NCBI GenBank assembly: GCA_030684405.1
Contig: JAUXYA010000029.1
Location: 19,147 to 83,146 of the forward strand
Source of the DNA: Burkholderiales bacterium
GTDB lineage: Bacteria > Pseudomonadota > Gammaproteobacteria > Burkholderiales > SG8-41
Reading direction: 5' to 3'
DNA: 64,000 nucleotides
The position numbers and the translations under genes are program-made. A model generated the notes under the pieces. That model was not told the origin of the DNA. It ran no database searches and saw only the letters and a list, made by a program, of their open reading frames with translations. Positions 1-64,000 of this stretch are shown piece by piece (positions within the stretch are counted from its first letter, which is position 1; every line of letters begins with the position of its first letter).

Positions 1-609
1 GTAGCCGTTGCGCACATTGTTCTCGCGGTTGGCGCCGACGGGGATGTCGACGGTCAGTACCAGAGTGTCGTAGCCGGCCTTCGCAACGCGTTCCACCAAC
101 TCGGTGATGGCCTGCTCCTCGCCCGGCAGGTAGGCCTGGAACCAGGTGTTGCGGGGCGAGGCCTTGCGCACTTTTTCAAGCGCAGTCAGCGATGCGCCGC
201 TGAGTATCATCGGCACGTTACGCGCCGCCGCGGCGCACGCCAGTGCCAGATCGCCGTCAAACGCGGCGAGCGAGGTGCCGCCCATCGGGGCGATGCCGAA
301 GGGCGAGTCATAAACCCGGCCGAAAAGTTCTGTTTTCTGCGAGCGTTGCGAAACGTTGACCAGCATCCGCGGCAGCAGCGCAAGGTCGTCGAAGGCTGAA
401 CGGTTCCAGTTCAGGGTGACGTTGCGTTCAACACCGCCGGATACGTAGCCATAGATCGGCCGCGGAATGTAGCGCCGCGCCGGGGTCTCGAAATCCTCCA
501 GCGCCAGCATCAGCCGCAGCGCGGGGGGCGCCGCGGCGCTGGTCAGTTGCGGAGTTGCGCGGTCGGCGGAGGAGAGGGGGTGTTGGTGCTGGGTCTCGGT
601 GGTCGGCAT
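1..609 (-). CDS. FMN-dependent alpha-hydroxy-acid dehydrogenase (L-lactate dehydrogenase/glycolate oxidase family), N-terminal part; runs off the window edge
   Basis: My own minus-strand translation from ATG (plus cat 607-609) gives ...RYIPRPIYGYVSGGVE...SPFGIAPMGG...NTWFQAYLPG...LVLTVDIPVGANRENNVRNGY. The ORF is missing from the track because it is open at the window edge. An alternative in-frame ATG lies at 508-510. Confidence 0.75.
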   Translation of the reverse strand, partial: MPTTETQHQHPLSSADRATPQLTSAAAPPALRLMLALEDFETPARRYIPRPIYGYVSGGVERNVTLNWNRSAFDDLALLPRMLVNVSQRSQKTELFGRVYDSPFGIAPMGGTSLAAFDGDLALACAAAARNVPMILSGASLTALEKVRKASPRNTWFQAYLPGEEQAITELVERVAKAGYDTLVLTVDIPVGANRENNVRNGY

Positions 610-787
610 GGCATTTCTCGCAGGTCACATGGTGAACCGTCGAGCGTAGATGAAGGCGCTCTGCCGAGTCAATTTGCAATCATCGATTGTGGACTTTTGC
701 CGGATTCCGCGGGATCGCGGAACTGGCGCAAAAGCGACGATCTTTGCGCTGTAAGGGGCCGGGTCCGGCGCGTAAGCGCAGTGCCGG

Positions 788-1045
788 TCAGCGCTTTTCT
801 GCGGTCACGCGCCCCTGGGCATTCACATAGACCCGGTAGCGGTTGCCATTGCTGCAGGTGGCGAGGTGATCGTTGTTGCCTTGGGTGATCACAGAGACGA
901 CCTGTCCACAGGGCAGCCCCAGCAGCGAAATGGTTGCCGTCAGGTCTTTTGCCAGCGGACTCTTGGCATCCGCAGCGATGCCGGGCGCCGCGGCTATGAG
1001 CATTGCCGCACCCAGCAGGGCGCAGCCAAGGTTCAGTGTGTTCAT
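788..1045 (-). CDS. small exported protein of unknown function
   Basis: Internal Met of track ORF 788..1081. The N-terminus MNTLNLGCALLGAAMLIAAAPGIAADA looks like a signal peptide. A GGAGA-like RBS lies upstream. It sits 22 nt downstream of the lipoprotein gene on the same strand. Confidence 0.5.
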   Translation of the reverse strand: MNTLNLGCALLGAAMLIAAAPGIAADAKSPLAKDLTATISLLGLPCGQVVSVITQGNNDHLATCSNGNRYRVYVNAQGRVTAEKR

Positions 1046-1067
1046 TTCGGTCAGGTTCTCCCCTAGC

Positions 1068-1739
1068 TCAGAGTTTTGCAAACTTTACCGGATCCATCAG
1101 TACGACCCAAATCGATTCGCGTGAGGCCATGATGGCATTGGCGAGGGCCGGATCACCATCTTTCAGCAAGCCGTGAACCCTGGCCAGCAGCTGATCATAG
1201 GCTTGGCGAAGCTGGCTCAGTGTCGCATTGCCGGGACCGTCATGATGTGCGCGCACCCGGCTGACGAGGTCGTCGACCTGGTTTTTCAGTGCGATCTTGG
1301 TGAAAATGCCTATGGCATTGGTGTCTTTGAGACGTTGTTCCAAAGTGGCCAGCGCCATCGCAGGCATGGCCTGTGCCGTTGGTGCCGGCGGACTTGCCGC
1401 TTTCTTTTCCTGCGCTTGCGGCGCTATCACCGGTTTCGCCACCGGTTTTTCAGCAGTGGCAGGTACCGGTTTCGCAGCAGGTGCCGGCGGAGTCGGTTTC
1501 TCGGGGATCTCGACGCGTGCCGGTATCGCTGCCGGAACGGGATCTGGCGCCACAACCGCGGGCACGGGTGTTTCTGCCGGTGGCAAGGAGACGACTGCAT
1601 CCGCCACGGTCGCTGGCTGTTGCTCGACAGCGACGGCGGTGTTTTTGGGAGTGGTTTCACTCGACTGCACGCCACATCCCATGGCACACCCCGCCAAGGG
1701 CAGCAGCAGAACTCCGGAAACGAGAAAAGTCAGGGACAT
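1068..1739 (-). CDS. lipoprotein with Ala/Pro-rich linker and conserved helical C-terminal domain
   Basis: Internal Met (plus cat 1737-1739) of track ORF 1068..2093. It has a lipobox (LLLPLAGC) followed by a PAxP-rich low-complexity region. The upstream extension of the ORF overlaps ybcJ antisense. Confidence 0.6.
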   Translation of the reverse strand: MSLTFLVSGVLLLPLAGCAMGCGVQSSETTPKNTAVAVEQQPATVADAVVSLPPAETPVPAVVAPDPVPAAIPARVEIPEKPTPPAPAAKPVPATAEKPVAKPVIAPQAQEKKAASPPAPTAQAMPAMALATLEQRLKDTNAIGIFTKIALKNQVDDLVSRVRAHHDGPGNATLSQLRQAYDQLLARVHGLLKDGDPALANAIMASRESIWVVLMDPVKFAKL

Positions 1740-1865
1740 CAGTGCATTTTCAGTTGTGCGGTAGATTATAGAAACTTTGAACCTGCCGCCGCAGCATGGT
1801 TCCCGGCAGCGCGCTCCAGTATCATGGCCCATCGAACAATCAATCTGTAAAAGAACGATAATCCC

Positions 1866-2087
1866 GTGGAAAACTGCCAGTTCCAGCTCCGATCCGAGCA
1901 TGTGCGGCTTTGCGACCTGCTGAAACTCGTCGGCATCGTCGGCAGCGGCGGTGAGGGCAAGCATCTCGTTGCCGAGGGTGCGGTGACCGTCGATGGCCTG
2001 TCCGAGAGCCGCAAAACTGCGAAAATCCGTGCCGGCCAGAGGGTGGAATGCCGCGGCGTCAGGATCGACGTTCTGGCTGCAGCCTGA
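1866..2087 (+). CDS. ybcJ: S4-domain RNA-binding protein (YbcJ family)
   Basis: The 73-aa product contains ...VRLCDLLKLVGIVGSGGEGKHLVAEGAVTVDG...RKTAKIRAGQRV, which resembles E. coli YbcJ. Confidence 0.75.
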   Translation: MENCQFQLRSEHVRLCDLLKLVGIVGSGGEGKHLVAEGAVTVDGLSESRKTAKIRAGQRVECRGVRIDVLAAA

Positions 2088-2095
2088 GTGCACAC

Positions 2096-2296
2096 GTGGA
2101 ATCGCGCATTTCGGAAATCGAGGCCAAGCTGAGTTTCAGCGAAGACCTGCTCGAGGAACTCAACCGCACCGTCGCCCGGCAGCAGCAGGAAATCGCCGAG
2201 CTGCAGCGCCAGCTGCGCGACCTGCGTCTGCAACTGCAGCGCAGTCTGCCGTCGGAAACAGGCCATGCCAGCCACGAAGTTCCGCCGCACTACTGA
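2096..2296 (+). CDS. slyX: SlyX family protein
   Basis: Coiled-coil sequence ESRISEIEAKLSFSEDLLEELNRTVARQQQEIAELQRQL. The GTG at 2096 is in frame with track ORF 2048..2296 and avoids overlap with ybcJ. Confidence 0.7.
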   Translation: MESRISEIEAKLSFSEDLLEELNRTVARQQQEIAELQRQLRDLRLQLQRSLPSETGHASHEVPPHY

Positions 2297-2309
2297 GCCA
2301 TCCTCTCAC

Positions 2310-3530
2310 ATGAACCCCGAAATCCGTGATTTCCCGCTGCCGTCAGCTGAAGCGCAAGTGCTGGGCTTCGCGCCTGATCGCCTGCCGCGAATTACTGCTG
2401 CGCTGAAGGCGGAGGTCGAGCGCAATACACTCCCGGGAGCCGTGCTGATGATTGCGCGGAAAGGGCGGCTCGGATACTGTGAGACTTTCGGGCACCTCGA
2501 TCCGCAGTCGCGCGCGGCGATGCCGGTGAATGCAATGTTCAGCATTGCCTCAATGACCAAGCCGCTGGTGACGGTTGGCGCGCTGATGCTATGCGAAGAG
2601 GGACGCATGGCGATCAACCACCCGGTTCGCCATTACCTGCCGCAGCTTGCGGACATGCGCGCCAATCCGCCGCTGTGTGAAGGCGCCCCCGGAGCACCGA
2701 CCGAAGCGCTTCGGCGCGAAATGACCATCGAGGATCTGATGCGTCACACCGCCGGCCTCAGCTACGGCCGGGGTGAAAAGGCTATTTATGCGCGTTATCC
2801 CTTCTCCTCGGACCTGGCTTCGAAGCAGTGGACCGGCCCGGAATTCCTGGCGCAGCTTGCAGCCCTGCCCTTGCACTACCAGCCGGGATCGATGTGGGAA
2901 TACAGCCTGGGCATCGATGTGCTGGGGTTGGCGATCGAGGCCGTCACTGGGCAGTCGTTGTCAAGATATCTGGAGGAACGCCTGTTCGCTCCGCTTTGCA
3001 TGCACGACACCGCATTCACGGTGCCACCGGCCAAGGTGCCGCGTTATGCGAAGGCGCTGTCGCGGGATCCGGTGAGCGGCGAGCCGCAAACCCTGCGCGA
3101 TGGCACCACACCGCACAAGTTCGATTGCGGTGGCGGCTGTGCGGTGTCTACCGCGGCCGATTACCTGCGGTTCGCGCAAATGCTGCTCAATGGCGGCAGC
3201 CTCGACGGTGTGCGCGTGTTGTCTCGAAAGACCGTCGAATACATGACCAGCGACCATCTCGGACCCGAGGTCGATCTGTCAATGCTCAATGATTACCCCA
3301 ACATCCGTGGCTATGGTTTCGGTCTCGGTGTCGCGGTACGTCGCAGCGCCGGCCGCGGCGGCATGCCGGGCAGTCCCGGCGAGTTCCACTGGGCAGGCTC
3401 CACGGGCACCTACTTCTGGGTAGATCCGGCCGAAGAACTGGTGACGATATTCATGGCGCACGCGCCGGGAGCCATCCGCTATTACCATCGCCAGCTGCTG
3501 CATGCCCTGGTTCTGCAGGCCCTCGAATAG
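2310..3530 (+). CDS. serine hydrolase, beta-lactamase/esterase (class C-like) family
   Basis: S-x-x-K motif (SIASMTKPL). Length and overall pattern fit the beta-lactamase-fold esterases. The internal Met MNPEIRD at 2310 lies just after the slyX stop. Confidence 0.8.
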   Translation: MNPEIRDFPLPSAEAQVLGFAPDRLPRITAALKAEVERNTLPGAVLMIARKGRLGYCETFGHLDPQSRAAMPVNAMFSIASMTKPLVTVGALMLCEEGRMAINHPVRHYLPQLADMRANPPLCEGAPGAPTEALRREMTIEDLMRHTAGLSYGRGEKAIYARYPFSSDLASKQWTGPEFLAQLAALPLHYQPGSMWEYSLGIDVLGLAIEAVTGQSLSRYLEERLFAPLCMHDTAFTVPPAKVPRYAKALSRDPVSGEPQTLRDGTTPHKFDCGGGCAVSTAADYLRFAQMLLNGGSLDGVRVLSRKTVEYMTSDHLGPEVDLSMLNDYPNIRGYGFGLGVAVRRSAGRGGMPGSPGEFHWAGSTGTYFWVDPAEELVTIFMAHAPGAIRYYHRQLLHALVLQALE

Positions 3531-3616
3531 CCGCGGTGTGCGTGAGTCCCGGGCGCCGCTCGCGTCCTCCCCCTAAGCTGTTGTTTTCTTTGAAGGATGC
3601 CTCGGAAAATGCGATA

Positions 3617-3967
3617 ATGCCGACCATGAACGACTCACAACCTCCGCAGAATCTTCCCGTTTCCCCCAGAGTGCGCATGCAGGAATTGCTGGCCATTCCG
3701 GATCGCAATCGCACCGACGCCGAATGGGACGAACTCAACGAACTCGAAATCGCGCTCGCATCCGGTAATCGTCAGGGTGCGCCGGACCCGCAGAGCCGTT
3801 CCTTGCATCCACGACAGAATGCTGGCGGCGGGCGTATGCAACCCGGCGGGCGCCCCCAAACCCAGAACAACAAGACCCCGGGGGGCGGTGGCAAGAAATT
3901 TCACAAGCGCCCGGGCAAACGTCGAGGTGGTGGTGGTGGCGGCGGCGGACAACCGCCACCGCAGTGA
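3617..3967 (+). CDS. small hypothetical protein with basic Gly-rich tail
   Basis: Internal Met of track ORF 3536..3967. It contains the segment RMQELLAIPDRNRTDAEWDELNELEIAL and is followed by a clear intrinsic terminator. The alternative ATG at 3626 is equally possible. Confidence 0.5.
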   Translation: MPTMNDSQPPQNLPVSPRVRMQELLAIPDRNRTDAEWDELNELEIALASGNRQGAPDPQSRSLHPRQNAGGGRMQPGGRPQTQNNKTPGGGGKKFHKRPGKRRGGGGGGGGQPPPQ

Positions 3968-3988
3968 GCGGAGCTCATTCCTCTGAAG

Positions 3989-4012
3989 GCCGCGCGATCC
4001 GCGCGGCTTTTT
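3989..4012 (+). terminator. rho-independent terminator
   Basis: gccgcgcg-atc-cgcgcggc stem-loop followed by ttttt. Confidence 0.7.
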
Positions 4013-4037
4013 CATATCAGCACATCCGGAGCCTGTC

Positions 4038-4316
4038 ATGGCGATGAAGCCTGCCGAACTGCAGAAATACAACGCGCTTAAGTTGGTCAACAAGATGAAA
4101 ACGGGAGCCTCCCCGGGACGCTTTGGTGCAGGCGTCGGCGTTCCCCCCGACCGCCGCGAGCAGCGGCGGCTCGACCAGGCACGCGGGCTGGTGCCGTTTG
4201 CGGTGAAGCTCGAGGGTGAGCTGGTGCAACGGATCCATGCGCTGGCACGGGAGCGGGAGGTGCCGCTCAATGATCTGGTTGCCGAGCTGCTGCGCGAAGC
4301 GCTCGACGCGAAATAA
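4038..4316 (+). CDS. hypothetical protein with ribbon-helix-helix-like C-terminus
   Basis: 92-aa ORF whose C-terminus EREVPLNDLVAELLREALDAK resembles an RHH/CopG helix. No family assignment is possible by eye. Confidence 0.45.
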   Translation: MAMKPAELQKYNALKLVNKMKTGASPGRFGAGVGVPPDRREQRRLDQARGLVPFAVKLEGELVQRIHALAREREVPLNDLVAELLREALDAK

Positions 4317-4334
4317 TTGTCGTCAGCTCGGCCG

Positions 4335-4748
4335 TCAGTGTGCGCCGTCGGCCGGCAGCTCGGCCAGTTCGATCAGGCAGTTTTCGGTGGCCGATGGATC
4401 GAGGAAGGCGATGCGGCAGCCGGCGTGGCCGATGCGGGGTTTCTCGTCGAGCAGCGGAATGCCCTGCGCCTTCAGTTCGGCCAGCGCCTCGTCGATATTC
4501 TCGACTTCGAAGCAGATGTGGTGGAGGCCCCCCTTGCCCTCGGCGATCAGTTTTGCCTGTTTGCTGTCCGGCGTCAGCCCCGACAGCAGTTCAACCATCG
4601 AATCGCCCACAGGGTAGAGCGCCAGCCGTCGCGTTGTGTTTTCCTCTGTGCCGGAGAGTTTGATGCCGAAACAGCCTTCCCACAGCTTGCGGCTCGCTTC
4701 CACGTCGCGGACGACGATGCCGACATGTTCGATGCGTTTGACTTTCAT
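4335..4748 (-). CDS. mce: methylmalonyl-CoA epimerase (VOC/glyoxalase-fold)
   Basis: IEHVGIVVRDVEAS...MVELL...GGLHHICFEVENIDEALAELKAQGIPLL...RIAFLDP...LIELAE matches the epimerase pattern. Confidence 0.7.
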   Translation of the reverse strand: MKVKRIEHVGIVVRDVEASRKLWEGCFGIKLSGTEENTTRRLALYPVGDSMVELLSGLTPDSKQAKLIAEGKGGLHHICFEVENIDEALAELKAQGIPLLDEKPRIGHAGCRIAFLDPSATENCLIELAELPADGAH

Positions 4749-4864
4749 GGGGTTCCTCCGTTGTGGTATCGCCCGGCATCATGCCCCGCACGGGCCGTGG
4801 ACTCAAGCCCGCGCGGCGGACTGGCTCCGGTGTAACATGGGCGCATCCCAAGCCAGTTGCATAC

Positions 4865-5293
4865 ATGACCGCAAAAAAAAACCCCGGGCCGCAATGGCGC
4901 TCCACAGTCCCGCTATATATCCACCTCGGCTTTATTCTGGATGCGCTCGACGACGGCTGCTCGCAGGTGCGGCTGGTGTTTCAGCCGCACCTCGGCAATA
5001 GCCGCGGCGAGGTCCATGGCGGAACGGTTGCCGCGATCATCGACGCTGCGATGTCGCAGGCGGCGCGTTCGCTGGTGGGCCTGGAGATGGGTGTTGCCAC
5101 CATGACCATGAACCTCAATTACCTCGCTCCGGCAAAAGGCGAGATCATCTGTCGCGGCACGGTGGTCAAGCGCGGCCGCAGCATCATGTTCACCGAAGCC
5201 GAGGTTGTCGGAGAGGACGGCAACACCGCCTGCCGCGCCAGCGCGAGTTATCGTGTTCTGCCGAGGACCGTGTATGAAAAAAAGCCGTCGTAA
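4865..5293 (+). CDS. PaaI-family hotdog-fold thioesterase
   Basis: ...GEVHGGTVAAIIDAAM...MTMNLNYLAPAKGEIICRGTVVKRGRSIMFTEAEV... is typical of the PaaI/YdiI family. The start is the internal ATG at 4865. Confidence 0.75.
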   Translation: MTAKKNPGPQWRSTVPLYIHLGFILDALDDGCSQVRLVFQPHLGNSRGEVHGGTVAAIIDAAMSQAARSLVGLEMGVATMTMNLNYLAPAKGEIICRGTVVKRGRSIMFTEAEVVGEDGNTACRASASYRVLPRTVYEKKPS

Positions 5294-5373
5294 CAGCTAC
5301 GTCGCTTGTCGCACAATCGGCTATCTTGCTTATGCTGCAGTATCCATTGCATTGACCTGACGGAGCCCATGAC

Positions 5374-6369
5374 ATGAACGTCCTGCTGTCCTCTCGCCGC
5401 CTGTTTATGGCGGTTTTTGCCGCCATGATTTCGGGTTTTCTCCCGGTCCAGGCTGCTGAAGATCCCGCGAAATACCCGTCCAAACCGATCCGCTTCATCG
5501 TTCCGTTCCCGCCCGGTGGCGGCAACGACACCATCGCGCGGCTCGTCGGCCAGCAGATGGCCGCGAGCCTCGGCCAGCAGGTACCGATCGACAACCGGCC
5601 GGGCGCCGCGGGTGCGCTCGGCGCCCAGCTTGCAGCGAACTCACCCGCAGACGGCTACACCATATTTCTGGCGGGCGTGGGCAGCCACGGCCTGAATCCG
5701 AACCTGGCCAAGAAGCCACTGTACGATCCGGTCAAGGATTTCGACGCGATCAGCCTGATTGCCTCGGCGCCGTTGCTGGTCGTGGTGCATCCGTCGCTGC
5801 CGGTAAAATCGGTAAAGGAACTCATTGCTCTGGCGAAAGCAAAGCCCGGTGTCATCAATTACGCCTCCAATGGCACTGGCGGTTCATCGCACATGGCCAT
5901 CGAGTTGTTCGACATGATGGCCGGCACCCGGATGACGCATATTCCCTACAAGGGTCTCGCGCCGGCCTTGACCGAGTTGATGGCCGGGGAAGTCCAGGTC
6001 ATGTTTTCGAGCGCAGTGGCCATGCTGCCGCAGATCAAGGCAGGGCGCCTGCGCGCGATCGCAATGACCGGCAACACGCGTTCGCCGGCGATCCCGGACA
6101 TTCCGACCGTGGCGGAAGCCGGGCTCAAGGGCTACGAAACCGGCTCCTGGTACGGTGTCGTCGCGCCCGCCGGCACGCCGAAGTACGCGATCGACAGGCT
6201 GAGCGCGGAGGTCATCCGCATCACCAAGTCACCGCAGGTTAACGACAGGCTAGTCAGCGAGGCCGTGATTCCGGTTGGCAGTACGCCGTCCGAGTTTTCG
6301 GCTTACATCAAGTCCGAGATTGCGCGTTGGGGCAAGGTAATCAAGCAGGCGAAAATCCAGCCGACATGA
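5374..6369 (+). CDS. Bug-family (TctC-like) tripartite tricarboxylate transporter substrate-binding protein
   Basis: Signal peptide followed by YPSKPIRFIVPFPPGGGNDTIARL...DNRPGAAG...ADGYT; about 330 aa. Confidence 0.9.
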   Translation: MNVLLSSRRLFMAVFAAMISGFLPVQAAEDPAKYPSKPIRFIVPFPPGGGNDTIARLVGQQMAASLGQQVPIDNRPGAAGALGAQLAANSPADGYTIFLAGVGSHGLNPNLAKKPLYDPVKDFDAISLIASAPLLVVVHPSLPVKSVKELIALAKAKPGVINYASNGTGGSSHMAIELFDMMAGTRMTHIPYKGLAPALTELMAGEVQVMFSSAVAMLPQIKAGRLRAIAMTGNTRSPAIPDIPTVAEAGLKGYETGSWYGVVAPAGTPKYAIDRLSAEVIRITKSPQVNDRLVSEAVIPVGSTPSEFSAYIKSEIARWGKVIKQAKIQPT

Positions 6370-6394
6370 TTGCCTGGTTCCGCGGGTAGCTCAT

Positions 6395-6423
6395 AAAAAA
6401 CACGGCAACATGCCGTGTTTTTT
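6395..6423. terminator. bidirectional rho-independent terminator between convergent genes
   Basis: aaaaaa-cacggc-aacat-gccgtg-tttttt: a hairpin flanked by an A-run and a T-run. Confidence 0.7.
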
Positions 6424-6435
6424 GGTTTGCGTGAA

Positions 6436-7065
6436 TCAGACTGCGGTCTGGTGTTTCCTGCGTCGTCCCGCCCATCCCAGGATGCCCAGGCCGGCCATCA
6501 TCATGCCGTAGACTTCCGGCTCCGGGATCTGGCTTGCGAAGTTGACGCCGACAACGAAGTCGTCCCAGTCGCCCAGCGTCGCGGAGCCAGCGCTGTCGTT
6601 GTAGCCGAGAACATATCGGTAGGAATTGCTTAGAACTGTCATGTTCTGGCCGATCATGCCTATCGACGTGTTGGGTCCCCACACTCCACCATTGCTGGCG
6701 GACGAATTAGAGGGGCTCACGAGTTCATTGAAGCTGAAGTTGATGGCGCCCACGCTGTTGACCATGGCACTGATGGTGGTGCCGACGGCATTGCTCTCGA
6801 ACAGGCTGGAGCCGCTGGCGGGAAATTGCAGCGAATTGGTGTACCCGGACTCTTGCCCGAGAAAGGTGAAAGTGATGGTCCCGCTATGACTGGTCACCAG
6901 CGTACCCAGATCGACCAGTGTGCCCACAGCCATGTTCGGGAAACCGGCGATATCGAAGATCTCGGTGCGTGCAACCGATGAAGAAGTGAGAAACGAAAGC
7001 TCGGCATTGACGATGCCGGGCAAGGCCAGCATGGCCGCGGCGAGCAGCGTGTGTTTCAGCTTCAT
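6436..7065 (-). CDS. PEP-CTERM sorting-domain exported protein
   Basis: N-terminal signal peptide (MKLKHTLLAAAMLALPGIVNA). The C-terminus IPEPEVYGMMMAGLGILGWAGRRRK has the PEP motif, a TM helix and a basic tail. Confidence 0.8.
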   Translation of the reverse strand: MKLKHTLLAAAMLALPGIVNAELSFLTSSSVARTEIFDIAGFPNMAVGTLVDLGTLVTSHSGTITFTFLGQESGYTNSLQFPASGSSLFESNAVGTTISAMVNSVGAINFSFNELVSPSNSSASNGGVWGPNTSIGMIGQNMTVLSNSYRYVLGYNDSAGSATLGDWDDFVVGVNFASQIPEPEVYGMMMAGLGILGWAGRRRKHQTAV

Positions 7066-7321
7066 GTGGGCTCCCAGAAAAAGGCTTAATTCGGTCTGGC
7101 AGGTTGATTCCCACCATGGGCTTCATGCTCTGCCTCCAGGGTCATGGTCTCTGTACGGAAGTGCACATATACGTAAAAGTATTCGGCCCGGGTTGAGCGG
7201 GGGCCATTTCTTTCCCGCTGTGTGTGCTGACGCACGTCGCGGCTGCCGCCCAGTGGCTAACGTGGCCATTACGATCCCTGCCGTTCCGGCACCGGGCGGG
7301 CTGCAAAAAGGGGATTCTGCA

Positions 7322-7804
7322 ATGGCAAGGCTATACAGCATCCACAACGATGACAGGGAAGCGGGAGACCGCGACGGCAACCCTGATTCCGGCGTGATCA
7401 CGGCGACCGAAAATCGCCAAACTCCACACTCCTCGGAGATTTCAGAGGCCGTCAAAACCACCTTGCGCAAGCTTCTGCAGACCGGGCGTCGCAGCCTGCT
7501 GGGGCGATTGCACGGAATTGTCATGCCTGTCGACCCGTTAACAGGATGGTGCGTCACTGATGACGGAGTTGCAGAGGACGTAGTGGCCGGCGAGGCGACA
7601 ATGATCCGGGTTCTATGTATCAACCGGGAATTGCAGCAGATCGAAGATGCTCTTCGGCGCATCAGTCGGAATGGGTTCGATAATTGCGTCTATTGCCGTG
7701 GCGTCATCGAACGGGCGAGGCTGGAGGGTCGCCCGACGGTCCGCTCCTGTCAGCGTTGCCAGGACAGGCTGAGGCTTCCGGCATTGGCATCCAGCGTGCA
7801 ATGA
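7322..7804 (+). CDS. DksA/TraR-family C4 zinc-finger protein
   Basis: Internal Met MARLYS of track ORF 6920..7804. It carries the CVYC-(17)-CQRC four-Cys finger preceded by a helical region. Confidence 0.6.
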   Translation: MARLYSIHNDDREAGDRDGNPDSGVITATENRQTPHSSEISEAVKTTLRKLLQTGRRSLLGRLHGIVMPVDPLTGWCVTDDGVAEDVVAGEATMIRVLCINRELQQIEDALRRISRNGFDNCVYCRGVIERARLEGRPTVRSCQRCQDRLRLPALASSVQ

Positions 7805-7956
7805 TCGTGTGCCAACCGGGCTGCTAAAATGTCGACTCAGGGTCGATCGCAGGCAACTATTGAGTTTTTCCAAAAACATGACAGCCTCGTCAGAGGCATG
7901 TTTTTTGTCATTATTTATGCAACTCTCGATAAGCGGGCAGGAGGCCGGAAGGTGGC

Positions 7957-8454
7957 ATGCTGAAGCAGATTTTTCTTTGTGTGATGCTGCTTGCATTGTC
8001 CCCGACCGGGTTTGCCGGTCAGGCCTTTACGGAAATTGCCCGGGGCGGACACGGAGCTTTGGACATCGAACCTTATTTCAGGAATCTGCAGCGGCCCGCC
8101 AGCCCCAACCACTGGCTGGCCGCACCCGCCGGATTCCCCGGCAACCCGGACGCGCCTGCCCCCGTGTTTGCAGTGGCGCATTCCGTGCTGCGCGAGGCAT
8201 TCAGGGCGGTGGTGATGCAGACTCCGGGCGCGGCAGTGGGGTCCGAGTCCGCCACCGGCATGCACGTCGTTGTAAGCACCCGGATATTCAGGTTTCGCGA
8301 TGACGTCCACGTGCAGTTCCTGCAGCTGGGACCGCGGCAGTCGACGCTGGCGCTGTACTCGGCTTCGCGTACGGGTTACTGGGACCTCGGCACCAACCGG
8401 CGCCGCGTCGAAGACTGGCTCGCGCGTACCGAGGCTGCGCTGAGGGCGCGTTAA
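7957..8454 (+). CDS. DUF1499-like exported protein
   Basis: Signal peptide followed by ...FRFRDDVHVQF...LALYSASRTGYWDLGTNRRRVEDWL, which resembles DUF1499. Confidence 0.6.
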   Translation: MLKQIFLCVMLLALSPTGFAGQAFTEIARGGHGALDIEPYFRNLQRPASPNHWLAAPAGFPGNPDAPAPVFAVAHSVLREAFRAVVMQTPGAAVGSESATGMHVVVSTRIFRFRDDVHVQFLQLGPRQSTLALYSASRTGYWDLGTNRRRVEDWLARTEAALRAR

Positions 8455-8472
8455 CCGCGGCGCGGCGATGCC

Positions 8473-9093
8473 CTATTTCTTCAGCGGCAGCAAGGGCAGC
8501 GGAGTGCCCGGCGGCACCGGAGTGCGGTCGACATTGAGGCACATCGATACCAGCACATAGAAACCGTTGACCGATATCAGGTCGACCACGCCGCGCTCGC
8601 CGAAACGGGCCACCGCCCGTGCGTACATCTCGTCGCTGATGCCCTGGGTTTCCTGCAATTCCCGGGAAAATTCGTAGACCAGGGCTTCATCCGCATCCAT
8701 TCCCTCCGGCTTCCGGCCTTCGGCGATAGCTTCAGCGATCTCGGGATTGAGCCCGCCTTCGAGCGCCAGCTTGTGGTGGGCAAGCCATTCGTACTGTGAA
8801 GTCCAGTTGCGCGCGGTGACGAGGATCGCCAGCTCATTGAGCTTGCCGGAAAGCGAACTGCGGAAACGGATTTCCTCGCCCAGTTGCTGCACCAGATTGC
8901 CGATACCCGGGCTGCGCAGCCAGACATTGAACGGCCCGCCCAGCGGTCCGGGCTTGGACGCGCCCGAGCTCGCAAGTTTGGCGCGAGGCCCCGACTTGAT
9001 GGCGTCGCTCAGTGCCTTCTGCTCGGGCGTGAGGTTTTCCAGCGGAATCAGTTTGAAACGGCGGCTGTCGGCGATGTTGTTGGTATCACTCAT
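8473..9093 (-). CDS. carboxymuconolactone decarboxylase (CMD) family protein
   Basis: The pattern ...ELAILVTARNWTSQYEWLAHHKLALEGGL...VDLISVNGFYVLVSM is typical of CMD-fold proteins. Confidence 0.75.
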   Translation of the reverse strand: MSDTNNIADSRRFKLIPLENLTPEQKALSDAIKSGPRAKLASSGASKPGPLGGPFNVWLRSPGIGNLVQQLGEEIRFRSSLSGKLNELAILVTARNWTSQYEWLAHHKLALEGGLNPEIAEAIAEGRKPEGMDADEALVYEFSRELQETQGISDEMYARAVARFGERGVVDLISVNGFYVLVSMCLNVDRTPVPPGTPLPLLPLKK

Positions 9094-9307
9094 GATCGAT
9101 CCTGACTGGAAAACCCGAAGTTAACATGGATGCAAAACGATGCATGCAGAACGCTGGTTCGAGGAAGCACTCTGGAGCCGTCACCGGACTTGGATGCGGT
9201 TCACATCAGCACAATGACAATGGGTTGTTGCTGCAAGTCGGACAATCGCTCGGCCCAGGACTTACGTTTCCCGAGGCATACCGTGCATACAGAAGCAGCA
9301 CGAATGC

Positions 9308-10366
9308 TCAGTCTTTCAACGAGAAGCCCAGCCCGGCTGTCTCCGGCACGTGCAGTAGGCCTTTTGAAAAAATAGGCTCGCTGGCGAAACGCTCGCGCAA
9401 CGCGCCATGCGCGCCATGCACCTCGAGCATGCCGCCGTGGGCATGACCCGCCATCGCCGGCAGGTTGGCGGCCTCGAAGCCGCCGGCTCCGGTGACCGGC
9501 ACACCGTGTGCCTCCGCCAGCGCGAGGATGCGCAGCATCGCGCTGATGCCGCCGCAGAAGGCGGCATTGGGCTGCAGCACGTCGAGCGCGCCGGCGGCCA
9601 GCGCATCGCGGAACCAGGTCACAGACTGGATCATCTGGCCCGAGGCCAGCGGCACCGGTGTTGCGCGGCGCAGTTCAGCGAGCGCAACGATGTCATTGCC
9701 ACGTACCGGTTCTTCAAAGAAGGCGATGTCGCAGTCGGCGACCTGCGTGGCCAGCCGCTTTGCCTCGGCTACGGTGTATGCACAGTTGGCGTCGAGCATC
9801 AGCGGCGCGTCGCCGATGGCCCTGCGCACCGCGCGGATGCGCTGCGCGTCTTCCGCAAGGCTGCGCCCGGTGCCGACAAGAATCTTCGCGCCGTGGAAAC
9901 CGGCGTCGAGAGCGGCTTTACAGGCAGCAACAAGCTCCGCTTCGCTGAATGCCGGCATGCCTGCCGTGGCATAGGCCGGCACGGCAGTGCGGGCGCCACC
10001 GATCAGTCGTGCCACCGGCTGATCCAGCGTCTTGCCCTTGATGTCCCACAGTGCGAGGTCCAGCGCTGACAGCGCCGACACGAACACGCCGGTGGCCTGG
10101 CGCGGATTGAACTGCTTCGCCAGTTTCAGGGTAAGGGCTTCGATATCCAGCGGGTCCATGCCTTTCGCCGCCGTGGCGATGCCGCCGTTAAGCAGGTGCG
10201 CGACCTGGTCGGCGAGGAAACGGCCGGTGAGGCCTACGCCGAACCTGCCCTCGTCGGTGGTGACTTTGCAGCGGAGGAAGGTCAGGCTTTCGCGGCCGGC
10301 ATAAGCGTCGGCGGCGCGGGCGGGTTTGATGTGTTCGACGGCGGCTTCGATGCGTTGAATATGCAT
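9308..10366 (-). CDS. mandelate racemase/muconate lactonizing enzyme family (enolase superfamily)
   Basis: 352 aa with ...ALWDIKGK...LMLDANCAYT...IAFFEEP...: an enolase-superfamily barrel with the metal-ligand pattern. Confidence 0.85.
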   Translation of the reverse strand: MHIQRIEAAVEHIKPARAADAYAGRESLTFLRCKVTTDEGRFGVGLTGRFLADQVAHLLNGGIATAAKGMDPLDIEALTLKLAKQFNPRQATGVFVSALSALDLALWDIKGKTLDQPVARLIGGARTAVPAYATAGMPAFSEAELVAACKAALDAGFHGAKILVGTGRSLAEDAQRIRAVRRAIGDAPLMLDANCAYTVAEAKRLATQVADCDIAFFEEPVRGNDIVALAELRRATPVPLASGQMIQSVTWFRDALAAGALDVLQPNAAFCGGISAMLRILALAEAHGVPVTGAGGFEAANLPAMAGHAHGGMLEVHGAHGALRERFASEPIFSKGLLHVPETAGLGFSLKD

Positions 10367-10433
10367 AGTATTCAGGGGTTGTGCGGGAGGCGCGGGATGG
10401 GGCGGAAGATGCGGCAGGCATTGTTACTTTAGC

Positions 10434-12800
10434 ATGCGTCTTATGAGTGTTTGGGTATACTGGCGCGCGATAAGAAGGGCGTCGAAGGGCGCTGGCACGC
10501 GGATGTTCCGCGGCATGAGGTCCGGTCAGTCAGGGGGAAGTTTGTCGTTCGATCACGGCAGTCAGGCCTTGGCGGGAGAACAGCCCGTACCCGGCGCGAG
10601 CAGATTGAAAACGGTACTTGGCGACCTCGCGGGCGGTTTTGCCGCAACGCTGATCGTCATACCGCAAGCCCTGGCCTTGGGCTTGCTGGCTTTTGCCGCG
10701 CTCGGTCCGGCATGGCTCGCGTTTGGACTGATTGCTGGCGTGCTGTCCTCTGTGGTCGGCAGCTTCGCCGCCGGTCTTGTCCCCGCAGGGCGTTGCCAGA
10801 TCATGGGCCCACGCACGTCCACCACGGTGGTTTTTGCGGGCATTCTGGTGACGCTGATCGCCCATCCGCTGCTGCAGACCGCGCAGGGCCCGGATGTCGT
10901 GCAAGTGCTCACGCTGGCCTTTGTCGCGGTGTTCCTGGCGGGCCTGTTTCAGATCGGATTCGGCTTGCTCGGCTTCGGGCGTGCCATCAAGTTCGTGCCG
11001 TATCCGGTGATCGCCGGTTTCATGAACGGCATCGCGTTGCTGATGTTCGTTTCGCAGATCGGTCCGGCGTTGGGCGTTGAAATCGGGAAGTCCGCCGCGA
11101 CGGTGCTGCAGGCGCCGGCGCCGAGCCATCTGGCGAGCCTGCTGGTGACGGCTGCCGTCATTGCCGCGGTGATTTTCAGTCCCCGCATCACTCGGCGTGT
11201 GCCGGCTCTGCTGTGCGGCCTGATTGCCGGTGTGGTGCTGCATTACCTGCTGGCCTGGATGTTGCCGGGCGCCGCCGGCCCGGTGATCGGCAAACTGCCA
11301 GAAATCGAGTTCGCGCCACGTGAGTTGGTCGCGATGGTCCGGCTTGCCGGGCGCGAAGAATTCATGGTCTGGGTGATGTTCCTGTTGCCCAGCGCGCTGT
11401 TGCTCGCTTCGGTGGCCTCGCTCGACGGCCTGCTCGCTGCGGTCAGCACCGATCCGGTGACGCGCAGCCGCCACGACAGCAACCGCCTGCTGCAGGGACA
11501 GGGCGCCGGCAGCGCGCTGGCGGCTGCGTTCGGCGCTCTGCCCCCGGTCACCGGCACCTATACCCGGGTAGCCAACTACCATAGCGGTGGCCGCACGCGG
11601 CTGTCGGCGCTGTTCCACGCCTTGCTGATGCTGGCCGCGGTATTGACATTGCAGCCGCTGGTGGCGCTCATCCCCGTCGCCGCCTTGGCCGGCGTCATCA
11701 TCTATACCGCGTGGACACTGATCGATCGCTGGACCCGCGATCTGCTGCGCCGCCTTGGCGCTGACGGCGTGGACCGGCGCGAAATCCTGCTCAACCTCGC
11801 GGTGGTCGCGGCTGTGGTGCTGTCGATGCTGCTGATCAACATCATGGTTGCCTTTGCCGTCGGCATCGCAGCAGCGGTTCTCCTGCTGTTGATCAAACTG
11901 AGCGGCTCGCCGGTACGCCGCGCGCTCGACGGCACGGTGCGCACTTCGCTCAAGGTGCGCAGCCCCGAGACAAGGGCACGGCTGCAGCCGCTGGCGCGGC
12001 AAATCCGCATTTTTGAGCTCGAGGGGACAATTTTCTTCGGCACGGCCGACCGACTGCAGAGCGACATCGAGAACCTGCCTGCCGGCACGCGTTACGTGGT
12101 CCTCGATTTTCGCCATGTCACCGATATCGACGCCAGCGGCGCGCGGGCGCTCGAAACCATCGGTTATACCGCTGCCCGCAGTGGCATACAGGTATTGTTG
12201 AGTCATCTGCGTGATGATGACACTCAGGGTCGTTTCCTCGCCGCACTCGGCATCGACGGCGCAGTGCAGCGACAATACTGGTTTCCCGATCTCGACCGTG
12301 CGCTGGAGTGGGCCGAGGACCGCCTGCTCGGGCAGGAGCGTTTTGAGGACGGCCCGGAACTCACACCGCAGGAGATGGCGCTGTTCGCAGGGTTGGACGC
12401 CGAGGAGGCCGTGCGGGTGATCGCGCTGCTGGAACGGCACGAACTTGCTCACGGCGAAGCGGTGTTCAAGGAAGGCGACGCCGGCGACCGCATGTACCTG
12501 ATCGCCCGCGGCGCGGTCAGCATCAAGGTGCGGCTCGCCGACGCCGCGCGCGCGCGCCGGCTGGCGACTTTCGTGCCCGGCGTTTTTTTTGGGGAGATGT
12601 CGATGATAGAAGGCGGACAGCGCTCAGCCGACGCCTTTGCCAAGGGTGATCACGTGGTGCTGTATTCGCTGGGCGCTGCACAATTGGCGCAGCTGGTGCG
12701 GCAATACCCGCTAACCGGCGTCAAGCTCTACCGCAACCTCAACCGGGAAATCGCCGCGCGTCTGCGCGTAACCAGCGAAGCGCTGCGTGCGCTCGAATAG
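10434..12800 (+). CDS. SulP-family anion transporter fused to STAS and cyclic-nucleotide-binding domains
   Basis: Polytopic N-terminal region (LAGGFAATLIVIPQALALG...), a STAS-like segment (IRIFELEGTIFFGTADRL), and a C-terminal cNMP-binding pattern (GDRMYLIARGAVSI...FFGEMSMI). The true start may be an internal Met near 10503 or 10515. Confidence 0.85.
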   Translation: MRLMSVWVYWRAIRRASKGAGTRMFRGMRSGQSGGSLSFDHGSQALAGEQPVPGASRLKTVLGDLAGGFAATLIVIPQALALGLLAFAALGPAWLAFGLIAGVLSSVVGSFAAGLVPAGRCQIMGPRTSTTVVFAGILVTLIAHPLLQTAQGPDVVQVLTLAFVAVFLAGLFQIGFGLLGFGRAIKFVPYPVIAGFMNGIALLMFVSQIGPALGVEIGKSAATVLQAPAPSHLASLLVTAAVIAAVIFSPRITRRVPALLCGLIAGVVLHYLLAWMLPGAAGPVIGKLPEIEFAPRELVAMVRLAGREEFMVWVMFLLPSALLLASVASLDGLLAAVSTDPVTRSRHDSNRLLQGQGAGSALAAAFGALPPVTGTYTRVANYHSGGRTRLSALFHALLMLAAVLTLQPLVALIPVAALAGVIIYTAWTLIDRWTRDLLRRLGADGVDRREILLNLAVVAAVVLSMLLINIMVAFAVGIAAAVLLLLIKLSGSPVRRALDGTVRTSLKVRSPETRARLQPLARQIRIFELEGTIFFGTADRLQSDIENLPAGTRYVVLDFRHVTDIDASGARALETIGYTAARSGIQVLLSHLRDDDTQGRFLAALGIDGAVQRQYWFPDLDRALEWAEDRLLGQERFEDGPELTPQEMALFAGLDAEEAVRVIALLERHELAHGEAVFKEGDAGDRMYLIARGAVSIKVRLADAARARRLATFVPGVFFGEMSMIEGGQRSADAFAKGDHVVLYSLGAAQLAQLVRQYPLTGVKLYRNLNREIAARLRVTSEALRALE

Positions 12801-12806
12801 CCCGGC

Positions 12807-13541
12807 CTAGTTCAGCGTTGCCGCAATCTTGCGGATGTCCTCCGGCGAGCGTTCACCGGCGAGCGGCGTGCCGGGCATCAGGTATTTGCCCATGGCGGCC
12901 AGACCGCCGACCAGCACCGGCTCGAAACCGGCATCGCGCACCAGCCGTGTGGCCACTGCGATCGCTGCGGGATCGTCGCCCGCCATCGGCATGCCCGAAC
13001 GCGGGCCCTGGCGCTGAGCGGCCTCTGCCATGCGGGCGGCGCCGACTGCATTGAAGGCGCGCACGATGCGCGCACCGGGCAGCAGTTCTGCTGATGCCAC
13101 TCCGGCACCCTTTTCACGCGCCCAGTTCGCAATCTCGCCGTCACGGTTGGGAAAAGGATTGCAGGTGTCGATCACCATCTTGCCCTTGAGTAGCGCACCG
13201 AGATCCTTGCCGAGCTGCGGAAGCGCGCCGTAGGGCACCGAGATCAGCAGGATTTCGCCGAAGGCTGCGGCCTCGCGCGGCGTGCCGGCACGGGCGTTGG
13301 TGCCGACAACCGCAGCGAGTTTTCGGTCGTGTTCGATGTCCAGCGAGGAAAACATCACTGTATGCCCGGCTTTGGCCCAGGACGTGCCCAGCGCGCTGCC
13401 GACACGACCCGAGCCGATGATGCCGATGCGCAGCGCAAGCGCGGCTTCGGCGGCGATGACGCGGGCAGGGACGGCCTGCGCGATTGCGGCGACAGCGGCA
13501 AGCTGCAGGAAGCGGCGACGGTCAGGTCTCGTTATATCCAT
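12807..13541 (-). CDS. NADP oxidoreductase, F420-dependent/NpdG-like Rossmann protein with twin-arginine signal
   Basis: DRRRFLQLAAVAAIAQA (Tat-like) followed by RIGIIGSGRVGSALG (dinucleotide fold) and ...IVRAFN... Confidence 0.75.
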   Translation of the reverse strand: MDITRPDRRRFLQLAAVAAIAQAVPARVIAAEAALALRIGIIGSGRVGSALGTSWAKAGHTVMFSSLDIEHDRKLAAVVGTNARAGTPREAAAFGEILLISVPYGALPQLGKDLGALLKGKMVIDTCNPFPNRDGEIANWAREKGAGVASAELLPGARIVRAFNAVGAARMAEAAQRQGPRSGMPMAGDDPAAIAVATRLVRDAGFEPVLVGGLAAMGKYLMPGTPLAGERSPEDIRKIAATLN

Positions 13542-13647
13542 GTCGGTATTCTCCAGTAAGGCAGTGGCTGCGGCCCGTCACGTTCGCGCCGGGCTGCAGT
13601 GTTGGTGGCCTTGCGGTTTCCTGCCCTGGATCGAGCCGGGCGGGTTA

Positions 13648-14508
13648 TCAGCGCACGATCAGGACTGGCGCGCGTGCCGCGGCCAGAGTTTTCTGGGTCA
13701 CGGAACCGAGCAGCAGGCTGGTCATGCTGCCGCGGCCATGTGAACCCATCACGATCAGGCTGGCATGATTGCCGCGCGCATGGTCGGCGAGGCGTTCGCC
13801 CGGGTCCCCCGTAACATTCAAGGCCTTGTATTTCACGCCGACCTTGTCCAGCAGCCGTTTCGCCGGCCGCATTGCCCGTTCGTTGTCGGTCTGGCGTTGG
13901 CTTTCCAGGATCCTTTCGACCGCCGTCAGCATCCGCCCCGGCGGCGGGCTGACATGCATCAGCGTGATGCGGCCTTGCGGCGCGAACTGGGCGCGGTGGC
14001 GCAGCAGGTATGCCACGGCGCGGCGCGTGTACGCGCTGCCGTCGACGGCCACCAGCACTTCGCCTTTTTCCGGCGGCAGCTGCCCCTCCCGGATCACCAG
14101 CAAGGGCGTTCCGCAGTTGGCGATTACCGCCTGGGTGACGGAACCCAGCAGCAGGCCCTTGGCGGCACCGAGGCCATGGGAGCCCATCACGAGGAGGTCT
14201 GCACCCATGCTTTCGGCATACTCAGGGATAACCTTGCCGGGGTAGCCTGGCATGCGCAACGCGTTGCAGGGAATGCCGCGCTGGTCGAGCAATTTCCGCG
14301 CGCTCTTTTGCGCGGCTTCGGCTTCGCTCTGGTAATACGCCTCGACCACGGTGCGTCCTACGGCGGAAGCGGCTCGCGGCGGGACGCGGCTGTGCACATG
14401 TAGCAGGGTGATCTCGGCGTCTTCGAGGCTGGGCCACAGCCGCTCCGCCACGTAGCGCACGGCATTCAGCGAATGTTTGCTGCCGTCGACAGGAAGCAGG
14501 ATTTTCAT
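13648..14508 (-). CDS. tandem universal stress protein (UspA family)
   Basis: Internal Met MKILLPVDGS, with an AGGAGA RBS 5 nt upstream. Two Usp repeats each end in GSHG...LLGSVT.... Confidence 0.85.
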   Translation of the reverse strand: MKILLPVDGSKHSLNAVRYVAERLWPSLEDAEITLLHVHSRVPPRAASAVGRTVVEAYYQSEAEAAQKSARKLLDQRGIPCNALRMPGYPGKVIPEYAESMGADLLVMGSHGLGAAKGLLLGSVTQAVIANCGTPLLVIREGQLPPEKGEVLVAVDGSAYTRRAVAYLLRHRAQFAPQGRITLMHVSPPPGRMLTAVERILESQRQTDNERAMRPAKRLLDKVGVKYKALNVTGDPGERLADHARGNHASLIVMGSHGRGSMTSLLLGSVTQKTLAAARAPVLIVR

Positions 14509-14739
14509 GGTTCTCCTTTGATGGTTCAGCGGTTCAGGACCGGTCCGGGGCTGGGCAGGACGGATTCTGCTTCCTGCCCGCCTTGTCCCCGGTCTTGGAA
14601 TCGATATTGTGTTCGCAAGTTCAATGTTCACCGCCGGAGCGGCGATGGAAATTCAGGGTACCATCAATAATTCGGCGCGCCATCCATAAGTATGATGCTG
14701 CCTATTCCCATTGTTCATTCTCCATCACAAGACACCGCC

Positions 14740-15174
14740 ATGAACAGCAATTTCGCCCGCCGTATCGCCGCCATGAATGCCATGTACAAACTGCCGGCCA
14801 GTGACCGCCCTGTGCTTCCCGAGGACCTGGTCGGCCGCCTGCACGGGTTCAAGGCGACGCTGCTCGACGAAGTGCATGAAATCGACGATATCGTTGAACT
14901 TGCCAAAAACGGCGCGCCGCAGTCCGACATCCTGGTGGCGATGGCCGACCTGCTCGGCGACATCATCGTCTACTGCCGCTCCGAAGCGCTGAAATACGGC
15001 CTGCCTCTGGAGGACGTGCTCGACATCATCATGGACAGCAACGAAAGCAAGCTCGGTGCTGACGGCAAGCCGATCTACGATGCCAACGGCAAGTTTCTCA
15101 AGGGCCCCGATTACTGGAAGCCCGAACCGAAGATCCGCGCGCTGCTCGAAACGGCAGTCCCACCCGCCAGCTGA
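14740..15174 (+). CDS. MazG-like all-alpha nucleotide pyrophosphohydrolase family protein
   Basis: Internal Met MNSNF. It has the segments ...LLDEVHEIDD... and ...MADLLGDIIVY...; the assignment is by resemblance only. Confidence 0.55.
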   Translation: MNSNFARRIAAMNAMYKLPASDRPVLPEDLVGRLHGFKATLLDEVHEIDDIVELAKNGAPQSDILVAMADLLGDIIVYCRSEALKYGLPLEDVLDIIMDSNESKLGADGKPIYDANGKFLKGPDYWKPEPKIRALLETAVPPAS

Positions 15175-15207
15175 GTTCCCCCGGCCGCTACCGGGCGGCG
15201 CATCGCT

Positions 15208-16185
15208 TTAATCGAGCCGGATGTTCGCGGTCTTGATGACTTTCGCCCACTTGTCGATTTCGCTGCGCATGTATTTCCCCAGTTCCTCCGGCGAACTGCC
15301 CTCGGGTTCGACGCCCGACTTGGTCAGGAAATCGCGTATGCCGGGGTCGGCGAGCACCTTGCGGAATTCCTCGTTGAGTCGTGCCACGATTTCGCGCGGT
15401 GTGCCCTTGGGTGCAAGCATGCCGTACCAGACGCCGGAGTCGTAGCCGGGAAGCCCGGACTCTGCCGCCGTCGGCACATCAGGCATGCTGTTCACGCGTT
15501 TGGTGGTGCTGACCGCGATTGCACGCAGCCGTCCGGCTTGCAGGTGGCCGGCAGATGCGATCGGCGTCGCAAACAGCAGCTGGGTCTGCCCGGAGATGGT
15601 GTCCACCAGCGCCGGGCCGCCGCCCTTGTACGGCACGTGCACGATGCTGATGCCTGCCATCGTATTGAGCAGCTCGCTTGCGAGATGGGCACCGGAGCCG
15701 TTGCCCGAGGATGCATAGAACAATTCGCCAGGACGTTTCTTCGCGATCGTGATCACGTCCCTCAGGGACTTCACGGGCAGGGACGGGTGCGCTACCAGCA
15801 GGTAGGCGCCGTTGGCGAGCAGCGTGATCGGCTCGAAATCGCGCACCGGGTCATAGGGGAGCTTCCGGTAGAGGCCTGGATTGACCGCGAGTTGCGCAGT
15901 CAGTCCCATCACCACGGTGTAGCCATCCGGCGCGGAACGCGCAGCGGCTTCCATGCCGATGTTGCCGCCGGCGCCGCCGCGATTGTCGACGATGACCTGC
16001 TGCCCGATGTTCTCCGACATCTTGCGTGCGAAGGGCCGCGCGATGGTGTCGCTGCCGCCGCCTGGCGGGTAGGGCAGGATCAGCCGTATCGGTTTGGCCG
16101 GAAAACTCTGCGCAAACGAAGGCGCCGTGATGGCGAGACTTGAGGTGCACACACACATGAATAGTAAGTATTTGATTTTATTCAC
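15208..16185 (-). CDS. Bug-family (TctC-like) substrate-binding protein
   Basis: Signal peptide followed by FPAKPIRLILPYPPGGGSDTIARP...DNRGGAGG...PDGYT. Confidence 0.9.
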   Translation of the reverse strand: MNKIKYLLFMCVCTSSLAITAPSFAQSFPAKPIRLILPYPPGGGSDTIARPFARKMSENIGQQVIVDNRGGAGGNIGMEAAARSAPDGYTVVMGLTAQLAVNPGLYRKLPYDPVRDFEPITLLANGAYLLVAHPSLPVKSLRDVITIAKKRPGELFYASSGNGSGAHLASELLNTMAGISIVHVPYKGGGPALVDTISGQTQLLFATPIASAGHLQAGRLRAIAVSTTKRVNSMPDVPTAAESGLPGYDSGVWYGMLAPKGTPREIVARLNEEFRKVLADPGIRDFLTKSGVEPEGSSPEELGKYMRSEIDKWAKVIKTANIRLD

Positions 16186-16231
16186 TATTTAATCCTCCTC
16201 GGGGTAAGTTGGCCGACTTGGCTTGTACTAT

Positions 16232-17383
16232 TTACGCCCGCCCGTCGTGACTGCTGATGGCAATCACCGCGCGCGCATTCGAACGATTGCTCCAGGCATG
16301 GCGCACACCTTTTAGCAGCGCCACTTCACCGGCCCGGAAAACAAGCTCCTGTTCGTCGAGTATCAGTACCGCCTCGCCTTCCAGGATCACACAATAATCG
16401 AAGCTCAGGGTCTTCTGCGCGTATGGATGTGCGCCGGCATGCCAGGCACAGGCGCCGGGCGAACCTGCACTCGAAAAATAGCGGCGGACCGCGTCCTCAC
16501 TGACCTTGCCCTGCCACGTCGCGTCGGGCGGAAGGATGTCGACGCGGAAAGTGGTACCGCCGTTTTTCGGTTCCAGCGTGCGTGGCAGGTGCAGGGTCTC
16601 GCGCACGATGCGGGCGGGACAGCTGTCGGTCGTCCACATGCGCTGCGAAGCGAAGCCGGGGCGCGCCGGATCGAGCAGGACATCGGGACAGGGGCCGTCG
16701 CTGACGATCTCACTGCGGCCATCGGAGGGCCGATCAATGGTGACGATGCGGCGGCTGAGCCGGATGCCGGGCGGCGCGGATTTCGGCGCAAGCGGCGCGT
16801 CGTTGCCGATTGCCGTGCCGATGCCGCCGGGGAAATCTGCGCCGATCATGTCGAAGGCCATCTGGGCGTCGGTCGGATAAGCCCATTCATGCCAGGCACC
16901 GACCTGGATCACGATGTCGCCGGGCTGCATCAGCACCGTTCCTTCGTCGAGCCGCAGTTCGCGGTTGCCGTTGAGCATCATCCCGTAGTCAACCGTCTGC
17001 GTCTTGTGCATTGACGAGGTGTAGAGGCTGTTGCCGCCGCGGTCCCAGGTACCCGTGGTGCCGGGCCTCAGCTTCGGTGGATGATGGGGCACGACTTCCG
17101 GATCCCTGGTCGGATCGTAATCTGCAGGGCGGCCGACGCTTTGCACTACGCGCAGGTGACCCCCACGAGGTTCTCCCGGAAACCGGTATTTCAGCAGGCC
17201 ATCGTCGCTGCTGCCGCCAAGTGCCATCGGCGAATCGTTCCAGACCCAGAGGTCGGTATGGCCGCGTCCCGCCGACATTGACGAGGGATGTGCGTTGGGC
17301 GCGGAGCCGTCAAACTGCACGGCGGATCTGCCGGCAGGATTGTTGCCGGCGACGAGGCGGCGGATGGGTTTCAAGCTAGACAT
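16232..17383 (-). CDS. bicupin-domain protein
   Basis: Internal Met MSSLKP (plus cat 17381-17383). Two cupin-like segments are present (GDIVIQVGAWHEW; GEVALLKGVRHAWSN). Confidence 0.65.
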   Translation of the reverse strand: MSSLKPIRRLVAGNNPAGRSAVQFDGSAPNAHPSSMSAGRGHTDLWVWNDSPMALGGSSDDGLLKYRFPGEPRGGHLRVVQSVGRPADYDPTRDPEVVPHHPPKLRPGTTGTWDRGGNSLYTSSMHKTQTVDYGMMLNGNRELRLDEGTVLMQPGDIVIQVGAWHEWAYPTDAQMAFDMIGADFPGGIGTAIGNDAPLAPKSAPPGIRLSRRIVTIDRPSDGRSEIVSDGPCPDVLLDPARPGFASQRMWTTDSCPARIVRETLHLPRTLEPKNGGTTFRVDILPPDATWQGKVSEDAVRRYFSSAGSPGACAWHAGAHPYAQKTLSFDYCVILEGEAVLILDEQELVFRAGEVALLKGVRHAWSNRSNARAVIAISSHDGRA

Positions 17384-17621
17384 GGTGGATGCTTTCGAGA
17401 GTCCTGTGTAGTGATCGACACGAGTTGATGCTGAAGGGGGAATGATATGCAAATCCTCTGGTTTCGGCATTCTGAATCCAGACTCTGGACGATGTGTGCA
17501 GTGTTGCTTTACTTGCACTTACAGTAGTGACGTGAGCATCGCCAATCCCCGCGATCGGATAAACGGCAATCCTACTGTCCGTTCGTGACCTCGTTAAATT
17601 TCAAGTAAAGGGAGAAAAAGC

Positions 17622-18593
17622 ATGCGTCTGATTTCCGTTGTCGTCGCGGGTGTCCTGTGGGCCTTGCTCCCGGTGAGTGCACTTGCACAGACGGGCGCTT
17701 ACCCGGTTCGTCCGCTACGTTTCGTCCTTCCCTTTCCTGCCGGCGGTGCCACCGACACAATCGGTCGATCAATTGCGCAGAAACTCAGCGAATCAATGGG
17801 CCACAACGTGCTGGTGGACAACCGTCCTGGCGCCGGCGGTAATCTCGGAGTGGAGCTCGTGGCCAAATCCGCGGCCGATGGATACACGCTTCTGCTCTGT
17901 TCACCGACCTGTGCGATCAGCCCGAGCCTGCATTCGCGCCTGAATTACGATCCGCAGCGGGATCTTGCACCAATCAGTCTGGTTGCGACGATTCCGACGT
18001 TGTTGGTTGTCAATCCAGCCGTGCCAGCGAAATCCCTGCAGGAACTTCTGGCTCTCGCACGTGCGAGGCCGGGTCAGCTTAATTACGGCTCGGGCGGTGT
18101 TGGATCTTCAAACCACCTCGCGATGGAACTGCTGAAGTCTCTGGCTCGAATCGATATCGTTCATGTCGCCTACAAGGGTACCGGCCAAGCCCTCAACTCG
18201 CTGGCTGCGGGGGAAATCCAGATGGTTGGGATCAGTCCGCCAGCCGTCTTGCCCCTGCTGTCTGCGGGCAAGGTGAGGGTTCTGGCAGTACTGCGCGAAA
18301 AACGCATTCCGGCGCTGCCCGAGGTACCAACCGCTGCGGAGGCCGGCTTGCCGGGGCTCATCGTCAATACCTGGTACGGAATGCTGACTCGCAGTGGAAC
18401 GCCGGAGCCGCGAATCGCTTTACTCAATACCCGGGTCGGTGTCGCGCTGAAGGCGACTGATACAAGGGAAAGGCTCGCCAGCGTTGGTGTCGAAGCAGCA
18501 GGCAGTACGCCACTATACTTTGGCGACTTCATGAAATCCGAAATCGTTCGGCTGGGCCGGATCGTGCGCGAAGCCGGTATAAGGGCAGAGTAA
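17622..18593 (+). CDS. Bug-family (TctC-like) substrate-binding protein
   Basis: Signal peptide followed by YPVRPLRFVLPFPAGGATDTIGRS...DNRPGAGGN...ADGYT. Confidence 0.9.
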   Translation: MRLISVVVAGVLWALLPVSALAQTGAYPVRPLRFVLPFPAGGATDTIGRSIAQKLSESMGHNVLVDNRPGAGGNLGVELVAKSAADGYTLLLCSPTCAISPSLHSRLNYDPQRDLAPISLVATIPTLLVVNPAVPAKSLQELLALARARPGQLNYGSGGVGSSNHLAMELLKSLARIDIVHVAYKGTGQALNSLAAGEIQMVGISPPAVLPLLSAGKVRVLAVLREKRIPALPEVPTAAEAGLPGLIVNTWYGMLTRSGTPEPRIALLNTRVGVALKATDTRERLASVGVEAAGSTPLYFGDFMKSEIVRLGRIVREAGIRAE

Positions 18594-18678
18594 TCGCATC
18601 CCGCATGCCCCGTTGTCAGAAATAAGTCGAATATAAAGTCAGACATAATCGTCCTTTCCGTTCTTTTGCAGAGACACC

Positions 18679-20187
18679 ATGAACGCACCAGATCCCACTC
18701 ATGTAACGCCCTACGCCGAACTCACCCGTGTCTACACGCGGCTCTACCGCTACCAGCATCTCGGTGCCATCGTCGGCTGGGATCGCAACGCGATGATGCC
18801 GGCTAAGGGCAACGAGGCGCGGGCTGCGGCCGAGGCCGAACTTGCCGCGCTGATACATCGCACGCGCACTGATCCGCGGTTGGCGCAATGGCTGCAGGCT
18901 GCGGAGCGCGAGCAGCTGAACGATCTGGCCCATGCCAACCTGCGTGAAATCCGCCGCGATTGGCGCGATGCCAATGCGCTGCCGGAATCGCTGGTCGAGG
19001 CAAAGTCGCTGGCAGGCGCGCGCTGCGAGCACGCCTGGCGCAACCAGCGTCCTGCGAATGACTGGCAGGGCTTCCTCGGTAATTTCCGCGAAGTGGTGAA
19101 ACTCGCGCGGCAGGAAGCGCGTTTGCTTGCCGACGACAGCGGGCTCGCGCCGTATGACGCGCTGATGGACCGTTTCGAGCCCGGCGTGCGCGCAGCCGAT
19201 ATCGACGGCATTTTCGGCGAGGTCAAGACCTGGCTGCCGCAGCTGGTTGCTGCGGCACAGGCCGTGCAGGCGCGGGAGACTGTCATCGTTCCGCAGGGCC
19301 CGTTTCCGGTAGCGGCGCAGCGCGCGCTGAACCGCGAGGTAATGACCTTGCTCGGCTTCGACTTCGAGGCGGGGCGGCTTGACGAAAGCGCGCATCCCTT
19401 CAGTGGCGGCGTGCCCGAAGACCTGCGCCTGACCACGCGCTACAGCGAAGACGACTTCGCGCGCAGCCTGCTCGGCACCATTCACGAGACCGGTCATGCC
19501 CGCTACGAACAGAACCTGCCGCGGGACTGGCTCGGCCAGCCGGTCGGCAACGCACGCTCCTTCGGCATTCACGAGAGCCAGAGCCTGTCCTTCGAAATGC
19601 AGCTTGCGCGCAGCCGTCCCTTCGTCGGCCTGCTCGCGCCGATGCTGAGAAAGCACTTCGGCGACCAGCCGGCCTTCGATCCGGACAACCTGTATCGCCT
19701 GTGGACGCGGGTCAGGCCCGGATTCATCCGCGTCGACGCTGACGAGGTGACCTATCCGGCGCACGTCATCCTGCGCTATGAAATCGAGCGTCCGCTGATT
19801 GAGGGCCTGATCGAAGCCGAAGACATTCCAGCGCTGTGGGATGAAAAGATGCAGTCGCTGCTCGGACTCGACACGCGCGGCAACTACAAGGACGGCTGCC
19901 TGCAGGACGTGCACTGGACCGAAGGCGCTTTCGGTTATTTCCCGAGTTACACGCTGGGCGCGATGTACGCCGCACAGTGGTTCGCGGCCCTGCGAAAGAA
20001 GCGGCCTGACCTCGATGCGAGTATCGCGGCGGGGAACCTCGAGCCGGTGTTCGGCTGGATGCGCGAGCACATCTGGTTGCAGGCCAGCTTGTGGGAAACC
20101 CCGAAGCTGGTCCGGCGTGCCAGCGGCGAAGCGCTCAATCCGCAGTACTTCCGTGATCACCTCCAGCAGCGTTACCTGCGGCGCTGA
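18679..20187 (+). CDS. M32-family metallocarboxypeptidase (Taq-like)
   Basis: 502 aa with HEXXH as IHETGHARYEQ, plus HESQS and other blocks typical of M32. Confidence 0.9.
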   Translation: MNAPDPTHVTPYAELTRVYTRLYRYQHLGAIVGWDRNAMMPAKGNEARAAAEAELAALIHRTRTDPRLAQWLQAAEREQLNDLAHANLREIRRDWRDANALPESLVEAKSLAGARCEHAWRNQRPANDWQGFLGNFREVVKLARQEARLLADDSGLAPYDALMDRFEPGVRAADIDGIFGEVKTWLPQLVAAAQAVQARETVIVPQGPFPVAAQRALNREVMTLLGFDFEAGRLDESAHPFSGGVPEDLRLTTRYSEDDFARSLLGTIHETGHARYEQNLPRDWLGQPVGNARSFGIHESQSLSFEMQLARSRPFVGLLAPMLRKHFGDQPAFDPDNLYRLWTRVRPGFIRVDADEVTYPAHVILRYEIERPLIEGLIEAEDIPALWDEKMQSLLGLDTRGNYKDGCLQDVHWTEGAFGYFPSYTLGAMYAAQWFAALRKKRPDLDASIAAGNLEPVFGWMREHIWLQASLWETPKLVRRASGEALNPQYFRDHLQQRYLRR

Positions 20188-20199
20188 GGCGCCAGCCGC

Positions 20200-20775
20200 T
20201 CAGAATCCGAAGCGTCCTCCGGCGCCGAGCAGCGTCGCGATGCCGAGCAGCGCGAAGATCGCCGCTGCGATGCTGTGCACCGCCGCCACCGGCATCCGGT
20301 GTGCGATGCGGTCGCCGAGCAGCACCGCGGGCACGTTGGCGATCATCATCCCCAGCGTGGTGCCGATCACCACCGCAGTGAAAGCCTGGTAATGCGCAGC
20401 AAGCGCCACGGTCGCGATCTGGGTCTTGTCGCCCATTTCCGCGATGAAGAATGCGATGAGCGTGGTGCCGAACGCGCCGAGCCTGACGAAGCGCGCAGCT
20501 TCCGCGTCGAGTTTGTCGGGGATCAGTATCCAGACGGCCATCGCGAGGAACGACAGGCCGAGGAACCAGCGCAAAGCTTCCGGCCCGACTTGCAGCGTGA
20601 TCCAGTTGCCGACCGCCCCCGCCAGTGCATGATTGGCCAGGGTGGCCGCGAGAATGCCAGCGATGATTGGCCACGGTTTGCGGAACTTCGCGGCGAGCAA
20701 AAAGGACAGCAGCTGGGTCTTGTCACCGATTTCGGCAAGGGCGACGATGCCGGTGGAAATGAGGAAGGCGTCCAA
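20200..20775 (-). CDS. GDT1/TMEM165 (UPF0016) family cation (Mn2+/Ca2+) transporter
   Basis: Two E-x-G-D-K-T motifs (AEIGDKTQ, AEMGDKTQ) in a 6-TM protein. The apparent start is TTG. Confidence 0.85.
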   Translation of the reverse strand: MDAFLISTGIVALAEIGDKTQLLSFLLAAKFRKPWPIIAGILAATLANHALAGAVGNWITLQVGPEALRWFLGLSFLAMAVWILIPDKLDAEAARFVRLGAFGTTLIAFFIAEMGDKTQIATVALAAHYQAFTAVVIGTTLGMMIANVPAVLLGDRIAHRMPVAAVHSIAAAIFALLGIATLLGAGGRFGF

Positions 20776-20842
20776 ACGCTTGCTCCTGGGCCGGGAGTAG
20801 ACAGATGACCACGCTGCTCCCCGGCCACTGCGGAGGCAACAT

Positions 20843-20945
20843 GGTCAAAGGTCTTGCCAGGTCAGGAAACCGCCTGCGCCATGGCCGGATGGCCAAGCAT
20901 GTTGACGCAGACACCTCTCAGGAGGGCGGCTACTCCCCGATGACG
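20843..20945 (-). promoter_or_regulatory. yybP-ykoY-type Mn2+ riboswitch candidate in the GDT1 leader
   Basis: The minus-strand RNA contains, in order, GGGGAGUAGCC, GUCAACAUGC and GGCAAGACCUUUGAC. These match the three conserved blocks as I recall them from the L. lactis yoaB and E. coli mntP leaders. Supporting helices are GUCA/UGAC, CUGC/GCAG and a GC hairpin. Confidence 0.65.
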
Positions 20946-20997
20946 GCGCGATTCTACCTGCGCGCCGGAGATGGGTCCATGTGCGTGGAGCCGACGA

Positions 20998-21387
20998 TCA
21001 ACGATATATGCGCCGCGCAATCCGCAGCAGCAGAGGACCGGCGAAGCGCGACACCGCGTGGCGGTGGCGCGCGAACTGGCGGTAGGCGAATGTCAGTAGC
21101 GGCTGCAGTGCGGGACGCGACAGCAGCCAGGCGCTCCGTGTCAGGTCGGCGCGGCGGTACGCTTCCGCGAAAACCGCCGGGCCGCGCAGCAGTGTGTTGT
21201 CTCCGAGGCGGGCATGGATGTTGGCCAGGGCCGCGTCGCAGGAGACGCCGTGGGATGACTCGCGGTAATCCTGTGCGGTGACATCGACAAACCGCAGCAG
21301 GTCGCGGCGGTTGCGCGTGCGCAGCACGTGGATTTCCGCCAGGCACAGCGGACAGCGTCCGTCGAAATAGATGGTCAGGGTTTGCAT
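20998..21387 (-). CDS. DCC-family thiol-disulfide oxidoreductase (DUF393)
   Basis: The N-terminus is IYFDGRCPLCLAEI. Confidence 0.8.
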   Translation of the reverse strand: MQTLTIYFDGRCPLCLAEIHVLRTRNRRDLLRFVDVTAQDYRESSHGVSCDAALANIHARLGDNTLLRGPAVFAEAYRRADLTRSAWLLSRPALQPLLTFAYRQFARHRHAVSRFAGPLLLRIARRIYR

Positions 21388-22358
21388 CGGCGGTCAATTA
21401 TGGCCTGCGCGATCGCACGCCCGCTGTTGAAGGCGCACTCGACCCTGGCGCCCAGCGCCCAGTCGCCGCCGAGGAACAGTGTGCCATCCTGACTGGCAAG
21501 GCAGGGAAGGCCGAGCGCCTGGACCGTGCGCGCATAGCGCCAGCGGTGGGCGATGGCCCGCCCGACCCTGGGCATTGCATCGCCGAGTATCTGTTGCACG
21601 GCAGCGACCAGCAGCGCCGCCACCGGCTCACGCTCGAGTTCGAGATGGCGGCTGCTCCAGTGCGTTGTTGCGTGGGCGACCCAACATTCCTTTGTGCTGT
21701 CGCGGCCGGGCTTGGAGCTGTTACGGCTGAGCCAGGAAAGCTTTTCTGAATCAGTTTGCAGGACATCGGGAACTCCGGCCACGGGGCCCGCGAACACGAG
21801 CATCAGCGCCCAGCATGGCGCCATTGTCACGTCATCCAGTGCTTGCGCGATGCTGCGCTCGGCGCCGAACAGTTGTCGCGCTTGCGGCACTGGTACTGTG
21901 CTGACCACGATGTCGAAACACTCGCCCGCCGCATTACCCGCCGTGCGGATGCGCCAGCCAGAAGTTTCGCGTTTCACCTCAGTGACTTCGCAGGCCGCGT
22001 GCAGGTCAAGCCCCGCGGCCAGCGGTTTCGCCAGCGCGCTCATGCCCGGTGTTCCGGCGATCCAGTCTTCCGCCGCGGCATCGATTCCGTTCGTCGTTGC
22101 CGGACGCCAGCGCGCTGCGGCACCGCTTTCGATCATCCCGGCCAGCGTCGCGCGGAAGGCATCGCCGTGCGCGGTCACGTATTGCGCGCCATGGTCGAAG
22201 CTGAGGTTGTCATCAAACCGGCGTGTGGCGAGTCGCCCACCGGGGCTGCGGCCCTTGTCGAAAACAACAGGTTTGAATCCGGCGTCCTGCAGCCCGCGGG
22301 CGCAGGCCAGGCCAGCCATGCCGGCGCCGATGACGGCTATGCGGGGCGGTATGTTCAT
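21375..22358 (-). CDS. NAD(P)/FAD-dependent oxidoreductase (renalase-like)
   Basis: IAVIGAGMAGLACA dinucleotide motif in a 327-aa product. It overlaps the DCC gene by 13 nt. Confidence 0.8.
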   Translation of the reverse strand: MNIPPRIAVIGAGMAGLACARGLQDAGFKPVVFDKGRSPGGRLATRRFDDNLSFDHGAQYVTAHGDAFRATLAGMIESGAAARWRPATTNGIDAAAEDWIAGTPGMSALAKPLAAGLDLHAACEVTEVKRETSGWRIRTAGNAAGECFDIVVSTVPVPQARQLFGAERSIAQALDDVTMAPCWALMLVFAGPVAGVPDVLQTDSEKLSWLSRNSSKPGRDSTKECWVAHATTHWSSRHLELEREPVAALLVAAVQQILGDAMPRVGRAIAHRWRYARTVQALGLPCLASQDGTLFLGGDWALGARVECAFNSGRAIAQAIIDRRCKP

Positions 22359-22479
22359 GTGAATGATCCGGGGACGATTGTCACTTGATCGGTATTGCAG
22401 CGATGTTACAGGGCATGGCGGCGGTCGTAAGGTTTTAAACGCCTGTCATCAACAGGCGGCCTTGCCTGGCCACAACGCG

Positions 22480-22510
22480 AAAAATCTGCCGCACTCCTCC
22501 GCGGGTGCGG
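22480..22510 (-). terminator. probable rho-independent terminator of the fasciclin gene
   Basis: On the minus strand: CCGCAC-loop-GUGCGG followed by CAGAUUUUU. Confidence 0.5.
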
Positions 22511-22543
22511 GGAGCGCGACAGTCCAGGCGGAAGCGGAGAGAC

Positions 22544-22587
22544 TTACGACAGGATCAATTACGACAGGATCAATTACGGCAGGATCA
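22544..22587. repeat. three tandem copies of a 15-bp unit spanning the fasciclin stop codon
   Basis: ttacgacaggatcaa / ttacgacaggatcaa / ttacggcaggatca. The third copy encodes the last codons plus the stop of the fasciclin gene. Confidence 0.9.
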
Positions 22588-23044
22588 CGGCGTCAATGAC
22601 ATGTATCACGCCGTTGCTGGCGACGATGTCGGTCTTTACGACATTGGCCTGGTTGACCATGACTTTGCCGCCGGCGGTGCTGATGTTCAGTGGTTTGCCA
22701 TTGGCGGTCGGCGCGTTGCCGGCCTTGACGTCTTTCGCCATCACTGTGCCCGGCACCACGTGGTAAGTCAGCACGGCGGCGAGCTTTTGTTTGTCGGCGA
22801 GCAGGGCGTCGAGCTGCGCCTTCGGAATCTTGGCAAAGGCCTCATCGGTGGGCGCGAACACGGTAAACGGACCCTTGCCCTTCAGGGTATCGACGAGGCC
22901 GGCAGCCTTCACCGCAGTGACCAGGGTTTTGAAGTTGCCCGCCGAGACGGCAGTGTCGACGATGTCGGATGCAGCAGTGGCCAGCGACGAGACCGCAAAT
23001 ACGGCGCCCGCGCAGAGGGCACGGAGGGAACGCGAAACAGCCAT
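22574..23044 (-). CDS. fasciclin (FAS1) domain exported protein
   Basis: Signal peptide followed by [44 protein letters not shown]...NGVIHVID. Confidence 0.85.
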
Positions 23045-23173
23045 TTGTATCTCCTTGATTTAATTGAATAAATAGTTACACAAACCGCTTCCGGAACTGA
23101 ATGCGATACAATCCGGTCAATTTGTGACTGGTTGGTCATTTTTAAAACCCATGAGTTCAACCGATAGCCGGCG

Positions 23174-23803
23174 ATGTCCATGACACTGAAAATTCCTTTC
23201 CGCCAACAGCAGTTCGATGCGCGCGAGGAGGCGATCCTCGATGCCGTCAACCGCCTGCTCTCCGACAAGGGTTATGACCTGATGACCATGGAGGACGTGG
23301 CGCTGGAAGTCGGCGTCGCCAAGGGCAGCCTCTACAAGCATTTCTCATCAAAGGAAAAACTCGCGGCGGCGGTGCTCTCCCGGCTGCTGCGGCAGACACT
23401 GGCGGCGCTTGAGGCGATGCCCGCGGAGTGGCCGGCGATCCGGCGACTGGAGGAAATCCTGCGCTGGTCGCTGCAGCACCGCTTGCGCGGCGGGGTGCCG
23501 CACCTGCCTTCGACCAGTCGCGCCCTGCAGCGCAGCCTGATGCTCAACCTTGAGTACATCGCGCTGGCGCTGCGCGTGAACAAGCGCTTCCACGCGCTGG
23601 TGCGGGAAGCCCGCCGTGCCGGCGACATTTCCGCTGCGGTGTCCGACGACGTGGTGGTCTACACACTCTATTCACGGGCCTGCGACCCGACCGTCGAGTT
23701 CCTGGTGCGCGACGGCAAGCTCGACGCCGGGCAGATCGTGGAAACCATGGTCGCCGCGACTTTCGGCGGCCTGCGTGCTGCCGTCAATGAGGGTCCGCGA
23801 TGA
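23174..23803 (+). CDS. TetR-family transcriptional regulator
   Basis: N-terminal HTH with ...GYDLMTMEDVALEVGVAKGSLYKHFSSKE. Confidence 0.85.
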   Translation: MSMTLKIPFRQQQFDAREEAILDAVNRLLSDKGYDLMTMEDVALEVGVAKGSLYKHFSSKEKLAAAVLSRLLRQTLAALEAMPAEWPAIRRLEEILRWSLQHRLRGGVPHLPSTSRALQRSLMLNLEYIALALRVNKRFHALVREARRAGDISAAVSDDVVVYTLYSRACDPTVEFLVRDGKLDAGQIVETMVAATFGGLRAAVNEGPR

Positions 23804-24372
23804 TTCGGATGATCGCTCTGCTGCTGGCACTCGCCTTCGTGTCAGGCGCAGCGCCTGCGCTGGCTGCCGACGCCCTCGAACTGGCCGAACTCGCCAAGCC
23901 CGGCCGCGTGCTGCTGCTGCGCCATGCCATCGCACCCGGTGTCGGCGATCCCGACAATTTCCGCCTGCGCGACTGCAGCACCCAGCGCAATCTCGATACC
24001 GCGGGTCGGCAACAGGCAACGCGCTTGGGCAAGCGCATTGCCGGCCTCGGCATCCGGGACATGAAAGTCTACGCCGGCCAATGGTGCCGCACGCTGGAGA
24101 CCGCCCGCCTGCTCGGCCTCGGGCCGGTCACCGAACTGCCCGCACTCAATTCTTTCTTCGCCCGGCCGGACCAGCGCGAGGGCAACCTTGACGGCGTGCG
24201 CAAATTTCTTGCGAAGCTCCCCACCGACGGGCCGCTGGTGATCCTCGTTACCCACCAGGTTACGGTTACGGGCATTACCGGGATTTATCCCGCATCGGGC
24301 GGTGGCGCCGTCCTGCAGCTCGATGGCACCTCGATGCCGAAAGCCATCGGCGAGTTGCGGGCCGGCTACTGA
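23800..24372 (+). CDS. histidine phosphatase family protein with signal peptide
   Basis: LLLRHAIAPG (RHG-like motif) follows a signal peptide. Its ATG overlaps the TetR stop (ATGA). Confidence 0.7.
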   Translation: MIRMIALLLALAFVSGAAPALAADALELAELAKPGRVLLLRHAIAPGVGDPDNFRLRDCSTQRNLDTAGRQQATRLGKRIAGLGIRDMKVYAGQWCRTLETARLLGLGPVTELPALNSFFARPDQREGNLDGVRKFLAKLPTDGPLVILVTHQVTVTGITGIYPASGGGAVLQLDGTSMPKAIGELRAGY

Positions 24373-24400
24373 ATTCCCCCTTCAATCAGGAGATACACGG

Positions 24401-24706
24401 ATGAAAGCCATCCTCATCACGCCGGAGAGTAAATCCGTCGAAATCATCGACATTGGCGGCCACGACGACATCAAGGCCATCATCGGTTTCGATACCATCG
24501 AATCCGATGCAGTCGGCGATGTCGGCGACCGCCTGTTTTTCGATGAAGAGTGTTTTCTGCGCGGAGGCGGTGCACGCTTCCAGATCGACACGCTGATTCC
24601 GGTATCGGGCAAGGCGCTGGTTGTCGGCACGGCTGCCGACGGCAAGGAGTTGCGCGACGTGTCGACCCCGATCGACAGCCTGCTCGGCCGTATCAAATAT
24701 CTCTGA
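24401..24706 (+). CDS. small hypothetical protein
   Basis: Internal Met MKAILITPES preceded by a CAGGAGA RBS; 101 aa. Confidence 0.5.
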   Translation: MKAILITPESKSVEIIDIGGHDDIKAIIGFDTIESDAVGDVGDRLFFDEECFLRGGGARFQIDTLIPVSGKALVVGTAADGKELRDVSTPIDSLLGRIKYL

Positions 24707-24732
24707 GCCGCCCGGCCTGCCGTGACCGCAGC

Positions 24733-25179
24733 TCAGCCGCGCGCCCGTGAACGCGCGAGCATTACCTGGGTGTTGGGCACGTAAAGCAGGTGTGCAATCT
24801 TGCGTACGAAATGGTCCTCGTACGGATCCAGCGGTTGATGGGCATAGGCGACGTGCCACAGGTGCTCGATCAGCGCCACGCGCTGCTCCATCGAAAAGTC
24901 GCGTTTGATCACTGCCACCTGCGCGTAATAAGAAGTCAGGTGCCCGGTCCTGCCGCGGGCCTCCGTCAACAGTGCGGAACATTCGGCCGGACCCAGTCCA
25001 AACAATTCCACCAGCGCGTTTTCGGCTGCAGCCTGTTCCGCGTCGTGGGTCTCGAGGTCGACGCGGGTGCATTCATGCAGCAGTACCGCCACTGCGAGAT
25101 GCAACTGGCGGCGTTCGAAACCGGGCACTGCAGCGCTGCCGCCGCCCTCTTCGAACAGCCGTTTCAGGGTTCTCAACAT
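24733..25179 (-). CDS. TerB-family (tellurite-resistance-like) protein
   Basis: ...LAVAVLLHECTRVDLE...EQRVALIEHLWHVAYAHQPLDPYEDHFVRKIAHLL resembles the TerB-like fold. Confidence 0.65.
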   Translation of the reverse strand: MLRTLKRLFEEGGGSAAVPGFERRQLHLAVAVLLHECTRVDLETHDAEQAAAENALVELFGLGPAECSALLTEARGRTGHLTSYYAQVAVIKRDFSMEQRVALIEHLWHVAYAHQPLDPYEDHFVRKIAHLLYVPNTQVMLARSRARG

Positions 25180-25189
25180 GTCCGGAAAT

Positions 25190-25528
25190 CTAGCGCGAGC
25201 GCCCGTTTTTCACGAAATCGAGCGCGGCCTGGAACAGTTCCAGGTCTTTTTCGTAGTCTGCCGCATCGGCGCGGTCGATCTGTACCCACTCCCGTGTGCC
25301 GGCGATGCCGCCCGGCTGGAATGCACTGGTATTGTCGCGGGAGAACTGCAGTTCCGTCGCTACTGCAGCGGGCAGGCGCAGGCCGACACCGCTGCCGCTG
25401 ATGCAGGCGAACATGCGGTCGCTGACGAAATAGGCGTCGAGGCCGTTGATCTTGCGGGCGCTGACGCCAGGGATTTTCAGCAGCAGCGTATCGAGCTGCG
25501 CTTTGGGGCCGGTCTTGGTGCTGTCCAT
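25190..25528 (-). CDS. TfoX/Sxy N-terminal domain family protein
   Basis: ...ARKINGLDAYFVSDRMFACISGSGVGLRL...; 112 aa. Confidence 0.65.
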   Translation of the reverse strand: MDSTKTGPKAQLDTLLLKIPGVSARKINGLDAYFVSDRMFACISGSGVGLRLPAAVATELQFSRDNTSAFQPGGIAGTREWVQIDRADAADYEKDLELFQAALDFVKNGRSR

Positions 25529-25725
25529 GTCTGGGGGATGTTCCGGAATTGCAGGTGTTGCAGGATTATAAACACCGACCGCCCTGCCGCGCTTGGTTAC
25601 CGATCGACACGTTTGTAACGTTTTCTTACATCATGTCGAGGAACGCGCCGTATCCCGCGTGCTCTCAGTTACAGAGCCTTCCATGCCGGGAGGCCCTTAA
25701 GTCCTTAAAAACCATCCGGAGGTGA

Positions 25726-26271
25726 ATGATGAACAAACTGATCATGAATACCCTTGTCGCTGCCGGTTTTGCCGCTGCAGTGCCGCTGGCCATCGCGCAG
25801 GCGAATCCCCCAGCCGCTGGACAGGGCCAGCATGCCCAGCACGGACAGCGTGGCCACCATGCGCAGCACGGCAAGCAGGCGTTCCGCATGCCCGGCGAAC
25901 GCGTTGAAGCGCGCCTCGCCTACATGAAGACCGCGCTGAAGATCACTGATGCGCAGCAGCCGCAGTGGGAGGCTTTCGCCACCGTTGCACGCAAGCAGGC
26001 GAAGGAAGCTGATGCGCGGATCCAGTCGCACCGCGAAAAACGCGCCGCCAATACCGAGCGCAAGCGGCCTACTGCGATCGAGCGTCTTGAAGGGCGCCAG
26101 CAGTTCATGGCGGCGTCTTCGGCGCGGATCGGCGAGCGCCTTGCCGCACAGAAGCCGCTCTACGCTGCACTGTCACCTGAGCAGAAGCAGGTCGCTGACC
26201 AGCTGTTCGTGGGACGCGGTGGTAAACACGGCGGCCGCGGCGGACGCCACGGCGGGCATGGCCGGGCGTAA
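25726..26271 (+). CDS. Spy/CpxP-family periplasmic protein
   Basis: Signal peptide, LTXXQ-type motifs (KITDAQ, LSPEQ) and a His/Gly-rich tail. Confidence 0.7.
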   Translation: MMNKLIMNTLVAAGFAAAVPLAIAQANPPAAGQGQHAQHGQRGHHAQHGKQAFRMPGERVEARLAYMKTALKITDAQQPQWEAFATVARKQAKEADARIQSHREKRAANTERKRPTAIERLEGRQQFMAASSARIGERLAAQKPLYAALSPEQKQVADQLFVGRGGKHGGRGGRHGGHGRA

Positions 26272-26328
26272 ACGGCCGCTGCGATATCAAGGCCTGTCGG
26301 GCGCTTGATACACGCAGTTGCAGGAAGC

Positions 26329-26355
26329 AACGGGGCCTTGTGGCCCCGTTTTTTT
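26329..26355 (+). terminator. rho-independent terminator
   Basis: acggggcc-ttgt-ggccccgt followed by tttttt. Confidence 0.75.
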
Positions 26356-26410
26356 GGAGTTCGTCGACAGAAACTTTTAAACTGAAGGCCTGACAAGGAA
26401 GGAATCCTTC

Positions 26411-27340
26411 GTGCGTATTGGGATGTTCGTGGCCTGGATCGTTGCCGCAGCTTTGTGCCTGCCCGCCTTCGCGCAGGACTCTTCGGCCAAGCCACCGCGC
26501 AGCGCAGCGAAGAAGCCGCCGAACGAGGTCAGCCAGGCGCGACGGGAACAGGCGAAGATTTACGAGACCCGCGGCGAGGAAGTGCCCGCCACCTATGTCA
26601 CGGACCGCGCGCTACTGTCCTACGGCAGCACACTGCTGGCGGATTTCATTAATACTCTGGCGAATCTTGGTCCGTCCGACCGCTGGCTGGACATTGGGGC
26701 AGGGCAGGGCAGGGCCATACTCGAGTATTACGGTGAACGCTTTGATGCGATGAATCCAGAGGGTCGCGATCGGCGCGGCAGCAAGGCGCAGTCGGTGGCG
26801 TTGTCGATCGAGGACCGGCGGACTGCCGAATGGCACAAGATCGCGGCCGCCCTCGAACCCGGAAAGATCAGCTATTTGCACGGCAAGCGCCTGCGCGAAT
26901 ACACACCGGCGGAGCTGGGCCGCTTCCAGCTGGCCAGCGATGTCTATGGCGGTTTTTCGTACAGCTCCGACCTGTCGCGGTTCATGGCGCGCATCCTTGA
27001 CCTGCTCAAGACCGGCGGCAGCTTCTACACGCTGCTGATCAACGTGCAAACGGCAAGCGCAACCAGCAAGGGCGGGAAACGTGACGCAGAGTTCCAGACC
27101 GAAATCCTTGCCGCTGACGGCATGCCGGTGGGCATCTGCGCTTGGCTGCGGCAGATCGGCTGTGCCGAGGTTACCTGCGACACCGATCCGCGATCGGAAA
27201 CGCCGATAGAACGTTACCGCATCCGCAAGACTTGTGAACAGGTCAGCGTACCCGTGCTGGAACCGGTGCATTTCGCGGCGGGCACGCCCCCGGTGCGTGT
27301 TTTTCGACTGGTCGCGCCGATAGCACCCCAGCTTCCTTGA
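26411..27340 (+). CDS. exported protein with class I SAM-methyltransferase-like motif
   Basis: GTG start. It has a Sec-type signal peptide (CLPAFAQ) and the segments WLDIGAGQGRAILEY and LKTGGSFY. Confidence 0.6.
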   Translation: MRIGMFVAWIVAAALCLPAFAQDSSAKPPRSAAKKPPNEVSQARREQAKIYETRGEEVPATYVTDRALLSYGSTLLADFINTLANLGPSDRWLDIGAGQGRAILEYYGERFDAMNPEGRDRRGSKAQSVALSIEDRRTAEWHKIAAALEPGKISYLHGKRLREYTPAELGRFQLASDVYGGFSYSSDLSRFMARILDLLKTGGSFYTLLINVQTASATSKGGKRDAEFQTEILAADGMPVGICAWLRQIGCAEVTCDTDPRSETPIERYRIRKTCEQVSVPVLEPVHFAAGTPPVRVFRLVAPIAPQLP

Positions 27341-27482
27341 AAAGGGATCTTCAGCGAAATGCGCAATAAAACTTTTCCGGCGTGGAGTGAGTGACCTGCC
27401 ATGCGTTATGGTGTTGCGTGACAGAATTGTTTGGCCGGGCATGTTGGTCCGGTGGTGTCAAATGGACTAAAGGAACACAGCA

Positions 27483-28208
27483 TTGAAGACAATCAAGGCC
27501 TATCGCAATCCCGAGTTCATGAACAGCCGCGCAGCGCGCCCGCTGCGTATCCTGGCCGAGTATGCCGAGCCGCGCAGCCGCCTTGATGCCGAGCGTGTCG
27601 AGGACACCATTGTCTTTTTCGGTTCGGCCCGCCTGAAGGAAGGCAACAAGTACTACGAAGCTGCGCGCGAGTTGGCGTTCCGGCTGACACAATGGTCCAA
27701 GGGCCTGGATCCCGAGGGGCGCCGCCGGTTCGTGGTCTGCACCGGCGGCGGGCCGGGCATCATGGCTGCGGCAAACCGCGGCGCTTCCGAGGCGAAGGGG
27801 CGCAACGTCGGGCTGACCATTGCGCTGCCGCAGGAAGAGCTGGTCAATCCCTACGTGACCCGCGAGCTCGAATTCCACTTTCACTACTTCTTCATGCGCA
27901 AGTTCTGGTTTTCCTATCTTGCCAAGGCGCTGGTGGTGTTTCCCGGTGGCTACGGCACGCTCGACGAGCTGTTCGAGGTGCTCACACTGGTGCAGACCAA
28001 ACGCATGCACAAACCGATGCCGATCGTGCTGTTCGGCAACGACTACTGGAACGAGGTGATCAACTTCGACGCGCTGGTGCGCCATGGCACCATAGACGCG
28101 ACGGATCTCGATTTGATGTATCGCACCGACTCGGTGGACGAGGGCTTTGCTTACCTGGTCAAGCAGTTGATGGCCGGAGCGCTCGGAAAGCCGGGCGACA
28201 CGCTTTAA
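27483..28208 (+). CDS. LOG/TIGR00730-family Rossmann protein (nucleotide phosphoribohydrolase-like)
   Basis: TGGGPGIMAAANRGA and PGGYGTLDELFE motifs. The apparent start is TTG. Confidence 0.85.
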   Translation: MKTIKAYRNPEFMNSRAARPLRILAEYAEPRSRLDAERVEDTIVFFGSARLKEGNKYYEAARELAFRLTQWSKGLDPEGRRRFVVCTGGGPGIMAAANRGASEAKGRNVGLTIALPQEELVNPYVTRELEFHFHYFFMRKFWFSYLAKALVVFPGGYGTLDELFEVLTLVQTKRMHKPMPIVLFGNDYWNEVINFDALVRHGTIDATDLDLMYRTDSVDEGFAYLVKQLMAGALGKPGDTL

Positions 28209-28274
28209 AAATATAAATAAAAACAGATACTTATATATTACCGCTGGGGGTAAATCCTGTAATCGCAGCGGACT

Positions 28275-28871
28275 TCAGTCGCTCCGGTGCTTGCCCGGCG
28301 ACCAGCCGTGCTGCGCAATATGCTTTTGCGCCTTTTCGACCGCATGGTCCTCCAGTGGCGTAGCCATGGTGTCGTTCCAGCGGTTCATGAAGCCGAAATA
28401 GGAGATCAGCGCCGTGATCTCGACAATCTGGCCTTCATTCCAGTGCTGTTTCATCCGCTCGAAGAGTTCGTCGCTGACATCGTTGGGCTGTGAAGCCGCG
28501 GCAATCGCAAACTCCAGTGCCACTCGCTCGGCCTCGCTGAACAGGGGGCTGCTGCGAAATTCCCAGACCTTCTCCAGTTTATCCGCAGGTATACCTTGCT
28601 GGAGAGACCCCCCAGCGTTGTGCGCCATTCAGTAATGGCAGCCGTGGGTGCGCGCGACTACGTAGGCCAGCAGGCGCTTGAAGGCGATGCTGACTTCGCC
28701 ATCGGCATCGAACACCGCATTGGACAGCGCGCGCAGCGCCGTCACCAGCTTCGGCCGGCGCTGCATGATCAACTGGCTATTGGGCACATAGTGGTTGGCT
28801 GCGAGCGTCTTCTCGAACATTTCCTTCAGTTCGGGTGCCGCGCCGATGGGCAGGGGTTTCAGTCGGGCCAT
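28275..28871 (-). CDS. AhpD/CMD-family protein with in-frame TGA at the second position of the CxxC motif (candidate selenoprotein, 198 codons)
   Basis: Track ORFs 28629..28871 and 28275..28628 are contiguous and in the same frame, separated only by the TGA at 28629-28631. The junction reads THG-C-H-Y-[TGA]-M-A-H. Confidence 0.65.
28598..28616 (-). promoter_or_regulatory. SECIS-like hairpin 12 nt downstream of the in-frame UGA
   Basis: GCUGGGG-GGUCU-CUCCAGC: a 7-bp stem including one G-U pair, with a GGUC-containing loop. Confidence 0.4.
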
Positions 28872-28895
28872 GAAAGTTCCTTTTCAGTTGAGCAG

Positions 28896-28936
28896 GCAAA
28901 AAAATCCCCGGTCCGCGGAAGGTTCCGCGGACCGGG
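28896..28936 (-). terminator. strong rho-independent terminator after the Bug gene
   Basis: A perfect 15-nt inverted repeat ccccggtccgcggaa/ttccgcggaccgggg, followed on the minus strand by a U7 tract. Confidence 0.75.
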
Positions 28937-28945
28937 GCGCTATGC

Positions 28946-29941
28946 TTATTGGCGGATGCCCAGCGAGGTCGCCAGTCCGTAATAAAGCTCGTATTGTTCC
29001 TTGACGAAGGCAAAACTTTCTTCCGGTGAGCGGATCGCCGCCACGCCGCCGATACGCGCATTGCCGGCCTGCCAGTCAGGGTCCTTCGCCAGTTGCTGGA
29101 AGGTCTTGACCCAGGCGGCCACTACCGGTTTCGGCATTCCAGCCGGGCCCATCAGCGCGGTCCAGCCGACCAGTTTTTCCATCTCCGGGAAACCGGCCTC
29201 GCGCGCCCCCGGCACACCCGGCGCCTCGGCGATCCGGTCCGGCGACGCCATCACACCGCGCAGGCGTCCCGATTTGATGTGCGGCACCAGCGTGGTCGCA
29301 TTGTTGCAGGCGAAATCGACCTGGCCACCCATGACCGCCGTGGTCACCTCGCCACCACCCTTGTAATGGATGCCGACGGCGTGGTCCTTGGTCAGCTTGG
29401 CCAGTGTCATCCAGTACTGCGGCGCCATGTTCTGCACCGTCCCCGGGCCAGCCGTCGAGAAGTTGAGTTTGCCCGGCTGTTTGCGGATCGCCTCCATCAG
29501 GTCCTGCGCGTTGCGGTAGGGCGACTCTGCGCGCACGAAACAGATCGAAGGATTGAGCTCGATCAGCGACAGCATCGTGAACTCGTTCCACTTGTAATTA
29601 AGCTTCGAATCGATCGCCGGCAGGATCGCATGCGTGGCAATCCGCGCGACCAGCAGCGTGTAACCGTCGGGCTGGGCGGCCTTGACATAGCTGGTGCCGA
29701 TCGCGCCGGAGGCGCCGACGCGGTTCACCGGGATGATGTTGGTTTTCCCGCCGAGGTATTTGGTGGCCACCAGTCCGACATTACGGCCCGAGAGATCCGA
29801 ATCGCCACCGGCGGCGAAGGGAATCACGAACTGGATCGGCTTGCTCGGATACGGTGCAGCGGATTGCGCCTGGGCACCCTGGGAAAGAAGCAGGATTGCT
29901 GCTGAACACACTGGAAGTGCGACTGTTGCATAGCGATGCAT
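28946..29941 (-). CDS. Bug-family (TctC-like) substrate-binding protein
   Basis: Signal peptide followed by YPSKPIQFVIPFAAGGDSDLSGR...; 331 aa. Confidence 0.9.
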   Translation of the reverse strand: MHRYATVALPVCSAAILLLSQGAQAQSAAPYPSKPIQFVIPFAAGGDSDLSGRNVGLVATKYLGGKTNIIPVNRVGASGAIGTSYVKAAQPDGYTLLVARIATHAILPAIDSKLNYKWNEFTMLSLIELNPSICFVRAESPYRNAQDLMEAIRKQPGKLNFSTAGPGTVQNMAPQYWMTLAKLTKDHAVGIHYKGGGEVTTAVMGGQVDFACNNATTLVPHIKSGRLRGVMASPDRIAEAPGVPGAREAGFPEMEKLVGWTALMGPAGMPKPVVAAWVKTFQQLAKDPDWQAGNARIGGVAAIRSPEESFAFVKEQYELYYGLATSLGIRQ

Positions 29942-30156
29942 GTTCCCCTCCGGATCAGTTGATCAAAACGCGTATTGTTGTTGTGTTGCGCCCGGAGTGT
30001 TGCATCGATGCTGCCGACCGATCCGGGCCTGCTTTATTGGATCTGCCCGGCTATTCTGCACCAAATCGCGACGGCCGGAATTTCCGGCAGCCCCGGGACA
30101 ATTCCGGAACCGCCGGAAACCCGGCCGTCGATCAAAAGAGGGCGTTCTTTCGTGTG

Positions 30157-30603
30157 CTACTCGCGGTGTTCGTCGTCCAGGTAGTGCCGGGTGCCATAGA
30201 AGGCATGGACTTCCTGGGCCCAGGCCTGATCCGCCATGTCGGGCCACATGTCCTTGTTGAATCCCGGCGCCGCCGTGAGGCGGCTTTTTTCCACATTGAG
30301 CACGAAGCGCTTGTTCTTCGTATCCAGTGTCAACGCCTTCCACGGTACTGCGAAGAGTTTTTCGCCGAAGCCTAAAAATGCACCGAAGGCCAATACCGCA
30401 TAACCCACCCGGCCGCTGGCCATGTCGAGCATGATTTCCTTGATGTTGCCGATGTCCTCATTCTGGTGGTTGTAGACATTGTTGCCGATCAGCGTTTCCG
30501 CGCCCATCAGGCCGGGGCCCGGCCCCTTGCGCATGTCCGGTCCGGCAAGACCGCCGGTATGTCCGCCATTTGTATTTTGTGTTTCAACTGCCTTGAAATC
30601 CAT
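30157..30603 (-). CDS. PRC-barrel domain protein
   Basis: ...LIGNNVYNHQNEDIGNIKEIMLDMASGRVGYAVLAFG...FAVPWKAL... Confidence 0.8.
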   Translation of the reverse strand: MDFKAVETQNTNGGHTGGLAGPDMRKGPGPGLMGAETLIGNNVYNHQNEDIGNIKEIMLDMASGRVGYAVLAFGAFLGFGEKLFAVPWKALTLDTKNKRFVLNVEKSRLTAAPGFNKDMWPDMADQAWAQEVHAFYGTRHYLDDEHRE

Positions 30604-30634
30604 ATTCAGCTCCTTGGTGGGTTCGAGCGGCCGC

Positions 30635-30811
30635 TTAGCCGATTTTCTTCATTTTGTTTTTCAGGTCGCCGTAACCTGCCTGCACGGTACCAGCAACCCG
30701 GCCGCGCCTGCCTTTCTGCTCAAGGAACTTGTCGCCGACCAGTTTTCCGGCGATTTCCTTGACTTTGCCCCCGGCTTTCTTCAGCCGTCCTTCGACTTGA
30801 TCCTTGTTCAT
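30635..30811 (-). CDS. CsbD-family stress protein (58 aa, below the ORF-track cutoff)
   Basis: My own translation is MNKDQVEGRLKKAGGKVKEIAGKLVGDKFLEQKGRRGRVAGTVQAGYGDLKNKMKKIG. An AGGAGA RBS lies upstream of the ATG (plus cat 30809-30811). Confidence 0.75.
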   Translation of the reverse strand: MNKDQVEGRLKKAGGKVKEIAGKLVGDKFLEQKGRRGRVAGTVQAGYGDLKNKMKKIG

Positions 30812-31067
30812 GGTGTCTCCTGATCATCGCTGCCCATCGGAGGAGCGTGATGTCGCTCCCCGCAGGATTGGCAGTTTTCATGATGCTGAGATTGTCCCAA
30901 GCTGTCCGTGCGTCAACGAACAAACAACGGTCCCGTTGCCGCAGGATTTCCCAAGGTTGTTGTTCTGCAGCAATGGTCGGAAGGCCGGGAGTCGTCACAA
31001 AGTCTTACAAATTCATCGGGATAACGCCGCAGGCCCTCCGGTCCAACAGTGCAAGGAGGATCCCAAC

Positions 31068-31295
31068 ATGAACACACCCGTTCGCTTGATTCTGACAGCT
31101 ACTGCGCTCATTACCCTCGGCGGCTGCGTTGCCGTGCCGGCCGGACCTGGCTACTACTACGAGCCGGCCCCGGTGGTGATGGTACCCGCGCCTGTTTATT
31201 ACGGCCCGACCCTCCGCCTCGATGTGTACGGCGGGCGTGGCGGCCATCCCGGCCGCCACCATCGTGGTCCCGGGCCGCGCCGTGGCCATCGCTGA
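31068..31295 (+). CDS. small lipoprotein, Tyr/Pro/Gly-rich
   Basis: AGGAGGA RBS at 31054-31060, a lipobox (LITLGGC), 75 aa. Confidence 0.55.
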   Translation: MNTPVRLILTATALITLGGCVAVPAGPGYYYEPAPVVMVPAPVYYGPTLRLDVYGGRGGHPGRHHRGPGPRRGHR

Positions 31296-31314
31296 TCAAA
31301 CAGGAGGACAGACC

Positions 31315-32391
31315 ATGCGCTCGGTACTCATCGCACTGTCGCTTTTGCTAGGCACCGCGATCCCGGCCGCAGCTCAGGTCTCGGTCAGCGTCACGGTTCC
31401 CGGCATCAGCATCGGCATTCACCAGCACGGTTACCCCGAACTGGTGCTGGTTCCCGGTTATCCGGTGTATTACGCGCCGCAGCTGCCGGTGAACTATTTT
31501 TTCTACGATGGGTATTACTGGCTGTACCACGAGGACCACTGGTACATGAGCGACTGGTACGATGGCCCGTGGACGGCGGTCAACGCCGACGATGTGCCGC
31601 TGTTCGTGCTGCGGGTACCCGTGCGCTACTACGTGAACCCGCCGGTGCATTTTTATGGTTGGTACGTTGATGCTGCGCCGCGGTGGGATTATCACTGGGG
31701 TCCGCGCTGGGTGTACTACCGTCAGCGTTGGGATTACTGGGATCGCCATATCGTCTACGCGCCTGCGCCGTTGCCACTGTACCAGCGCCATTATGTCGGC
31801 GAGCGCTATCCGCGCGGTGAGTACCGCCACGTGATCCATCGCGAACACTACCGCTACCAGCCGCGCGACAGCGTGGTGCGTGAACGCCATCACCGGCAGC
31901 ATGCGGCGCCGCGGCCGCAAACACATGCGCGCGACAATTTCCCGCGCTCGCCACAGCGGGAGCATGAGCGCGAACGCGAACGGTCGTGGTACCGCACACC
32001 GGGCATGCCAGCGCAGCCCCAAACGGTGCCGCGGCAGCCTGCCGCCGTACCCCAGCAGCCGGCAGCCGTTCCGCAACAACCGGCAATGGTGCCGGCACAG
32101 CCACGGGCTGCTCCGGCGCCGCATCACCGGTTCCAGTCGGCGCCACGCGAACGCGGAGAATTTCGCGGTTCCGAGGCGCAGCGCGCCGTGCCCGGGCAGT
32201 CCGGCCCAGCACCGCAGGCCGTGCAACCGCGGCCGCAACGGGAGTTGCGCGCCGAGCGGGCGCCGCGACCGCAGTTCCAGCAGCGCGCGCCACAGATGGG
32301 CGGTGAGGCGCAGCCGCGCGGCAGTTTCGAAAGACGCCCGGGACCGGAACGCCAGGGTCGCGGCGGCGAACGCGGGCCGGGCCGCAACTAG
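31315..32391 (+). CDS. exported Tyr/Trp/His/Arg-rich protein with Pro/Gln repeat tail
   Basis: CAGGAGGA RBS and a signal peptide (ALSLLLGTAIPAAAQ). It has an aromatic-dense core (YFFYDGYYWLYHEDHWYMSDWYDGPW) and a repeat PQQPAAVPQQPAAVPQQPAMVP. Confidence 0.6.
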   Translation: MRSVLIALSLLLGTAIPAAAQVSVSVTVPGISIGIHQHGYPELVLVPGYPVYYAPQLPVNYFFYDGYYWLYHEDHWYMSDWYDGPWTAVNADDVPLFVLRVPVRYYVNPPVHFYGWYVDAAPRWDYHWGPRWVYYRQRWDYWDRHIVYAPAPLPLYQRHYVGERYPRGEYRHVIHREHYRYQPRDSVVRERHHRQHAAPRPQTHARDNFPRSPQREHERERERSWYRTPGMPAQPQTVPRQPAAVPQQPAAVPQQPAMVPAQPRAAPAPHHRFQSAPRERGEFRGSEAQRAVPGQSGPAPQAVQPRPQRELRAERAPRPQFQQRAPQMGGEAQPRGSFERRPGPERQGRGGERGPGRN

Positions 32392-32478
32392 CTGTGCCAA
32401 GATGGAGCGGGCCGCAAGGCCCCGTTTCATTGGATAATCCTCTGCAGGGGTTCGCCGCCAACCACCGGGGGAAACGAC

Positions 32479-32895
32479 ATGACATCCGAACGCGCCGTCG
32501 CAGGCAGTTGCCTGTGCGGGGACATTCGCTTTGAAATCGCGCCGCCGTCGACGGCCTTTCGTTACTGCCACTGCACGCGCTGCCGCAAGGTGACCGGCGC
32601 AGCGCATGCCGCCAACCTGTTTGTGCCGGCGGCGCAATTCAAGTGGACCGCCGGCGAAGCGCTGGTGCGGCGCTACGATCTGCCCGGTGCCAAGCGCTTT
32701 GCGGTGAGTTTCTGTCCGAACTGCGGCACCCGCGTGCCGCACAAGGTGTCGGGCACCGAAAACATGCTGATACCCGCCGGTGTGCTTGACGGCACACCGG
32801 ACCTCAAGCCCGAAGGCAGTATTTTCTGGGGCTCGCGTGCCGAATGGTTCATCGAAACGCCGGCGCTGCCGAAAGCCGAGGAGTACGGCAGGTAG
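32479..32895 (+). CDS. GFA-family (CENP-V/glutathione-dependent formaldehyde-activating-like) zinc protein
   Basis: Cys pattern CLCG...CHCTRCRK...FCPNCG. Confidence 0.8.
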   Translation: MTSERAVAGSCLCGDIRFEIAPPSTAFRYCHCTRCRKVTGAAHAANLFVPAAQFKWTAGEALVRRYDLPGAKRFAVSFCPNCGTRVPHKVSGTENMLIPAGVLDGTPDLKPEGSIFWGSRAEWFIETPALPKAEEYGR

Positions 32896-32960
32896 AATCC
32901 CGTCAGTGGCACAGCGGCGCATCGCCGCAGCCTTGTTCAGCAGAGGAAGGAAAAATCCGC

Positions 32961-33695
32961 ATGGCCCTGATCGAACAGCATGTCAGCGTCACCACCAAAC
33001 ACGGCAAATGCCCGGCCTTCGCCGCCTGCCCCGATGCACCGGGCCGTTTTCCCGGCATCATTTTCTACATGGATGCGCCGGGCTTCCGCGAGGAGCTCTG
33101 CAACATGGCGCGGCGCATCGCCAAACACGGCTATTTCTGTTTGCTGCCCGACATGTATTACCGGCTCGGCACCTGCCGCTTCGACATCCCGCGCCGCAAT
33201 GATGCGATGTCGGCGGTGATCAAGGCGGCGATGAACAGTCTCAGCAATGCCGACGTGATCGACGATACCGCCGCCTTCATCAACTGGTTCGACGCCCAGG
33301 ACAAGGCCGCCGAAGGCGCGGTGGGCAGCGTCGGACACTGTATGAGTGGGCGTTACATCACTACCGCCGCGGCGCGATTCCCGCGGATGAAGGCGGCGGC
33401 TTCGCTCTACGGCGTCGGCATCGTCACCGACAAGGACGATTCTCCGCACAAGCTCCTCGGTGACATCAAGGGCGAACTTTATTACGCCTTCGCCGAGAAG
33501 GATGCCTCGGTGCCGGCGCATGAAGTCACGGAACTCGCCGCGGCGTTGAAAAAAGCCGGCACCAAACACGCGCTAGAAACGCTGCCCGGCACCCAGCACG
33601 GCTTCTGTTTCGCTGAACGCGCGGTCTACAACCCGGTGGCCGCCGAGCACACCTGGACGAAGATTTTCGACCTTTGGGACCTCAACCTGAAATAG
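32961..33695 (+). CDS. dienelactone hydrolase family protein
   Basis: Internal Met MALIEQH. It has the segments PGIIFYMDAPG and VGHCMSG (nucleophile elbow with Cys), plus ...GTQHGF. Confidence 0.85.
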   Translation: MALIEQHVSVTTKHGKCPAFAACPDAPGRFPGIIFYMDAPGFREELCNMARRIAKHGYFCLLPDMYYRLGTCRFDIPRRNDAMSAVIKAAMNSLSNADVIDDTAAFINWFDAQDKAAEGAVGSVGHCMSGRYITTAAARFPRMKAAASLYGVGIVTDKDDSPHKLLGDIKGELYYAFAEKDASVPAHEVTELAAALKKAGTKHALETLPGTQHGFCFAERAVYNPVAAEHTWTKIFDLWDLNLK

Positions 33696-33742
33696 TGAGC
33701 AGGGCGCGCACCGCCGCCCCCGGCCACTGAAAGCGCGCTGCA

Positions 33743-34777
33743 ATGGCTTCAGTCATTGCTCTCGGCGAAGCGCAGCTCGCTGCCGTACTTGCCCACAATA
33801 AGGCACAGGCGCAGGCCTGTGCGGAGGCGGCACAGCGTCGCGCGCTGGCGAAGGGCAGCTTCGTGTTCTTCGCCGCCTTCGACGGCACCAACAACGACAG
33901 GGATGCGCTCGCCGGCGACGCATATTGCACGAACGTCGGCCAGTTGTGGCAGCAGTACGGCGCCGCTCGCACGGAGAATCTGCAGGGCGGCTACTACCCC
34001 GGGCTCGGCACCAAGGGCCGGCCCACGCGCGAGACCTGGATGTCTTCTGCGGTGACTGTCGGTGTCATCGAGACCGCGAAGAAGGCCTATATCGACTATG
34101 CGAAGGCGGCATCGGCCTGGCTCGACGTGCATCCACGCGCAGTGGTGAGCGTAGTAATCACCGGCTTCAGCCGCGGCACGGCGTCCGCGGCGATCTTCAG
34201 CCAGTTGCTCTACAAGCGGGGTCTCGTGCTGCCGTACCCTTCCGGCAAGGTTCTGATTGAGCCCGGTGCAAGCCGCATTGCCGGGGGTGTGCTGTTCGAC
34301 CCGGTGGCGACTGGCGTCAAGGGCAATCTCGCGTTTCCGCCCAACGTCCGTAACCTCATTGTGTTCAAGGCGTTCAACGAATACCGTCATCTGTTCAAGG
34401 CCGTGAACTACAGCAAGCCGCAGGACATTGCCACCACGCTGGGCTTCTACGGCAACCATTGCGACGTCGGCGGCGGTTACGACAACGGACTTTCTGCCGT
34501 GACACTGGACGCAGCCGCGCGCTTTCTGCAGAAATCCGGGTTGGTTATCGCTGAAGTCCCGGCCGCGCGCGAATTGGCGGAAGGCGAGCTCGCTGTGCAC
34601 AGTGAGGAACACGACGACCACGGCAACCGTATCTGGGATGTCTATCACCCGGACGGTTTCAGCTTCCGGGACTATCGCCTGTTCGACCGGGCTGTACGGA
34701 TCAGCCCGGCCTCGCGCGCCAATCCTTCAGGACGGCGCGGCTTCACACTCTACGACGGGCCGCGGCTGACGCTTTAA
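33743..34777 (+). CDS. DUF2235-type alpha/beta hydrolase (Tle1-like phospholipase fold)
   Basis: FAAFDGTNND, GFSRGTASA (GxSxG) and GNHCDVGGGY correspond to the FDGTGN / GFSRGA / HSDVGGGY blocks of DUF2235. Confidence 0.7.
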   Translation: MASVIALGEAQLAAVLAHNKAQAQACAEAAQRRALAKGSFVFFAAFDGTNNDRDALAGDAYCTNVGQLWQQYGAARTENLQGGYYPGLGTKGRPTRETWMSSAVTVGVIETAKKAYIDYAKAASAWLDVHPRAVVSVVITGFSRGTASAAIFSQLLYKRGLVLPYPSGKVLIEPGASRIAGGVLFDPVATGVKGNLAFPPNVRNLIVFKAFNEYRHLFKAVNYSKPQDIATTLGFYGNHCDVGGGYDNGLSAVTLDAAARFLQKSGLVIAEVPAARELAEGELAVHSEEHDDHGNRIWDVYHPDGFSFRDYRLFDRAVRISPASRANPSGRRGFTLYDGPRLTL

Positions 34778-34794
34778 CCATGCCGGGCACCGGC

Positions 34795-36354
34795 TCAGTG
34801 CTTGCGCCGCGTGTCCTTGATGATTTCCTCGCGCACGTCGGTGATCTCCCGCGTGCCTGAGGCAGCGCCGCCGTCGCAATGCTCCGTGCGCGGGCAATGC
34901 GTGCTGCGCGGGCAGATGATGCGCGCGGAGCGCAGCAGGGCTTCCTCGACCCAGGCGATGTTGAGCACCCGCGCCACCGCTCGGATCGCCTCTGCCGCGG
35001 GCTTCGGGATTTCCGCCTCGCCGCGGCCGCGGATGCAGGATTCGGTGATCGCCTCGACGAAGGCATCGGCGTCGGGCGTGTGCGAGCGCAGCGCCGGCAC
35101 CAGGTCGATGCCCACCGACAGCACATGCGGATTGCCCGCCATGTCCGTGGTGCGCAGCGAATGGCAGCAGTAGAGCAGCGACTGGCCACCATCGCGCAGC
35201 ACCGAGATCTGTGAGCCGCGGTCCGGGCCCTTCTTCTGGTCGAGCATGCGGAACACCGCCCAGTGCGGGCAGGGGTCGGTGACCTGCGCCATGTTGCCCC
35301 AGGGCAGCGGGATGCCGTTGCCGCGGTAGACCGCGCGCAGGTAACCCGGCGGATAGGCATCGAAAAAATGCCAGTACGGATAGGGCGAGACCTTGGTCAT
35401 GCGCCGCATCACCGCCGCCGGCGTGAGCTGGATTTTTTCGCCGGCCTCGACGCGGTACGACTCCCGTGTCAGGAAGCGGCGGAAGGGCACTTTCGGGCAC
35501 AGCAGCGCGCCGGCGAAGAAGCTGCACTCGAAATCGCGCCAGGCATGCAGCACGTCCTGCGGGCTCATGCCGGTGCCGGGGCTGCCCTGCGGACTGCCGC
35601 CCGGTTCGCCGCCGGTGGCATGCGCCGCCTTCAGGCCGTCGCCGCCGTGGAGTATCCGGTGGCCGAGGTGTGAAGCGAGATCGAACTTCAGCCGCGCCGG
35701 ATCGTGTTCCAGAGCGCGGTTGAGGTAGATCGTGCCCGGCGTCTCGTAGAAGGAGCGCAGCATGCTGCGCAGTTCGCGGCCGTTGTCGCGGACCGGCACC
35801 GGTTTGCGTTCGAACCACTGCACTTTCAGGCCGTGCTGTTTGTACAGCCGCAGCAGGTCATCGACGCCGAGCGGGAACTGGCGCTGGCCAACGTTTTCCG
35901 CTGCGCGCTCCAGATCCGGAAAATCGTTGCGCGATATTTCCTGGTGCGAACGGATCAGCAGGTGCGCGAACTGCTTGCCGCTGGTGCCGGTCTGCGCCAG
36001 CAGTTCGGGAATTGCAGCCTGCAGCAGTTCCTTCGAAAACAGGAAGGCCGGTTCCAGCGGCACCGTGGCCGCGCCGCCGCCGCGCGGCGCAGCCACCGCG
36101 GCCTCGGTTTCCGGGTTGTTGTCGAGGAACCAGGCCGTGTCGCGCTGGAACAGCGCCGACAGCAGGTCCAGCACCGCGGCCGAGGGCACGCGTTTTCCGC
36201 TCTCGATCATGCTCAGGTACGACACCGAGGGCGCTTTCTCCGGATCGTGCTGGCTGCAGCGCGCCGACAGTTCTTCCAGCGTGAGGCCGTTGCGTTTGCG
36301 CAGTGCGCGCAGCTTGGTGCCGAGGAAATGGCTCTGGCGGGTATGCAGGCTCAT
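34795..36354 (-). CDS. XRE-family HTH regulator fused to ImmA/IrrE-like (DUF955) and C-terminal Cys-rich domain (short-chain fatty acyl-CoA regulator/RamB-PrpR-like architecture)
   Basis: Internal Met MSLHTRQ (plus cat 36352-36354). The HTH is LRALRKRNGLTLEELS...YLSMIESGKR, followed by the degenerate peptidase-like segment ASHLGHRILHGG and a C-terminal CPRSTHCPRTEHC. Confidence 0.7.
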   Translation of the reverse strand: MSLHTRQSHFLGTKLRALRKRNGLTLEELSARCSQHDPEKAPSVSYLSMIESGKRVPSAAVLDLLSALFQRDTAWFLDNNPETEAAVAAPRGGGAATVPLEPAFLFSKELLQAAIPELLAQTGTSGKQFAHLLIRSHQEISRNDFPDLERAAENVGQRQFPLGVDDLLRLYKQHGLKVQWFERKPVPVRDNGRELRSMLRSFYETPGTIYLNRALEHDPARLKFDLASHLGHRILHGGDGLKAAHATGGEPGGSPQGSPGTGMSPQDVLHAWRDFECSFFAGALLCPKVPFRRFLTRESYRVEAGEKIQLTPAAVMRRMTKVSPYPYWHFFDAYPPGYLRAVYRGNGIPLPWGNMAQVTDPCPHWAVFRMLDQKKGPDRGSQISVLRDGGQSLLYCCHSLRTTDMAGNPHVLSVGIDLVPALRSHTPDADAFVEAITESCIRGRGEAEIPKPAAEAIRAVARVLNIAWVEEALLRSARIICPRSTHCPRTEHCDGGAASGTREITDVREEIIKDTRRKH

Positions 36355-36403
36355 CGTCTGTCTCCGGGCAGTGGCGGGCTGCTGCAATCGTCGACCAGCT
36401 GCG

Positions 36404-36440
36404 TGTGAAATTAACAATGTGAAATTTTTAATGTCAAATT
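36404..36440. promoter_or_regulatory. three direct repeats (candidate operator) in divergent intergenic region
   Basis: TGTGAAATT at 36404, TGTGAAATT at 36418 and TGTCAAATT at 36432, with exact 14-bp spacing inside an AT-rich island. Confidence 0.4.
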
Positions 36441-36520
36441 TTGCACATACTGATCCTATGATGCACCGCAATCCGGTCAAAAACCAGACCGGCCCCGGCC
36501 CATCACAGAGGGAGAACCAG

Positions 36521-37645
36521 ATGAACTACCGCATCCTGATACTCGGCGCATCGTACGGCTCGCTGCTGGGCAGCAAACTGCTGATGGCCGGCCACCGCGT
36601 CTCGCTGGTGTGCACCGCGCCCACCGCCCGCCTGATCAACCGCGAAGGCACGCAGGTGCGTTTCCCGCTGCGCGACCGCGCGCCGCTGGAACTCGATTCC
36701 CGCAGGCTGCCGGGCACTCTCGACGCGCTGACGCCGGACGCGGCCGATCCGCGGCAGTACGACCTCATCGTGCTCGGCATGCAGGAGGCCCAGTACGGCA
36801 GTGCCGGCGTGCGCGGGCTGATGCGCCGCATCGCGCGTACGCCCAAACCCTGCCTCGCGATCATGAACATGCCGCCGCTGCCCTACCTGCGTCGCCTGCC
36901 GGGCTTGTTTGTCGATGCGCTGGAGTCCTGCTACACCGATCCCGAACTGTGGGACGGCTTTGACCCCGCGCGGATCACTTTGGCCAGTCCCGATCCCCAG
37001 GCCTTCCGTCCGCCGGAAGCGGCGAAGAATGTGCTCCAGGTCGGCTTGCCGACCAACTTCAAGGCGGCGCGTTTCGAATCCGCGGAACACAATGCGCTGC
37101 TGCGCGATATCGAAGCCGGCATCGAAGCCGCGCGTTATGTCGAAGACGGCGTGGCGCTGGAAATCCCGGTCAAGCTGAAGGTCCACGACTCGCTGTTCGT
37201 GCCGCTCGCCAAATGGCCGATGCTGGCCACCGGCAACTACCGCTGTATCCGCCGGCACGACATGATTCCGATCCGCGAGGCCGTGCACGCCGACCTCGAG
37301 CGCTCGCGCCGCATCTACGACTGGACCGCCGGCCTGTGCATGAGCCTCGGCGCCGAGCCCGGGGACCTGGTGCCTTTCGACAAGTACGCCAAAGCCGCCG
37401 AAGGACTGGCCAAGCCTTCATCCGCGGCGCGCGCGCTGTTCGGTGGTGCGCAGCACATCGAGCGCGTCGATCGCCTGCTGCAGCTTGTGGCCTGGCAGCA
37501 GGGCAGCGAGTGCGCGGTGCTTGAAGAGATCGTCGGTTTCGTCGATGCGCGGCTGGAGACTAACCGTGCCGCCGCAGCGGTCCGCCAGCCGCCGTCGACA
37601 CCGCAACTGGGCTTCGTTCGGCTGCCGGAACCGGCGCTGGCCTGA
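36521..37645 (+). CDS. NAD(P)-binding oxidoreductase, ketopantoate-reductase (ApbA/PanE)-like N-terminus
   Basis: GGGAGA RBS. The N-terminus is MNYRILILGASYGSLLGSKLLMAGHRVSLV (Rossmann-like). The track ORF's upstream extension lies antisense to the XRE gene. Confidence 0.6.
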   Translation: MNYRILILGASYGSLLGSKLLMAGHRVSLVCTAPTARLINREGTQVRFPLRDRAPLELDSRRLPGTLDALTPDAADPRQYDLIVLGMQEAQYGSAGVRGLMRRIARTPKPCLAIMNMPPLPYLRRLPGLFVDALESCYTDPELWDGFDPARITLASPDPQAFRPPEAAKNVLQVGLPTNFKAARFESAEHNALLRDIEAGIEAARYVEDGVALEIPVKLKVHDSLFVPLAKWPMLATGNYRCIRRHDMIPIREAVHADLERSRRIYDWTAGLCMSLGAEPGDLVPFDKYAKAAEGLAKPSSAARALFGGAQHIERVDRLLQLVAWQQGSECAVLEEIVGFVDARLETNRAAAAVRQPPSTPQLGFVRLPEPALA

Positions 37646-37666
37646 GCGGCGACACTGCCGTCGCGC

Positions 37667-37931
37667 TCAGCGGAAGCGGATTTTCGCGATCAGGATCGAG
37701 CCGGCGAGCAGCAGTGTCACCGCATTGGCGAGGATCAGCGGCAGGTCGTTGATGAGTATTCCGTAAACCAGCCACAGCACGATGCCGGCGACCATCAGCG
37801 AGAACATCGTCAGCGACACATCGCGCGTCGAGCGCGTGCGCCAGGCCTGGATCGCCTGCGGCGCGAAGGCGGTGGTGGTGAGGATCGCGGCGGCGATGCC
37901 GATCCAGGTGGGGGAGAAGGGGGGGATTCAT
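37667..37931 (-). pseudogene. SemiSWEET (PQ-loop) transporter gene disrupted by a +1 frameshift in a G7/C7 tract next to the start codon
   Basis: The frame ending at the TGA (plus tca 37667-37669) reads ...TWIGIAAAILTTTAFAPQAIQAWRTRSTRDVSLTMFSLMVAGIVLWLVYGILINDLPLILANAVTLLLAGSILIAKIRFR. The only ATG (37929-37931) is one base out of frame across the run 37919-37925. Confidence 0.7.
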
Positions 37932-37953
37932 CCGGGATGTCCAGGTCGCGTGA

Positions 37954-38517
37954 TCAGCTTGCTTTGCGGTTTCCGGGGCGGGAGGAGGCAGGCGCGGGCG
38001 GCGCTTGCTCGAAATCCGCCAGCAGCTTCGCGAGCAGCCGGTCGAGTTCTGCAGTTTCCCGCGAATTGAGAGTCGCCAGCATGGCGGCGGTTTCCCGGAA
38101 ATGCACCGCGATGGCTTTGTTGGCCAGCGTGCGGCCGGTAGATGTAAGTCGCACGATTACACCGCGCCGGTCGGCCGGGTCGGGCCGACGCGCGACGAAG
38201 CCGAGCGCCTCGACGCGATCAATGCGGTTGGTCATTGCCCCTGAAGTCAGCAGGGACTGCCGCTGCAGTTCGGTGGGATTGAGCTCCCAGGGTTTTCCCG
38301 AGCGGCGCAGGGCAGCGATGAGACTGAAGGTTTCCCAGGTCAGTCCCAACGGCGACAGCCAGCCGTCGGCGCGGCGCAGGAAGTGGGCGTAGATGCGGGA
38401 GGAGCGGCCGAGGATGCCGAGCGGCCATGGATCGAGGTCGGGGCGCTCGCGCTGCCAGTCCTGGATGAAGCGGGCGATGGAGTCGGTCTGGACTTGTGGT
38501 GTTTTTTGTCTTGACAT
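37954..38517 (-). CDS. MarR-family transcriptional regulator
   Basis: ...LTSGAMTNRIDRVEALGFVARRPDPADRRGVIVRLTSTG..., a winged-helix pattern. Confidence 0.85.
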   Translation of the reverse strand: MSRQKTPQVQTDSIARFIQDWQRERPDLDPWPLGILGRSSRIYAHFLRRADGWLSPLGLTWETFSLIAALRRSGKPWELNPTELQRQSLLTSGAMTNRIDRVEALGFVARRPDPADRRGVIVRLTSTGRTLANKAIAVHFRETAAMLATLNSRETAELDRLLAKLLADFEQAPPAPASSRPGNRKAS

Positions 38518-38646
38518 AAATTATCTTTACATTAAGATTGTTTGCGGAAAGATTCTGTGCGCATTGTAACAACGACGCTTGGGCCATCCCCCGGCCGGAC
38601 GCTGCGTCAGGGCCGCAGCTCAACCATACAGGGAGGTCAGTTCCGC

Positions 38647-39042
38647 ATGGCAGCAACAATCGAATATCTCGAAGGCACTCCATTCCAGAAAAGCCGGGCG
38701 TTCTCGCCCGCGGTGGTCACCGAAGGCGGCCGCACCATCTGGCTTGCCGGGCAGACGGCCACGGAAGACGCGGCCGGAAAGGACATTTCCGGCGATTTTG
38801 CCGCCCAGGCGCGGCGCTGCTTCGAATTGATGGATGCCACGCTCAGACGTGCCGGGGCATCGTTAGCCAGTCTGGTAACCATGACCGTATTTATCAATGA
38901 TCCGCGCCACGGCGACAGCTTCGTCCAGATGCGTGCCGAGGTATTCAAGGACGGCCGCTTCCCGGCCAGTGCGCTGATCACTGTGTCCCACTTTGCAAGG
39001 CCCGGAATCGTCATCGAGATCCAGGGCATTGCAGTCGTCTGA
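38647..39042 (+). CDS. RidA/YjgF-family reactive-intermediate deaminase-like protein
   Basis: Internal Met MAATIEY. It contains ...RTIWLAGQTA..., VTMTVFI and ...PASALITVS...IEIQGIAV. Confidence 0.85.
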   Translation: MAATIEYLEGTPFQKSRAFSPAVVTEGGRTIWLAGQTATEDAAGKDISGDFAAQARRCFELMDATLRRAGASLASLVTMTVFINDPRHGDSFVQMRAEVFKDGRFPASALITVSHFARPGIVIEIQGIAVV

Positions 39043-39052
39043 GGAGATCGTC

Positions 39053-40024
39053 ATGAAAATCCTGATTTGCACGCTGGCACTCGCAGTAATCGGCCTTGCC
39101 GCACCGCTGGCTGCCGCCCAGCAGCCGTATCCCGTCAAACCGGTGCGCATTGTCGTCACCCTGGGCCCCGGCTCCGCTGGAGACCTGCTGTCCCGGCTGC
39201 TGGCCGAGCCGCTTGGCAAGGGCCTTGGTCAGACCGTGATCGTCGACAACCGGCCCGGCGCCGGCGGCAATGTGGCCGCGCAGATTGTCGCCAAGTCGCC
39301 GCCGGACGGTTACAACCTGTTTCTCACCACCATCAGCACGCATGGCATCAACCCGACGTTGTATGCGTCGCTGCCTTTCGATCCGATCAGGGATTTCGCG
39401 CCGATCACGCTGTCGGCCTCCAGTCCCAACGTGCTGGTCGTGCATCCCTCGATGCCGGTCAAGAGCGTGAAGGAGCTGATTGTCTTCGCCAAAACCCGTC
39501 CCGGCCAGTTGACCTACTCCTCCGGCGGCGCCGGTACCTCGCAGCACATGGCGGGGGAACTGTTCGACATGATGGCGGGCATCAAGACACAGCATGTGCC
39601 TTACCGGGCGACGCCGATGGCGGTTTCGTCGGTGCTGAGCGGAGAGACCGTGATGGCTTTTGCCAGCGTATCGGTGGCCCAGGAAACCGTGCGCAGCGGC
39701 AGGTTGCGCGGACTCGGCGTGACCAGCGCCGAACGCGTAGCCGCCTGGCCCGAGATGCAGACCATTGCCGAAGCCGGACTGCCCGGCTTTGATGTCGCTG
39801 CTTGGTTCGGCTTTTCGGCAACCGGCGGCACCCACCCCGACATTGTGCACCGCCTCAATGGCGAGTTCCGCAAGGCGCAGAAAGATCCAGCGGTCACTCA
39901 GCGCCTGGTCCAGCAGGGGATGCAAGTGCTGGAAAGTACACCCGAGGAATTTTCGCGCTACATCGTCGACGAGATTGCGAAGTGGGGCAAGGTGGTCAAA
40001 GTCTCGGGGGCACGCGTCAACTAG
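39053..40024 (+). CDS. Bug-family (TctC-like) substrate-binding protein
   Basis: GAGGAG RBS, signal peptide, then [23 protein letters not shown]...DNRPGAGGN...PDGYN. Confidence 0.9.
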
Positions 40025-40048
40025 GAGACTGACGGCGGCTGACCGCCG

Positions 40049-40888
40049 TCAGCGCTGCGCCGGCGCGACCTGGTGAAAGAATTCGAGCATCATGAACTCC
40101 TCCAGCCCCGAGTTGTCCTGGGCGCGCGCAGACAGCGTCACTCTGCGTCCGAGCCGCTGCGACACCCAGACAAATTCTTCCTGAGTGTTCTCGCGGATCA
40201 GCGCGATCATCCGGCGCACCACGGCGACCCGGATGTCGGAGTTGCTGCCCTTGTGCACGGCGATCAGTTGCCGGGTGTTACGGCCGATGTCGCTGCGCCA
40301 GCCGTAGTAGGTGAATTCGGCGTAGTCGCTGCCCAGTTGCTCGATGTTGAACATACCGCCGGCTTTTTTCGGGTCGTAACCGAAAGCCTGATCCCGCGGC
40401 GAGCCGATATTGGCTTCGATAATGCGCCGGGCGCGTTCGTCCCCGTCTTCGGCCGGAGGCGCCGGGGGTATATCAGGTCGGTTGCGGCGTCGTGCCTCAA
40501 TATAAGAGGACAGGTCGCCGGTCATCGCGGGTGGCGGCAGCGGCGGTGCGATGATCGTCGGTATCGGTGCGACGGGTGCTGGTTTGAGTTCCGCTACCGG
40601 AGGTACGGGTATGGGTGGCAGTGCCGGTTTTGGTCGCGGCTGAGGTGCCGGCGGTCGCGTTGCGACCGGCGGCGGATCCGCGGGTGCGACCGGGCTGCGG
40701 GGGACCAGTCGCAGGTTCAGCGCGCTGCGCTGGGCGGGATCGTCGCTGATCTCCACCGGCTGCAGCGGCGTCTGCGGGGTGACCCACAGCGTGGCGGCAT
40801 GTATCAGCAGCGACAGCGCGAGCGCAGCCGCTATTCGCGATGTCGCAACACTGTTTCTACTGTGAGAAAGGTCGTTTCGGTTGTTCAT
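40049..40888 (-). CDS. membrane-anchored protein with Pro-rich linker and uncharacterised C-terminal domain
   Basis: N-terminal TM helix (IAAALALSLLIHAATLWV) and a TonB-like Pro-rich spacer. The C-terminal domain does not look like TonB_C. Confidence 0.55.
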   Translation of the reverse strand: MNNRNDLSHSRNSVATSRIAAALALSLLIHAATLWVTPQTPLQPVEISDDPAQRSALNLRLVPRSPVAPADPPPVATRPPAPQPRPKPALPPIPVPPVAELKPAPVAPIPTIIAPPLPPPAMTGDLSSYIEARRRNRPDIPPAPPAEDGDERARRIIEANIGSPRDQAFGYDPKKAGGMFNIEQLGSDYAEFTYYGWRSDIGRNTRQLIAVHKGSNSDIRVAVVRRMIALIRENTQEEFVWVSQRLGRRVTLSARAQDNSGLEEFMMLEFFHQVAPAQR

Positions 40889-41036
40889 CGAGTCGTTGCT
40901 GCCACCTCCGGCTGGTGGGAACAGCGCGTAACGGCGCCGTTAGTTCGCGTGACCGGGGGCGCGACTAAAGTTCGTGGTTTGCCTGCTTAATATTATAAGT
41001 ATTTGTTTTTATTGGTTATTTCAATTAATTCTGCAG

Positions 41037-41948
41037 TCAGTGCACCGCCAGCCACTGCAGCAGCATTCCTGCAGCCAATATTGTCGCGAGGCACAGCACC
41101 CAGCCGGTGCTGACCACGGCTACCCGCAGGCGATGCGCGCGCGGTCGCAGCATCAGGCGCGACATCGCGTAAATGAAACCGACCGCCATCGCCGGCGCGA
41201 GCCATACCCCGAACATCATCTGCATCAGCAGCGCGCGCCGGATCTCGAGATCAATTGCCGCGTCCTGCGCCACACTGAGTAATCCCGCGAGTGCGACCAG
41301 TGGCAGCCCGGAGAGTATGCCGCTCGTGCCATCTTTCCAGCGAAAGCGCGGCGGCAGAACGATCAGCAGCCATAGCGCCAATGCGAAGAGCAGTGTTCTC
41401 TGCCATGTCAGCACAGGCCGCGAGCCGCCGATTTCCGTAGCAGAGGTTCCGGCGAACGCCCACCACAGCAGCGTCAGCACCAGGCCTCCAGCCGTCACCG
41501 CGATTACATATGCCGGCTGCAGACGCAGCAACACGCCACCGCGCACGAAGCCGCGTGTCACCAGCACCAGCCACAGCAAAGCCACGGTTGCGGCGAGACT
41601 CCAGGCCAGCGCTGTGGCGAGCGCTGGTGTCGCGAACAACCCAAACAGCAACAGGTAGGCCAGGCACAAGACGCCGTTGAGCAGTGGCATCCACAGCATG
41701 GTGGAAGTGATCGGGCCGACGGTGTCCCGGCGCGACAGGATGAACGCAAGCCCGTTCAGCGCCGGAAAGGTCAACATCAGTCCGGCCGCCGCGGGAAAAC
41801 GCCCGGCCAGTGCCACGATCAGCGCGAATACCGCCGTGCCGGCAGCGACACGCAGGAAAATGTTCAGCAAGGCAGGGAATCGGTCAGGTGGACAAGCCGT
41901 AGTCAGCAACACGGAGTCGGGATAAGGAAATCCGCTTTTGAACTCCAA
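41037..41948 (-). CDS. polytopic inner-membrane protein of unknown function
   Basis: 303 aa composed of about 8-9 hydrophobic segments. It lies 12 nt downstream of cbpM on the same strand. Confidence 0.6.
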   Translation of the reverse strand: MEFKSGFPYPDSVLLTTACPPDRFPALLNIFLRVAAGTAVFALIVALAGRFPAAAGLMLTFPALNGLAFILSRRDTVGPITSTMLWMPLLNGVLCLAYLLLFGLFATPALATALAWSLAATVALLWLVLVTRGFVRGGVLLRLQPAYVIAVTAGGLVLTLLWWAFAGTSATEIGGSRPVLTWQRTLLFALALWLLIVLPPRFRWKDGTSGILSGLPLVALAGLLSVAQDAAIDLEIRRALLMQMMFGVWLAPAMAVGFIYAMSRLMLRPRAHRLRVAVVSTGWVLCLATILAAGMLLQWLAVH

Positions 41949-41960
41949 ATGAGCGGGGCT

Positions 41961-42284
41961 TTAGCGTTGCTCCGGCTGTCGAGCGCGCAGGTCACGCACC
42001 TGCCCCTCGAGATCCTGGATTTGCTCCAATAGCGAAATCATTAATGCCACGCTGTGGGGTTCAAGGTCAAAACTGATGCGGAGCCTGCAGGCGGTGCGCA
42101 CCGTCAGCAGGCACTTGCCGTTGAACATCCACGGGGAAGATTCCGGGTCGATGGGTGTGACGGCGCCGTAATCGATGAGTTCGCGCAGTTCGGATTCCGG
42201 GAGTCCGGAGATCTCCGCCAGTTCTGCCAGCGAGAACACACTGTCCCCGGTCAGCCATACTGCTTCAGCATGTTCAGGCGGCAT
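41961..42284 (-). CDS. cbpM: chaperone modulatory protein CbpM (MerR-like)
   Basis: ...[26 protein letters not shown]... It lies immediately downstream of cbpA and overlaps it. Confidence 0.8.
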
Positions 42285-43215
42285 GGTTCATCTCCTTTTG
42301 CAGGTGTGCACGCGGATTAAAGGTCGAGTCTTTCGCGAGCTGTTCATACAATCCGCGCTCCGCATCAGTGGCGGTTTCGGGCACTACAATCTGCGTGATT
42401 ATGAAAAGGTCGCCTTCCTTGCCATGGGGTCGGGGCAGGCCGCGCCCGGACAAGCGCAACTTCCGGCCGGCAGGCGAATTCGGCGGCACCTTCAGGCGCA
42501 CCGGTCCGGCCAGTGTGGGGACGTCGATGCTCGCCCCCAGTACGGCTTCCCACGGCGCCAGCGGCAGATCAAGGTAGAGGTCATGTCCGCTTACCCTGAA
42601 CAGCGGATGCGCTTGCAGGGTAATGGTGAGGTAGAGGTCGCCGTCGCGGCCGCCGTTCAGTCCTTTGCCGCCGCGACCGGCCAGGCGCAGGCGTTGTCCG
42701 TCAGTGGCGCCTTTTGGAATGCGCACCTTGAGCTTGCGGGGTACGCGATGCAGGCGTCCCTGCGCATCGGGCTCGGGAAGGCCAAGGTTCAATTCAACTT
42801 CCGTACCTTGATAGGCATCCATTAAGGAGATCGTAGTGGCAACGTCGTAATCCTGGCCCGGCATGCGGATATGCCCGCCGGCATGCCGACCGCCGGAGAG
42901 TCCGGCAAAGAGATCTGCCAGGTCGGCTTCGTCGAACGAGAACTGCGCATCGCCATGCTGCTCGCCCCATCCGGGCGGCGGCTGGAAATCCTGTCCCGGC
43001 TGATGGCGGCCGAGCTGGTCATAGGCGGCGCGTTTTTCCGGGTTCTTCAGAGTCTCGTAGGCCTCTGCAACTTCCTTGAATTTTTCCTCACCCTGGGGAT
43101 CCTTGGAGACGTCCGGATGGTACTTGTGGGCGAGTTTGCGATAGGCCTTCTTGATGGCCTCGGTGGTGGCGCTGCGGTCGACGCCGAGGACGCTGTAGTA
43201 GTCCTTGTACTTCAT
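42274..43215 (-). CDS. cbpA: curved-DNA-binding protein CbpA (DnaJ-class co-chaperone lacking the zinc finger)
   Basis: J domain [14 protein letters not shown]...[15 protein letters not shown], with C-terminal DnaJ_C repeats; 313 aa. Confidence 0.9.
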
Positions 43216-43445
43216 TCCTGTTTCCCCGGCGATAGAGGGTTAATGGAGACCCTGCGATGGGCACTCATGCATGGGACTGTCAGCAGTCTACACGCAACGT
43301 GCGGGCCGGCGATTGTCGCCCGGCTGGGGGCAAAACCCGCAGGGATTCCGCGGACCCGGTTCCTTTTGTGGTGTGGCGAACATACTTTGCGTGCATTGCT
43401 CTACATACTCCGGCGCCCTCACTACAATCCTGGAGAAACATCGAT

Positions 43446-43928
43446 ATGAAAAAACTACTCATGGCAGCAACCGTTGCCGCCGCTCTTGTCGCGGGACAGG
43501 CTTCCGCTCAGATGTATATGGGCGCCGGCGTCGGTTCGTCCAAACTGGACAACCGCGAAGATTCCTGGAAACTTTACGGTGGTTACCAGTTCAACCCGAC
43601 CTGGGGTGCTGAACTCGGCTACAACGACCTGGGCCAGAATCGCGGTGGGGATATGGAATCATGGACGCTGGCCGGAACGGGCACATTGCCCTTGAATGAA
43701 CGCTGGTCAATGCTTGGCAAACTCGGTGTGGCGTCAAACCGTCCCCATTTTGCCGGTTCCAGCAATCGTACGGGTCTGCTCGTGGGAGTAGGCGTCGGTT
43801 ACACCCTGAGCCGCAATGTCGGCCTGCGTGTCGAATACGAGGATTTTGGCAAACTGTCGAAAAACAACATCGGCTCGAACACTAAAGGCAACAACGTGAG
43901 CGTTAGCCTGAAATACATGTTCTTTTGA
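43446..43928 (+). CDS. small outer-membrane beta-barrel protein (OmpA-membrane/OmpW-like 8-strand type)
   Basis: Internal Met MKKLLMAATVAAALVAGQASAQ, alternating beta pattern, and a C-terminal ...VSLKYMFF. Confidence 0.8.
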   Translation: MKKLLMAATVAAALVAGQASAQMYMGAGVGSSKLDNREDSWKLYGGYQFNPTWGAELGYNDLGQNRGGDMESWTLAGTGTLPLNERWSMLGKLGVASNRPHFAGSSNRTGLLVGVGVGYTLSRNVGLRVEYEDFGKLSKNNIGSNTKGNNVSVSLKYMFF

Positions 43929-44016
43929 GTTTCCGAAGTTCACGCTGCAACAGCCGACGTTCCGGCGCATGCCGGAGCGACGGTAATTTTATTGATGCCG
44001 GTTAAGCACCGGGAAA

Positions 44017-44041
44017 AGCCGGGAGCAATCCCGGCTTTTTC
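44017..44041 (+). terminator. rho-independent terminator
   Basis: agccggga-gcaa-tcccggct followed by ttttt. Confidence 0.7.
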
Positions 44042-45256
44042 AATGGGGATTGCGGCGAGAACGATTTGCGGAGATCCCGGTGTTTCAGCGCGAGGAGCCA
44101 CTTCCAGTGCCACTTGGCACAACAGAACGCCTGTGCGGGTCAAGCGTGTCGAGATTTTCCCGGGCAATGAGCTAGTTCATTCTCGTGAAAAATGACGCCC
44201 AGGCGTTTATTGGAAAAGTTGACCGAATAACTGGTCTTGCCATCCCGGCGGCGGGTAAAAACAAACTTGATGACCCCTTCGCCGCGGGCGGTACTGACGG
44301 TTTCAAGAACACGGTACTCCGTCCGCGGTTTATTCCGCCGGGTCTGCATGACCGATTTTTGGGTGTGTGACAAAAATGCGCTCGATTCTTTATCAGGGAC
44401 CGCCGAGGATCGTGCTCCGGATCACAAAGTATTTATCTCATTTGCCAGCCTGCTTATCTGTACGGGAACGCACCTAATGCGCAAGCTGTTCGTGGTGTGC
44501 GCTAGCGTACGGACCCAACTTTTATCGGGATGCATCCTGTTTCGCAGCGTTAACTTGTAGCTTTTGTCAAACGCCCGCAGGAGCGCGCCATACCGGTGCC
44601 ACTCGCTCTGCAACATCAAAACAAGGATGAAACGGATGAATGCTTCTCGGGTTGTGACGGGTGCACTTGGTGAAAGGCGGAAGCACCCGGCGCGGCGAGA
44701 AACCATCGCGGTTCTGGTCGAGCACCTGTCCCTGGCGCAGAGAACGGGCCAGTGGCTTGCCAACGAGACCCACGGGGATGCGTATTCCAGTGTGCGCGAA
44801 CTGAATGAACACTTGCATCAGGCACAGTGCAAGCTGCGCGCCATCCAGAACAACCTGCCGCTGCTCGTTGAGCAGGCCGCAGATGGCGCGAATTCCCGGT
44901 CCACGTTAACCGGAACGTAGCGGCAGGTGGCATGAGTCCATGCACTGTCTTGGCCGGAATCATTGAACCAGGGACTTCCGTTAGGGCTTATGCGCCGTTA
45001 TCACGGCTACGGATCTGATTCACACTTTCCGTGAACTGGTTTTCCAAAAGCTTCTTGGTGGTCGACTCCTTTGGCCGGCCCGGCAGATGCTTGCGCAGTA
45101 TGTCGATGAAATGTTCGTCAAGTCACGTCATGGTTCGATGCACAACCATTTGGCAGCGCTTGCCGCGAGTACAGAACGTCCTATACACTCGTAATCACAA
45201 AGGCAGAATCGCGCGCGACACCTGCCGCACTTCAATAATAGTGAGGAGGAGTTGTC

Positions 45257-46234
45257 ATGACATCCACGAGTAAACTGTTGTTGGCTGTCCTTTGTGTCCC
45301 GTTGTTCCAATTCGGCGGTGCGTCGGTGGCGATGGCGCAGGGGTATCCATCGAAAGCGATACGCGTTGTCTCGCCTTCGGGCGCCGGTGGTCCGGTCGAC
45401 ACGATATGTCGGGCGTTGATGCAGAACCTGAGTCAGGTTCTGGGTGAACAGATTTTCGTCGAGAACCGTGTTGGTGCGGCGGGCCTGATCGGCACCGAGC
45501 ACGTCACCAAGCAGCCTCCTGACGGTTACACGCTGCTCTTCGGTTTCTCTGGTCCGCTCGCGATTGTGCCGCATCTCAATCCCAACACGCCGTACGACCC
45601 TTTGCGTGATCTTGTGCCGATATCGATGGTGGCGGTTGCCCCGTACATCCTGCTTGTGCATCCCAGCGTGCCGGCAAAATCAGTTAAAGAGCTGATCGCG
45701 CTGGCAAAGGTACGTCCCGGCAGAGTCAACTTCGGTTCGGCGGGCACAGGTGTGGGCATACACATGGCGGGGGAGTTGTTGAAGGTTGCAGCAGGTATCG
45801 ACATCGTGCACGTGCCCTACAAGGGTGCCGCCCCCGCGGTCACTGCGCTTATCGCGGGTGAAATCGACATGATGTTTAATGGTATTTCGCCGTCCTTGCC
45901 GCATATCGGAGCGGGCAGGGTGCGGGCCCTGGCTGTCGGTGGTGCCAAGCGTTCGCCGCTACTGCCTGACCTGCCCACGGTCATGGAGGCAGGTTTCGAC
46001 TTCAACACCGAGGGCTGGTACGGAGTACTTGCACCCCGAGGCACACCACAGTCCGTGATCTCGACGTTGCACAAAGGAATCGTCAAGGCTCTCGAAAGCC
46101 AGAACCTGAAGGCTTTGTACACGAAACTCGGCGCAGAAGGAGTGGGCAACACGCCAGATGAATTTGCCCGGCTGATACGCGCGGAAGGTGCGTTGTGGGC
46201 CAAGGTAATCAAGGTTGCAGGCATCAAGATGTAG
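45257..46234 (+). CDS. Bug-family (TctC-like) substrate-binding protein
   Basis: GAGGAGGAG RBS, signal peptide, then YPSKAIRVVSPSGAGGPVDTICR... Confidence 0.9.
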   Translation: MTSTSKLLLAVLCVPLFQFGGASVAMAQGYPSKAIRVVSPSGAGGPVDTICRALMQNLSQVLGEQIFVENRVGAAGLIGTEHVTKQPPDGYTLLFGFSGPLAIVPHLNPNTPYDPLRDLVPISMVAVAPYILLVHPSVPAKSVKELIALAKVRPGRVNFGSAGTGVGIHMAGELLKVAAGIDIVHVPYKGAAPAVTALIAGEIDMMFNGISPSLPHIGAGRVRALAVGGAKRSPLLPDLPTVMEAGFDFNTEGWYGVLAPRGTPQSVISTLHKGIVKALESQNLKALYTKLGAEGVGNTPDEFARLIRAEGALWAKVIKVAGIKM

Positions 46235-46392
46235 AGCCAACGGCGACAGCGCCGGATGTGACTTTACCTCTTGTTGTGCCCGGCGCGCCGGCGAGAAAAC
46301 TGACTGGTTTGCTTTTACTCGTTCCTGCAGAGTGTAACCCGTTGACTTAGGGCGCTTGTCCGGCTTGGCGGGGTTGCTTTTTACCGGCCGGA

Positions 46393-47943
46393 TCAGTTTT
46401 TGGGGGCGACGTACGGAAAGCGTTTTCTGGCTTTGATGTCACTCGCCTTGGCGCTGCGCACATAGCGCGTATCGTCGTCGAAGCGTGCTTTGAATGACCA
46501 GTTCACGGGCATGCCAGCTCCCGCGGTTACCTTCTGGATGAAAAGCCGGCGGCGCTGGCTGCGCAGGATGTCGGCGGTGACCTTGTCGGGATCCCAATCC
46601 TTGAGAACATGTGCCAACAGGCGCTGTTCGACGTCCGCCACCGATTTCTGTCCTGACAGGTTATGGAGTTCATGCGGGTCATCACCCATATGGTAGAGCT
46701 GGCTGCCGTGACCATGAACATAAATGTATTTGTATGGCCCCTGTCTTGCCATGCGGCAGGGCGCCAGCACGCCGTCAGCAGTGTACTCGCTGAGCACCAG
46801 ATCATTCCATGCTTCCGGCACCTTTCCTTCAAGCAGTGGCACCAGGCTTGTACCGTCAGGCTCATCGACGTATTCCTGTTTTGTACCCGTGCTGCCGAGG
46901 TCCAGTAACGTGGGCAGCAGATCGATCAGAGACACGACCTGCGGGCAACGGCGTGGGGCGTAGCGCCCCGGCGCACTGACGATCATGGGAACCCGGCACG
47001 ACCATTCATAGAACGTAGACTTGAACCACATGCCGCGTTCGCCCATCATTTCGCCGTGATCGCCGACAAAGATCACCACAGTATTGCGATCCAGTTCCGT
47101 TTGACGCATCGCCTCCATGATGCGCCCGACCTTGTCGTCGATATAGCTGATCATTCCGTAGTAGGCGTGCCGCGCATTGCGCACCAGATCATCAGTAATC
47201 ACATATTGATCGCTGCGCCTGGCCTGCTCCAGCCACCGCGTCTGCATGTCCTGTTCTGCCTCTGCCAGCGGACCTACTGCAGGCATGTCTATGTCTTCAT
47301 CCCGATAGCGCTGCCAATGCTCCAGCGGGGCGGTAAAAGGCGCATGGGGGTGAGTAAAAGATACGGTCAGAAAAAACGGCTGTTGCTCCTGAGTGCGGGC
47401 CAAATCATGGATTTTCTGTATCGCACAGTGCTCGACCTCGTCATCGTAGTCAATCTGCAGGCTGCGTATGCAATGGCCGGCATCAAGCACTGTTTTCAGG
47501 GTGGCGCCTGCCGGGCTGCTCGGAACGGTTTCCGACCAGTCGGCCGTCAGGGCAAAATCAGCCCCGATGATGTCGGTAGTCAGCCGCTCATGGTAACCGT
47601 GCAACTGGTCCGGCCCGATGAAATGCATCTTGCCGCAAAGACTGGTGTGGTAACCGAGCGCGCGGAGGTAGTGTGGCAGTGTGACCCAAGACGCTGAAAA
47701 CTCCGCAGCATTGTCGTATGCACCTACACGTGTCGCGTAGAGCCCTGTCATCATGGAGAACCGGCTGGGCCCGCATACCGGGAAATTGCAGTAGGCCGCG
47801 TCAAACACAACGCCACTCGAAGCCAGCGATTCCAGGTGTGGAGTCTTGACAATCGGGTGTCCGTATACAGGCAGTGCAGGGGCGGCGATCTGGTCCGCCA
47901 TCACCAGCAGGATATTGGGTCGATTCTGATTTGTGCTCTTCAT
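46393..47943 (-). CDS. betC: choline-sulfatase-type (BetC-like) Cys-type sulfatase, no signal peptide
   Basis: NILLVMADQ, the CGPSR formylglycine motif, GKMHFIGPDQLHGYHERLTTDI and LTVSFTHPHAPF; 516 aa. It resembles S. meliloti BetC as I recall it. Confidence 0.75.
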   Translation of the reverse strand: MKSTNQNRPNILLVMADQIAAPALPVYGHPIVKTPHLESLASSGVVFDAAYCNFPVCGPSRFSMMTGLYATRVGAYDNAAEFSASWVTLPHYLRALGYHTSLCGKMHFIGPDQLHGYHERLTTDIIGADFALTADWSETVPSSPAGATLKTVLDAGHCIRSLQIDYDDEVEHCAIQKIHDLARTQEQQPFFLTVSFTHPHAPFTAPLEHWQRYRDEDIDMPAVGPLAEAEQDMQTRWLEQARRSDQYVITDDLVRNARHAYYGMISYIDDKVGRIMEAMRQTELDRNTVVIFVGDHGEMMGERGMWFKSTFYEWSCRVPMIVSAPGRYAPRRCPQVVSLIDLLPTLLDLGSTGTKQEYVDEPDGTSLVPLLEGKVPEAWNDLVLSEYTADGVLAPCRMARQGPYKYIYVHGHGSQLYHMGDDPHELHNLSGQKSVADVEQRLLAHVLKDWDPDKVTADILRSQRRRLFIQKVTAGAGMPVNWSFKARFDDDTRYVRSAKASDIKARKRFPYVAPKN

Positions 47944-47952
47944 TCTCTGGCC

Positions 47953-48915
47953 TCAGTTGATCTTGATGTCGGCCACCTTCACCAGCTTTCCGTAGCGCTC
48001 ATATTCCTCGGCCACCAGCTGGCGGAACTTATCCTGACTCATGGTCAGTGGTTCCACGCCTCGTCGCAGCATGTCCGCGCGCGCATCCGGCGTGTCGATG
48101 ACCTTGTTGATTTCGCTGTTGAGCTTTCTCACCAGGGTCGCTGGAACTTTTGCGGGCGCAAATATTCCGAACCAGTTGCCAGCGGTGAACCCGGGCAACC
48201 CCGCCTCGCCGATAGTCGGCAGATCTGGAAGCAGTGCGGAACGTTCCGGACTGCCCACTGCCAGCGCACGTAGCCGGCCTGCCTTCAGCTGTGGCAACGT
48301 GGTGATCGCGGCATCAAACAGGACATGAATCTGGCCGGAAATCAGATCAACCATGGCCGGTCCGGCGCCCTTGTACGGCACATGCACCAGATCGATTCCA
48401 GCAGTGTGCTTGAACATCTCGCCCACCATATGGGTGGTCGTCCCGTTGCCCGCGGATCCGATATTCAGTGTTCCCGGTTTGGATTTTGCCAACGCGATCA
48501 GGTCTTTTACCGAGCGGGCATCGACCTTGGGATTGACATTCAACACGAAGGTCACACGCGTAAACGGCGCAATCGGAACAAAATCCCTGCGCGTGTCGTA
48601 GGGCAATTTGGCGGACAGGTGGGGGGTGATGGCAAACGCCGCTGCGCTGCCTAGCAACAGCGTGTACCCGTCCGGTGCTGCCTTGGCAACCAGGTCCGTG
48701 CCGATAATGCCTCCGGCGCTCGGTCTGTTGTCGACAATTACCACCTGCCCAAGCGATTCGCCGAGCCGCTGCGCCAGCAGCCGCGCCAGAACGTCGCTGG
48801 CGCCGCCCGGCGCAAACGCGACGATGAGCCTGATCGGTTTGGTGGGGTACTGCTGGGCTGAAGCCGACGCGGCAAGCAGAAAACTTCCGATGATGCACAA
48901 CAGTAATTGGCGCAT
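47953..48915 (-). CDS. Bug-family (TctC-like) substrate-binding protein
   Basis: Signal peptide followed by YPTKPIRLIVAFAPGGASDVLARL...DNRPSAGG...PDGYT. Its stop lies 9 nt upstream of the sulfatase start. Confidence 0.9.
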   Translation of the reverse strand: MRQLLLCIIGSFLLAASASAQQYPTKPIRLIVAFAPGGASDVLARLLAQRLGESLGQVVIVDNRPSAGGIIGTDLVAKAAPDGYTLLLGSAAAFAITPHLSAKLPYDTRRDFVPIAPFTRVTFVLNVNPKVDARSVKDLIALAKSKPGTLNIGSAGNGTTTHMVGEMFKHTAGIDLVHVPYKGAGPAMVDLISGQIHVLFDAAITTLPQLKAGRLRALAVGSPERSALLPDLPTIGEAGLPGFTAGNWFGIFAPAKVPATLVRKLNSEINKVIDTPDARADMLRRGVEPLTMSQDKFRQLVAEEYERYGKLVKVADIKIN

Positions 48916-48976
48916 ATTTCCTCGCTTTTGTGTTTTTTGTCAGGATGCAAAATGCTGTAGATCAGCCGACTTGAAA

Positions 48977-50212
48977 TCAGTCTGTTGCGTGGTGCAGCAT
49001 GGCATGGGGTACCAGATTCATTTCTCCGATCCGCCGCAGCGCTGGATCGTCCATCGCTTTCAGCAGCCTGCGCAGCTCGATATGAAGGCGCCCGGCCGCC
49101 GTATCCCCGAAAAACCAGTTATCCACGGCGATGCCGGTAGCACGCCCCGGCCGGGCGAGTGCGGCCTGGTAGTAATAATGTTTAAGATCATCAGCACACA
49201 GCTTGATCGCACGCGCCATCGGCTCTCCCGTCACGAAAGACGGGATACCCTGATTGTGCAGATACGAGAAAAGGTGATCGGCAATCTGCCTGGGAGACAA
49301 AGTGGTCAGACCATCCAGCCGCCTGCCCTTCTGCCGCCGCACCGATTCCTCGTACCACGGTTGCAGCAGAACAATCTCCTGATGCAGGCGCTGCCGGAAT
49401 GCTTCCGGGCTGTCGGGTGCAACTTTCGGGCCGCTGAAGTTTACCGGGCACACCCAGCCTTGCTGGTCGTCTGGCGTGTCCGTTGCGACATCGGGTGCTG
49501 ACTCCGGAAAGTCTTCGATCAGAGGGCCATCGCAACGTTCCAGCAGGCGCAGCGCGGCTGTCAGTACCCGCCGCTGAAAATCCGGCGAGTCGGGTGCGCC
49601 GAAGGGGCGACCAAACTGGAAAGGCACGTGCAGCGCACGCGGCGGCTTCATCTGCGTGATGTGCTCGCGGACCAGACTCACCACGACGGTCGGTATGCCC
49701 TGGCGCTCGATGAAATGTGCAAGCCCGCTCACGGCGCGCGTGCACTGCGGTCAGACCCCGGCAAGGACGACACCGTTTACCTTGTCCTCCAGCAACAGTC
49801 CGGCGATGTCGAGTGCCACGGCCTGATGCGCATCAGGTGGCGTGGCCCCCATGAATGCGTAGTGGTAACCCGCAATGCTGTCTATGAAGCCATCGACGGC
49901 AAGGTCCCGCAGACGATCAATGGGAAACACCACATTGAGATCTTGCTGAAATCCCGTCCGGTCGAAGTTGCTCGAGATGTGGCTCATGATCAGCTCATCC
50001 GCCCCGGTATCGGCTGGAATGATGCGATATTCGCCAACGCCCAGTGCAAACGGCTGGTCAGTGCGCCTGTGCAATCCGGAGGTCGTGATGATGGCGATAC
50101 GCCGTTGCGCCAGCGGTGGGCCCGTGCGGCATTCCGTGGATCCGTAAGCAGGCAGTTCCTGGCTCAGGATGCGGTCGCGGGCAGCTTGCCCCATGTCGTG
50201 CAGGTACACCAT
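48977..50212 (-). CDS. PrdB/GrdB (reductase selenoprotein B) family protein with in-frame TGA (candidate selenoprotein, 411 codons)
   Basis: Track ORFs 49751..50212 and 48977..49732 are in the same frame. The TGA at 49751-49753 is the only interruption. The junction reads VVLAGV-[TGA]-PQCTRAVSGLAHFIERQGIPTVVV. An AGGAGGA RBS lies upstream of the ATG at 50212. Confidence 0.65.
49717..49745 (-). promoter_or_regulatory. SECIS-like bulged hairpin starting 6 nt after the in-frame UGA
   Basis: GUGCA...UGCAC outer stem. The inner stem GC-(G bulge)-CCG pairs with CGGGC, with a UGAG loop. Confidence 0.35.
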
Positions 50213-50346
50213 ACTGATCCTCCTCTTACCATATATTGATGTTTTTTCGGTTATTGCCTAAGCGTATTACGTATAGCGATGCTAGACATAGCAACTGCTG
50301 CTGTGACTGTAATCATCAGCCCCCACAGTGAGAGAGGGTAGCCTCT

Positions 50347-51333
50347 TCACTGCATCCCGAATGTATAGCGGCTGCCGACGTTCGAATACACCACCCGGTC
50401 CGGCATCTGCTGGCGCAGCATGTCGATGAAACGCTCGCCGGTGCAGTGCATCGGCACGATCACGTCGGGGTTGATCGCCTGCAGCTCTTTCAGCGTGTGC
50501 TGCAGGTAATCCACGTGCGAAGGGCCGAGATGGAAACCGCCCATCACCGCATGCACCTTGTCGACGTTGGCGGCCTTCATTGCGCTCCGCACCGTGTTGA
50601 TGATGCCGGTATGACCGCAGGATGAGATTACCACCAGGCCCTTGCCCTTGACGATGTAGCAGGTGGCGTGTTCGTCGGGGTGGGTGTCCTTGACCAGATT
50701 GCCTGCGCGTTCGGCCTCGGTGAAATGATCGTCCACCACCAGCGAGCCGCCGGTGACCGTCTCGAAGGACTCACGCTCGATGTAGCCCGAGGTGAAGGCA
50801 CCGTCCAGCGCCTGCGGCTGCGGGCAGCACACCGGCATCACCTTCTGCGCCTCCAGCGCCGCGCGGTCAAGCGTGCACCAGGGCATCGGATCGCCGCCTT
50901 CCTTGATCCACTTGGTGCGGAACACCGTCTCGCCGCCGACGTAGAGCGCGATGTCGTCGCGCATCCGGCCGCGGTGCTGTTTTATGAAACCCTGCAGCCC
51001 GCCGAAGTGGTCAAGGTGGCCGTGGGAGAGGATCAGGCCGTTGATCTTGGAGGGCTCGATGTTCAGCAGTTCGAAATTGCGATTGATGATCTCCGGCGTG
51101 TAACCGAAGTCGAGCACGTACTGCGCCTTCGCGCCGTCCTTCTCCGAGGCGAGGTGCAGCGACAGTCCCCACTCGCAGGCGAAGGTGCTCTCCGGCCGGC
51201 CGTAGATGCGGCCAACGTGTTCGATCTGTACATGCGGGTGGTTCATGCGCGGCAGGAAACGCTCGTAGCGGGAATCGACGAGGACGCGCACGGTGAGAGC
51301 ATCGACGACGGGGGCGGTGAAGGGTGTGGCCAT
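50347..51333 (-). CDS. MBL-fold metallo-hydrolase (COG1237-like)
   Basis: LILSHGHLDHFGGL (HxHxDH), ...VVISSCGHTGIINTV..., GGFHL and PMHCTG. Confidence 0.85.
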   Translation of the reverse strand: MATPFTAPVVDALTVRVLVDSRYERFLPRMNHPHVQIEHVGRIYGRPESTFACEWGLSLHLASEKDGAKAQYVLDFGYTPEIINRNFELLNIEPSKINGLILSHGHLDHFGGLQGFIKQHRGRMRDDIALYVGGETVFRTKWIKEGGDPMPWCTLDRAALEAQKVMPVCCPQPQALDGAFTSGYIERESFETVTGGSLVVDDHFTEAERAGNLVKDTHPDEHATCYIVKGKGLVVISSCGHTGIINTVRSAMKAANVDKVHAVMGGFHLGPSHVDYLQHTLKELQAINPDVIVPMHCTGERFIDMLRQQMPDRVVYSNVGSRYTFGMQ

Positions 51334-51518
51334 GGTGTGTTTTTCCTCCGGACGAACAAGAAAAGAAGCGGGAAGCAGAAAATAAATCAGGGAGCAGGGC
51401 TCCAGGCCAATAGCTTTTTACGGCAGAGCCTGGCATCGCCGGACAGGTTTATGTGCTTCTACCCGCGCGGTGCCGGTCCTGCTGGTCTCCTCAGCTCCTC
51501 AAGGCCGGGTACGCCTGC

Positions 51519-53489
51519 TCAGTTGAGGGGCCAGGGCATTTCGACAACGGATTGCAACAGGCCAGTCGGGTATTGCAGCACGAACAAATGCCCGAATAGA
51601 CTCATGACCACGATTGCGGCCAGTGCGCTGGCGATGGCCCGGGACCAGCGCACGCCGGCTTTCACCCTCAAAAAAGCCGCGATGTAGATAAATACGCCGA
51701 GGATGAAACCGAGCAGGCCGATCGCCGCCAGCAGTGCCAGTATCCAGCCCTGGAAATGCAGATCGCCATGGACAGGCCGGTTGTCGCCGCCCCAGTCGCG
51801 CTCGCTGTCGAAGAACACGTAGTCGGGCCGCTTGCGGCTGAACAGCGCCACGGCAGCGATCAGCAGCGTCAGGGTGATCAGTGTCACCGCGACCGGAAAT
51901 ACCTTGCCCAGAAACTGGAGATTCCAGGTGTCGTAGATAGCGTACAGGCAGATCGCGATCAGCATCCCCAGAAACACGGCCTGCGGCGCCTTGTGGATCG
52001 GGGCATGCGGCCCTGTTGCCGTGAGCGGGTCGCGCTGCACCTTCATGCGCAGTGCGAGGTAGACGGAGACGGCAATCAGCGCCAGGATCAGCAGCACGCC
52101 ACCGCGCTGGAGGAAAGAAGCGCCGTAGACCTGGATTGACTGGTAGACGGAGGCATCCAGGCGCATCGACAGCACGAAGCCGATCAGGAAGGCCGGCCGC
52201 GACCAGCCGAAGCGTTTCATGTACATCCCGAAAATGCCGAGCACGAACAGGGCGATCAGATCATCCCAGTCACGCGTGGCCTGAAACGCCGCGAAGTAGA
52301 CGATGACGATCATGAAGGGTGCCACCAGCAGGAAAGGCACCAGCGTTATGCGCGAAATCGGCCGCGCCAGCACCAGGCAGATTCCTGCACCGATGACATT
52401 GGCGATGGCCAGCGACCAGATAATGATAAAAGTCAGGTCGAGATGGCGCTCCATCATGCCGATTCCCGGCTCCACGCCGATCAGGATGAGTGCGCCAAGA
52501 AACAGCGCCATGCTGCCGGACCCGGGGATGCCGAACATCAGCGTGGGGATCAGGGCGCCGCCGTTGTCCGCATTGTTGGATGCTTCCGGACCGATCACTC
52601 CGCGGATGTCGCCCTTGCCGAACTGCGAGCGGTCTTTCGCGGACTGCATGGCGTGGGCGTAGGCCACCCAGTTGGTGACCGCGCCGCCGAGGCCCGGCAG
52701 TGCGCCGATGAACACACCGAGCGCGGAACAACGCAGCACCAACCACTTGTGCTTGAGCGTTTCGCGGAATCCCTGGAACGTGCCGGCGCCGAGTTCGGGG
52801 ATGGACGAAATGCTCGTCCGCTTGCGCATGACTTCCACGATCTCGGGGATCGCGAACATGGCGAGGCCGACGATCACCAGCGGCAGGCCGTCGCTGAGGT
52901 AAAGCGTGTCGAAGGTCAGGCGCTCTTCCGCGGTGGCCGGTGCCGCGCCGATGCTGCCGAACAAGAGGCCCATGCCGCACATGATCAGGCCCTTGATCGC
53001 GCTGGTTCCCGTCAGCATGCCGACCATCGTCAGCGCGAGCACGACCAGCATCAGCTGCTCGCCGAATCCCACGGCCAGTATCAGCGGCCGCGCGAACTGG
53101 ATGGCCAGGGTCAGCATCAGCGCGCCGAACAGCCCGCCGAGCAGCGAAGCGGAGAAGGCGGCGCCCAGCGCGCGGGCGGCCTCGCCTTTGCGCGCGAGCG
53201 GGTGACCGTCCATGATGGTCGCCTGGGCGCTCGAGGTGCCCGGGATGCCTATCAGCACGGCGGGGAAGGTATCCGAGGTGTTGGTGACGGCAAGCAGGCC
53301 GATCATCATCGGCAGCACCAGCGTCGGATCGCCGCCGTAGACGAAGGGCAGCAGCAGTGACAGCGCGGCGATGCCGCCGAGGCCCGGCAATATGCCGACC
53401 ACCAGGCCGAGCAGCACCCCGCCCAAAAGAAAGAGCAGGTGCTGCACGCTGATCAGCGTGGACAGCGCCTGCAGGAGGTCAGCTTGCAT
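51519..53489 (-). CDS. tctA: tripartite tricarboxylate transporter permease TctA with a C-terminal TctB-like four-helix extension (fusion)
   Basis: The first ~495 aa are TctA-like (ILPGLGG..., GALPGLGG..., IPGSGS). A further ~160 aa carry four hydrophobic helices where a separate TctB gene would normally be. Confidence 0.85.
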   Translation of the reverse strand: MQADLLQALSTLISVQHLLFLLGGVLLGLVVGILPGLGGIAALSLLLPFVYGGDPTLVLPMMIGLLAVTNTSDTFPAVLIGIPGTSSAQATIMDGHPLARKGEAARALGAAFSASLLGGLFGALMLTLAIQFARPLILAVGFGEQLMLVVLALTMVGMLTGTSAIKGLIMCGMGLLFGSIGAAPATAEERLTFDTLYLSDGLPLVIVGLAMFAIPEIVEVMRKRTSISSIPELGAGTFQGFRETLKHKWLVLRCSALGVFIGALPGLGGAVTNWVAYAHAMQSAKDRSQFGKGDIRGVIGPEASNNADNGGALIPTLMFGIPGSGSMALFLGALILIGVEPGIGMMERHLDLTFIIIWSLAIANVIGAGICLVLARPISRITLVPFLLVAPFMIVIVYFAAFQATRDWDDLIALFVLGIFGMYMKRFGWSRPAFLIGFVLSMRLDASVYQSIQVYGASFLQRGGVLLILALIAVSVYLALRMKVQRDPLTATGPHAPIHKAPQAVFLGMLIAICLYAIYDTWNLQFLGKVFPVAVTLITLTLLIAAVALFSRKRPDYVFFDSERDWGGDNRPVHGDLHFQGWILALLAAIGLLGFILGVFIYIAAFLRVKAGVRWSRAIASALAAIVVMSLFGHLFVLQYPTGLLQSVVEMPWPLN

Positions 53490-53517
53490 TTATGCGATCG
53501 CGATGCCGATACTCGTG

Positions 53518-54615
53518 TTACTCGATCGTGACGTTGTGATCTGTCTTGAAATAGTTTTTGAGCCAGGCCCAAGCCTCGGGCTTGAAGGAGGTGGCGTCCT
53601 TGATGATGGGCCTTGCGGCCTCACCGATGAACTGCGGATAACCTTCGATGATCTGCCCGGCCTGCTTCTCGAACTCCGGATCCTTCAGAATATTGGATAC
53701 CGCCGTGCGCCAGGCTTCGACGATCGGCCGCGGCGTGCCCGCGGGCAGGAAAATGCCCTTGTTGAGCATGGTCATCATCTTGTTGACCGATTGCCAGGCG
53801 TCGAAGGCGGGCCCGGAGGGCTTCTTGCCGAACATCAGCTCGTAGGCTTCGCCGACGTGGGGCAGGTCGGGCGCGTTCGGATCGCGAATGAGCGTGCCCT
53901 TGGCGTCGGTGATGCCCATCGTGTACAGCGGCACCGCCTTGCCGGCCGTGACCAGCTTGGAAGCGGCTCCCTGGTAGCCGGGCATCGAATCGTAATTGAT
54001 GTTCAGCTCGTTACGCTCGAAGGCGAGTCGAACAGGGCCGCGGTTCATGCCCCAAACATACTTGGGCTTGAGGCCGAGCAGTTCGAAGCTGATTACGGTG
54101 CGCGCCTCTCCTGCGCTCGCGCTTTGCCCGCCGAAGACCAGCGGCTGGCCCTTGAGCTTGGCGATGTCCTTGGGACTGCGCAGGCCGAGTGCGGGTGTGG
54201 AATACACGACTGCGCCCTGTGGCGACAGCAGCACCGGAATCCATTTGTCCAGCTCGAACTTCACCCGCGAGCGCTCGAACACGAAACTGCCGACGGTGGT
54301 GGCCGAGATCACGATGGCATGGGTGCCGTCTGCTACCGCGCGTTCCTGGAAACGGTTGGCGCCGGGAATCGAGCGCGCACCGGGAACATTGAGCACGATG
54401 ATGCTGGGATTACCCGGCAGGTGTTTCTCAAGGAAAGGCTGCAGCGCGCGGATATAGACGTCCGAACCGCCACCCGGCGCGAACGGCACGGTTACCAGGA
54501 TGCGCTTGCCGGAGAAATCGACCTTCTGCGCAGAGGCCTGTGTTGCTGGCAGCAGGGCTGCGCAGGCAACGGTACCCAGCGCAACGATTTTTTTCAACGA
54601 AAAATGCAGACTCAT
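53518..54615 (-). CDS. divergent TctC-like periplasmic substrate-binding protein (365 aa)
   Basis: Signal peptide followed by ILVTVPFAPGGGSDVYIRAL...NVPGARSIPGANRF...ADGTHA. This keeps the Bug core pattern but is longer and more divergent. Confidence 0.65.
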   Translation of the reverse strand: MSLHFSLKKIVALGTVACAALLPATQASAQKVDFSGKRILVTVPFAPGGGSDVYIRALQPFLEKHLPGNPSIIVLNVPGARSIPGANRFQERAVADGTHAIVISATTVGSFVFERSRVKFELDKWIPVLLSPQGAVVYSTPALGLRSPKDIAKLKGQPLVFGGQSASAGEARTVISFELLGLKPKYVWGMNRGPVRLAFERNELNINYDSMPGYQGAASKLVTAGKAVPLYTMGITDAKGTLIRDPNAPDLPHVGEAYELMFGKKPSGPAFDAWQSVNKMMTMLNKGIFLPAGTPRPIVEAWRTAVSNILKDPEFEKQAGQIIEGYPQFIGEAARPIIKDATSFKPEAWAWLKNYFKTDHNVTIE

Positions 54616-54829
54616 GTGTTTCTCCTCGATTCAATAGTGATGAATTGGATCAGCAGCAAAATGTGCAGCTGTCCTGACGCTCTGCGTCGTCTGAAAAGTC
54701 TTGTCGGTCAATGGCCGGGCCTCACTCTAGCCCGTGTCGTCCGGGGGGTCAATTGGCGCAAGGGCACAGTGCCGGAGGGCGAAAGTACAAGCCGTGGCAT
54801 CAAGCCTATCGCATGGCCGGTCAAGCACT

Positions 54830-55150
54830 CCGTTCTGCCGCCACATACCTGCAGGTCAAGTCGTTTGTGTGGTCGATCCTGCGGTGCCATGCGCACTTTT
54901 TTGGTGCCTTGGCAAACTTCCGAATACAGATCAGTGCGCGTACCGCTCGCTGGACTGAGCAAAAATCCCACTTCAAGTCCATCCCGCTGGATCGGCTCAA
55001 GGCAGATCGCACCTTCGTCAGCGGTCTGCTGCTCGAAGTGCGGCGGTCAAGACCTGATCAGGAGCGATTGATCCAGCGCGCCGAGTCCCTGTCGCGGGAC
55101 TCATCGCGCGGGCCCGGCATTTCTTACCCCCCCATCAGGGATCGCTGCGG
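54830..55150 (+). pseudogene. decayed EAL-domain (c-di-GMP phosphodiesterase) remnant
   Basis: The frame of track ORF 54711..55226 reads ...FRIQISARTARWTEQKSHFKSIPLDRLKADRTFVSGL...DQERLIQRAE...GPGISYPPI. This compares with the EAL consensus ...[32 protein letters not shown]...EEQLAFLR...QGYLFSRPLP. The catalytic blocks are lost and an internal segment is missing. Confidence 0.3.
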
Positions 55151-55372
55151 GCAATGGAGTTTCGCCAAAATTCTCGTTTGCTTGCGATATCAGGGGCTCA
55201 ATCTGCATTTATCTTGTTTGCCCTGAACTTGCTATCCTTTGGCCTGTGCCGATCCACGGTGACCGCCCAGCATAAGCGCCAAACAAAATATATCAATATA
55301 ATCAAATAGTTATAAACGACCGTGCATCGGCCCCACGCCGTCGTCCACCAGGCCTGGAGGAGAGAAGACCAT

Positions 55373-56338
55373 ATGAGTACCCGCATCGCTGTCATCGCCC
55401 TGGCGCTGGGCGCCACGCTCGCCAGCGCCACAGCACCGGCACAGAATTTTCCCACCCGCCCCATGCGCCTTATCGTGCCGCTGGCTGCCGGCGGTGGCAT
55501 GGACAGTGTCACACGCAACGTTGCTAACAGCTTCACCGAGGCGCTGGGCCAGCATGCGGTGGTTGACAACCGTCCCGGCGCGGGCAGCCTGCTGGCGATG
55601 GAGATCCTTGCCGACGCTGCGCCCGACGGCCACACGCTGATGATGATCAGCGCCACCACCGTGATTTATCCGCTGCTCTACAAGTCGCGGCTCGACCCGG
55701 TGCGCGATTTCCTGCCGGTGTCGCAGGCCACCGCACAGGGTTATGCGCTGGTAGTGCATCCCACGCTGCCCGCGAAAAACGTCACCGAGTTCATCAAGTA
55801 CGCCAAGGCCAATCCCGAGAAGCTGACCTATGCTTCATCCGGCATCGGCAGCCCGATCCACATGACCACCGAACTGATGCAGATTGCTACCGGCACCAAA
55901 CTTCTGCACATCCCCTACAAGGGCATGGGTGCGGCCTATGCCGACCTGGTCGGTGGGCGCATCAGCTTTTCTTTTGCGACGATCATCTCCTCGCAGGCGC
56001 ATGTGAAGGCAGGGCGGCTGCGCGTGCTCGCCGTGTCGATGGGCAAACGCGCGCCGGCGCTGCCCGACGTCCCGACCATGGCTGAAGCCGGCGTGCCCGG
56101 CGTGGTGGTGATCAACTGGTACGGCCTGATCGCGCCGAAGTCGACGCCGAAAAATATCGTCGAGCGCATCGCCGCGGAAACCGCGCGTGCGGTGAAAGCC
56201 CCGGCGATGGAAAAACACCTGCTCGCCGATGGTTCGGAAGGCGTGGGCTCGACGCCAGCCGAATTCGCCACACACATCCGCGCGGAGAGTGATCAGTGGC
56301 GGCGGGTGATCAAGCAGGGCGGAATCAAGGCGCAATGA
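55373..56338 (+). CDS. Bug-family (TctC-like) substrate-binding protein
   Basis: GGAGGAGAG RBS, signal peptide, then FPTRPMRLIVPLAAGGGMDSVTR...DNRPGAGS...PDGHT. Confidence 0.9.
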   Translation: MSTRIAVIALALGATLASATAPAQNFPTRPMRLIVPLAAGGGMDSVTRNVANSFTEALGQHAVVDNRPGAGSLLAMEILADAAPDGHTLMMISATTVIYPLLYKSRLDPVRDFLPVSQATAQGYALVVHPTLPAKNVTEFIKYAKANPEKLTYASSGIGSPIHMTTELMQIATGTKLLHIPYKGMGAAYADLVGGRISFSFATIISSQAHVKAGRLRVLAVSMGKRAPALPDVPTMAEAGVPGVVVINWYGLIAPKSTPKNIVERIAAETARAVKAPAMEKHLLADGSEGVGSTPAEFATHIRAESDQWRRVIKQGGIKAQ

Positions 56339-56477
56339 CAAAGCTCAGCAAGAAGGCCGAATAACCCGCGGCGGGCGGGCCGATTTTTCCCGCAGCGGTC
56401 ACAGGAGCGCGCTGCTGGGCTATCATGTTCCGGCAGTACTTCAAAAAATATTCATCAATAGCAATAGGAGGAGCAAC

Positions 56478-57455
56478 ATGTCGAGGACCTTTTTGCGCGC
56501 GGCAATCGTGGGTGTCGCCGCCTTGTCCGCAGTGGCCGCAGGCCCTGTCGCTGCACAGCAGTTTCCCAACAAAATCCTGCGCGTCGTCAACCCCAACGCG
56601 CCCGGCGGCAACAGTGACGTATTGTTTCGGCTGCTTGCGCCCAAGATGGGTGAGGTGCTGGGCCAGCAACTCGTCATCGACTACCGACCCGGTGCCGGCG
56701 GCAACATTGGCGCGGAGATGGTGGCGCGCGCCGCGCCCGACGGCTACACCACGCTGATCGCAGCGGCGAGTTTCCTGATCAACCCCTCCCTGCTGAAAAA
56801 CTTGCCCTTTGATGCGGAGAAGGACTTCACGCCACTCGGCATCATCGTCGACATCCCGGCCGGGCTCATCGTGCATCCCTCGCTGCCGGTGAAATCCGTG
56901 CAGGATCTCGTTGCGCTCGCCAAAAAGCGACCGGGTGATCTCAACTTCTCCAGCTCCGGCCAGGGTGCACTCGGCCACCTATCGGGTGCGCTGCTCAACG
57001 CCTCGACCGGCATCAAGACCGTGCATATCCCCTACAAGGGTGCGGGCCCGTCGATCGTCGATCTCATCGCCGGCCAGGTCGAGTTTTCCTTCGTCAGCAT
57101 CCCGGCGATCACCGGCCACCTGCAGAGCGGACGCTTGCGCATGATCGCGCAATGCGGCGAGAAGCGCTTTGTCTCCTTCCCTGACATCCCCACCATGGTC
57201 GAATCGGGCGTAAAGGACTTCGTCATCACCAGCCCTTTCAGCTACCTCGGCCCCGCGGGCATGCCGCAGCCGATCGCCAACCGGCTCAACGAAGCCTTGC
57301 GTGCGTCGCTGACCGACCCGAAAAACAGCAAGATGCTGATCGACCGCGGTGCCCAGCCCATCGGCAATACCCCGGCGGAACACACGGCGGTGATCAAGTC
57401 CGAGATCGCCAAGTGGAAGCGGGTGGCGGCGGCGGCGGGATTGAAGCCGCAGTAA
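56478..57455 (+). CDS. Bug-family (TctC-like) substrate-binding protein
   Basis: AGGAGGAG RBS, signal peptide, then FPNKILRVVNPNAPGGNSDVLFR...DYRPGAGGN...PDGYT. Confidence 0.9.
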   Translation: MSRTFLRAAIVGVAALSAVAAGPVAAQQFPNKILRVVNPNAPGGNSDVLFRLLAPKMGEVLGQQLVIDYRPGAGGNIGAEMVARAAPDGYTTLIAAASFLINPSLLKNLPFDAEKDFTPLGIIVDIPAGLIVHPSLPVKSVQDLVALAKKRPGDLNFSSSGQGALGHLSGALLNASTGIKTVHIPYKGAGPSIVDLIAGQVEFSFVSIPAITGHLQSGRLRMIAQCGEKRFVSFPDIPTMVESGVKDFVITSPFSYLGPAGMPQPIANRLNEALRASLTDPKNSKMLIDRGAQPIGNTPAEHTAVIKSEIAKWKRVAAAAGLKPQ

Positions 57456-57862
57456 GGTGTGGCAGGCGGGGCGGCCGGAGAACGGCCGTCCGTCGTATCC
57501 GCCGCGGATATTGCAAGAGGGAACTGAAGAAAAAGGCTCTGATAACCTCGGGCTCACAGCTTCAACAAACTGCTAAGAGATGGCCGTTCGCCGAAGGGTG
57601 ATCGGCCATTTTGTTGCGCGTCCTAAGAGGGGGGGGTGACTAAGCTCGACTGCCACCGTATGTGGCTTCAGTCCCGGCGACTTGCATACCCTCGTGCCCC
57701 AAAACTCGGACCGTCCCTTCCGTGGCTAAGACGACTTTGTACCCGGTTTCACGTGCGAGTTGCATTAAGCACTCGCGCACAAGTGCACTGATCGAACTGC
57801 GCACGTTACGTTACGGGATCGGCCTCTACCGCTATGAACTTGAGCATTGCTGTGCGGGGCGC

Positions 57863-58924
57863 TTACTCTGCCGAGATTCCGGCCTCGCGGATAACCCTCG
57901 CCCACTTCTTGATTTCGCTATCGATGTAAGCAGACATGGCCGCAGAAGTGCCGGGAGTCGCCTCAGTCCCGTCCAGATCGAAGATTTCCAGAACCTCCGG
58001 CAACTGAAGAGCCTTGTTGACGTCCTGATTCAGGCGCCGAATGATCGAGGCTGGAGTTTTTGCAGGAGCGAGAAGGCCGGACCATGCATAGATCTCAATT
58101 CCGGGGAACCCGACTTCATTGAATGTAGGAACTGAAGGAAGTGACTTCGATCTTTTTTCAGCGGCGATTGCGATGGCTGTAAGCCTGCCGCTCTCGACGT
58201 GAGGTTTCGCCGTCGACGTTGTTAAGTAACCCAATTCGACTTGTCCCGAAATCAATGCGATGACTTGCGGCCCGGCACCTTTGTAACTCACGTGTGTGGC
58301 ATTAACCTTGGTTGCCAGTTTAAATAGCTCCACACCCAGGTGTGCCGCAGTTCCGGAGCCTGCCGAAGCGTAGTTGAGGCCTTGCGGTTTTGATTTGGAG
58401 AGCGCGATAAGTTCTTTGACCGACTTTGCCGGGACTTTTGCATTCACCAGCAAAACAGACGGTGTCCGTGCCAAGAGGGCGATTGAAGAAAAATCCTTAA
58501 CGGTATCGTAAGGCAATGATTTGAAGAGGCCGGGGTTTGTAACGTGCGTCAACGCACATACCTGTAATGTATAGCCGTCCGGGTTGGCTTTCGAGGTAAT
58601 CTCGGTTGCGATCCTTGAGTTTGCTCCAGGGCGATTATCGGCAATGACTTGCTGCCCCAGGGAACTCGACAGTTTCGCGGCAACGGTGCGAGCGACCCTG
58701 TCGGTGGCGCCTCCTGGCGGAAACGGAATAATCATGCGGATTGGTTTGTCCGGGTACTCCTGCCCGAGGACCGGCTTATAAATTGACGCCATGACGCAAA
58801 TCAACATCAATGTTACGGGCTTCTTGATGGCGAAGCGTCGTTCCGATATGAACTGGCTTGATTTCGACTCACGAGTAAAAGCCGTTTTGAGTTGACGGCT
58901 GAAGTGATGAAAAACAGTAAGCAT
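57863..58924 (-). CDS. Bug-family (TctC-like) substrate-binding protein
   Basis: Internal Met MLTVF with a GGAGG RBS. It contains YPDKPIRMIIPFPPGGATDRVAR...DNRPGANS...PDGYT. The gene has lower GC than the window core. Confidence 0.85.
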   Translation of the reverse strand: MLTVFHHFSRQLKTAFTRESKSSQFISERRFAIKKPVTLMLICVMASIYKPVLGQEYPDKPIRMIIPFPPGGATDRVARTVAAKLSSSLGQQVIADNRPGANSRIATEITSKANPDGYTLQVCALTHVTNPGLFKSLPYDTVKDFSSIALLARTPSVLLVNAKVPAKSVKELIALSKSKPQGLNYASAGSGTAAHLGVELFKLATKVNATHVSYKGAGPQVIALISGQVELGYLTTSTAKPHVESGRLTAIAIAAEKRSKSLPSVPTFNEVGFPGIEIYAWSGLLAPAKTPASIIRRLNQDVNKALQLPEVLEIFDLDGTEATPGTSAAMSAYIDSEIKKWARVIREAGISAE

Positions 58925-59131
58925 CTGGCGCCTCCTTCCCGATAAGGGATGAATAGTAAGCGTTCTGTCTGACAGAACAGCAGTTCTATTTATTTGATGA
59001 GTCTGAATATACCCTGTAATATTGTCAAGGCGCAAAAATTTTGGCGTTTCGTAAGAATTCATCTGCAGCTGGATGGCGCGCATCAATGAATTCCGATACC
59101 TAATTCGACAGACTCGACAGACGAAAGAAAC

Positions 59132-59848
59132 GTGGCGATCAAAAAAAAACCAACCCGCGAAGTAGGTGTTGCGGCAGTCAATCGCGCACTGACTGTGGTG
59201 GTTGCGCTGGAGACGGCAGGAGAGGCGATATCGCTGGCGGAGTTATCCCGGAAGACGGGGCTCTACAAGAGCACGCTTCTGAGACTCATTGCATCTCTTG
59301 AGCAATTTGCATTGGTGGTTGCGCGGCCCGACAAAAAATACTGTCTTGGCCCTCTCGCTTTTCGGCTGGGGAGATCATTCGAGGCGACGGATCACCTCCG
59401 GGATCAGGTAGTGACGGCGCTGGAGCGTTTGGTTGAGAAAGGCACGGAGAGTGCATCGTTTCATGTGCGTCATGATCTCAAGCACCGGCTATGCCTGTTC
59501 CGCGTGGATTCCAAGCACTCCACCCTGGACCGGGTAAAAGCGGGCGATTTACTTCCGATCGACCGTGGCGCTGCGGGGAAAGCCATTCGCGTGTTTGAGC
59601 AACAGTTGTCTGACGAGGACTTGCTCAAGAATGAAAGCGTCGTTGAATCCTTTGGCGAACGAAATCCGATTATCGCGGGTATCTCGGCCCCCGTTTTTGG
59701 AGTGGGAAATCTTTTTTACGGGGTGATTTCCATTTCAGGGCCAATTGAGCGATTTACGGACAGCAATATCCGAAAGATGAAGCGCTTGTTGATCGAAGAG
59801 TGCCGAGAGGTAACGACCTCGCTCGGCGGAAAGTGGCCTTGGCTCTAG
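59132..59848 (+). CDS. IclR-family transcriptional regulator
   Basis: GTG start. It has an N-terminal winged HTH (ISLAELSRKTGLYKSTLLRLIASL) and an IclR-type effector domain. Confidence 0.85.
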   Translation: MAIKKKPTREVGVAAVNRALTVVVALETAGEAISLAELSRKTGLYKSTLLRLIASLEQFALVVARPDKKYCLGPLAFRLGRSFEATDHLRDQVVTALERLVEKGTESASFHVRHDLKHRLCLFRVDSKHSTLDRVKAGDLLPIDRGAAGKAIRVFEQQLSDEDLLKNESVVESFGERNPIIAGISAPVFGVGNLFYGVISISGPIERFTDSNIRKMKRLLIEECREVTTSLGGKWPWL

Positions 59849-59965
59849 TTTTGGATGCGCCGGTGTCTCTGGCCTTTCGGGACTTTCACACAGCACGAGT
59901 TGACAAATGCGCGGAATTAATCAGATTCCAAATTGTTAGATTCGCGAGAAAAGAGGAGAAACACC

Positions 59966-62290
59966 ATGGCTGGTGCTCGTAAAGATATTGACGGTGCGAT
60001 GCTGTCAGGAGACCCTGGAGCAGCGTTCAGGGGAAAGATTGGCAAGACATTCGCTGATTCAACGCCGTGGTGGCCGACACCCGCCAAGCCGCGAGACGGA
60101 TCTCCCAATGTGGTTGTTTTCTTCGTCGATGACCTTGGCTTTTCCGACCTCGGTGCTTTTGGTGCCGAGTTTGAGACCCCCAATATCGACAGATTGGCCG
60201 CTGGCGGGGTTAGTTTCAGCAATTACACAACTGTTCCAATGTGCACTCCCGCACGCGCCGCGCTGCTGACCGGGAAAAACCCGCACTCCGTGGGATGCGG
60301 CTGGATTACACACGCCGACCCGGGTTATCCCGGCTACGGTGGTGAAATATCACCGGATGCGCCGACATTTGCGGAATTATTGCGCCACAGCGGCTACTCG
60401 ACGATGGCCATAGGCAAATGGCATAACACCAAAGAACACAATGCCTGCGCCGCCGGGGACAAGAGTTCGTGGCCGGTCCAACGCGGCTTCGACCGTTTCT
60501 ATGGATTTATTGCCTCGGAGACCAGCTTCTTTCATCCGGATTGCCTGTATGAGGGTTCGCAGGCGGTCGATATGGACTCTTATCCCGAGAACTACTTTGC
60601 AACGGATGATTGGACGGATCGCGCAATCCGGTGGACCAAGGAACACCTGGGCTCAGGCCCGTTGAAGCCTTTCCTGCTTTATCTCGCCTTTAACGCCCCG
60701 CATGCACCGATCCACGCCAAGCCCGAAGATATCCAGAAATACAAAGGTCGCTATGATCTCGGATGGGACGTGCTGCGTGAGCAGCGGTGGAAGAAGCAGA
60801 TCAAGCTGGGCATCCTTCCTGAAAATACCAAGCTTCCGCCGCGCAACCCCGGGATTCCTGCTTGGGCGGATTTACCAAGTGATAAGCAGGAACTGTATGC
60901 GCGCCACATGGAGGTCTATGCGGCGCTGATTGATAACCTGGATCAGAACATCGGCAGATATATGAATTTTCTCGAGAGTTCCGGGGCCCTTGAGAATACG
61001 CTGATTATTCTGGCGTCAGACAATGGCGCCACTGCAGGTGGCGGTGATAACGGAACCATCAATGGCTGGAACGCAAGGCTCGGAGGCGACGACAGCGAAT
61101 CCAAGATCAAAGAACTTCTCGATACAGGAGGTTTTGGTGGCCCGGAGACTTATGCCACCTATCCGCGTGGCTGGGGCCAGGTGTCGAACACGCCATTCCG
61201 TAATTTCAAACGCACGCCGGTCAATGGTGGTATTCGAGTACCGTTTATTGCGCACTGGCCGCGCGCCATAAAGGCGCGGGGCGGTATTCAACGCCAGTGG
61301 ATACATGTGACGGACGTGCTGCCGACGCTCCTTGATGTCGCAGGCATCGAGTATCCCAGGCAATTTCGTGGCTATAACACCAGATCACTCGACGGAATCA
61401 GTTTTGTTGATGCGTTACTGAATCCGGGGGCTCCCGAAAAACGTACACAGCAGCATTACGAGCTGGATGGTAATCGCGGATTCATCAAAGACGGCTGGAA
61501 GATCGTGTCGTTGCAGCCAGGGAAAAAAATAGAAATCGACAACTGGATGCTTTTCAATCTTCAGGAGGATCCAACCGAGATCGAAGATCTCGCAAAGAAG
61601 CTTCCGGAAAAACTGAAAGAAATGATGTCCTCGTTTGACGAGGAGGCTTTCCATAACTATGTTTATCCAATCGATAACAGGGGATACGAAAAATCCCTGA
61701 CGACTCCTCCCCACCGACTGCCAGTTATCAATGCGCCGCATGTTTTTTATCCGGGCGCGCAGACGGCTGAGCGTGCCAGCGTATTCCAACTCTTTAATGA
61801 CCGCAGCTTCAACATCACAGCGCGATTCGTTTATCGCAGCGGTGATCGCGGTGTTATTTACAGCATCGGCAGCATATTTGGCGGATTGCTCATGTACGTG
61901 ATGGATGATGCATTGTCGTTTGTGTATCAGCGGTGGCCCACTCCCATCGAGTTTCCGCCGATCAAGTTATCCGATGGCGCGCAGGAGTTGCTTCTCGAGT
62001 ACCGCGCGCTGGGAAAACGCCAAGGGTCCGGGCGGCTGGTCCTGAACGGCCAGGAGATCATTCCGGAGACTGCCATGTCCCCCACGATTGTCAGATTACC
62101 GTCGGAAGGCGTGGACATCGGCATTGACAGGCGACAACCTGCGTCCAAGCGCTACGCCAAGTTCGGAGCCTTCAAGTATTCCAATGTGATTGACTGGGTT
62201 CGTTTGGAGCCTGGTGCTCAGGCGCCTGGAACAATCAGCAATATGTCAGAGGTAAAGGCGCAAAAGCTTGCCGTTGGTCAGGTCCCCTGA
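59966..62290 (+). CDS. large Cys-type arylsulfatase (AtsA-like, ~774 aa) without signal peptide
   Basis: AGGAGA RBS followed by an ATG at 59966. It contains VVFFVDDLGFSD, the MCTPARAALLTG formylglycine motif, GKWH and SDNG, plus a ~250-aa C-terminal extension. Confidence 0.85.
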   Translation: MAGARKDIDGAMLSGDPGAAFRGKIGKTFADSTPWWPTPAKPRDGSPNVVVFFVDDLGFSDLGAFGAEFETPNIDRLAAGGVSFSNYTTVPMCTPARAALLTGKNPHSVGCGWITHADPGYPGYGGEISPDAPTFAELLRHSGYSTMAIGKWHNTKEHNACAAGDKSSWPVQRGFDRFYGFIASETSFFHPDCLYEGSQAVDMDSYPENYFATDDWTDRAIRWTKEHLGSGPLKPFLLYLAFNAPHAPIHAKPEDIQKYKGRYDLGWDVLREQRWKKQIKLGILPENTKLPPRNPGIPAWADLPSDKQELYARHMEVYAALIDNLDQNIGRYMNFLESSGALENTLIILASDNGATAGGGDNGTINGWNARLGGDDSESKIKELLDTGGFGGPETYATYPRGWGQVSNTPFRNFKRTPVNGGIRVPFIAHWPRAIKARGGIQRQWIHVTDVLPTLLDVAGIEYPRQFRGYNTRSLDGISFVDALLNPGAPEKRTQQHYELDGNRGFIKDGWKIVSLQPGKKIEIDNWMLFNLQEDPTEIEDLAKKLPEKLKEMMSSFDEEAFHNYVYPIDNRGYEKSLTTPPHRLPVINAPHVFYPGAQTAERASVFQLFNDRSFNITARFVYRSGDRGVIYSIGSIFGGLLMYVMDDALSFVYQRWPTPIEFPPIKLSDGAQELLLEYRALGKRQGSGRLVLNGQEIIPETAMSPTIVRLPSEGVDIGIDRRQPASKRYAKFGAFKYSNVIDWVRLEPGAQAPGTISNMSEVKAQKLAVGQVP

Positions 62291-62431
62291 TTTGATTCCG
62301 GGGATGTGTTCTCGGGGCCGCGGAATCCGGATGCCCTAAATTAATACGTCAACTTCATCAACCGTCCGGAATCCGAAGCGCAGGCTCGAGCCTGAAGTGG
62401 GTTTTAGCGACGAACAAGGAATTAGATAATT

Positions 62432-63919
62432 ATGGGTTCACTTCCCGTGGCAGGTGCTGTGGAACGAAAGCCGTTTCTGATTGATGGTCGCTGGGTAGAT
62501 AACGGCGGGGAGCCCTTGCTCTTGGTTGATCCTGCGCAGGGGCGTACCAATTACGCGGTCTGTGCCGCTTCCGCGAGCGATGTCGACGACGCGGTCAAGG
62601 CGGCTGCCCGTGCCGCCGGACAGCCCAAATGGCGGAACATGTATCCGCATGATCGCGCAAGGTTGCTGCTGTCGATAGCAAGTGGCATCGATAACGCGGC
62701 TGAAGAGCTTGCGCAGCTGCAGATGCGCGAGAACGGCAAGGTGCTGAAGGAATGCCGTGCGCAGGCGAGATCAGCCGCCGCCATCTTCCGCTACTACGCT
62801 GCCGTATGTGAAACCGTCAGCGATGTATTGACGCCGCCGCGCGGCAATTACCTGTCAATGAGCGTGCACGAGCCCTACGGTGTGGTCGCTGCCATCACAC
62901 CTTGGAACTCCCCGCTGACGATAGAGGCACTGAAAGTCGCACCGGCGCTGGCGGCCGGAAACGCCGTCGTACTCAAACCTTCCGAAGTCACGCCGTCGAT
63001 GGCGCTTGTGCTCGGACGTATTGCGCTGGAAGCGGGGCTGCCACCGGGTCTGTTGAACATATTGCCCGGTCACGGCGCCGTCGTCGGTGCCGCGCTGGTC
63101 AATCATCCGGGGGTGGCGATGGTGTCTTTCACCGGGGGCACCGAGAGCGGCCGCAGGATCGCCAGCGCCGCAGCGGCGCGGCTGATTCCGGTCGCACTTG
63201 AGCTCGGCGGAAAATCTCCGCACATTGTATTCGCCGACGCCGACATCGAGGCCGCGGTGCGCGCTGTTGCCGTCGGCATCTTTGAAGGCAGCGGTCAATC
63301 GTGCATCGCCGGATCCCGGTTGTTTGTCGAGCGTTCCGTCCATGCGCGCGTGCTCGACCTGATCACGCAGCATGCAAAGACCCTGAAAGTTGATCTGCCG
63401 GATCAGGCAGGTGCCGAAATGGGCAGCATGGCTTCATTCGCTCACCGCGATCGTGTTGAATCCCATGTCGAGCAGGCACGGGCCGCCGGCGCCGAAATCG
63501 CTGCGGGCGGCACCCGTCCGTCTGGCGAGCGTTTCCGCAGCGGCGCCTTCTACCTGCCCACAGTAATCACCGGCGTCAGCAACGACGATGCGATCTGCCA
63601 GGAAGAGATTTTCGGCCCTGTCCTGTGCGTTCTGCCTTTCGATGACGAAGAGGATCTGGTCACCCAGGCCAACGCCACCGTGTACGGCTTGGCGGCAGGC
63701 ATCTGGACCTCCAGTTATTCGAGAGCCTGGCGCGTTGCCCGCAGGCTCGATGCTGGTACGGTGTGGATCAACACCTATAAGCAGCTGTCGATCGCCGCGC
63801 CCTTCGGTGGTTACAAATCCAGCGGCATTGGACGTGAAAAGGGCATCGAAGGCATGCGCCTCTACCAGCAGGTCAAGAGCGTATTCTGGGGGCTTGAACA
63901 GCAAGGGGCTGTTGCATGA
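62432..63919 (+). CDS. NAD(P)-dependent aldehyde dehydrogenase
   Basis: ...ITPWNSPL..., FTGGTESG, LELGGKSP, GQSCIAGSR and EEIFGPV: all the ALDH signature blocks. Confidence 0.9.
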   Translation: MGSLPVAGAVERKPFLIDGRWVDNGGEPLLLVDPAQGRTNYAVCAASASDVDDAVKAAARAAGQPKWRNMYPHDRARLLLSIASGIDNAAEELAQLQMRENGKVLKECRAQARSAAAIFRYYAAVCETVSDVLTPPRGNYLSMSVHEPYGVVAAITPWNSPLTIEALKVAPALAAGNAVVLKPSEVTPSMALVLGRIALEAGLPPGLLNILPGHGAVVGAALVNHPGVAMVSFTGGTESGRRIASAAAARLIPVALELGGKSPHIVFADADIEAAVRAVAVGIFEGSGQSCIAGSRLFVERSVHARVLDLITQHAKTLKVDLPDQAGAEMGSMASFAHRDRVESHVEQARAAGAEIAAGGTRPSGERFRSGAFYLPTVITGVSNDDAICQEEIFGPVLCVLPFDDEEDLVTQANATVYGLAAGIWTSSYSRAWRVARRLDAGTVWINTYKQLSIAAPFGGYKSSGIGREKGIEGMRLYQQVKSVFWGLEQQGAVA

Positions 63920-64000
63920 TTTGAATTGGCGCGCGTGGCCTGAGAACGACCACCGAAGAGCAGGGCCGGTGACCGAATCCGAAATAGTGCTAACTCATGT

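Follow-up and report, generated by a model that had tools for sequence, protein, structure and literature searches.

AhpD-like proteins with selenocysteine (Sec) at the second position of a CxxC redox motif are an established group of bacterial selenoproteins. AhpD-like (COG2128) and CMD-domain (PF02627) CxxU selenoproteins were reported from the Sargasso Sea in 2005, with 27 and 4 sequences, respectively, and the Cys homologues of the AhpD-like selenoproteins were described in the same study as 'widespread' (Zhang, Fomenko, Gladyshev; PMC1088965). In the GOS study of 2008, 299 'AhpD-like 1' and 70 'AhpD-like 2' selenoproteins placed these groups among the most abundant families, 'AhpD-like 2' being commoner in non-marine samples (PMC2398784). 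A 2026 review lists AhpD-like selenoproteins under TIGR01926, PF02627, NF041047 and NF041238 (PMC13188914), and they have also been entered in BSepDB. In a survey of 2006, FdhA was the only selenoprotein family in Betaproteobacteria (PMC1794560).

The locus analysed here lies in a stretch of 64,000 nucleotides (hereafter, the window) with a GC content of 61.5%. Two open reading frames on the minus strand, 28629..28871 (80 aa) and 28275..28628 (117 aa), adjoin without a gap in one frame, with a TGA codon as their sole separator, and the junction reads ...YVVARTHG-C-H-Y-[TGA]-M-A-H-NAGGSLQQ, as described in a first-pass annotation of this DNA, whose other observations on the sequence were confirmed as well. 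That annotation had assigned the joined product to the carboxymuconolactone decarboxylase (CMD)/AhpD-like family, and the assignment was borne out by a match to the Pfam CMD model PF02627 at 35 bits (cut-off 23) over residues 40–122. Judging from the sequence, we put at about 0.9 the probability that the two frames are a single functional gene, the product of which would be a 198-residue AhpD/CMD-fold thiol-selenol oxidoreductase with the TGA read as selenocysteine (Table 1). The gene is an unannotated member, or sub-clade, of the established AhpD-like CxxU selenoproteins, and the finding is mainly an annotation correction. With that family (TIGR01926/COG2128; PF02627) it shares the all-helical fold, Sec in place of the second Cys of CxxC, a SECIS just downstream with a small G-containing loop, and many Cys homologues. 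The known members are marine or belong to Deltaproteobacteria or Clostridia, whereas the clade of the window protein belongs to Burkholderiales of freshwater, groundwater and soil, scores under the cut-offs of the family models, carries the motif C-H-Y-U-M-A-H and is stored as two fragments.

Table 1 Coordinates of the AhpD-like gene, its sequence elements and associated features in the window
Feature	Position	Strand	Remarks
AhpD/CMD-like gene, putative selenoprotein, complete	28275..28871	-	198 sense codons + stop
ATG start of AhpD-like gene	28869-28871	-	
Terminal TGA of AhpD-like gene	28275-28277	-	
Internal in-frame TGA, inferred Sec codon U81	28629..28631	-	Second position of C78-H-Y-U81
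Cys78 codon (TGC), first residue of putative CxxU pair	28638..28640	-	Invariant in all homologues
His84 codon (CAC) in C-x-x-U-x-x-H	28620..28622	-	Invariant in homologues
SECIS-like hairpin	28598..28616	-	7-bp stem GCUGGGG/CUCCAGC, apical loop GGUCU
AAGGA, Shine-Dalgarno-like	28878..28882	-	6 nt 5' of ATG, by sequence reading
Intrinsic terminator of TctC/Bug gene	28896..28937	-	Outside the selenoprotein gene; constrains its transcription
TctC/Bug gene, upstream of AhpD-like gene	28946..29941		
PrdB-like gene, putative selenoprotein	48977..50212	-	Matches PrdB/GrdB models across TGA

Four contigs of the same species, from four independent samples, each contain the split gene with the TGA intact, at nucleotide identities of 99.0–99.4% over the AhpD-like gene and 99.2–99.7% over the entire contig. 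An assembly or sequencing error as the source of the TGA was rejected, the codon being common to these four independent samples and to 24 species. A reassigned code was rejected as well: TGA serves as an ordinary stop for 36 of the 63 predicted genes in the window, and the genetic code is therefore standard. Third-position GC is 0.81 on one side of the internal TGA and 0.74 on the other, high as in the other genes of the window.

A protein search over 5.8 billion proteins returned 1,709 relatives, the best 120 of which (full length, 55–75% identity) were examined. The signature G/E-C-x-Y-C-x-A-H, a form of which the first-pass annotation had given, is real: it occurs in all 120 of these best full-length homologues, and the alignment proposed there as a check placed Cys at the TGA column in every one of them. 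No full-length protein more than 75% identical to the joined query was present among the proteins searched. Look-ups of database clusters revealed that the clade has been entered as an 80-residue 'hypothetical protein' and as fragments of 116 or 117 residues named 'carboxymuconolactone decarboxylase family' or 'alkylhydroperoxidase family'; close relatives are thus missing among the protein entries because they were called as two fragments. Several of these features could be accommodated by a pseudogene, in which a point mutation from TGC or TGT to TGA removed the second Cys of the active site and decay has set in. A single substitution turns a Cys codon into TGA, Cys is found in all of the closest full-length database proteins (at most 75% identical), and the window protein departs from its homologues at two otherwise highly conserved residues (P56A and S73A).

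The distribution of the TGA among related loci speaks against such decay. A DNA-level scan of species-representative genomes yielded 24 loci with 63–93% amino-acid identity, from different MAG species that are nearly all Burkholderiales or Betaproteobacteria, and TGA occupies the column in 24 of 24. Metagenomes contributed 80 further loci, with TGA in 28, Cys in 51 and Ser in one; the unique non-TGA loci (n = 52) likewise comprise 51 with Cys and one with Ser. Neither TAA nor TAG was found at this column in any of the 24 genome and 80 metagenome loci. The TGA, together with the hairpin described below, recurs in 51 related loci at a dS of ~1, and this synonymous divergence excludes the possibility that the orthologue set is contamination by one sequence. 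Sec and Cys forms interleave in a rough neighbour-joining tree (distance-based, midpoint-rooted), with at least eight Sec/Cys switches. The clade comes from freshwater, groundwater and soil Burkholderiales MAGs, and its Sec forms typically carry the motif C-H-Y-U-M-A-H (41/48). A His between the redox residues, giving C-H-Y-U, is accordingly found in 41 of 48 Sec forms, compared with none of the 52 Cys-form loci and one of the 120 Cys-form proteins. The selenol may be tuned by this His, or the preference may come from no more than common descent.

Selection on the reading frame was assessed in genome orthologues. All 23 of the 23 analysed have exactly one internal TGA in a frame of 197–203 codons that ends at a conserved position, and no frameshift or second internal stop was found in these 23. 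The dN/dS ratio was 0.21 ahead of the TGA and 0.12 past it (Nei-Gojobori, dS ~1; ~1.1 after the TGA), and the 15 codons containing the hairpin have a lower dS (0.69 vs 1.15). The frame past the TGA is thus under purifying selection across species, in line with the Sec reading. A ratio of 0.12 past the TGA means that this part is translated and constrained, which excludes a pseudogene. Taken with the intact downstream frame, the TGA kept across diverged loci and the covariation in the hairpin, it leaves gene decay next to inconceivable.

Purifying selection on both halves would also be compatible with a split gene, in which translation stops at the UGA and re-initiates at UGAAUG to give chains of 80 and 117 residues, that is, an enzyme that retains only Cys78 and contains no Sec. 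An ATG does lie directly 3' of the TGA, and gene callers and databases list exactly these two products. However, Met directly after the second Cys is kept in 114 of the 120 Cys-form homologues, so the ATG is no adaptation to splitting, and no Shine-Dalgarno sequence precedes it. The stop, moreover, is always TGA and never TAA or TAG, though these two end 27 of the 63 predicted genes in the window, and splitting would cost the protein a family-invariant residue. The hairpin also stands against re-initiation, being specific to TGA forms, placed at the canonical SECIS distance and equipped with a G in its loop. We therefore regard a split gene as highly unlikely and prefer Sec decoding of the TGA.

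The hairpin starts 12 nt past the TGA, as the first-pass annotation had stated, and is the predicted minimum-free-energy feature. The region alone is only mildly more stable than shuffled versions (z = −1.8, single sequence). In an alignment of 48 unique Sec-form sequences, the seven stem positions pair in 97.9% of cells, vs 30–64% in a control in which the 3' partner was slid by 1–3 columns, and none of 500 shuffles attained the observed pairing or covariation score. One pair switches between U-A (18 sequences) and C-G (27 sequences), so that a silent substitution in an Ala codon goes together with an exchange between Gln and Arg. In the same 48 sequences the closing pair occurs as G-C, G-U or U-G, and the stem shows two changes from G-C to U-G. 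All seven pairs form in 45 of the 48 unique Sec forms; none of the 52 Cys forms exceeds five pairs. The earlier proposal of a SECIS hairpin is thereby strengthened, in that conservation and covariation are confined to the TGA forms. The loop reads GGUCN in 35 of 48 sequences, with CGGCG, CGUCG, GGGCG and GUUCG as the other variants, and contains a G in every one. The hairpin fits the published description of bacterial SECIS elements, namely a stem-loop just 3' of the UGA whose small apical loop includes a G (PMC1088965).

In the closest Cys form (L031/P0004, 73% identity), the 5' arm and loop of the hairpin are kept (GCCGGAGGGUCG) and the 3' arm has decayed, a pattern suggestive of a return from Sec to Cys after which the SECIS was lost. 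The SECIS of E. coli fdhF starts 11–12 nt past the UGA and carries GGUC in its apical loop, so that the window hairpin would be nearly equal to it in both distance and loop. A G-U dinucleotide ~20–22 nt past the UGA is presumably common to both as well. The window stem differs in being a plain 7-bp helix, with neither the bulged U nor the long lower stem that fdhF has.

The Cys column in the homologues, the covarying hairpin specific to the TGA forms and the purifying selection past the TGA together support the proposal of Sec decoding at a CxxU centre. In the mechanism that we envisage, the UGA would be recoded as selenocysteine during translation, and the hairpin would act as a bacterial SECIS that brings SelB-GTP-Sec-tRNA(Sec) to the ribosome while it pauses at this codon. 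The redox centre of the product would then be C78-x-x-U81-x-x-H84. The selenol of U81 would make the nucleophilic attack on the substrate, an oxidised or electrophilic molecule for which a peroxide, a protein disulfide or sulfenate, and possibly an organohalide as in Bmp8, are candidates. Cys78 would then act as the resolving residue, forming a selenenyl-sulfide that a cellular thiol system reduces again. We infer both the insertion of Sec and the way in which U81 and C78 share these roles.

Under selenium shortage, bacterial Sec systems are able to incorporate Cys instead. A mature protein devoid of Sec might be made in this way, or by SECIS-independent read-through in which a near-cognate Trp or Cys tRNA decodes the UGA. 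Yet a covarying hairpin together with an exclusive alternation of Cys and Sec is the signature of SelB-dependent decoding, and Trp would be unsuited to a redox CxxC site. Such misincorporation is accordingly very improbable, and Sec remains the residue that we assign to position 81.

Genes for Sec insertion were sought around the locus. ARAGORN detected no tRNA-Sec in the 64-kb window or in any of the related loci, and an Rfam scan returned a Mn riboswitch only. Pfam annotation of ~50 window genes revealed no SelA, SelB or SelD, tblastn with E. coli SelA, SelB and SelD gave no match in the window and ~680 kb of related loci, and an exact-protein look-up showed no sel genes in ~4 kb beyond one window end. 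That no Sec machinery was seen in the window and these ~680 kb would also suit the pseudogene considered above. We infer that selABCD are present in the source genome, for which indirect support comes from a second selenoprotein gene, likewise conserved, in the window.

This second gene is PrdB-like and lies ~21 kb from the AhpD-like gene. As the first-pass annotation had noted, it has an in-frame TGA; this codon lies at 49751–49753, within the motif GV-U-P-Q-C-TR (UxxC). Among its best 120 homologues, 116 are fragments that start just past the TGA position, and the four longer, full-length ones have Cys at that position (PV-C-P-x-C-TR), so that this TGA, too, marks a conserved Cys/Sec position. 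A hairpin with a GUGAG loop is found at the equivalent distance from the TGA. The window was also scanned for in-frame TGAs with coding signal on both sides, which gave 11 sites; the AhpD-like and PrdB-like codons are the two in coding context, and the other nine were judged to be antisense frames or gene junctions. The earlier argument that two such codons go beyond chance is sustained by this count of two in 11, as it is by the recurrence of TGA and hairpin across the related loci. Because two independent Cys/Sec positions are conserved in one genome, Sec decoding is the only economical reading.

The fold was examined in a structure model of a 75%-identical Cys homologue (P0001; pLDDT 94.3), which adopts the all-alpha AhpD fold and places residues 78 and 81 on either side of the point where helix 79–91 begins. 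A Foldseek search with this model gave TM scores of 0.75–0.87 to Bmp8, AhpD and 'peroxidase-related' structures. Bmp8 ranked first (0.82–0.87), followed by 'peroxidase-related' AhpD-core proteins and the AhpD of S. pneumoniae and D. radiodurans (0.75–0.85), and a sequence search of solved structures ranks the relatives in the same order. By sequence, the closest solved structure is the tetrabromopyrrole debrominase Bmp8 (6ohi, 6ohj; E = 2.8e-23, residues 5–174). It is the closest by fold too (28–29% identity, compared with the model of the Cys homologue), and the G-C-x-Y-C-x-x-H motif is present in both proteins. Bmp8 differs in having Cys at both motif positions, and the identity is only ~29%. 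The alkylhydroperoxidases AhpD of S. pneumoniae (6e8l) and D. radiodurans (6k40) have the same fold and a CxxC followed by His, but match only weakly in sequence (E = 2e-4 to 1e-3).

Among NCBIfam models, the best matches of the window protein are NF053654, 'YciW-related (seleno)protein' (86.7 bits, cut-off 310), and TIGR01926, 'peroxidase-related enzyme' (58.6 bits, cut-off 81.8), to which it is related while falling outside the model. The AhpD-related CFYUT (seleno)protein model NF041238 gave 19.8 bits (cut-off 175), and the protein lies under the curated cut-off of every selenoprotein-aware NCBIfam model. The window also encodes a CMD-like paralogue (8473..9093), which is without the CxxC motif and unrelated to the selenoprotein finding. 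In M. tuberculosis AhpD, the second Cys is the nucleophile, which would fit the placement of Sec at U81; the spacing in that enzyme is CxxCxxxH, vs CxxUxxH in the window protein.

The resemblance to Bmp8 allows the speculation that the product of the AhpD-like gene is a dehalogenase. The clade would then be a natural, Sec-containing counterpart of a Bmp8-like reductive dehalogenase dependent on thiols, with organohalides as its targets in place of a peroxidase function, a reading that we consider unlikely; no bmp-type halopyrrole biosynthesis genes were found near the AhpD-like gene. If true, this would be a bacterial AhpD-fold enzyme, in freshwater and groundwater Burkholderiales, that converges on the Sec chemistry of the iodothyronine deiodinases. 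A partner gene for a peroxidase role was likewise not found, since neither ahpC nor a peroxiredoxin gene adjoins the AhpD-like gene.

The neighbours of the AhpD-like gene in the window are TctC, LOG-family, methyltransferase-like and PRC-barrel genes. Only the four closest species share the order TctC, AhpD-like gene, LOG; elsewhere the neighbours differ. Given these varying neighbours and no adjacent ahpC or peroxiredoxin gene, the gene appears to act alone. The strong terminator upstream, which the earlier annotation had raised as a caveat, is present as a 14-bp stem with 12 G-C pairs and a T7 tract, ends ~25 nt 5' of the ATG and is kept, with stem changes, in the four closest species (L005–L008). 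The stretch from the TctC gene to the ATG showed no sigma-70-like promoter. Transcription in the lineage of the window must therefore rely on read-through of the terminator or on a start further upstream, and the purifying selection described above implies that the gene is expressed. In other species the upstream DNA is unrelated, yet an AAGGA or GAGGA element stands at the same place. A conserved element resembling TTCTGT-N-TAT(G/A)CT was observed upstream of the gene in five loci (L009–L012 and L015).

Both the AhpD-like selenoprotein family and the mechanism of Sec decoding were already established, and the understanding of Sec decoding is unchanged by this finding; the lineage and habitat are somewhat new. 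For dozens of MAG species there is no selenoprotein call at this gene, with two fragments on record and no curated NCBIfam model reaching its cut-off. The family is a natural experiment in Sec/Cys switching, with the SECIS present in Sec forms and absent or decayed in Cys forms, and its interleaved Sec and Cys members could help to train predictors of SECIS elements and selenoproteins. Together with the PrdB-like gene, it points to selenium use beyond formate dehydrogenase in freshwater, groundwater and soil Burkholderiales, and the two genes could belong to a larger, rapidly switching selenoproteome in aerobic Burkholderiales.

The second redox position of the AhpD/CMD-like selenoprotein gene (the Sec gene) lies within a motif that differs between its Sec-containing and Cys-containing relatives. 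C-H-Y-U was found in 41 of the 48 unique Sec-form sequences of alignment A3 (window 28632..28640, minus strand). The Cys forms read C-Q/V/R-Y-C, C-H-Y-C being found in none of their 52 loci and in only 1 of the 120 best database proteins with Cys at the second redox position. Either the His is an active-site change that may be linked to Sec, or it could simply have been inherited from a common ancestor. In one homologue (L088 461-1048; G-C-N-Y-S-M-A-H), this position is occupied by Ser, encoded by AGC.

The nearest Cys-containing relative of the Sec clade is the database protein P0004, with 73% identity. Its two loci, L031 and L032, have retained the 5' arm and loop of the SECIS hairpin (GCCGGAGGGTCG), and the 3' arm is gone, with CTGAAGT in its place. 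Judged from these sequences, P0004 looks like a recent Sec-to-Cys reversion accompanied by SECIS decay.

Public records split the Sec gene in two: the 28629..28871 half is recorded as an 80-residue 'hypothetical protein', and the 28275..28628 half, of 116/117 residues, as a 'carboxymuconolactone decarboxylase family' or 'alkylhydroperoxidase family' protein. In the protein homologue search and cluster look-ups, the clade had no record of a selenoprotein at full length.

Upstream of the orthologues in loci L009-L012 and L015, a common element resembling TTCTGT(T/A)(A/G)TAT(G/A)CT lies ~50-60 nt before the ATG and may be a promoter or operator; the TctC terminator is not upstream of these genes. 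In L022, represented by one MAG, a tRNA-Cys(GCA) gene (7866..7938) ends 33 nt before the selenoprotein orthologue, which is probably a coincidence.

Features of the window and of the P0004 loci
Feature	Location	Strand	Remark
P0004 gene, Cys-containing	L031 277-870; L032 158-751		
Manganese (yybP-ykoY) riboswitch	20782..20950	-	88 bits
GDT1-family cation transporter gene	20200..20775	-	
TctC/Bug genes (starts)	5374, 15208, 17622, 28946, 38993, 45257, 47953, 55322, 56478		
TctA	51519..53489		
Weak CMD-like paralogue	8473..9093	-	Pfam 20.5 bits, below cut-off
PrdB/GrdB-like gene	48977..50212	-	in-frame TGA 49751-49753

Elsewhere in the window, the GDT1-family transporter gene sits directly 3' of the manganese riboswitch, an ordinary arrangement. 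The nine TctC/Bug-family periplasmic receptor genes, accompanied by one TctA, are an expansion typical of Burkholderiales. The weak CMD-like paralogue lacks a CxxC motif and has no connection with the Sec gene.

The PrdB/GrdB-like gene carries the motif GV-U-P-Q-C-TR (UxxC) at its in-frame TGA, and 19-23 nt 3' of the UGA there is a hairpin whose loop reads GUGAG. Its product scored 108 bits with TIGR04483, against a cut-off of 300, and also matched Pfam GRDB. Among its 120 best homologues, 116 are fragments beginning past the TGA, and the longer ones have Cys at the TGA position (4 of 4). On these sequence features, the PrdB/GrdB-like gene is predicted to be the second selenoprotein gene in the window.

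Follow-up and report, generated by a model that had tools for sequence, protein, structure and literature searches.

Gene organization at the locus

The window (the whole 64-kb stretch of DNA that was analysed) contains two minus-strand open reading frames, 49751–50212 and 48977–49732, that share a single frame and are interrupted solely by a TGA at 49751–49753. The initial annotation joined these into one gene with the TGA as codon 154, and with the six codons bridging the two called ORFs reading P-Q-C-T-R-A; translation of the window reproduces this arrangement and gives the read-through product as it was quoted. The complete predicted selenoprotein coding sequence (48977–50212, minus strand) is 411 codons plus a stop, begins with an ATG at 50212, and terminates with a TGA at 48977–48979. 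The AGGAGGA ribosome binding site reported previously is readily seen in the sequence at 50218–50224 on the same strand, 5 nt before the ATG.

Within this coding sequence, residues ~33–232 (49517–50116, minus strand) correspond to a PrdB/GrdB-like catalytic domain with a predicted alpha/beta fold, as delimited by profile matches, tblastn, and an AF2 model of the homologue P0017, and residues 236–411 (48980–49507, minus strand) correspond to a predicted all-helical C-terminal domain that is specific to the family and absent from both PrdB and GrdB. The TGA at codon 154 (minus strand) would provide the first residue of a U-P-Q-C redox motif, in a column shared with a curated Sec151 and with Cys homologues. 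The TGC codon for Cys157 (49742–49744, minus strand) encodes the presumed resolving Cys of the U-x-x-C motif, which is invariant in the family and aligns with the Cys of the PrdB U-G-T-C. A predicted SECIS hairpin is located immediately 3' of the TGA at 49717–49745 (minus strand).

The Sec gene lies within a group of minus-strand genes, the first of which (53518–54615) codes for a 365-aa divergent TctC/Bug-like solute-binding protein that matches TctC of PDB 6hke (E = 6e-6) and has no Pfam or NCBIfam match; its synteny is conserved in the relative L090. It is followed by a gene for a TctA large permease with a TctB-like C-terminal part (51519–53489; Pfam TctA, E = 2e-114, with the TctB-like part at 19 bits, under the cutoff of 29.1), and then, directly upstream of the Sec gene, by a gene for an MBL-fold metallo-hydrolase (50347–51333; Pfam Lactamase_B, 33.8 bits) that matches the uncharacterised protein PDB 2p4z (E = 8e-20) and is conserved in position in L090. 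Downstream, a tctC gene for a solute-binding protein (47953–48915; Pfam TctC, E = 5.7e-76) is separated by 61 nt from the Sec gene, and the last gene (46393–47943), 9 nt after tctC, codes for the choline-sulfatase BetC (TIGR03417, 563 bits versus a cutoff of 433). These two downstream genes are conserved in both L090 and a second relative, L091, and the operon is conserved in relatives at 82–89% identity. The lone promoter-like site on the operon strand (54724–54752) is weak.

This organization offers a lead, namely that the Sec gene, a TTT transporter, the MBL-fold hydrolase, and the choline sulfatase may be co-transcribed in an operon that breaks down a compound of sulfated or quaternary-amine type after its import. 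The association with choline sulfatase does not extend beyond the window's own lineage, and there is no conserved operon partner across 80 related loci, in which the commonest non-sel neighbour families (GST-like, CoA-transferase III, and MoCo hydroxylase) occur in 3–6 loci each. A linked betaine/proline ABC transporter was considered and rejected as too weak, since it is found in 13 loci and lies a median of 6 kb from the gene.

Relationship to PrdB and GrdB

The assignment of the product to the PrdB/GrdB family in the initial annotation agrees well with profile searches. Residues 34–151 match Pfam GRDB (PF07355) with a score of 33.2 bits versus a gathering score of 22, stopping 2 positions short of the model's end, and residues 33–227 match NCBIfam PrdB (TIGR04483) with E = 3.9e-31. 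A further model, TIGR01918 for protein B of glycine/sarcosine/betaine reductase, scores 53 bits versus a cutoff of 65.45 and covers profile positions 222–373 only. Comparison with curated prdB genes by tblastn aligns residues 33–230 in one piece across the stop, at ~34% identity. In a MAFFT alignment, residue 154 of the window protein shares a column with the curated U151 of Peptoclostridium PrdB (P. acidaminophilum), and the Cys three residues further on is also aligned; the same column is occupied by Cys in the full-length natural homologues P0017, P0057, P0115, P0125, and P0068. The predicted Sec is thus placed where it was proposed to be, at the head of a U-x-x-C motif, and the PrdB context quoted as VLTAG-U-GTC is close to the real one in P. 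acidaminophilum, VFTAG-U-GTCHRS...GIPT.

The window protein shares several features with the D-proline reductase PrdB of C. sticklandii and C. difficile, including ~200 homologous residues, a Sec in the identical column (U151 in PrdB, U154 here) with x-x-C and a GIPT segment after it (PMC11229817), and a predicted SECIS immediately 3' of the UGA. The PrdB-like domain also matches the C-terminal part of GrdB, GrdF, and GrdH, with which it shares the U-x-x-C redox motif, but the window protein does not have the N-terminal 220 residues of GrdB, and no GrdE/PrdA-type partner is detected locally. PrdA and GrdE are members of one proprotein family, and no Grd-like domain, including those of GRDA type, is found among the recurrent neighbour domains of the family loci. 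Together, the profile and alignment data support membership of the window protein in the PrdB/GrdB superfamily (PF07355).

One alternative is that the gene codes for a true D-proline reductase PrdB, with PrdA and PrdH specified at some other place in the genome. In its favour, PrdB is the best NCBIfam match, the Sec column and the U-x-x-C motif are those of PrdB, and JGI applies this name to the N-terminal stubs. We regard this as very unlikely, because the TIGR04483 score of 108.3 bits falls far short of the 300 set as equivalog cutoff, neither PrdA nor PrdH is found around the loci, and a helical domain is fused to the PrdB-like part. The earlier observation that the window has no prdA-like gene holds in a tblastn search with Terrisporobacter PrdA and PrdH, neither of which matches the window or the local neighbourhoods of 80 homologues (1.2 Mb), whereas PrdB as query matches 81 of 81 loci in the same search; in curated prd operons prdA, prdH, and prdB are all adjacent. 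PrdB has ~240 aa and must form a complex with pyruvoyl-PrdA, itself matured by PrdH, in order to function (PMC11229817), whereas the window protein has 411 residues, an extra conserved helical domain of ~175 residues, no local PrdA or PrdH, and a non-Stickland host. The family's hosts are for the most part aerobic proteobacteria from marine and soil settings, and there are 235 such 'PrdB' genes versus a single GrdA in the GOS selenoproteome (PMC2398784).

The C-terminal extension was previously described as foreign to PrdB, and homology to PrdB does indeed end near residue 232 of 411. This helical domain is conserved family-wide and matches 427 representative clusters, and among the best 150 of these it is found in this architecture only. 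It has no Pfam, NCBIfam, or PDB match, and PDB sequence searches with the protein and with the family profile return only noise (GST omega, E = 0.12; a designed protein, E = 0.19). The protein modelled with AF2 was P0017, a natural Cys homologue; the model (pLDDT 92, pTM 0.90) has a helical C-terminal domain and indicates that this packs on the N-terminal domain. A Foldseek search of the model against the PDB gives nothing better than E = 0.04 (TM 0.24), and with neither a sequence nor a fold relative in the PDB there is no structural analogy for either domain. The possibility that the C-terminal domain is a permuted GrdB N-terminal domain was rejected, as there is no Pfam GRDB match outside residues 34–151.

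Codon 154 and the predicted SECIS hairpin

TGA is present at the residue-154 column in all 80 of the related species genomes fetched (92 of 92 copies counted, including that in the window), and these loci span the Alpha-, Gamma-, and Deltaproteobacteria, SAR324, Chloroflexota, and Spirochaetales. Comparison of orthologues at this column, with TGA in all 80 loci and Cys in full-length homologues, is in good accord with the original proposal. In the natural Cys homologues a single chain runs uninterrupted over 395–414 aa, Cys157 is invariant across the family, and the six codons linking the two called ORFs, that for Cys157 among them, are conserved as amino acids.

Public gene callers and databases record the locus as two genes, corresponding to a 153-residue N-terminal product and an independently started 251-residue product from a GTG at 49732, and dN/dS alone cannot distinguish two such proteins from read-through. 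However, conservation of the inter-ORF codons as amino acids, the extension of the PrdB-homologous domain to residue 230, well beyond the split, and the single-chain nature of the Cys forms all argue against separate products. The 3'-half starts chosen by gene callers are not conserved, falling at four separate columns and reading M, V, or L, and the GTG at 49732 has no Shine-Dalgarno sequence and is the Val161 codon inside the predicted SECIS loop. P0017 is also folded by AF2 as one compact unit, and we consider the two-protein arrangement very improbable.

The hairpin downstream of TGA154 (49717–49745, minus strand) has an outer stem formed by 49741–49745 and 49717–49721, a conserved inner stem formed by 49734–49739 and 49723–49728, and a CGUGA loop at 49729–49733. 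It corresponds to that described in the initial annotation and appears with its GUGCA/UGCAC outer stem in the minimum-free-energy fold, but it starts 5 nt after the TGA rather than 6 nt, and the loop is CGUGA rather than UGAG. Its folding energy is no better than that of shuffled sequence (z = 0.56), and because single-sequence folding energy is not significant it was left out as evidence for a SECIS. RNAalifold run without a supplied structure recovers 3 apical pairs only, after which the fuller hairpin was tested explicitly for covariation; alignment A1 was too diverse for locus retrieval and A2 took its place.

Covariation across the hairpin is 0.089 versus a shuffle mean of 0.063 (none of 500 shuffles reaches the observed value), with slid registers giving 0.057 or less. 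Compensatory changes are seen at the inner-stem pair 18–34, which is G-C in 76 rows, C-G in 6, G-U in 2, and A-U and U-G in 1 each. Synonymous codon entropy is 0.12–0.66 bits at the stem codons 158–160, 162, and 163, versus ~1.2–2.3 bits at most comparable codons elsewhere, and is 1.26 bits at the loop codon 161. In alignment A3, G25 is invariant and U26 is more than 90% conserved. The window SECIS is intact and matches the family consensus exactly, and the core is relaxed in two of the three Cys forms. The outer GUGCA/UGCAC stem is only partly kept (pair 12–40 in 10 of 89 rows and pair 16–36 in 33 of 89) and was rejected as a family feature, pairing being seen in few alignment rows.

The E. 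coli fdhF SECIS is an experimentally defined bacterial SECIS, and the window hairpin resembles it in being directly 3' of the UGA and in having an upper stem interrupted by a bulge or mismatch. Counting from the U of UGA, the loop is at nucleotides 21–25 here, with G-U at 22–23, and at 22–25 in fdhF (GGUC, with G-U at 23–24). The two differ in that their primary sequences are unrelated, the loop is 5 nt here and 4 nt in fdhF, and the interruption is a 1x1 G.G internal mismatch here and a bulged U in fdhF. The downstream SECIS envisaged in the initial annotation thus finds support in covariation, synonymous-site constraint, and fdhF-like geometry, and we designate 49717–49745 as a predicted SECIS. 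A search of Rfam at gathering thresholds gives no match at the Sec gene locus, which is uninformative for a gene-specific bacterial SECIS. The sole Rfam match in the window is a Mn2+ riboswitch, situated away from the Sec gene.

The window is GC-rich and contains 44 further same-frame ORF pairs in which one TGA separates two stretches of no fewer than 100 codons each; the bare split-ORF pattern is thus common. This, together with the absence of sel genes from the window, is what might be expected of a nonsense pseudogene in which TGA has replaced an ordinary Cys codon by mutation and the sequence beyond it is decaying. Against this, TGA is found in every one of the 80 species-level relatives, including those closest to the window, and the hairpin remains intact, with no departure from the family consensus. 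Moreover, dN/dS is 0.08–0.13 on either side of TGA154 relative to L090 and L091, and the half downstream of TGA154 has values of 0.125 and 0.091, respectively, at dS of 0.46 to ~1.07. Such purifying selection downstream of the TGA effectively refutes a pseudogene.

None of selA, selB, selC, or selD is present in the 64 kb, and no other selenoprotein genes were found in it. In relatives, tRNA-Sec is within ~3 kb of the gene in 9–10 loci, and SelD is nearby in 11 loci, SelB in 6, and SelA in 4; we infer that the window's own organism is competent for Sec. The chance that the UGA is read other than by Sec, through genome-wide reassignment or near-cognate read-through, is negligible, as TGA also terminates tctC (47953–47955) and the Sec gene itself (48977–48979), selC, selB, selA, and selD adjoin the gene in relatives, and Cys in the non-TGA homologues makes this column a classic Sec/Cys pair. 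The most likely reading of TGA154 is as selenocysteine, inserted by the standard bacterial route, in which the hairpin starting 5 nt past the UGA offers its apical-loop G-U, ~20 nt downstream, to SelB bearing Sec-tRNA(Sec).

What raises this locus above a chance split is comparative evidence: homology continues past the stop, Sec and Cys align, the TGA is conserved, and the hairpin shows both covariation and constraint at synonymous sites. On these comparative data, we judge with a probability of about 0.88 that ORFs 49751–50212 and 48977–49732 constitute one 411-codon gene for a PrdB/GrdB-homologous selenoprotein that has Sec at TGA154 and is not a D-proline reductase.

Family distribution and proposed role

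The window protein is a member of an already known large family, mostly proteobacterial and marine, that was catalogued as 'Proline reductase PrdB' in the Sargasso selenoproteome (Zhang, Fomenko & Gladyshev 2005, PMC1088965) and is likewise listed as 'Proline reductase' in the GOS selenoproteome (Zhang & Gladyshev 2008, PMC2398784). In these surveys 'PrdB' is classed as U-x-x-C within pfam07355 and is reported to be among the most abundant selenoprotein families of surface-ocean metagenomes (PMC1088965, PMC2398784). The family is carried by ~330 genomes, and one host of a Cys form is Falsiroseomonas selenitidurans. The window protein shares with the survey members the segment U-P-x-C-T-R-A-V, followed by GLAH..E..G, PPRAL, and GRP.G; 'CTRAV' occurs 59 times under '#Proline reductase' in GOS supplement file 3 (PMC2398784), and the GOS read-through JCVI_READ_929035 shares the C-terminal extension (GRTTVG..., WFW.ET.AG...). 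The window copy differs in coming from a soil or freshwater Burkholderiales-type host rather than a marine alphaproteobacterial one, and in being located in a TTT-transporter/choline-sulfatase operon not seen at the marine loci. The initial annotation regarded the C-terminal extension, the missing PrdA or Grd partner, and the aerobic host as unusual, but these are the normal state of the family. The D-proline reductase function was drawn from homology in both surveys (PMC1088965, PMC2398784) and fails here on profile score, on the local absence of PrdA and PrdH, and on domain organization.

It was anticipated that ORF callers would split the gene, and public databases contain hundreds of such halves, as 153-aa stubs and ~250-aa 'hypothetical proteins', with the N-terminal stubs labelled 'D-proline reductase PrdB' by JGI. 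Because gene callers cut the gene at the TGA, both product and name are wrong in most databases. The SECIS core ACGCGCGCCGUNGGCGGGCU, which is frozen family-wide, provides a simple signature for mending these split annotations.

A catalytic scheme for the window protein can be proposed purely by analogy. The product would presumably be a stand-alone Sec-dependent reductase. The Sec154 selenolate could attack a small substrate at an electrophilic carbon and break a carbon-heteroatom bond, with Cys157 resolving the selenoether to a Se-S bond that would be re-reduced by a cellular thiol system, either thioredoxin or glutathione. The helical domain might supply the substrate pocket that is given by PrdA or GrdE in the Stickland enzymes.

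More speculatively, and with rather more doubt than confidence, we suggest that the family as a whole consists of pyruvoyl-independent single-chain Sec reductases in which the helical domain replaces PrdA/GrdE, and which cleave an osmolyte-type carbon-heteroatom bond in aerobes; the substrate may be a sulfonium, a quaternary amine, or a compound that arises when sulfate esters are catabolized. If this is true, Stickland-type selenium chemistry would be widespread beyond the anaerobic fermenters, and the operon of TTT transporter, MBL hydrolase, Sec enzyme, and choline sulfatase would place the family in a concrete pathway for the first time. With the window copy the family gains a non-marine member, from a tight, conserved, and putatively catabolic operon, and with it a testable handle on an abundant orphan selenoenzyme.

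The reading frame and its TGA codon

The minus-strand segment 48977-50212 reads as a single frame of 411 sense codons in which the sole internal stop is a TGA at 49751-49753, codon 154 (...VNGVVLAGV-TGA-PQCTRAVSGLAHFIERQGIPT...). It is listed mechanically as two minus-strand ORFs (49751-50212 and 48977-49732), and an AGGAGGA (50218-50224, minus strand) lies 5 nt ahead of its ATG. The initial annotation had joined these ORFs across the lone TGA, and reading the minus strand directly from 50300 to 48900 with translation returns the same frame. A single TGA between two same-frame ORFs of 100 codons or more occurs 44 times in the window, and the hairpin downstream of codon 154 is no better in energy than dinucleotide shuffles (z = 0.56), so the bare ORF-TGA-hairpin pattern is not evidence by itself. 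It is the comparative data that carry the evidence for the selenocysteine (Sec) reading; the split ORF is real, and its interpretation as a PrdB/GrdB-family selenoprotein is supported.

With the TGA swapped for Cys, the window protein passes the Pfam GRDB model (33 bits; gathering score 22), whereas it falls under TIGR01918 (53 bits; cutoff 65) and far under the equivalog cutoff of 300 for the NCBIfam PrdB model TIGR04483 (E = 3.9e-31, 108 bits). A tblastn search of annotated plasmids finds curated prdB genes from Ligilactobacillus, Enterococcus, Terrisporobacter and Peptoclostridium, to which residues 33-230 align in a single piece (~34% identity). The TGA of the curated P. acidaminophilum prdB (locus L082, 5917-6630) is codon 151, the position also of Sec in C. 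difficile PrdB (PMC11229817), and MAFFT places it in the same column as window codon 154 (VFTAG-U-GTCHRS vs VLAGV-U-PQCTRA), with the Cys three residues past Sec co-aligned. The proposed U-x-x-C placement of the Sec thus agrees with the PrdB Sec151 column, at which the natural full-length homologues P0017 (Falsiroseomonas selenitidurans), P0057, P0115, P0125 and P0068 carry Cys.

Two separate genes could in principle account for the two ORFs. This is rejected because the invariant Cys157 falls within the six codons between them, the PrdB-like domain runs on to about residue 230, and the putative second start, which in the window is the Val161 codon within the hairpin loop, is unconserved across the family; an AlphaFold2 model of the Cys homologue P0017 (pLDDT 92.1, pTM 0.90) also predicts one compact unit. 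A pseudogene is rejected by purifying selection on both sides of the TGA relative to the closest relatives, which share the TGA and hairpin, with dN/dS for the N- and C-terminal halves of 0.079 and 0.125 against L090, and of 0.119 and 0.091 against L091 (dS ~1.05-1.07).

The hairpin 3' of the TGA

A bulged hairpin (GUGCA...UGCAC, 49745-49717, minus strand) is present in the minimum-free-energy fold. Its outer stem, as initially annotated, is thus found in the fold and its inner stem is supported, although pair counts in an ungapped alignment around the family TGA (57 columns, 90 sequences) show only partial conservation of the outer stem, and the apical loop is CGUGA rather than UGAG. In this alignment the core ACGCGCGCCGUNGGCGGGCU is nearly invariant at the nucleotide level. 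The inner stem pairs columns 18-23 with 29-34 (window 49739-49734 with 49728-49723), and is supported by pair counts at 18-34 (G-C in 76 rows, C-G in 6, G-U in 2, and A-U and U-G in one each) and 19-33 (C-G in 82 rows, A-U in one), with the three apical pairs almost fixed. At 0.089, the covariation score is higher than in any of 500 shuffles, whose mean is 0.063, or in any slid register, none of which goes above 0.057.

A sharper test, independent of the pair counts, comes from synonymous sites in a codon alignment of 85 genes. Most of the conserved four- and six-fold degenerate codons have entropies of ~1.2-2.3 bits, and those of the stem arms are far lower: 0.66 for Thr158, 0.33 for Arg159, 0.31 for Ala160, 0.21 for Gly162 and 0.12 for Gly163, with Val161 of the apical loop at 1.26 bits. 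Numbered from the U of UGA (nt 1), the GGUC loop of E. coli fdhF occupies nt 22-25 with G-U at 23-24, and the window CGUGA occupies nt 21-25 with G-U at 22-23. The covariation, the low stem-codon entropy and the fdhF-like loop distance bear out the proposal of a bacterial SECIS just 3' of the TGA. Among natural Cys forms, L085 and L088 have lost the SECIS core, L088 through the synonymous changes ACA, CGT and GCT; L086 (6030-7139, protein P0125) keeps a perfect core TGCACGCGCGCCGTGGGCGGGCTGGCACAT beside its TGC, and appears to have changed from Sec to Cys very recently, leaving a fossil SECIS.

Family distribution, annotation and selenocysteine machinery

A scan of one genome per GTDB species found a relative in 330 genomes, and TGA is present at the column in every one of the 80 loci fetched (92/92 copies, counting tandem paralogues and the window), within the motif V-U-P-x-C-T-R-A-V. 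Hosts include Alpha-, Gamma- and Deltaproteobacteria (Desulfobacterota), SAR324, Chloroflexota, Gemmatimonadota and Spirochaetales. The nearest species-representative relative (67% identity, identical SECIS) is on L001, a 1.6-kb contig (JANNEV010000326.1, 1579 bp) in a bin labelled Gemmatimonadaceae MAG, and is either misbinned or horizontally transferred. At least 14 related genomes (L005, L006, L011, L019, L020, L021, L026, L028, L030, L031, L033, L037, L073 and L079) have two tandem paralogues, each with its own TGA and SECIS (e.g. L020, 9214 and 10460), an arrangement that points to a hetero-oligomer or to two substrate specificities. A shorter GRDB-domain subtype of ~300 aa that lacks the helical extension adjoins selO on Roseomonas haemaphysalidis plasmid p546-2 (L083, 5863-6771); its motif is N-C-P-V-C-H-Q there and N-U-P-V-C-H-Q in GOS reads (supplement file 3).

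Gene callers were expected to split the gene, and they do. The joined protein retrieves over 100 fragments of ~250 aa spanning only the C-terminal 61%, and the N-terminal domain has 1,914 matches, the top 120 nearly all exactly 153 aa; these are the two halves of the gene. Their annotation is inconsistent, the 153-aa stubs being named 'D-proline reductase (dithiol) PrdB' or 'selenoprotein B glycine/betaine/sarcosine/D-proline reductase' and the C-terminal halves 'hypothetical protein' in public protein databases.

The Sargasso Sea selenoproteome (2005) reported 42 'PrdB' selenoproteins with UXXC, its third most abundant family (PMC1088965), and the GOS study (2008) placed 235 Sec forms and 110 Cys forms in pfam07355, versus a single GrdA (PMC2398784). 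CTRAV occurs 59 times under '#Proline reductase' in the GOS supplement, and its read-through translations have U-P-x-C-T-R-A-V and a C-terminal extension as in the window protein. The family has therefore long been predicted as a selenoprotein. As late as 2022 and 2026, reviews give only the entry 'D-proline reductase (TIGR04483)', and our literature search found no paper setting apart a two-domain PrdA-less family or proposing its function.

ARAGORN places a tRNA-Sec within ~3 kb of the family gene in L018, L019, L020, L024, L027, L029, L030, L038 and L047, and a probable further one in L032 (816-913, minus strand), a 98-nt tRNA near SelD with an undetermined 2-nt anticodon that is probably an atypical tRNA-Sec. 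Neighbour clustering and profiles identified a pyridine-nucleotide-disulfide-oxidoreductase-SelD fusion in 11 loci (TIGR00476, 270 bits; cutoff 125), SelB in six and SelA in four. The fusion (TIGR03169 + TIGR00476; N-terminal oxidoreductase) lies directly beside the family gene in L018 (11271-13496, minus strand), with equivalents in L019, L020, L024, L027, L029, L030 and L063, followed by tRNA-Sec, SelB and SelA. In L020, L027 and L029 the Sec gene is preceded on the same strand by genes for an acyl-CoA dehydrogenase, a xanthine-dehydrogenase-family MoCo subunit and a GST-like protein. No tRNA-Sec, SelD, SelB or SelA gene was found in the 64-kb window.

Relationship to PrdB and GrdB, and possible function

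PrdB requires pyruvoyl-PrdA, matured by PrdH (PMC11229817), and prdA, prdH and prdB are adjacent in curated operons. The missing prdA partner noted initially is confirmed: tblastn with PrdA and PrdH matches nothing in the window and nothing across ~1.2 Mb of related loci, whereas a PrdB query matches all 81. Identity as a D-proline reductase PrdB is rejected by the TIGR04483 score (108 vs 300 bits), the lack of local PrdA/PrdH and the length (411 aa vs ~240 aa for PrdB), and the window protein differs from GrdB in lacking its N-terminal domain (TIGR01918 profile). The C-terminal extension, flagged earlier as unusual, comprises 175 residues beyond PrdB that are conserved across the family and predicted to form an all-helical domain. 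This domain has no relatives in Pfam, NCBIfam or PDB. Alone it matches 427 clusters among 1.84 billion representatives (180 at E <= 1e-10), the best 150 of which have the Sec-family architecture only and include just a single protein at full length (a Cys form or one called correctly).

The window gene sits in a tight minus-strand cluster of a divergent TctC-like binding protein (53518-54615, 365 aa), TctA/B (51519-53489), an MBL-fold hydrolase (50347-51333), the Sec gene, TctC (47953-48915) and a choline sulfatase (46393-47943; 563 bits, cutoff 433), and the cluster is kept in relatives at 82-89% identity. The 53518-54615 product has no Pfam or NCBIfam match but in a PDB sequence search is a distant TctC/Bug-type protein (6hke, E = 6e-6), so the operon holds two binding proteins; a third TctC gene (45257-46234) is on the opposite strand. 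Elsewhere in the window, the only Rfam match is a Mn2+ riboswitch (yybP-ykoY, RF00080; 20782-20950, minus strand; 88 bits, gathering score 45). No constant partner gene was found across the family loci, and many copies look monocistronic; GST-like proteins, CoA-transferase III, MoCo hydroxylase, TauD and peptidase M19 recur in 3-6 loci each.

The window gene is an added member of a known selenoprotein family that is misnamed and functionally orphan. By analogy with PrdB and GrdB, we infer that the family protein may be a stand-alone Sec-dependent reductase, in which Sec154 would attack a substrate carbon, Cys157 would resolve the adduct to form a Se-S bond, and a thiol system would re-reduce that bond, with the fused helical domain perhaps standing in for the missing PrdA- or GrdE-type subunit.
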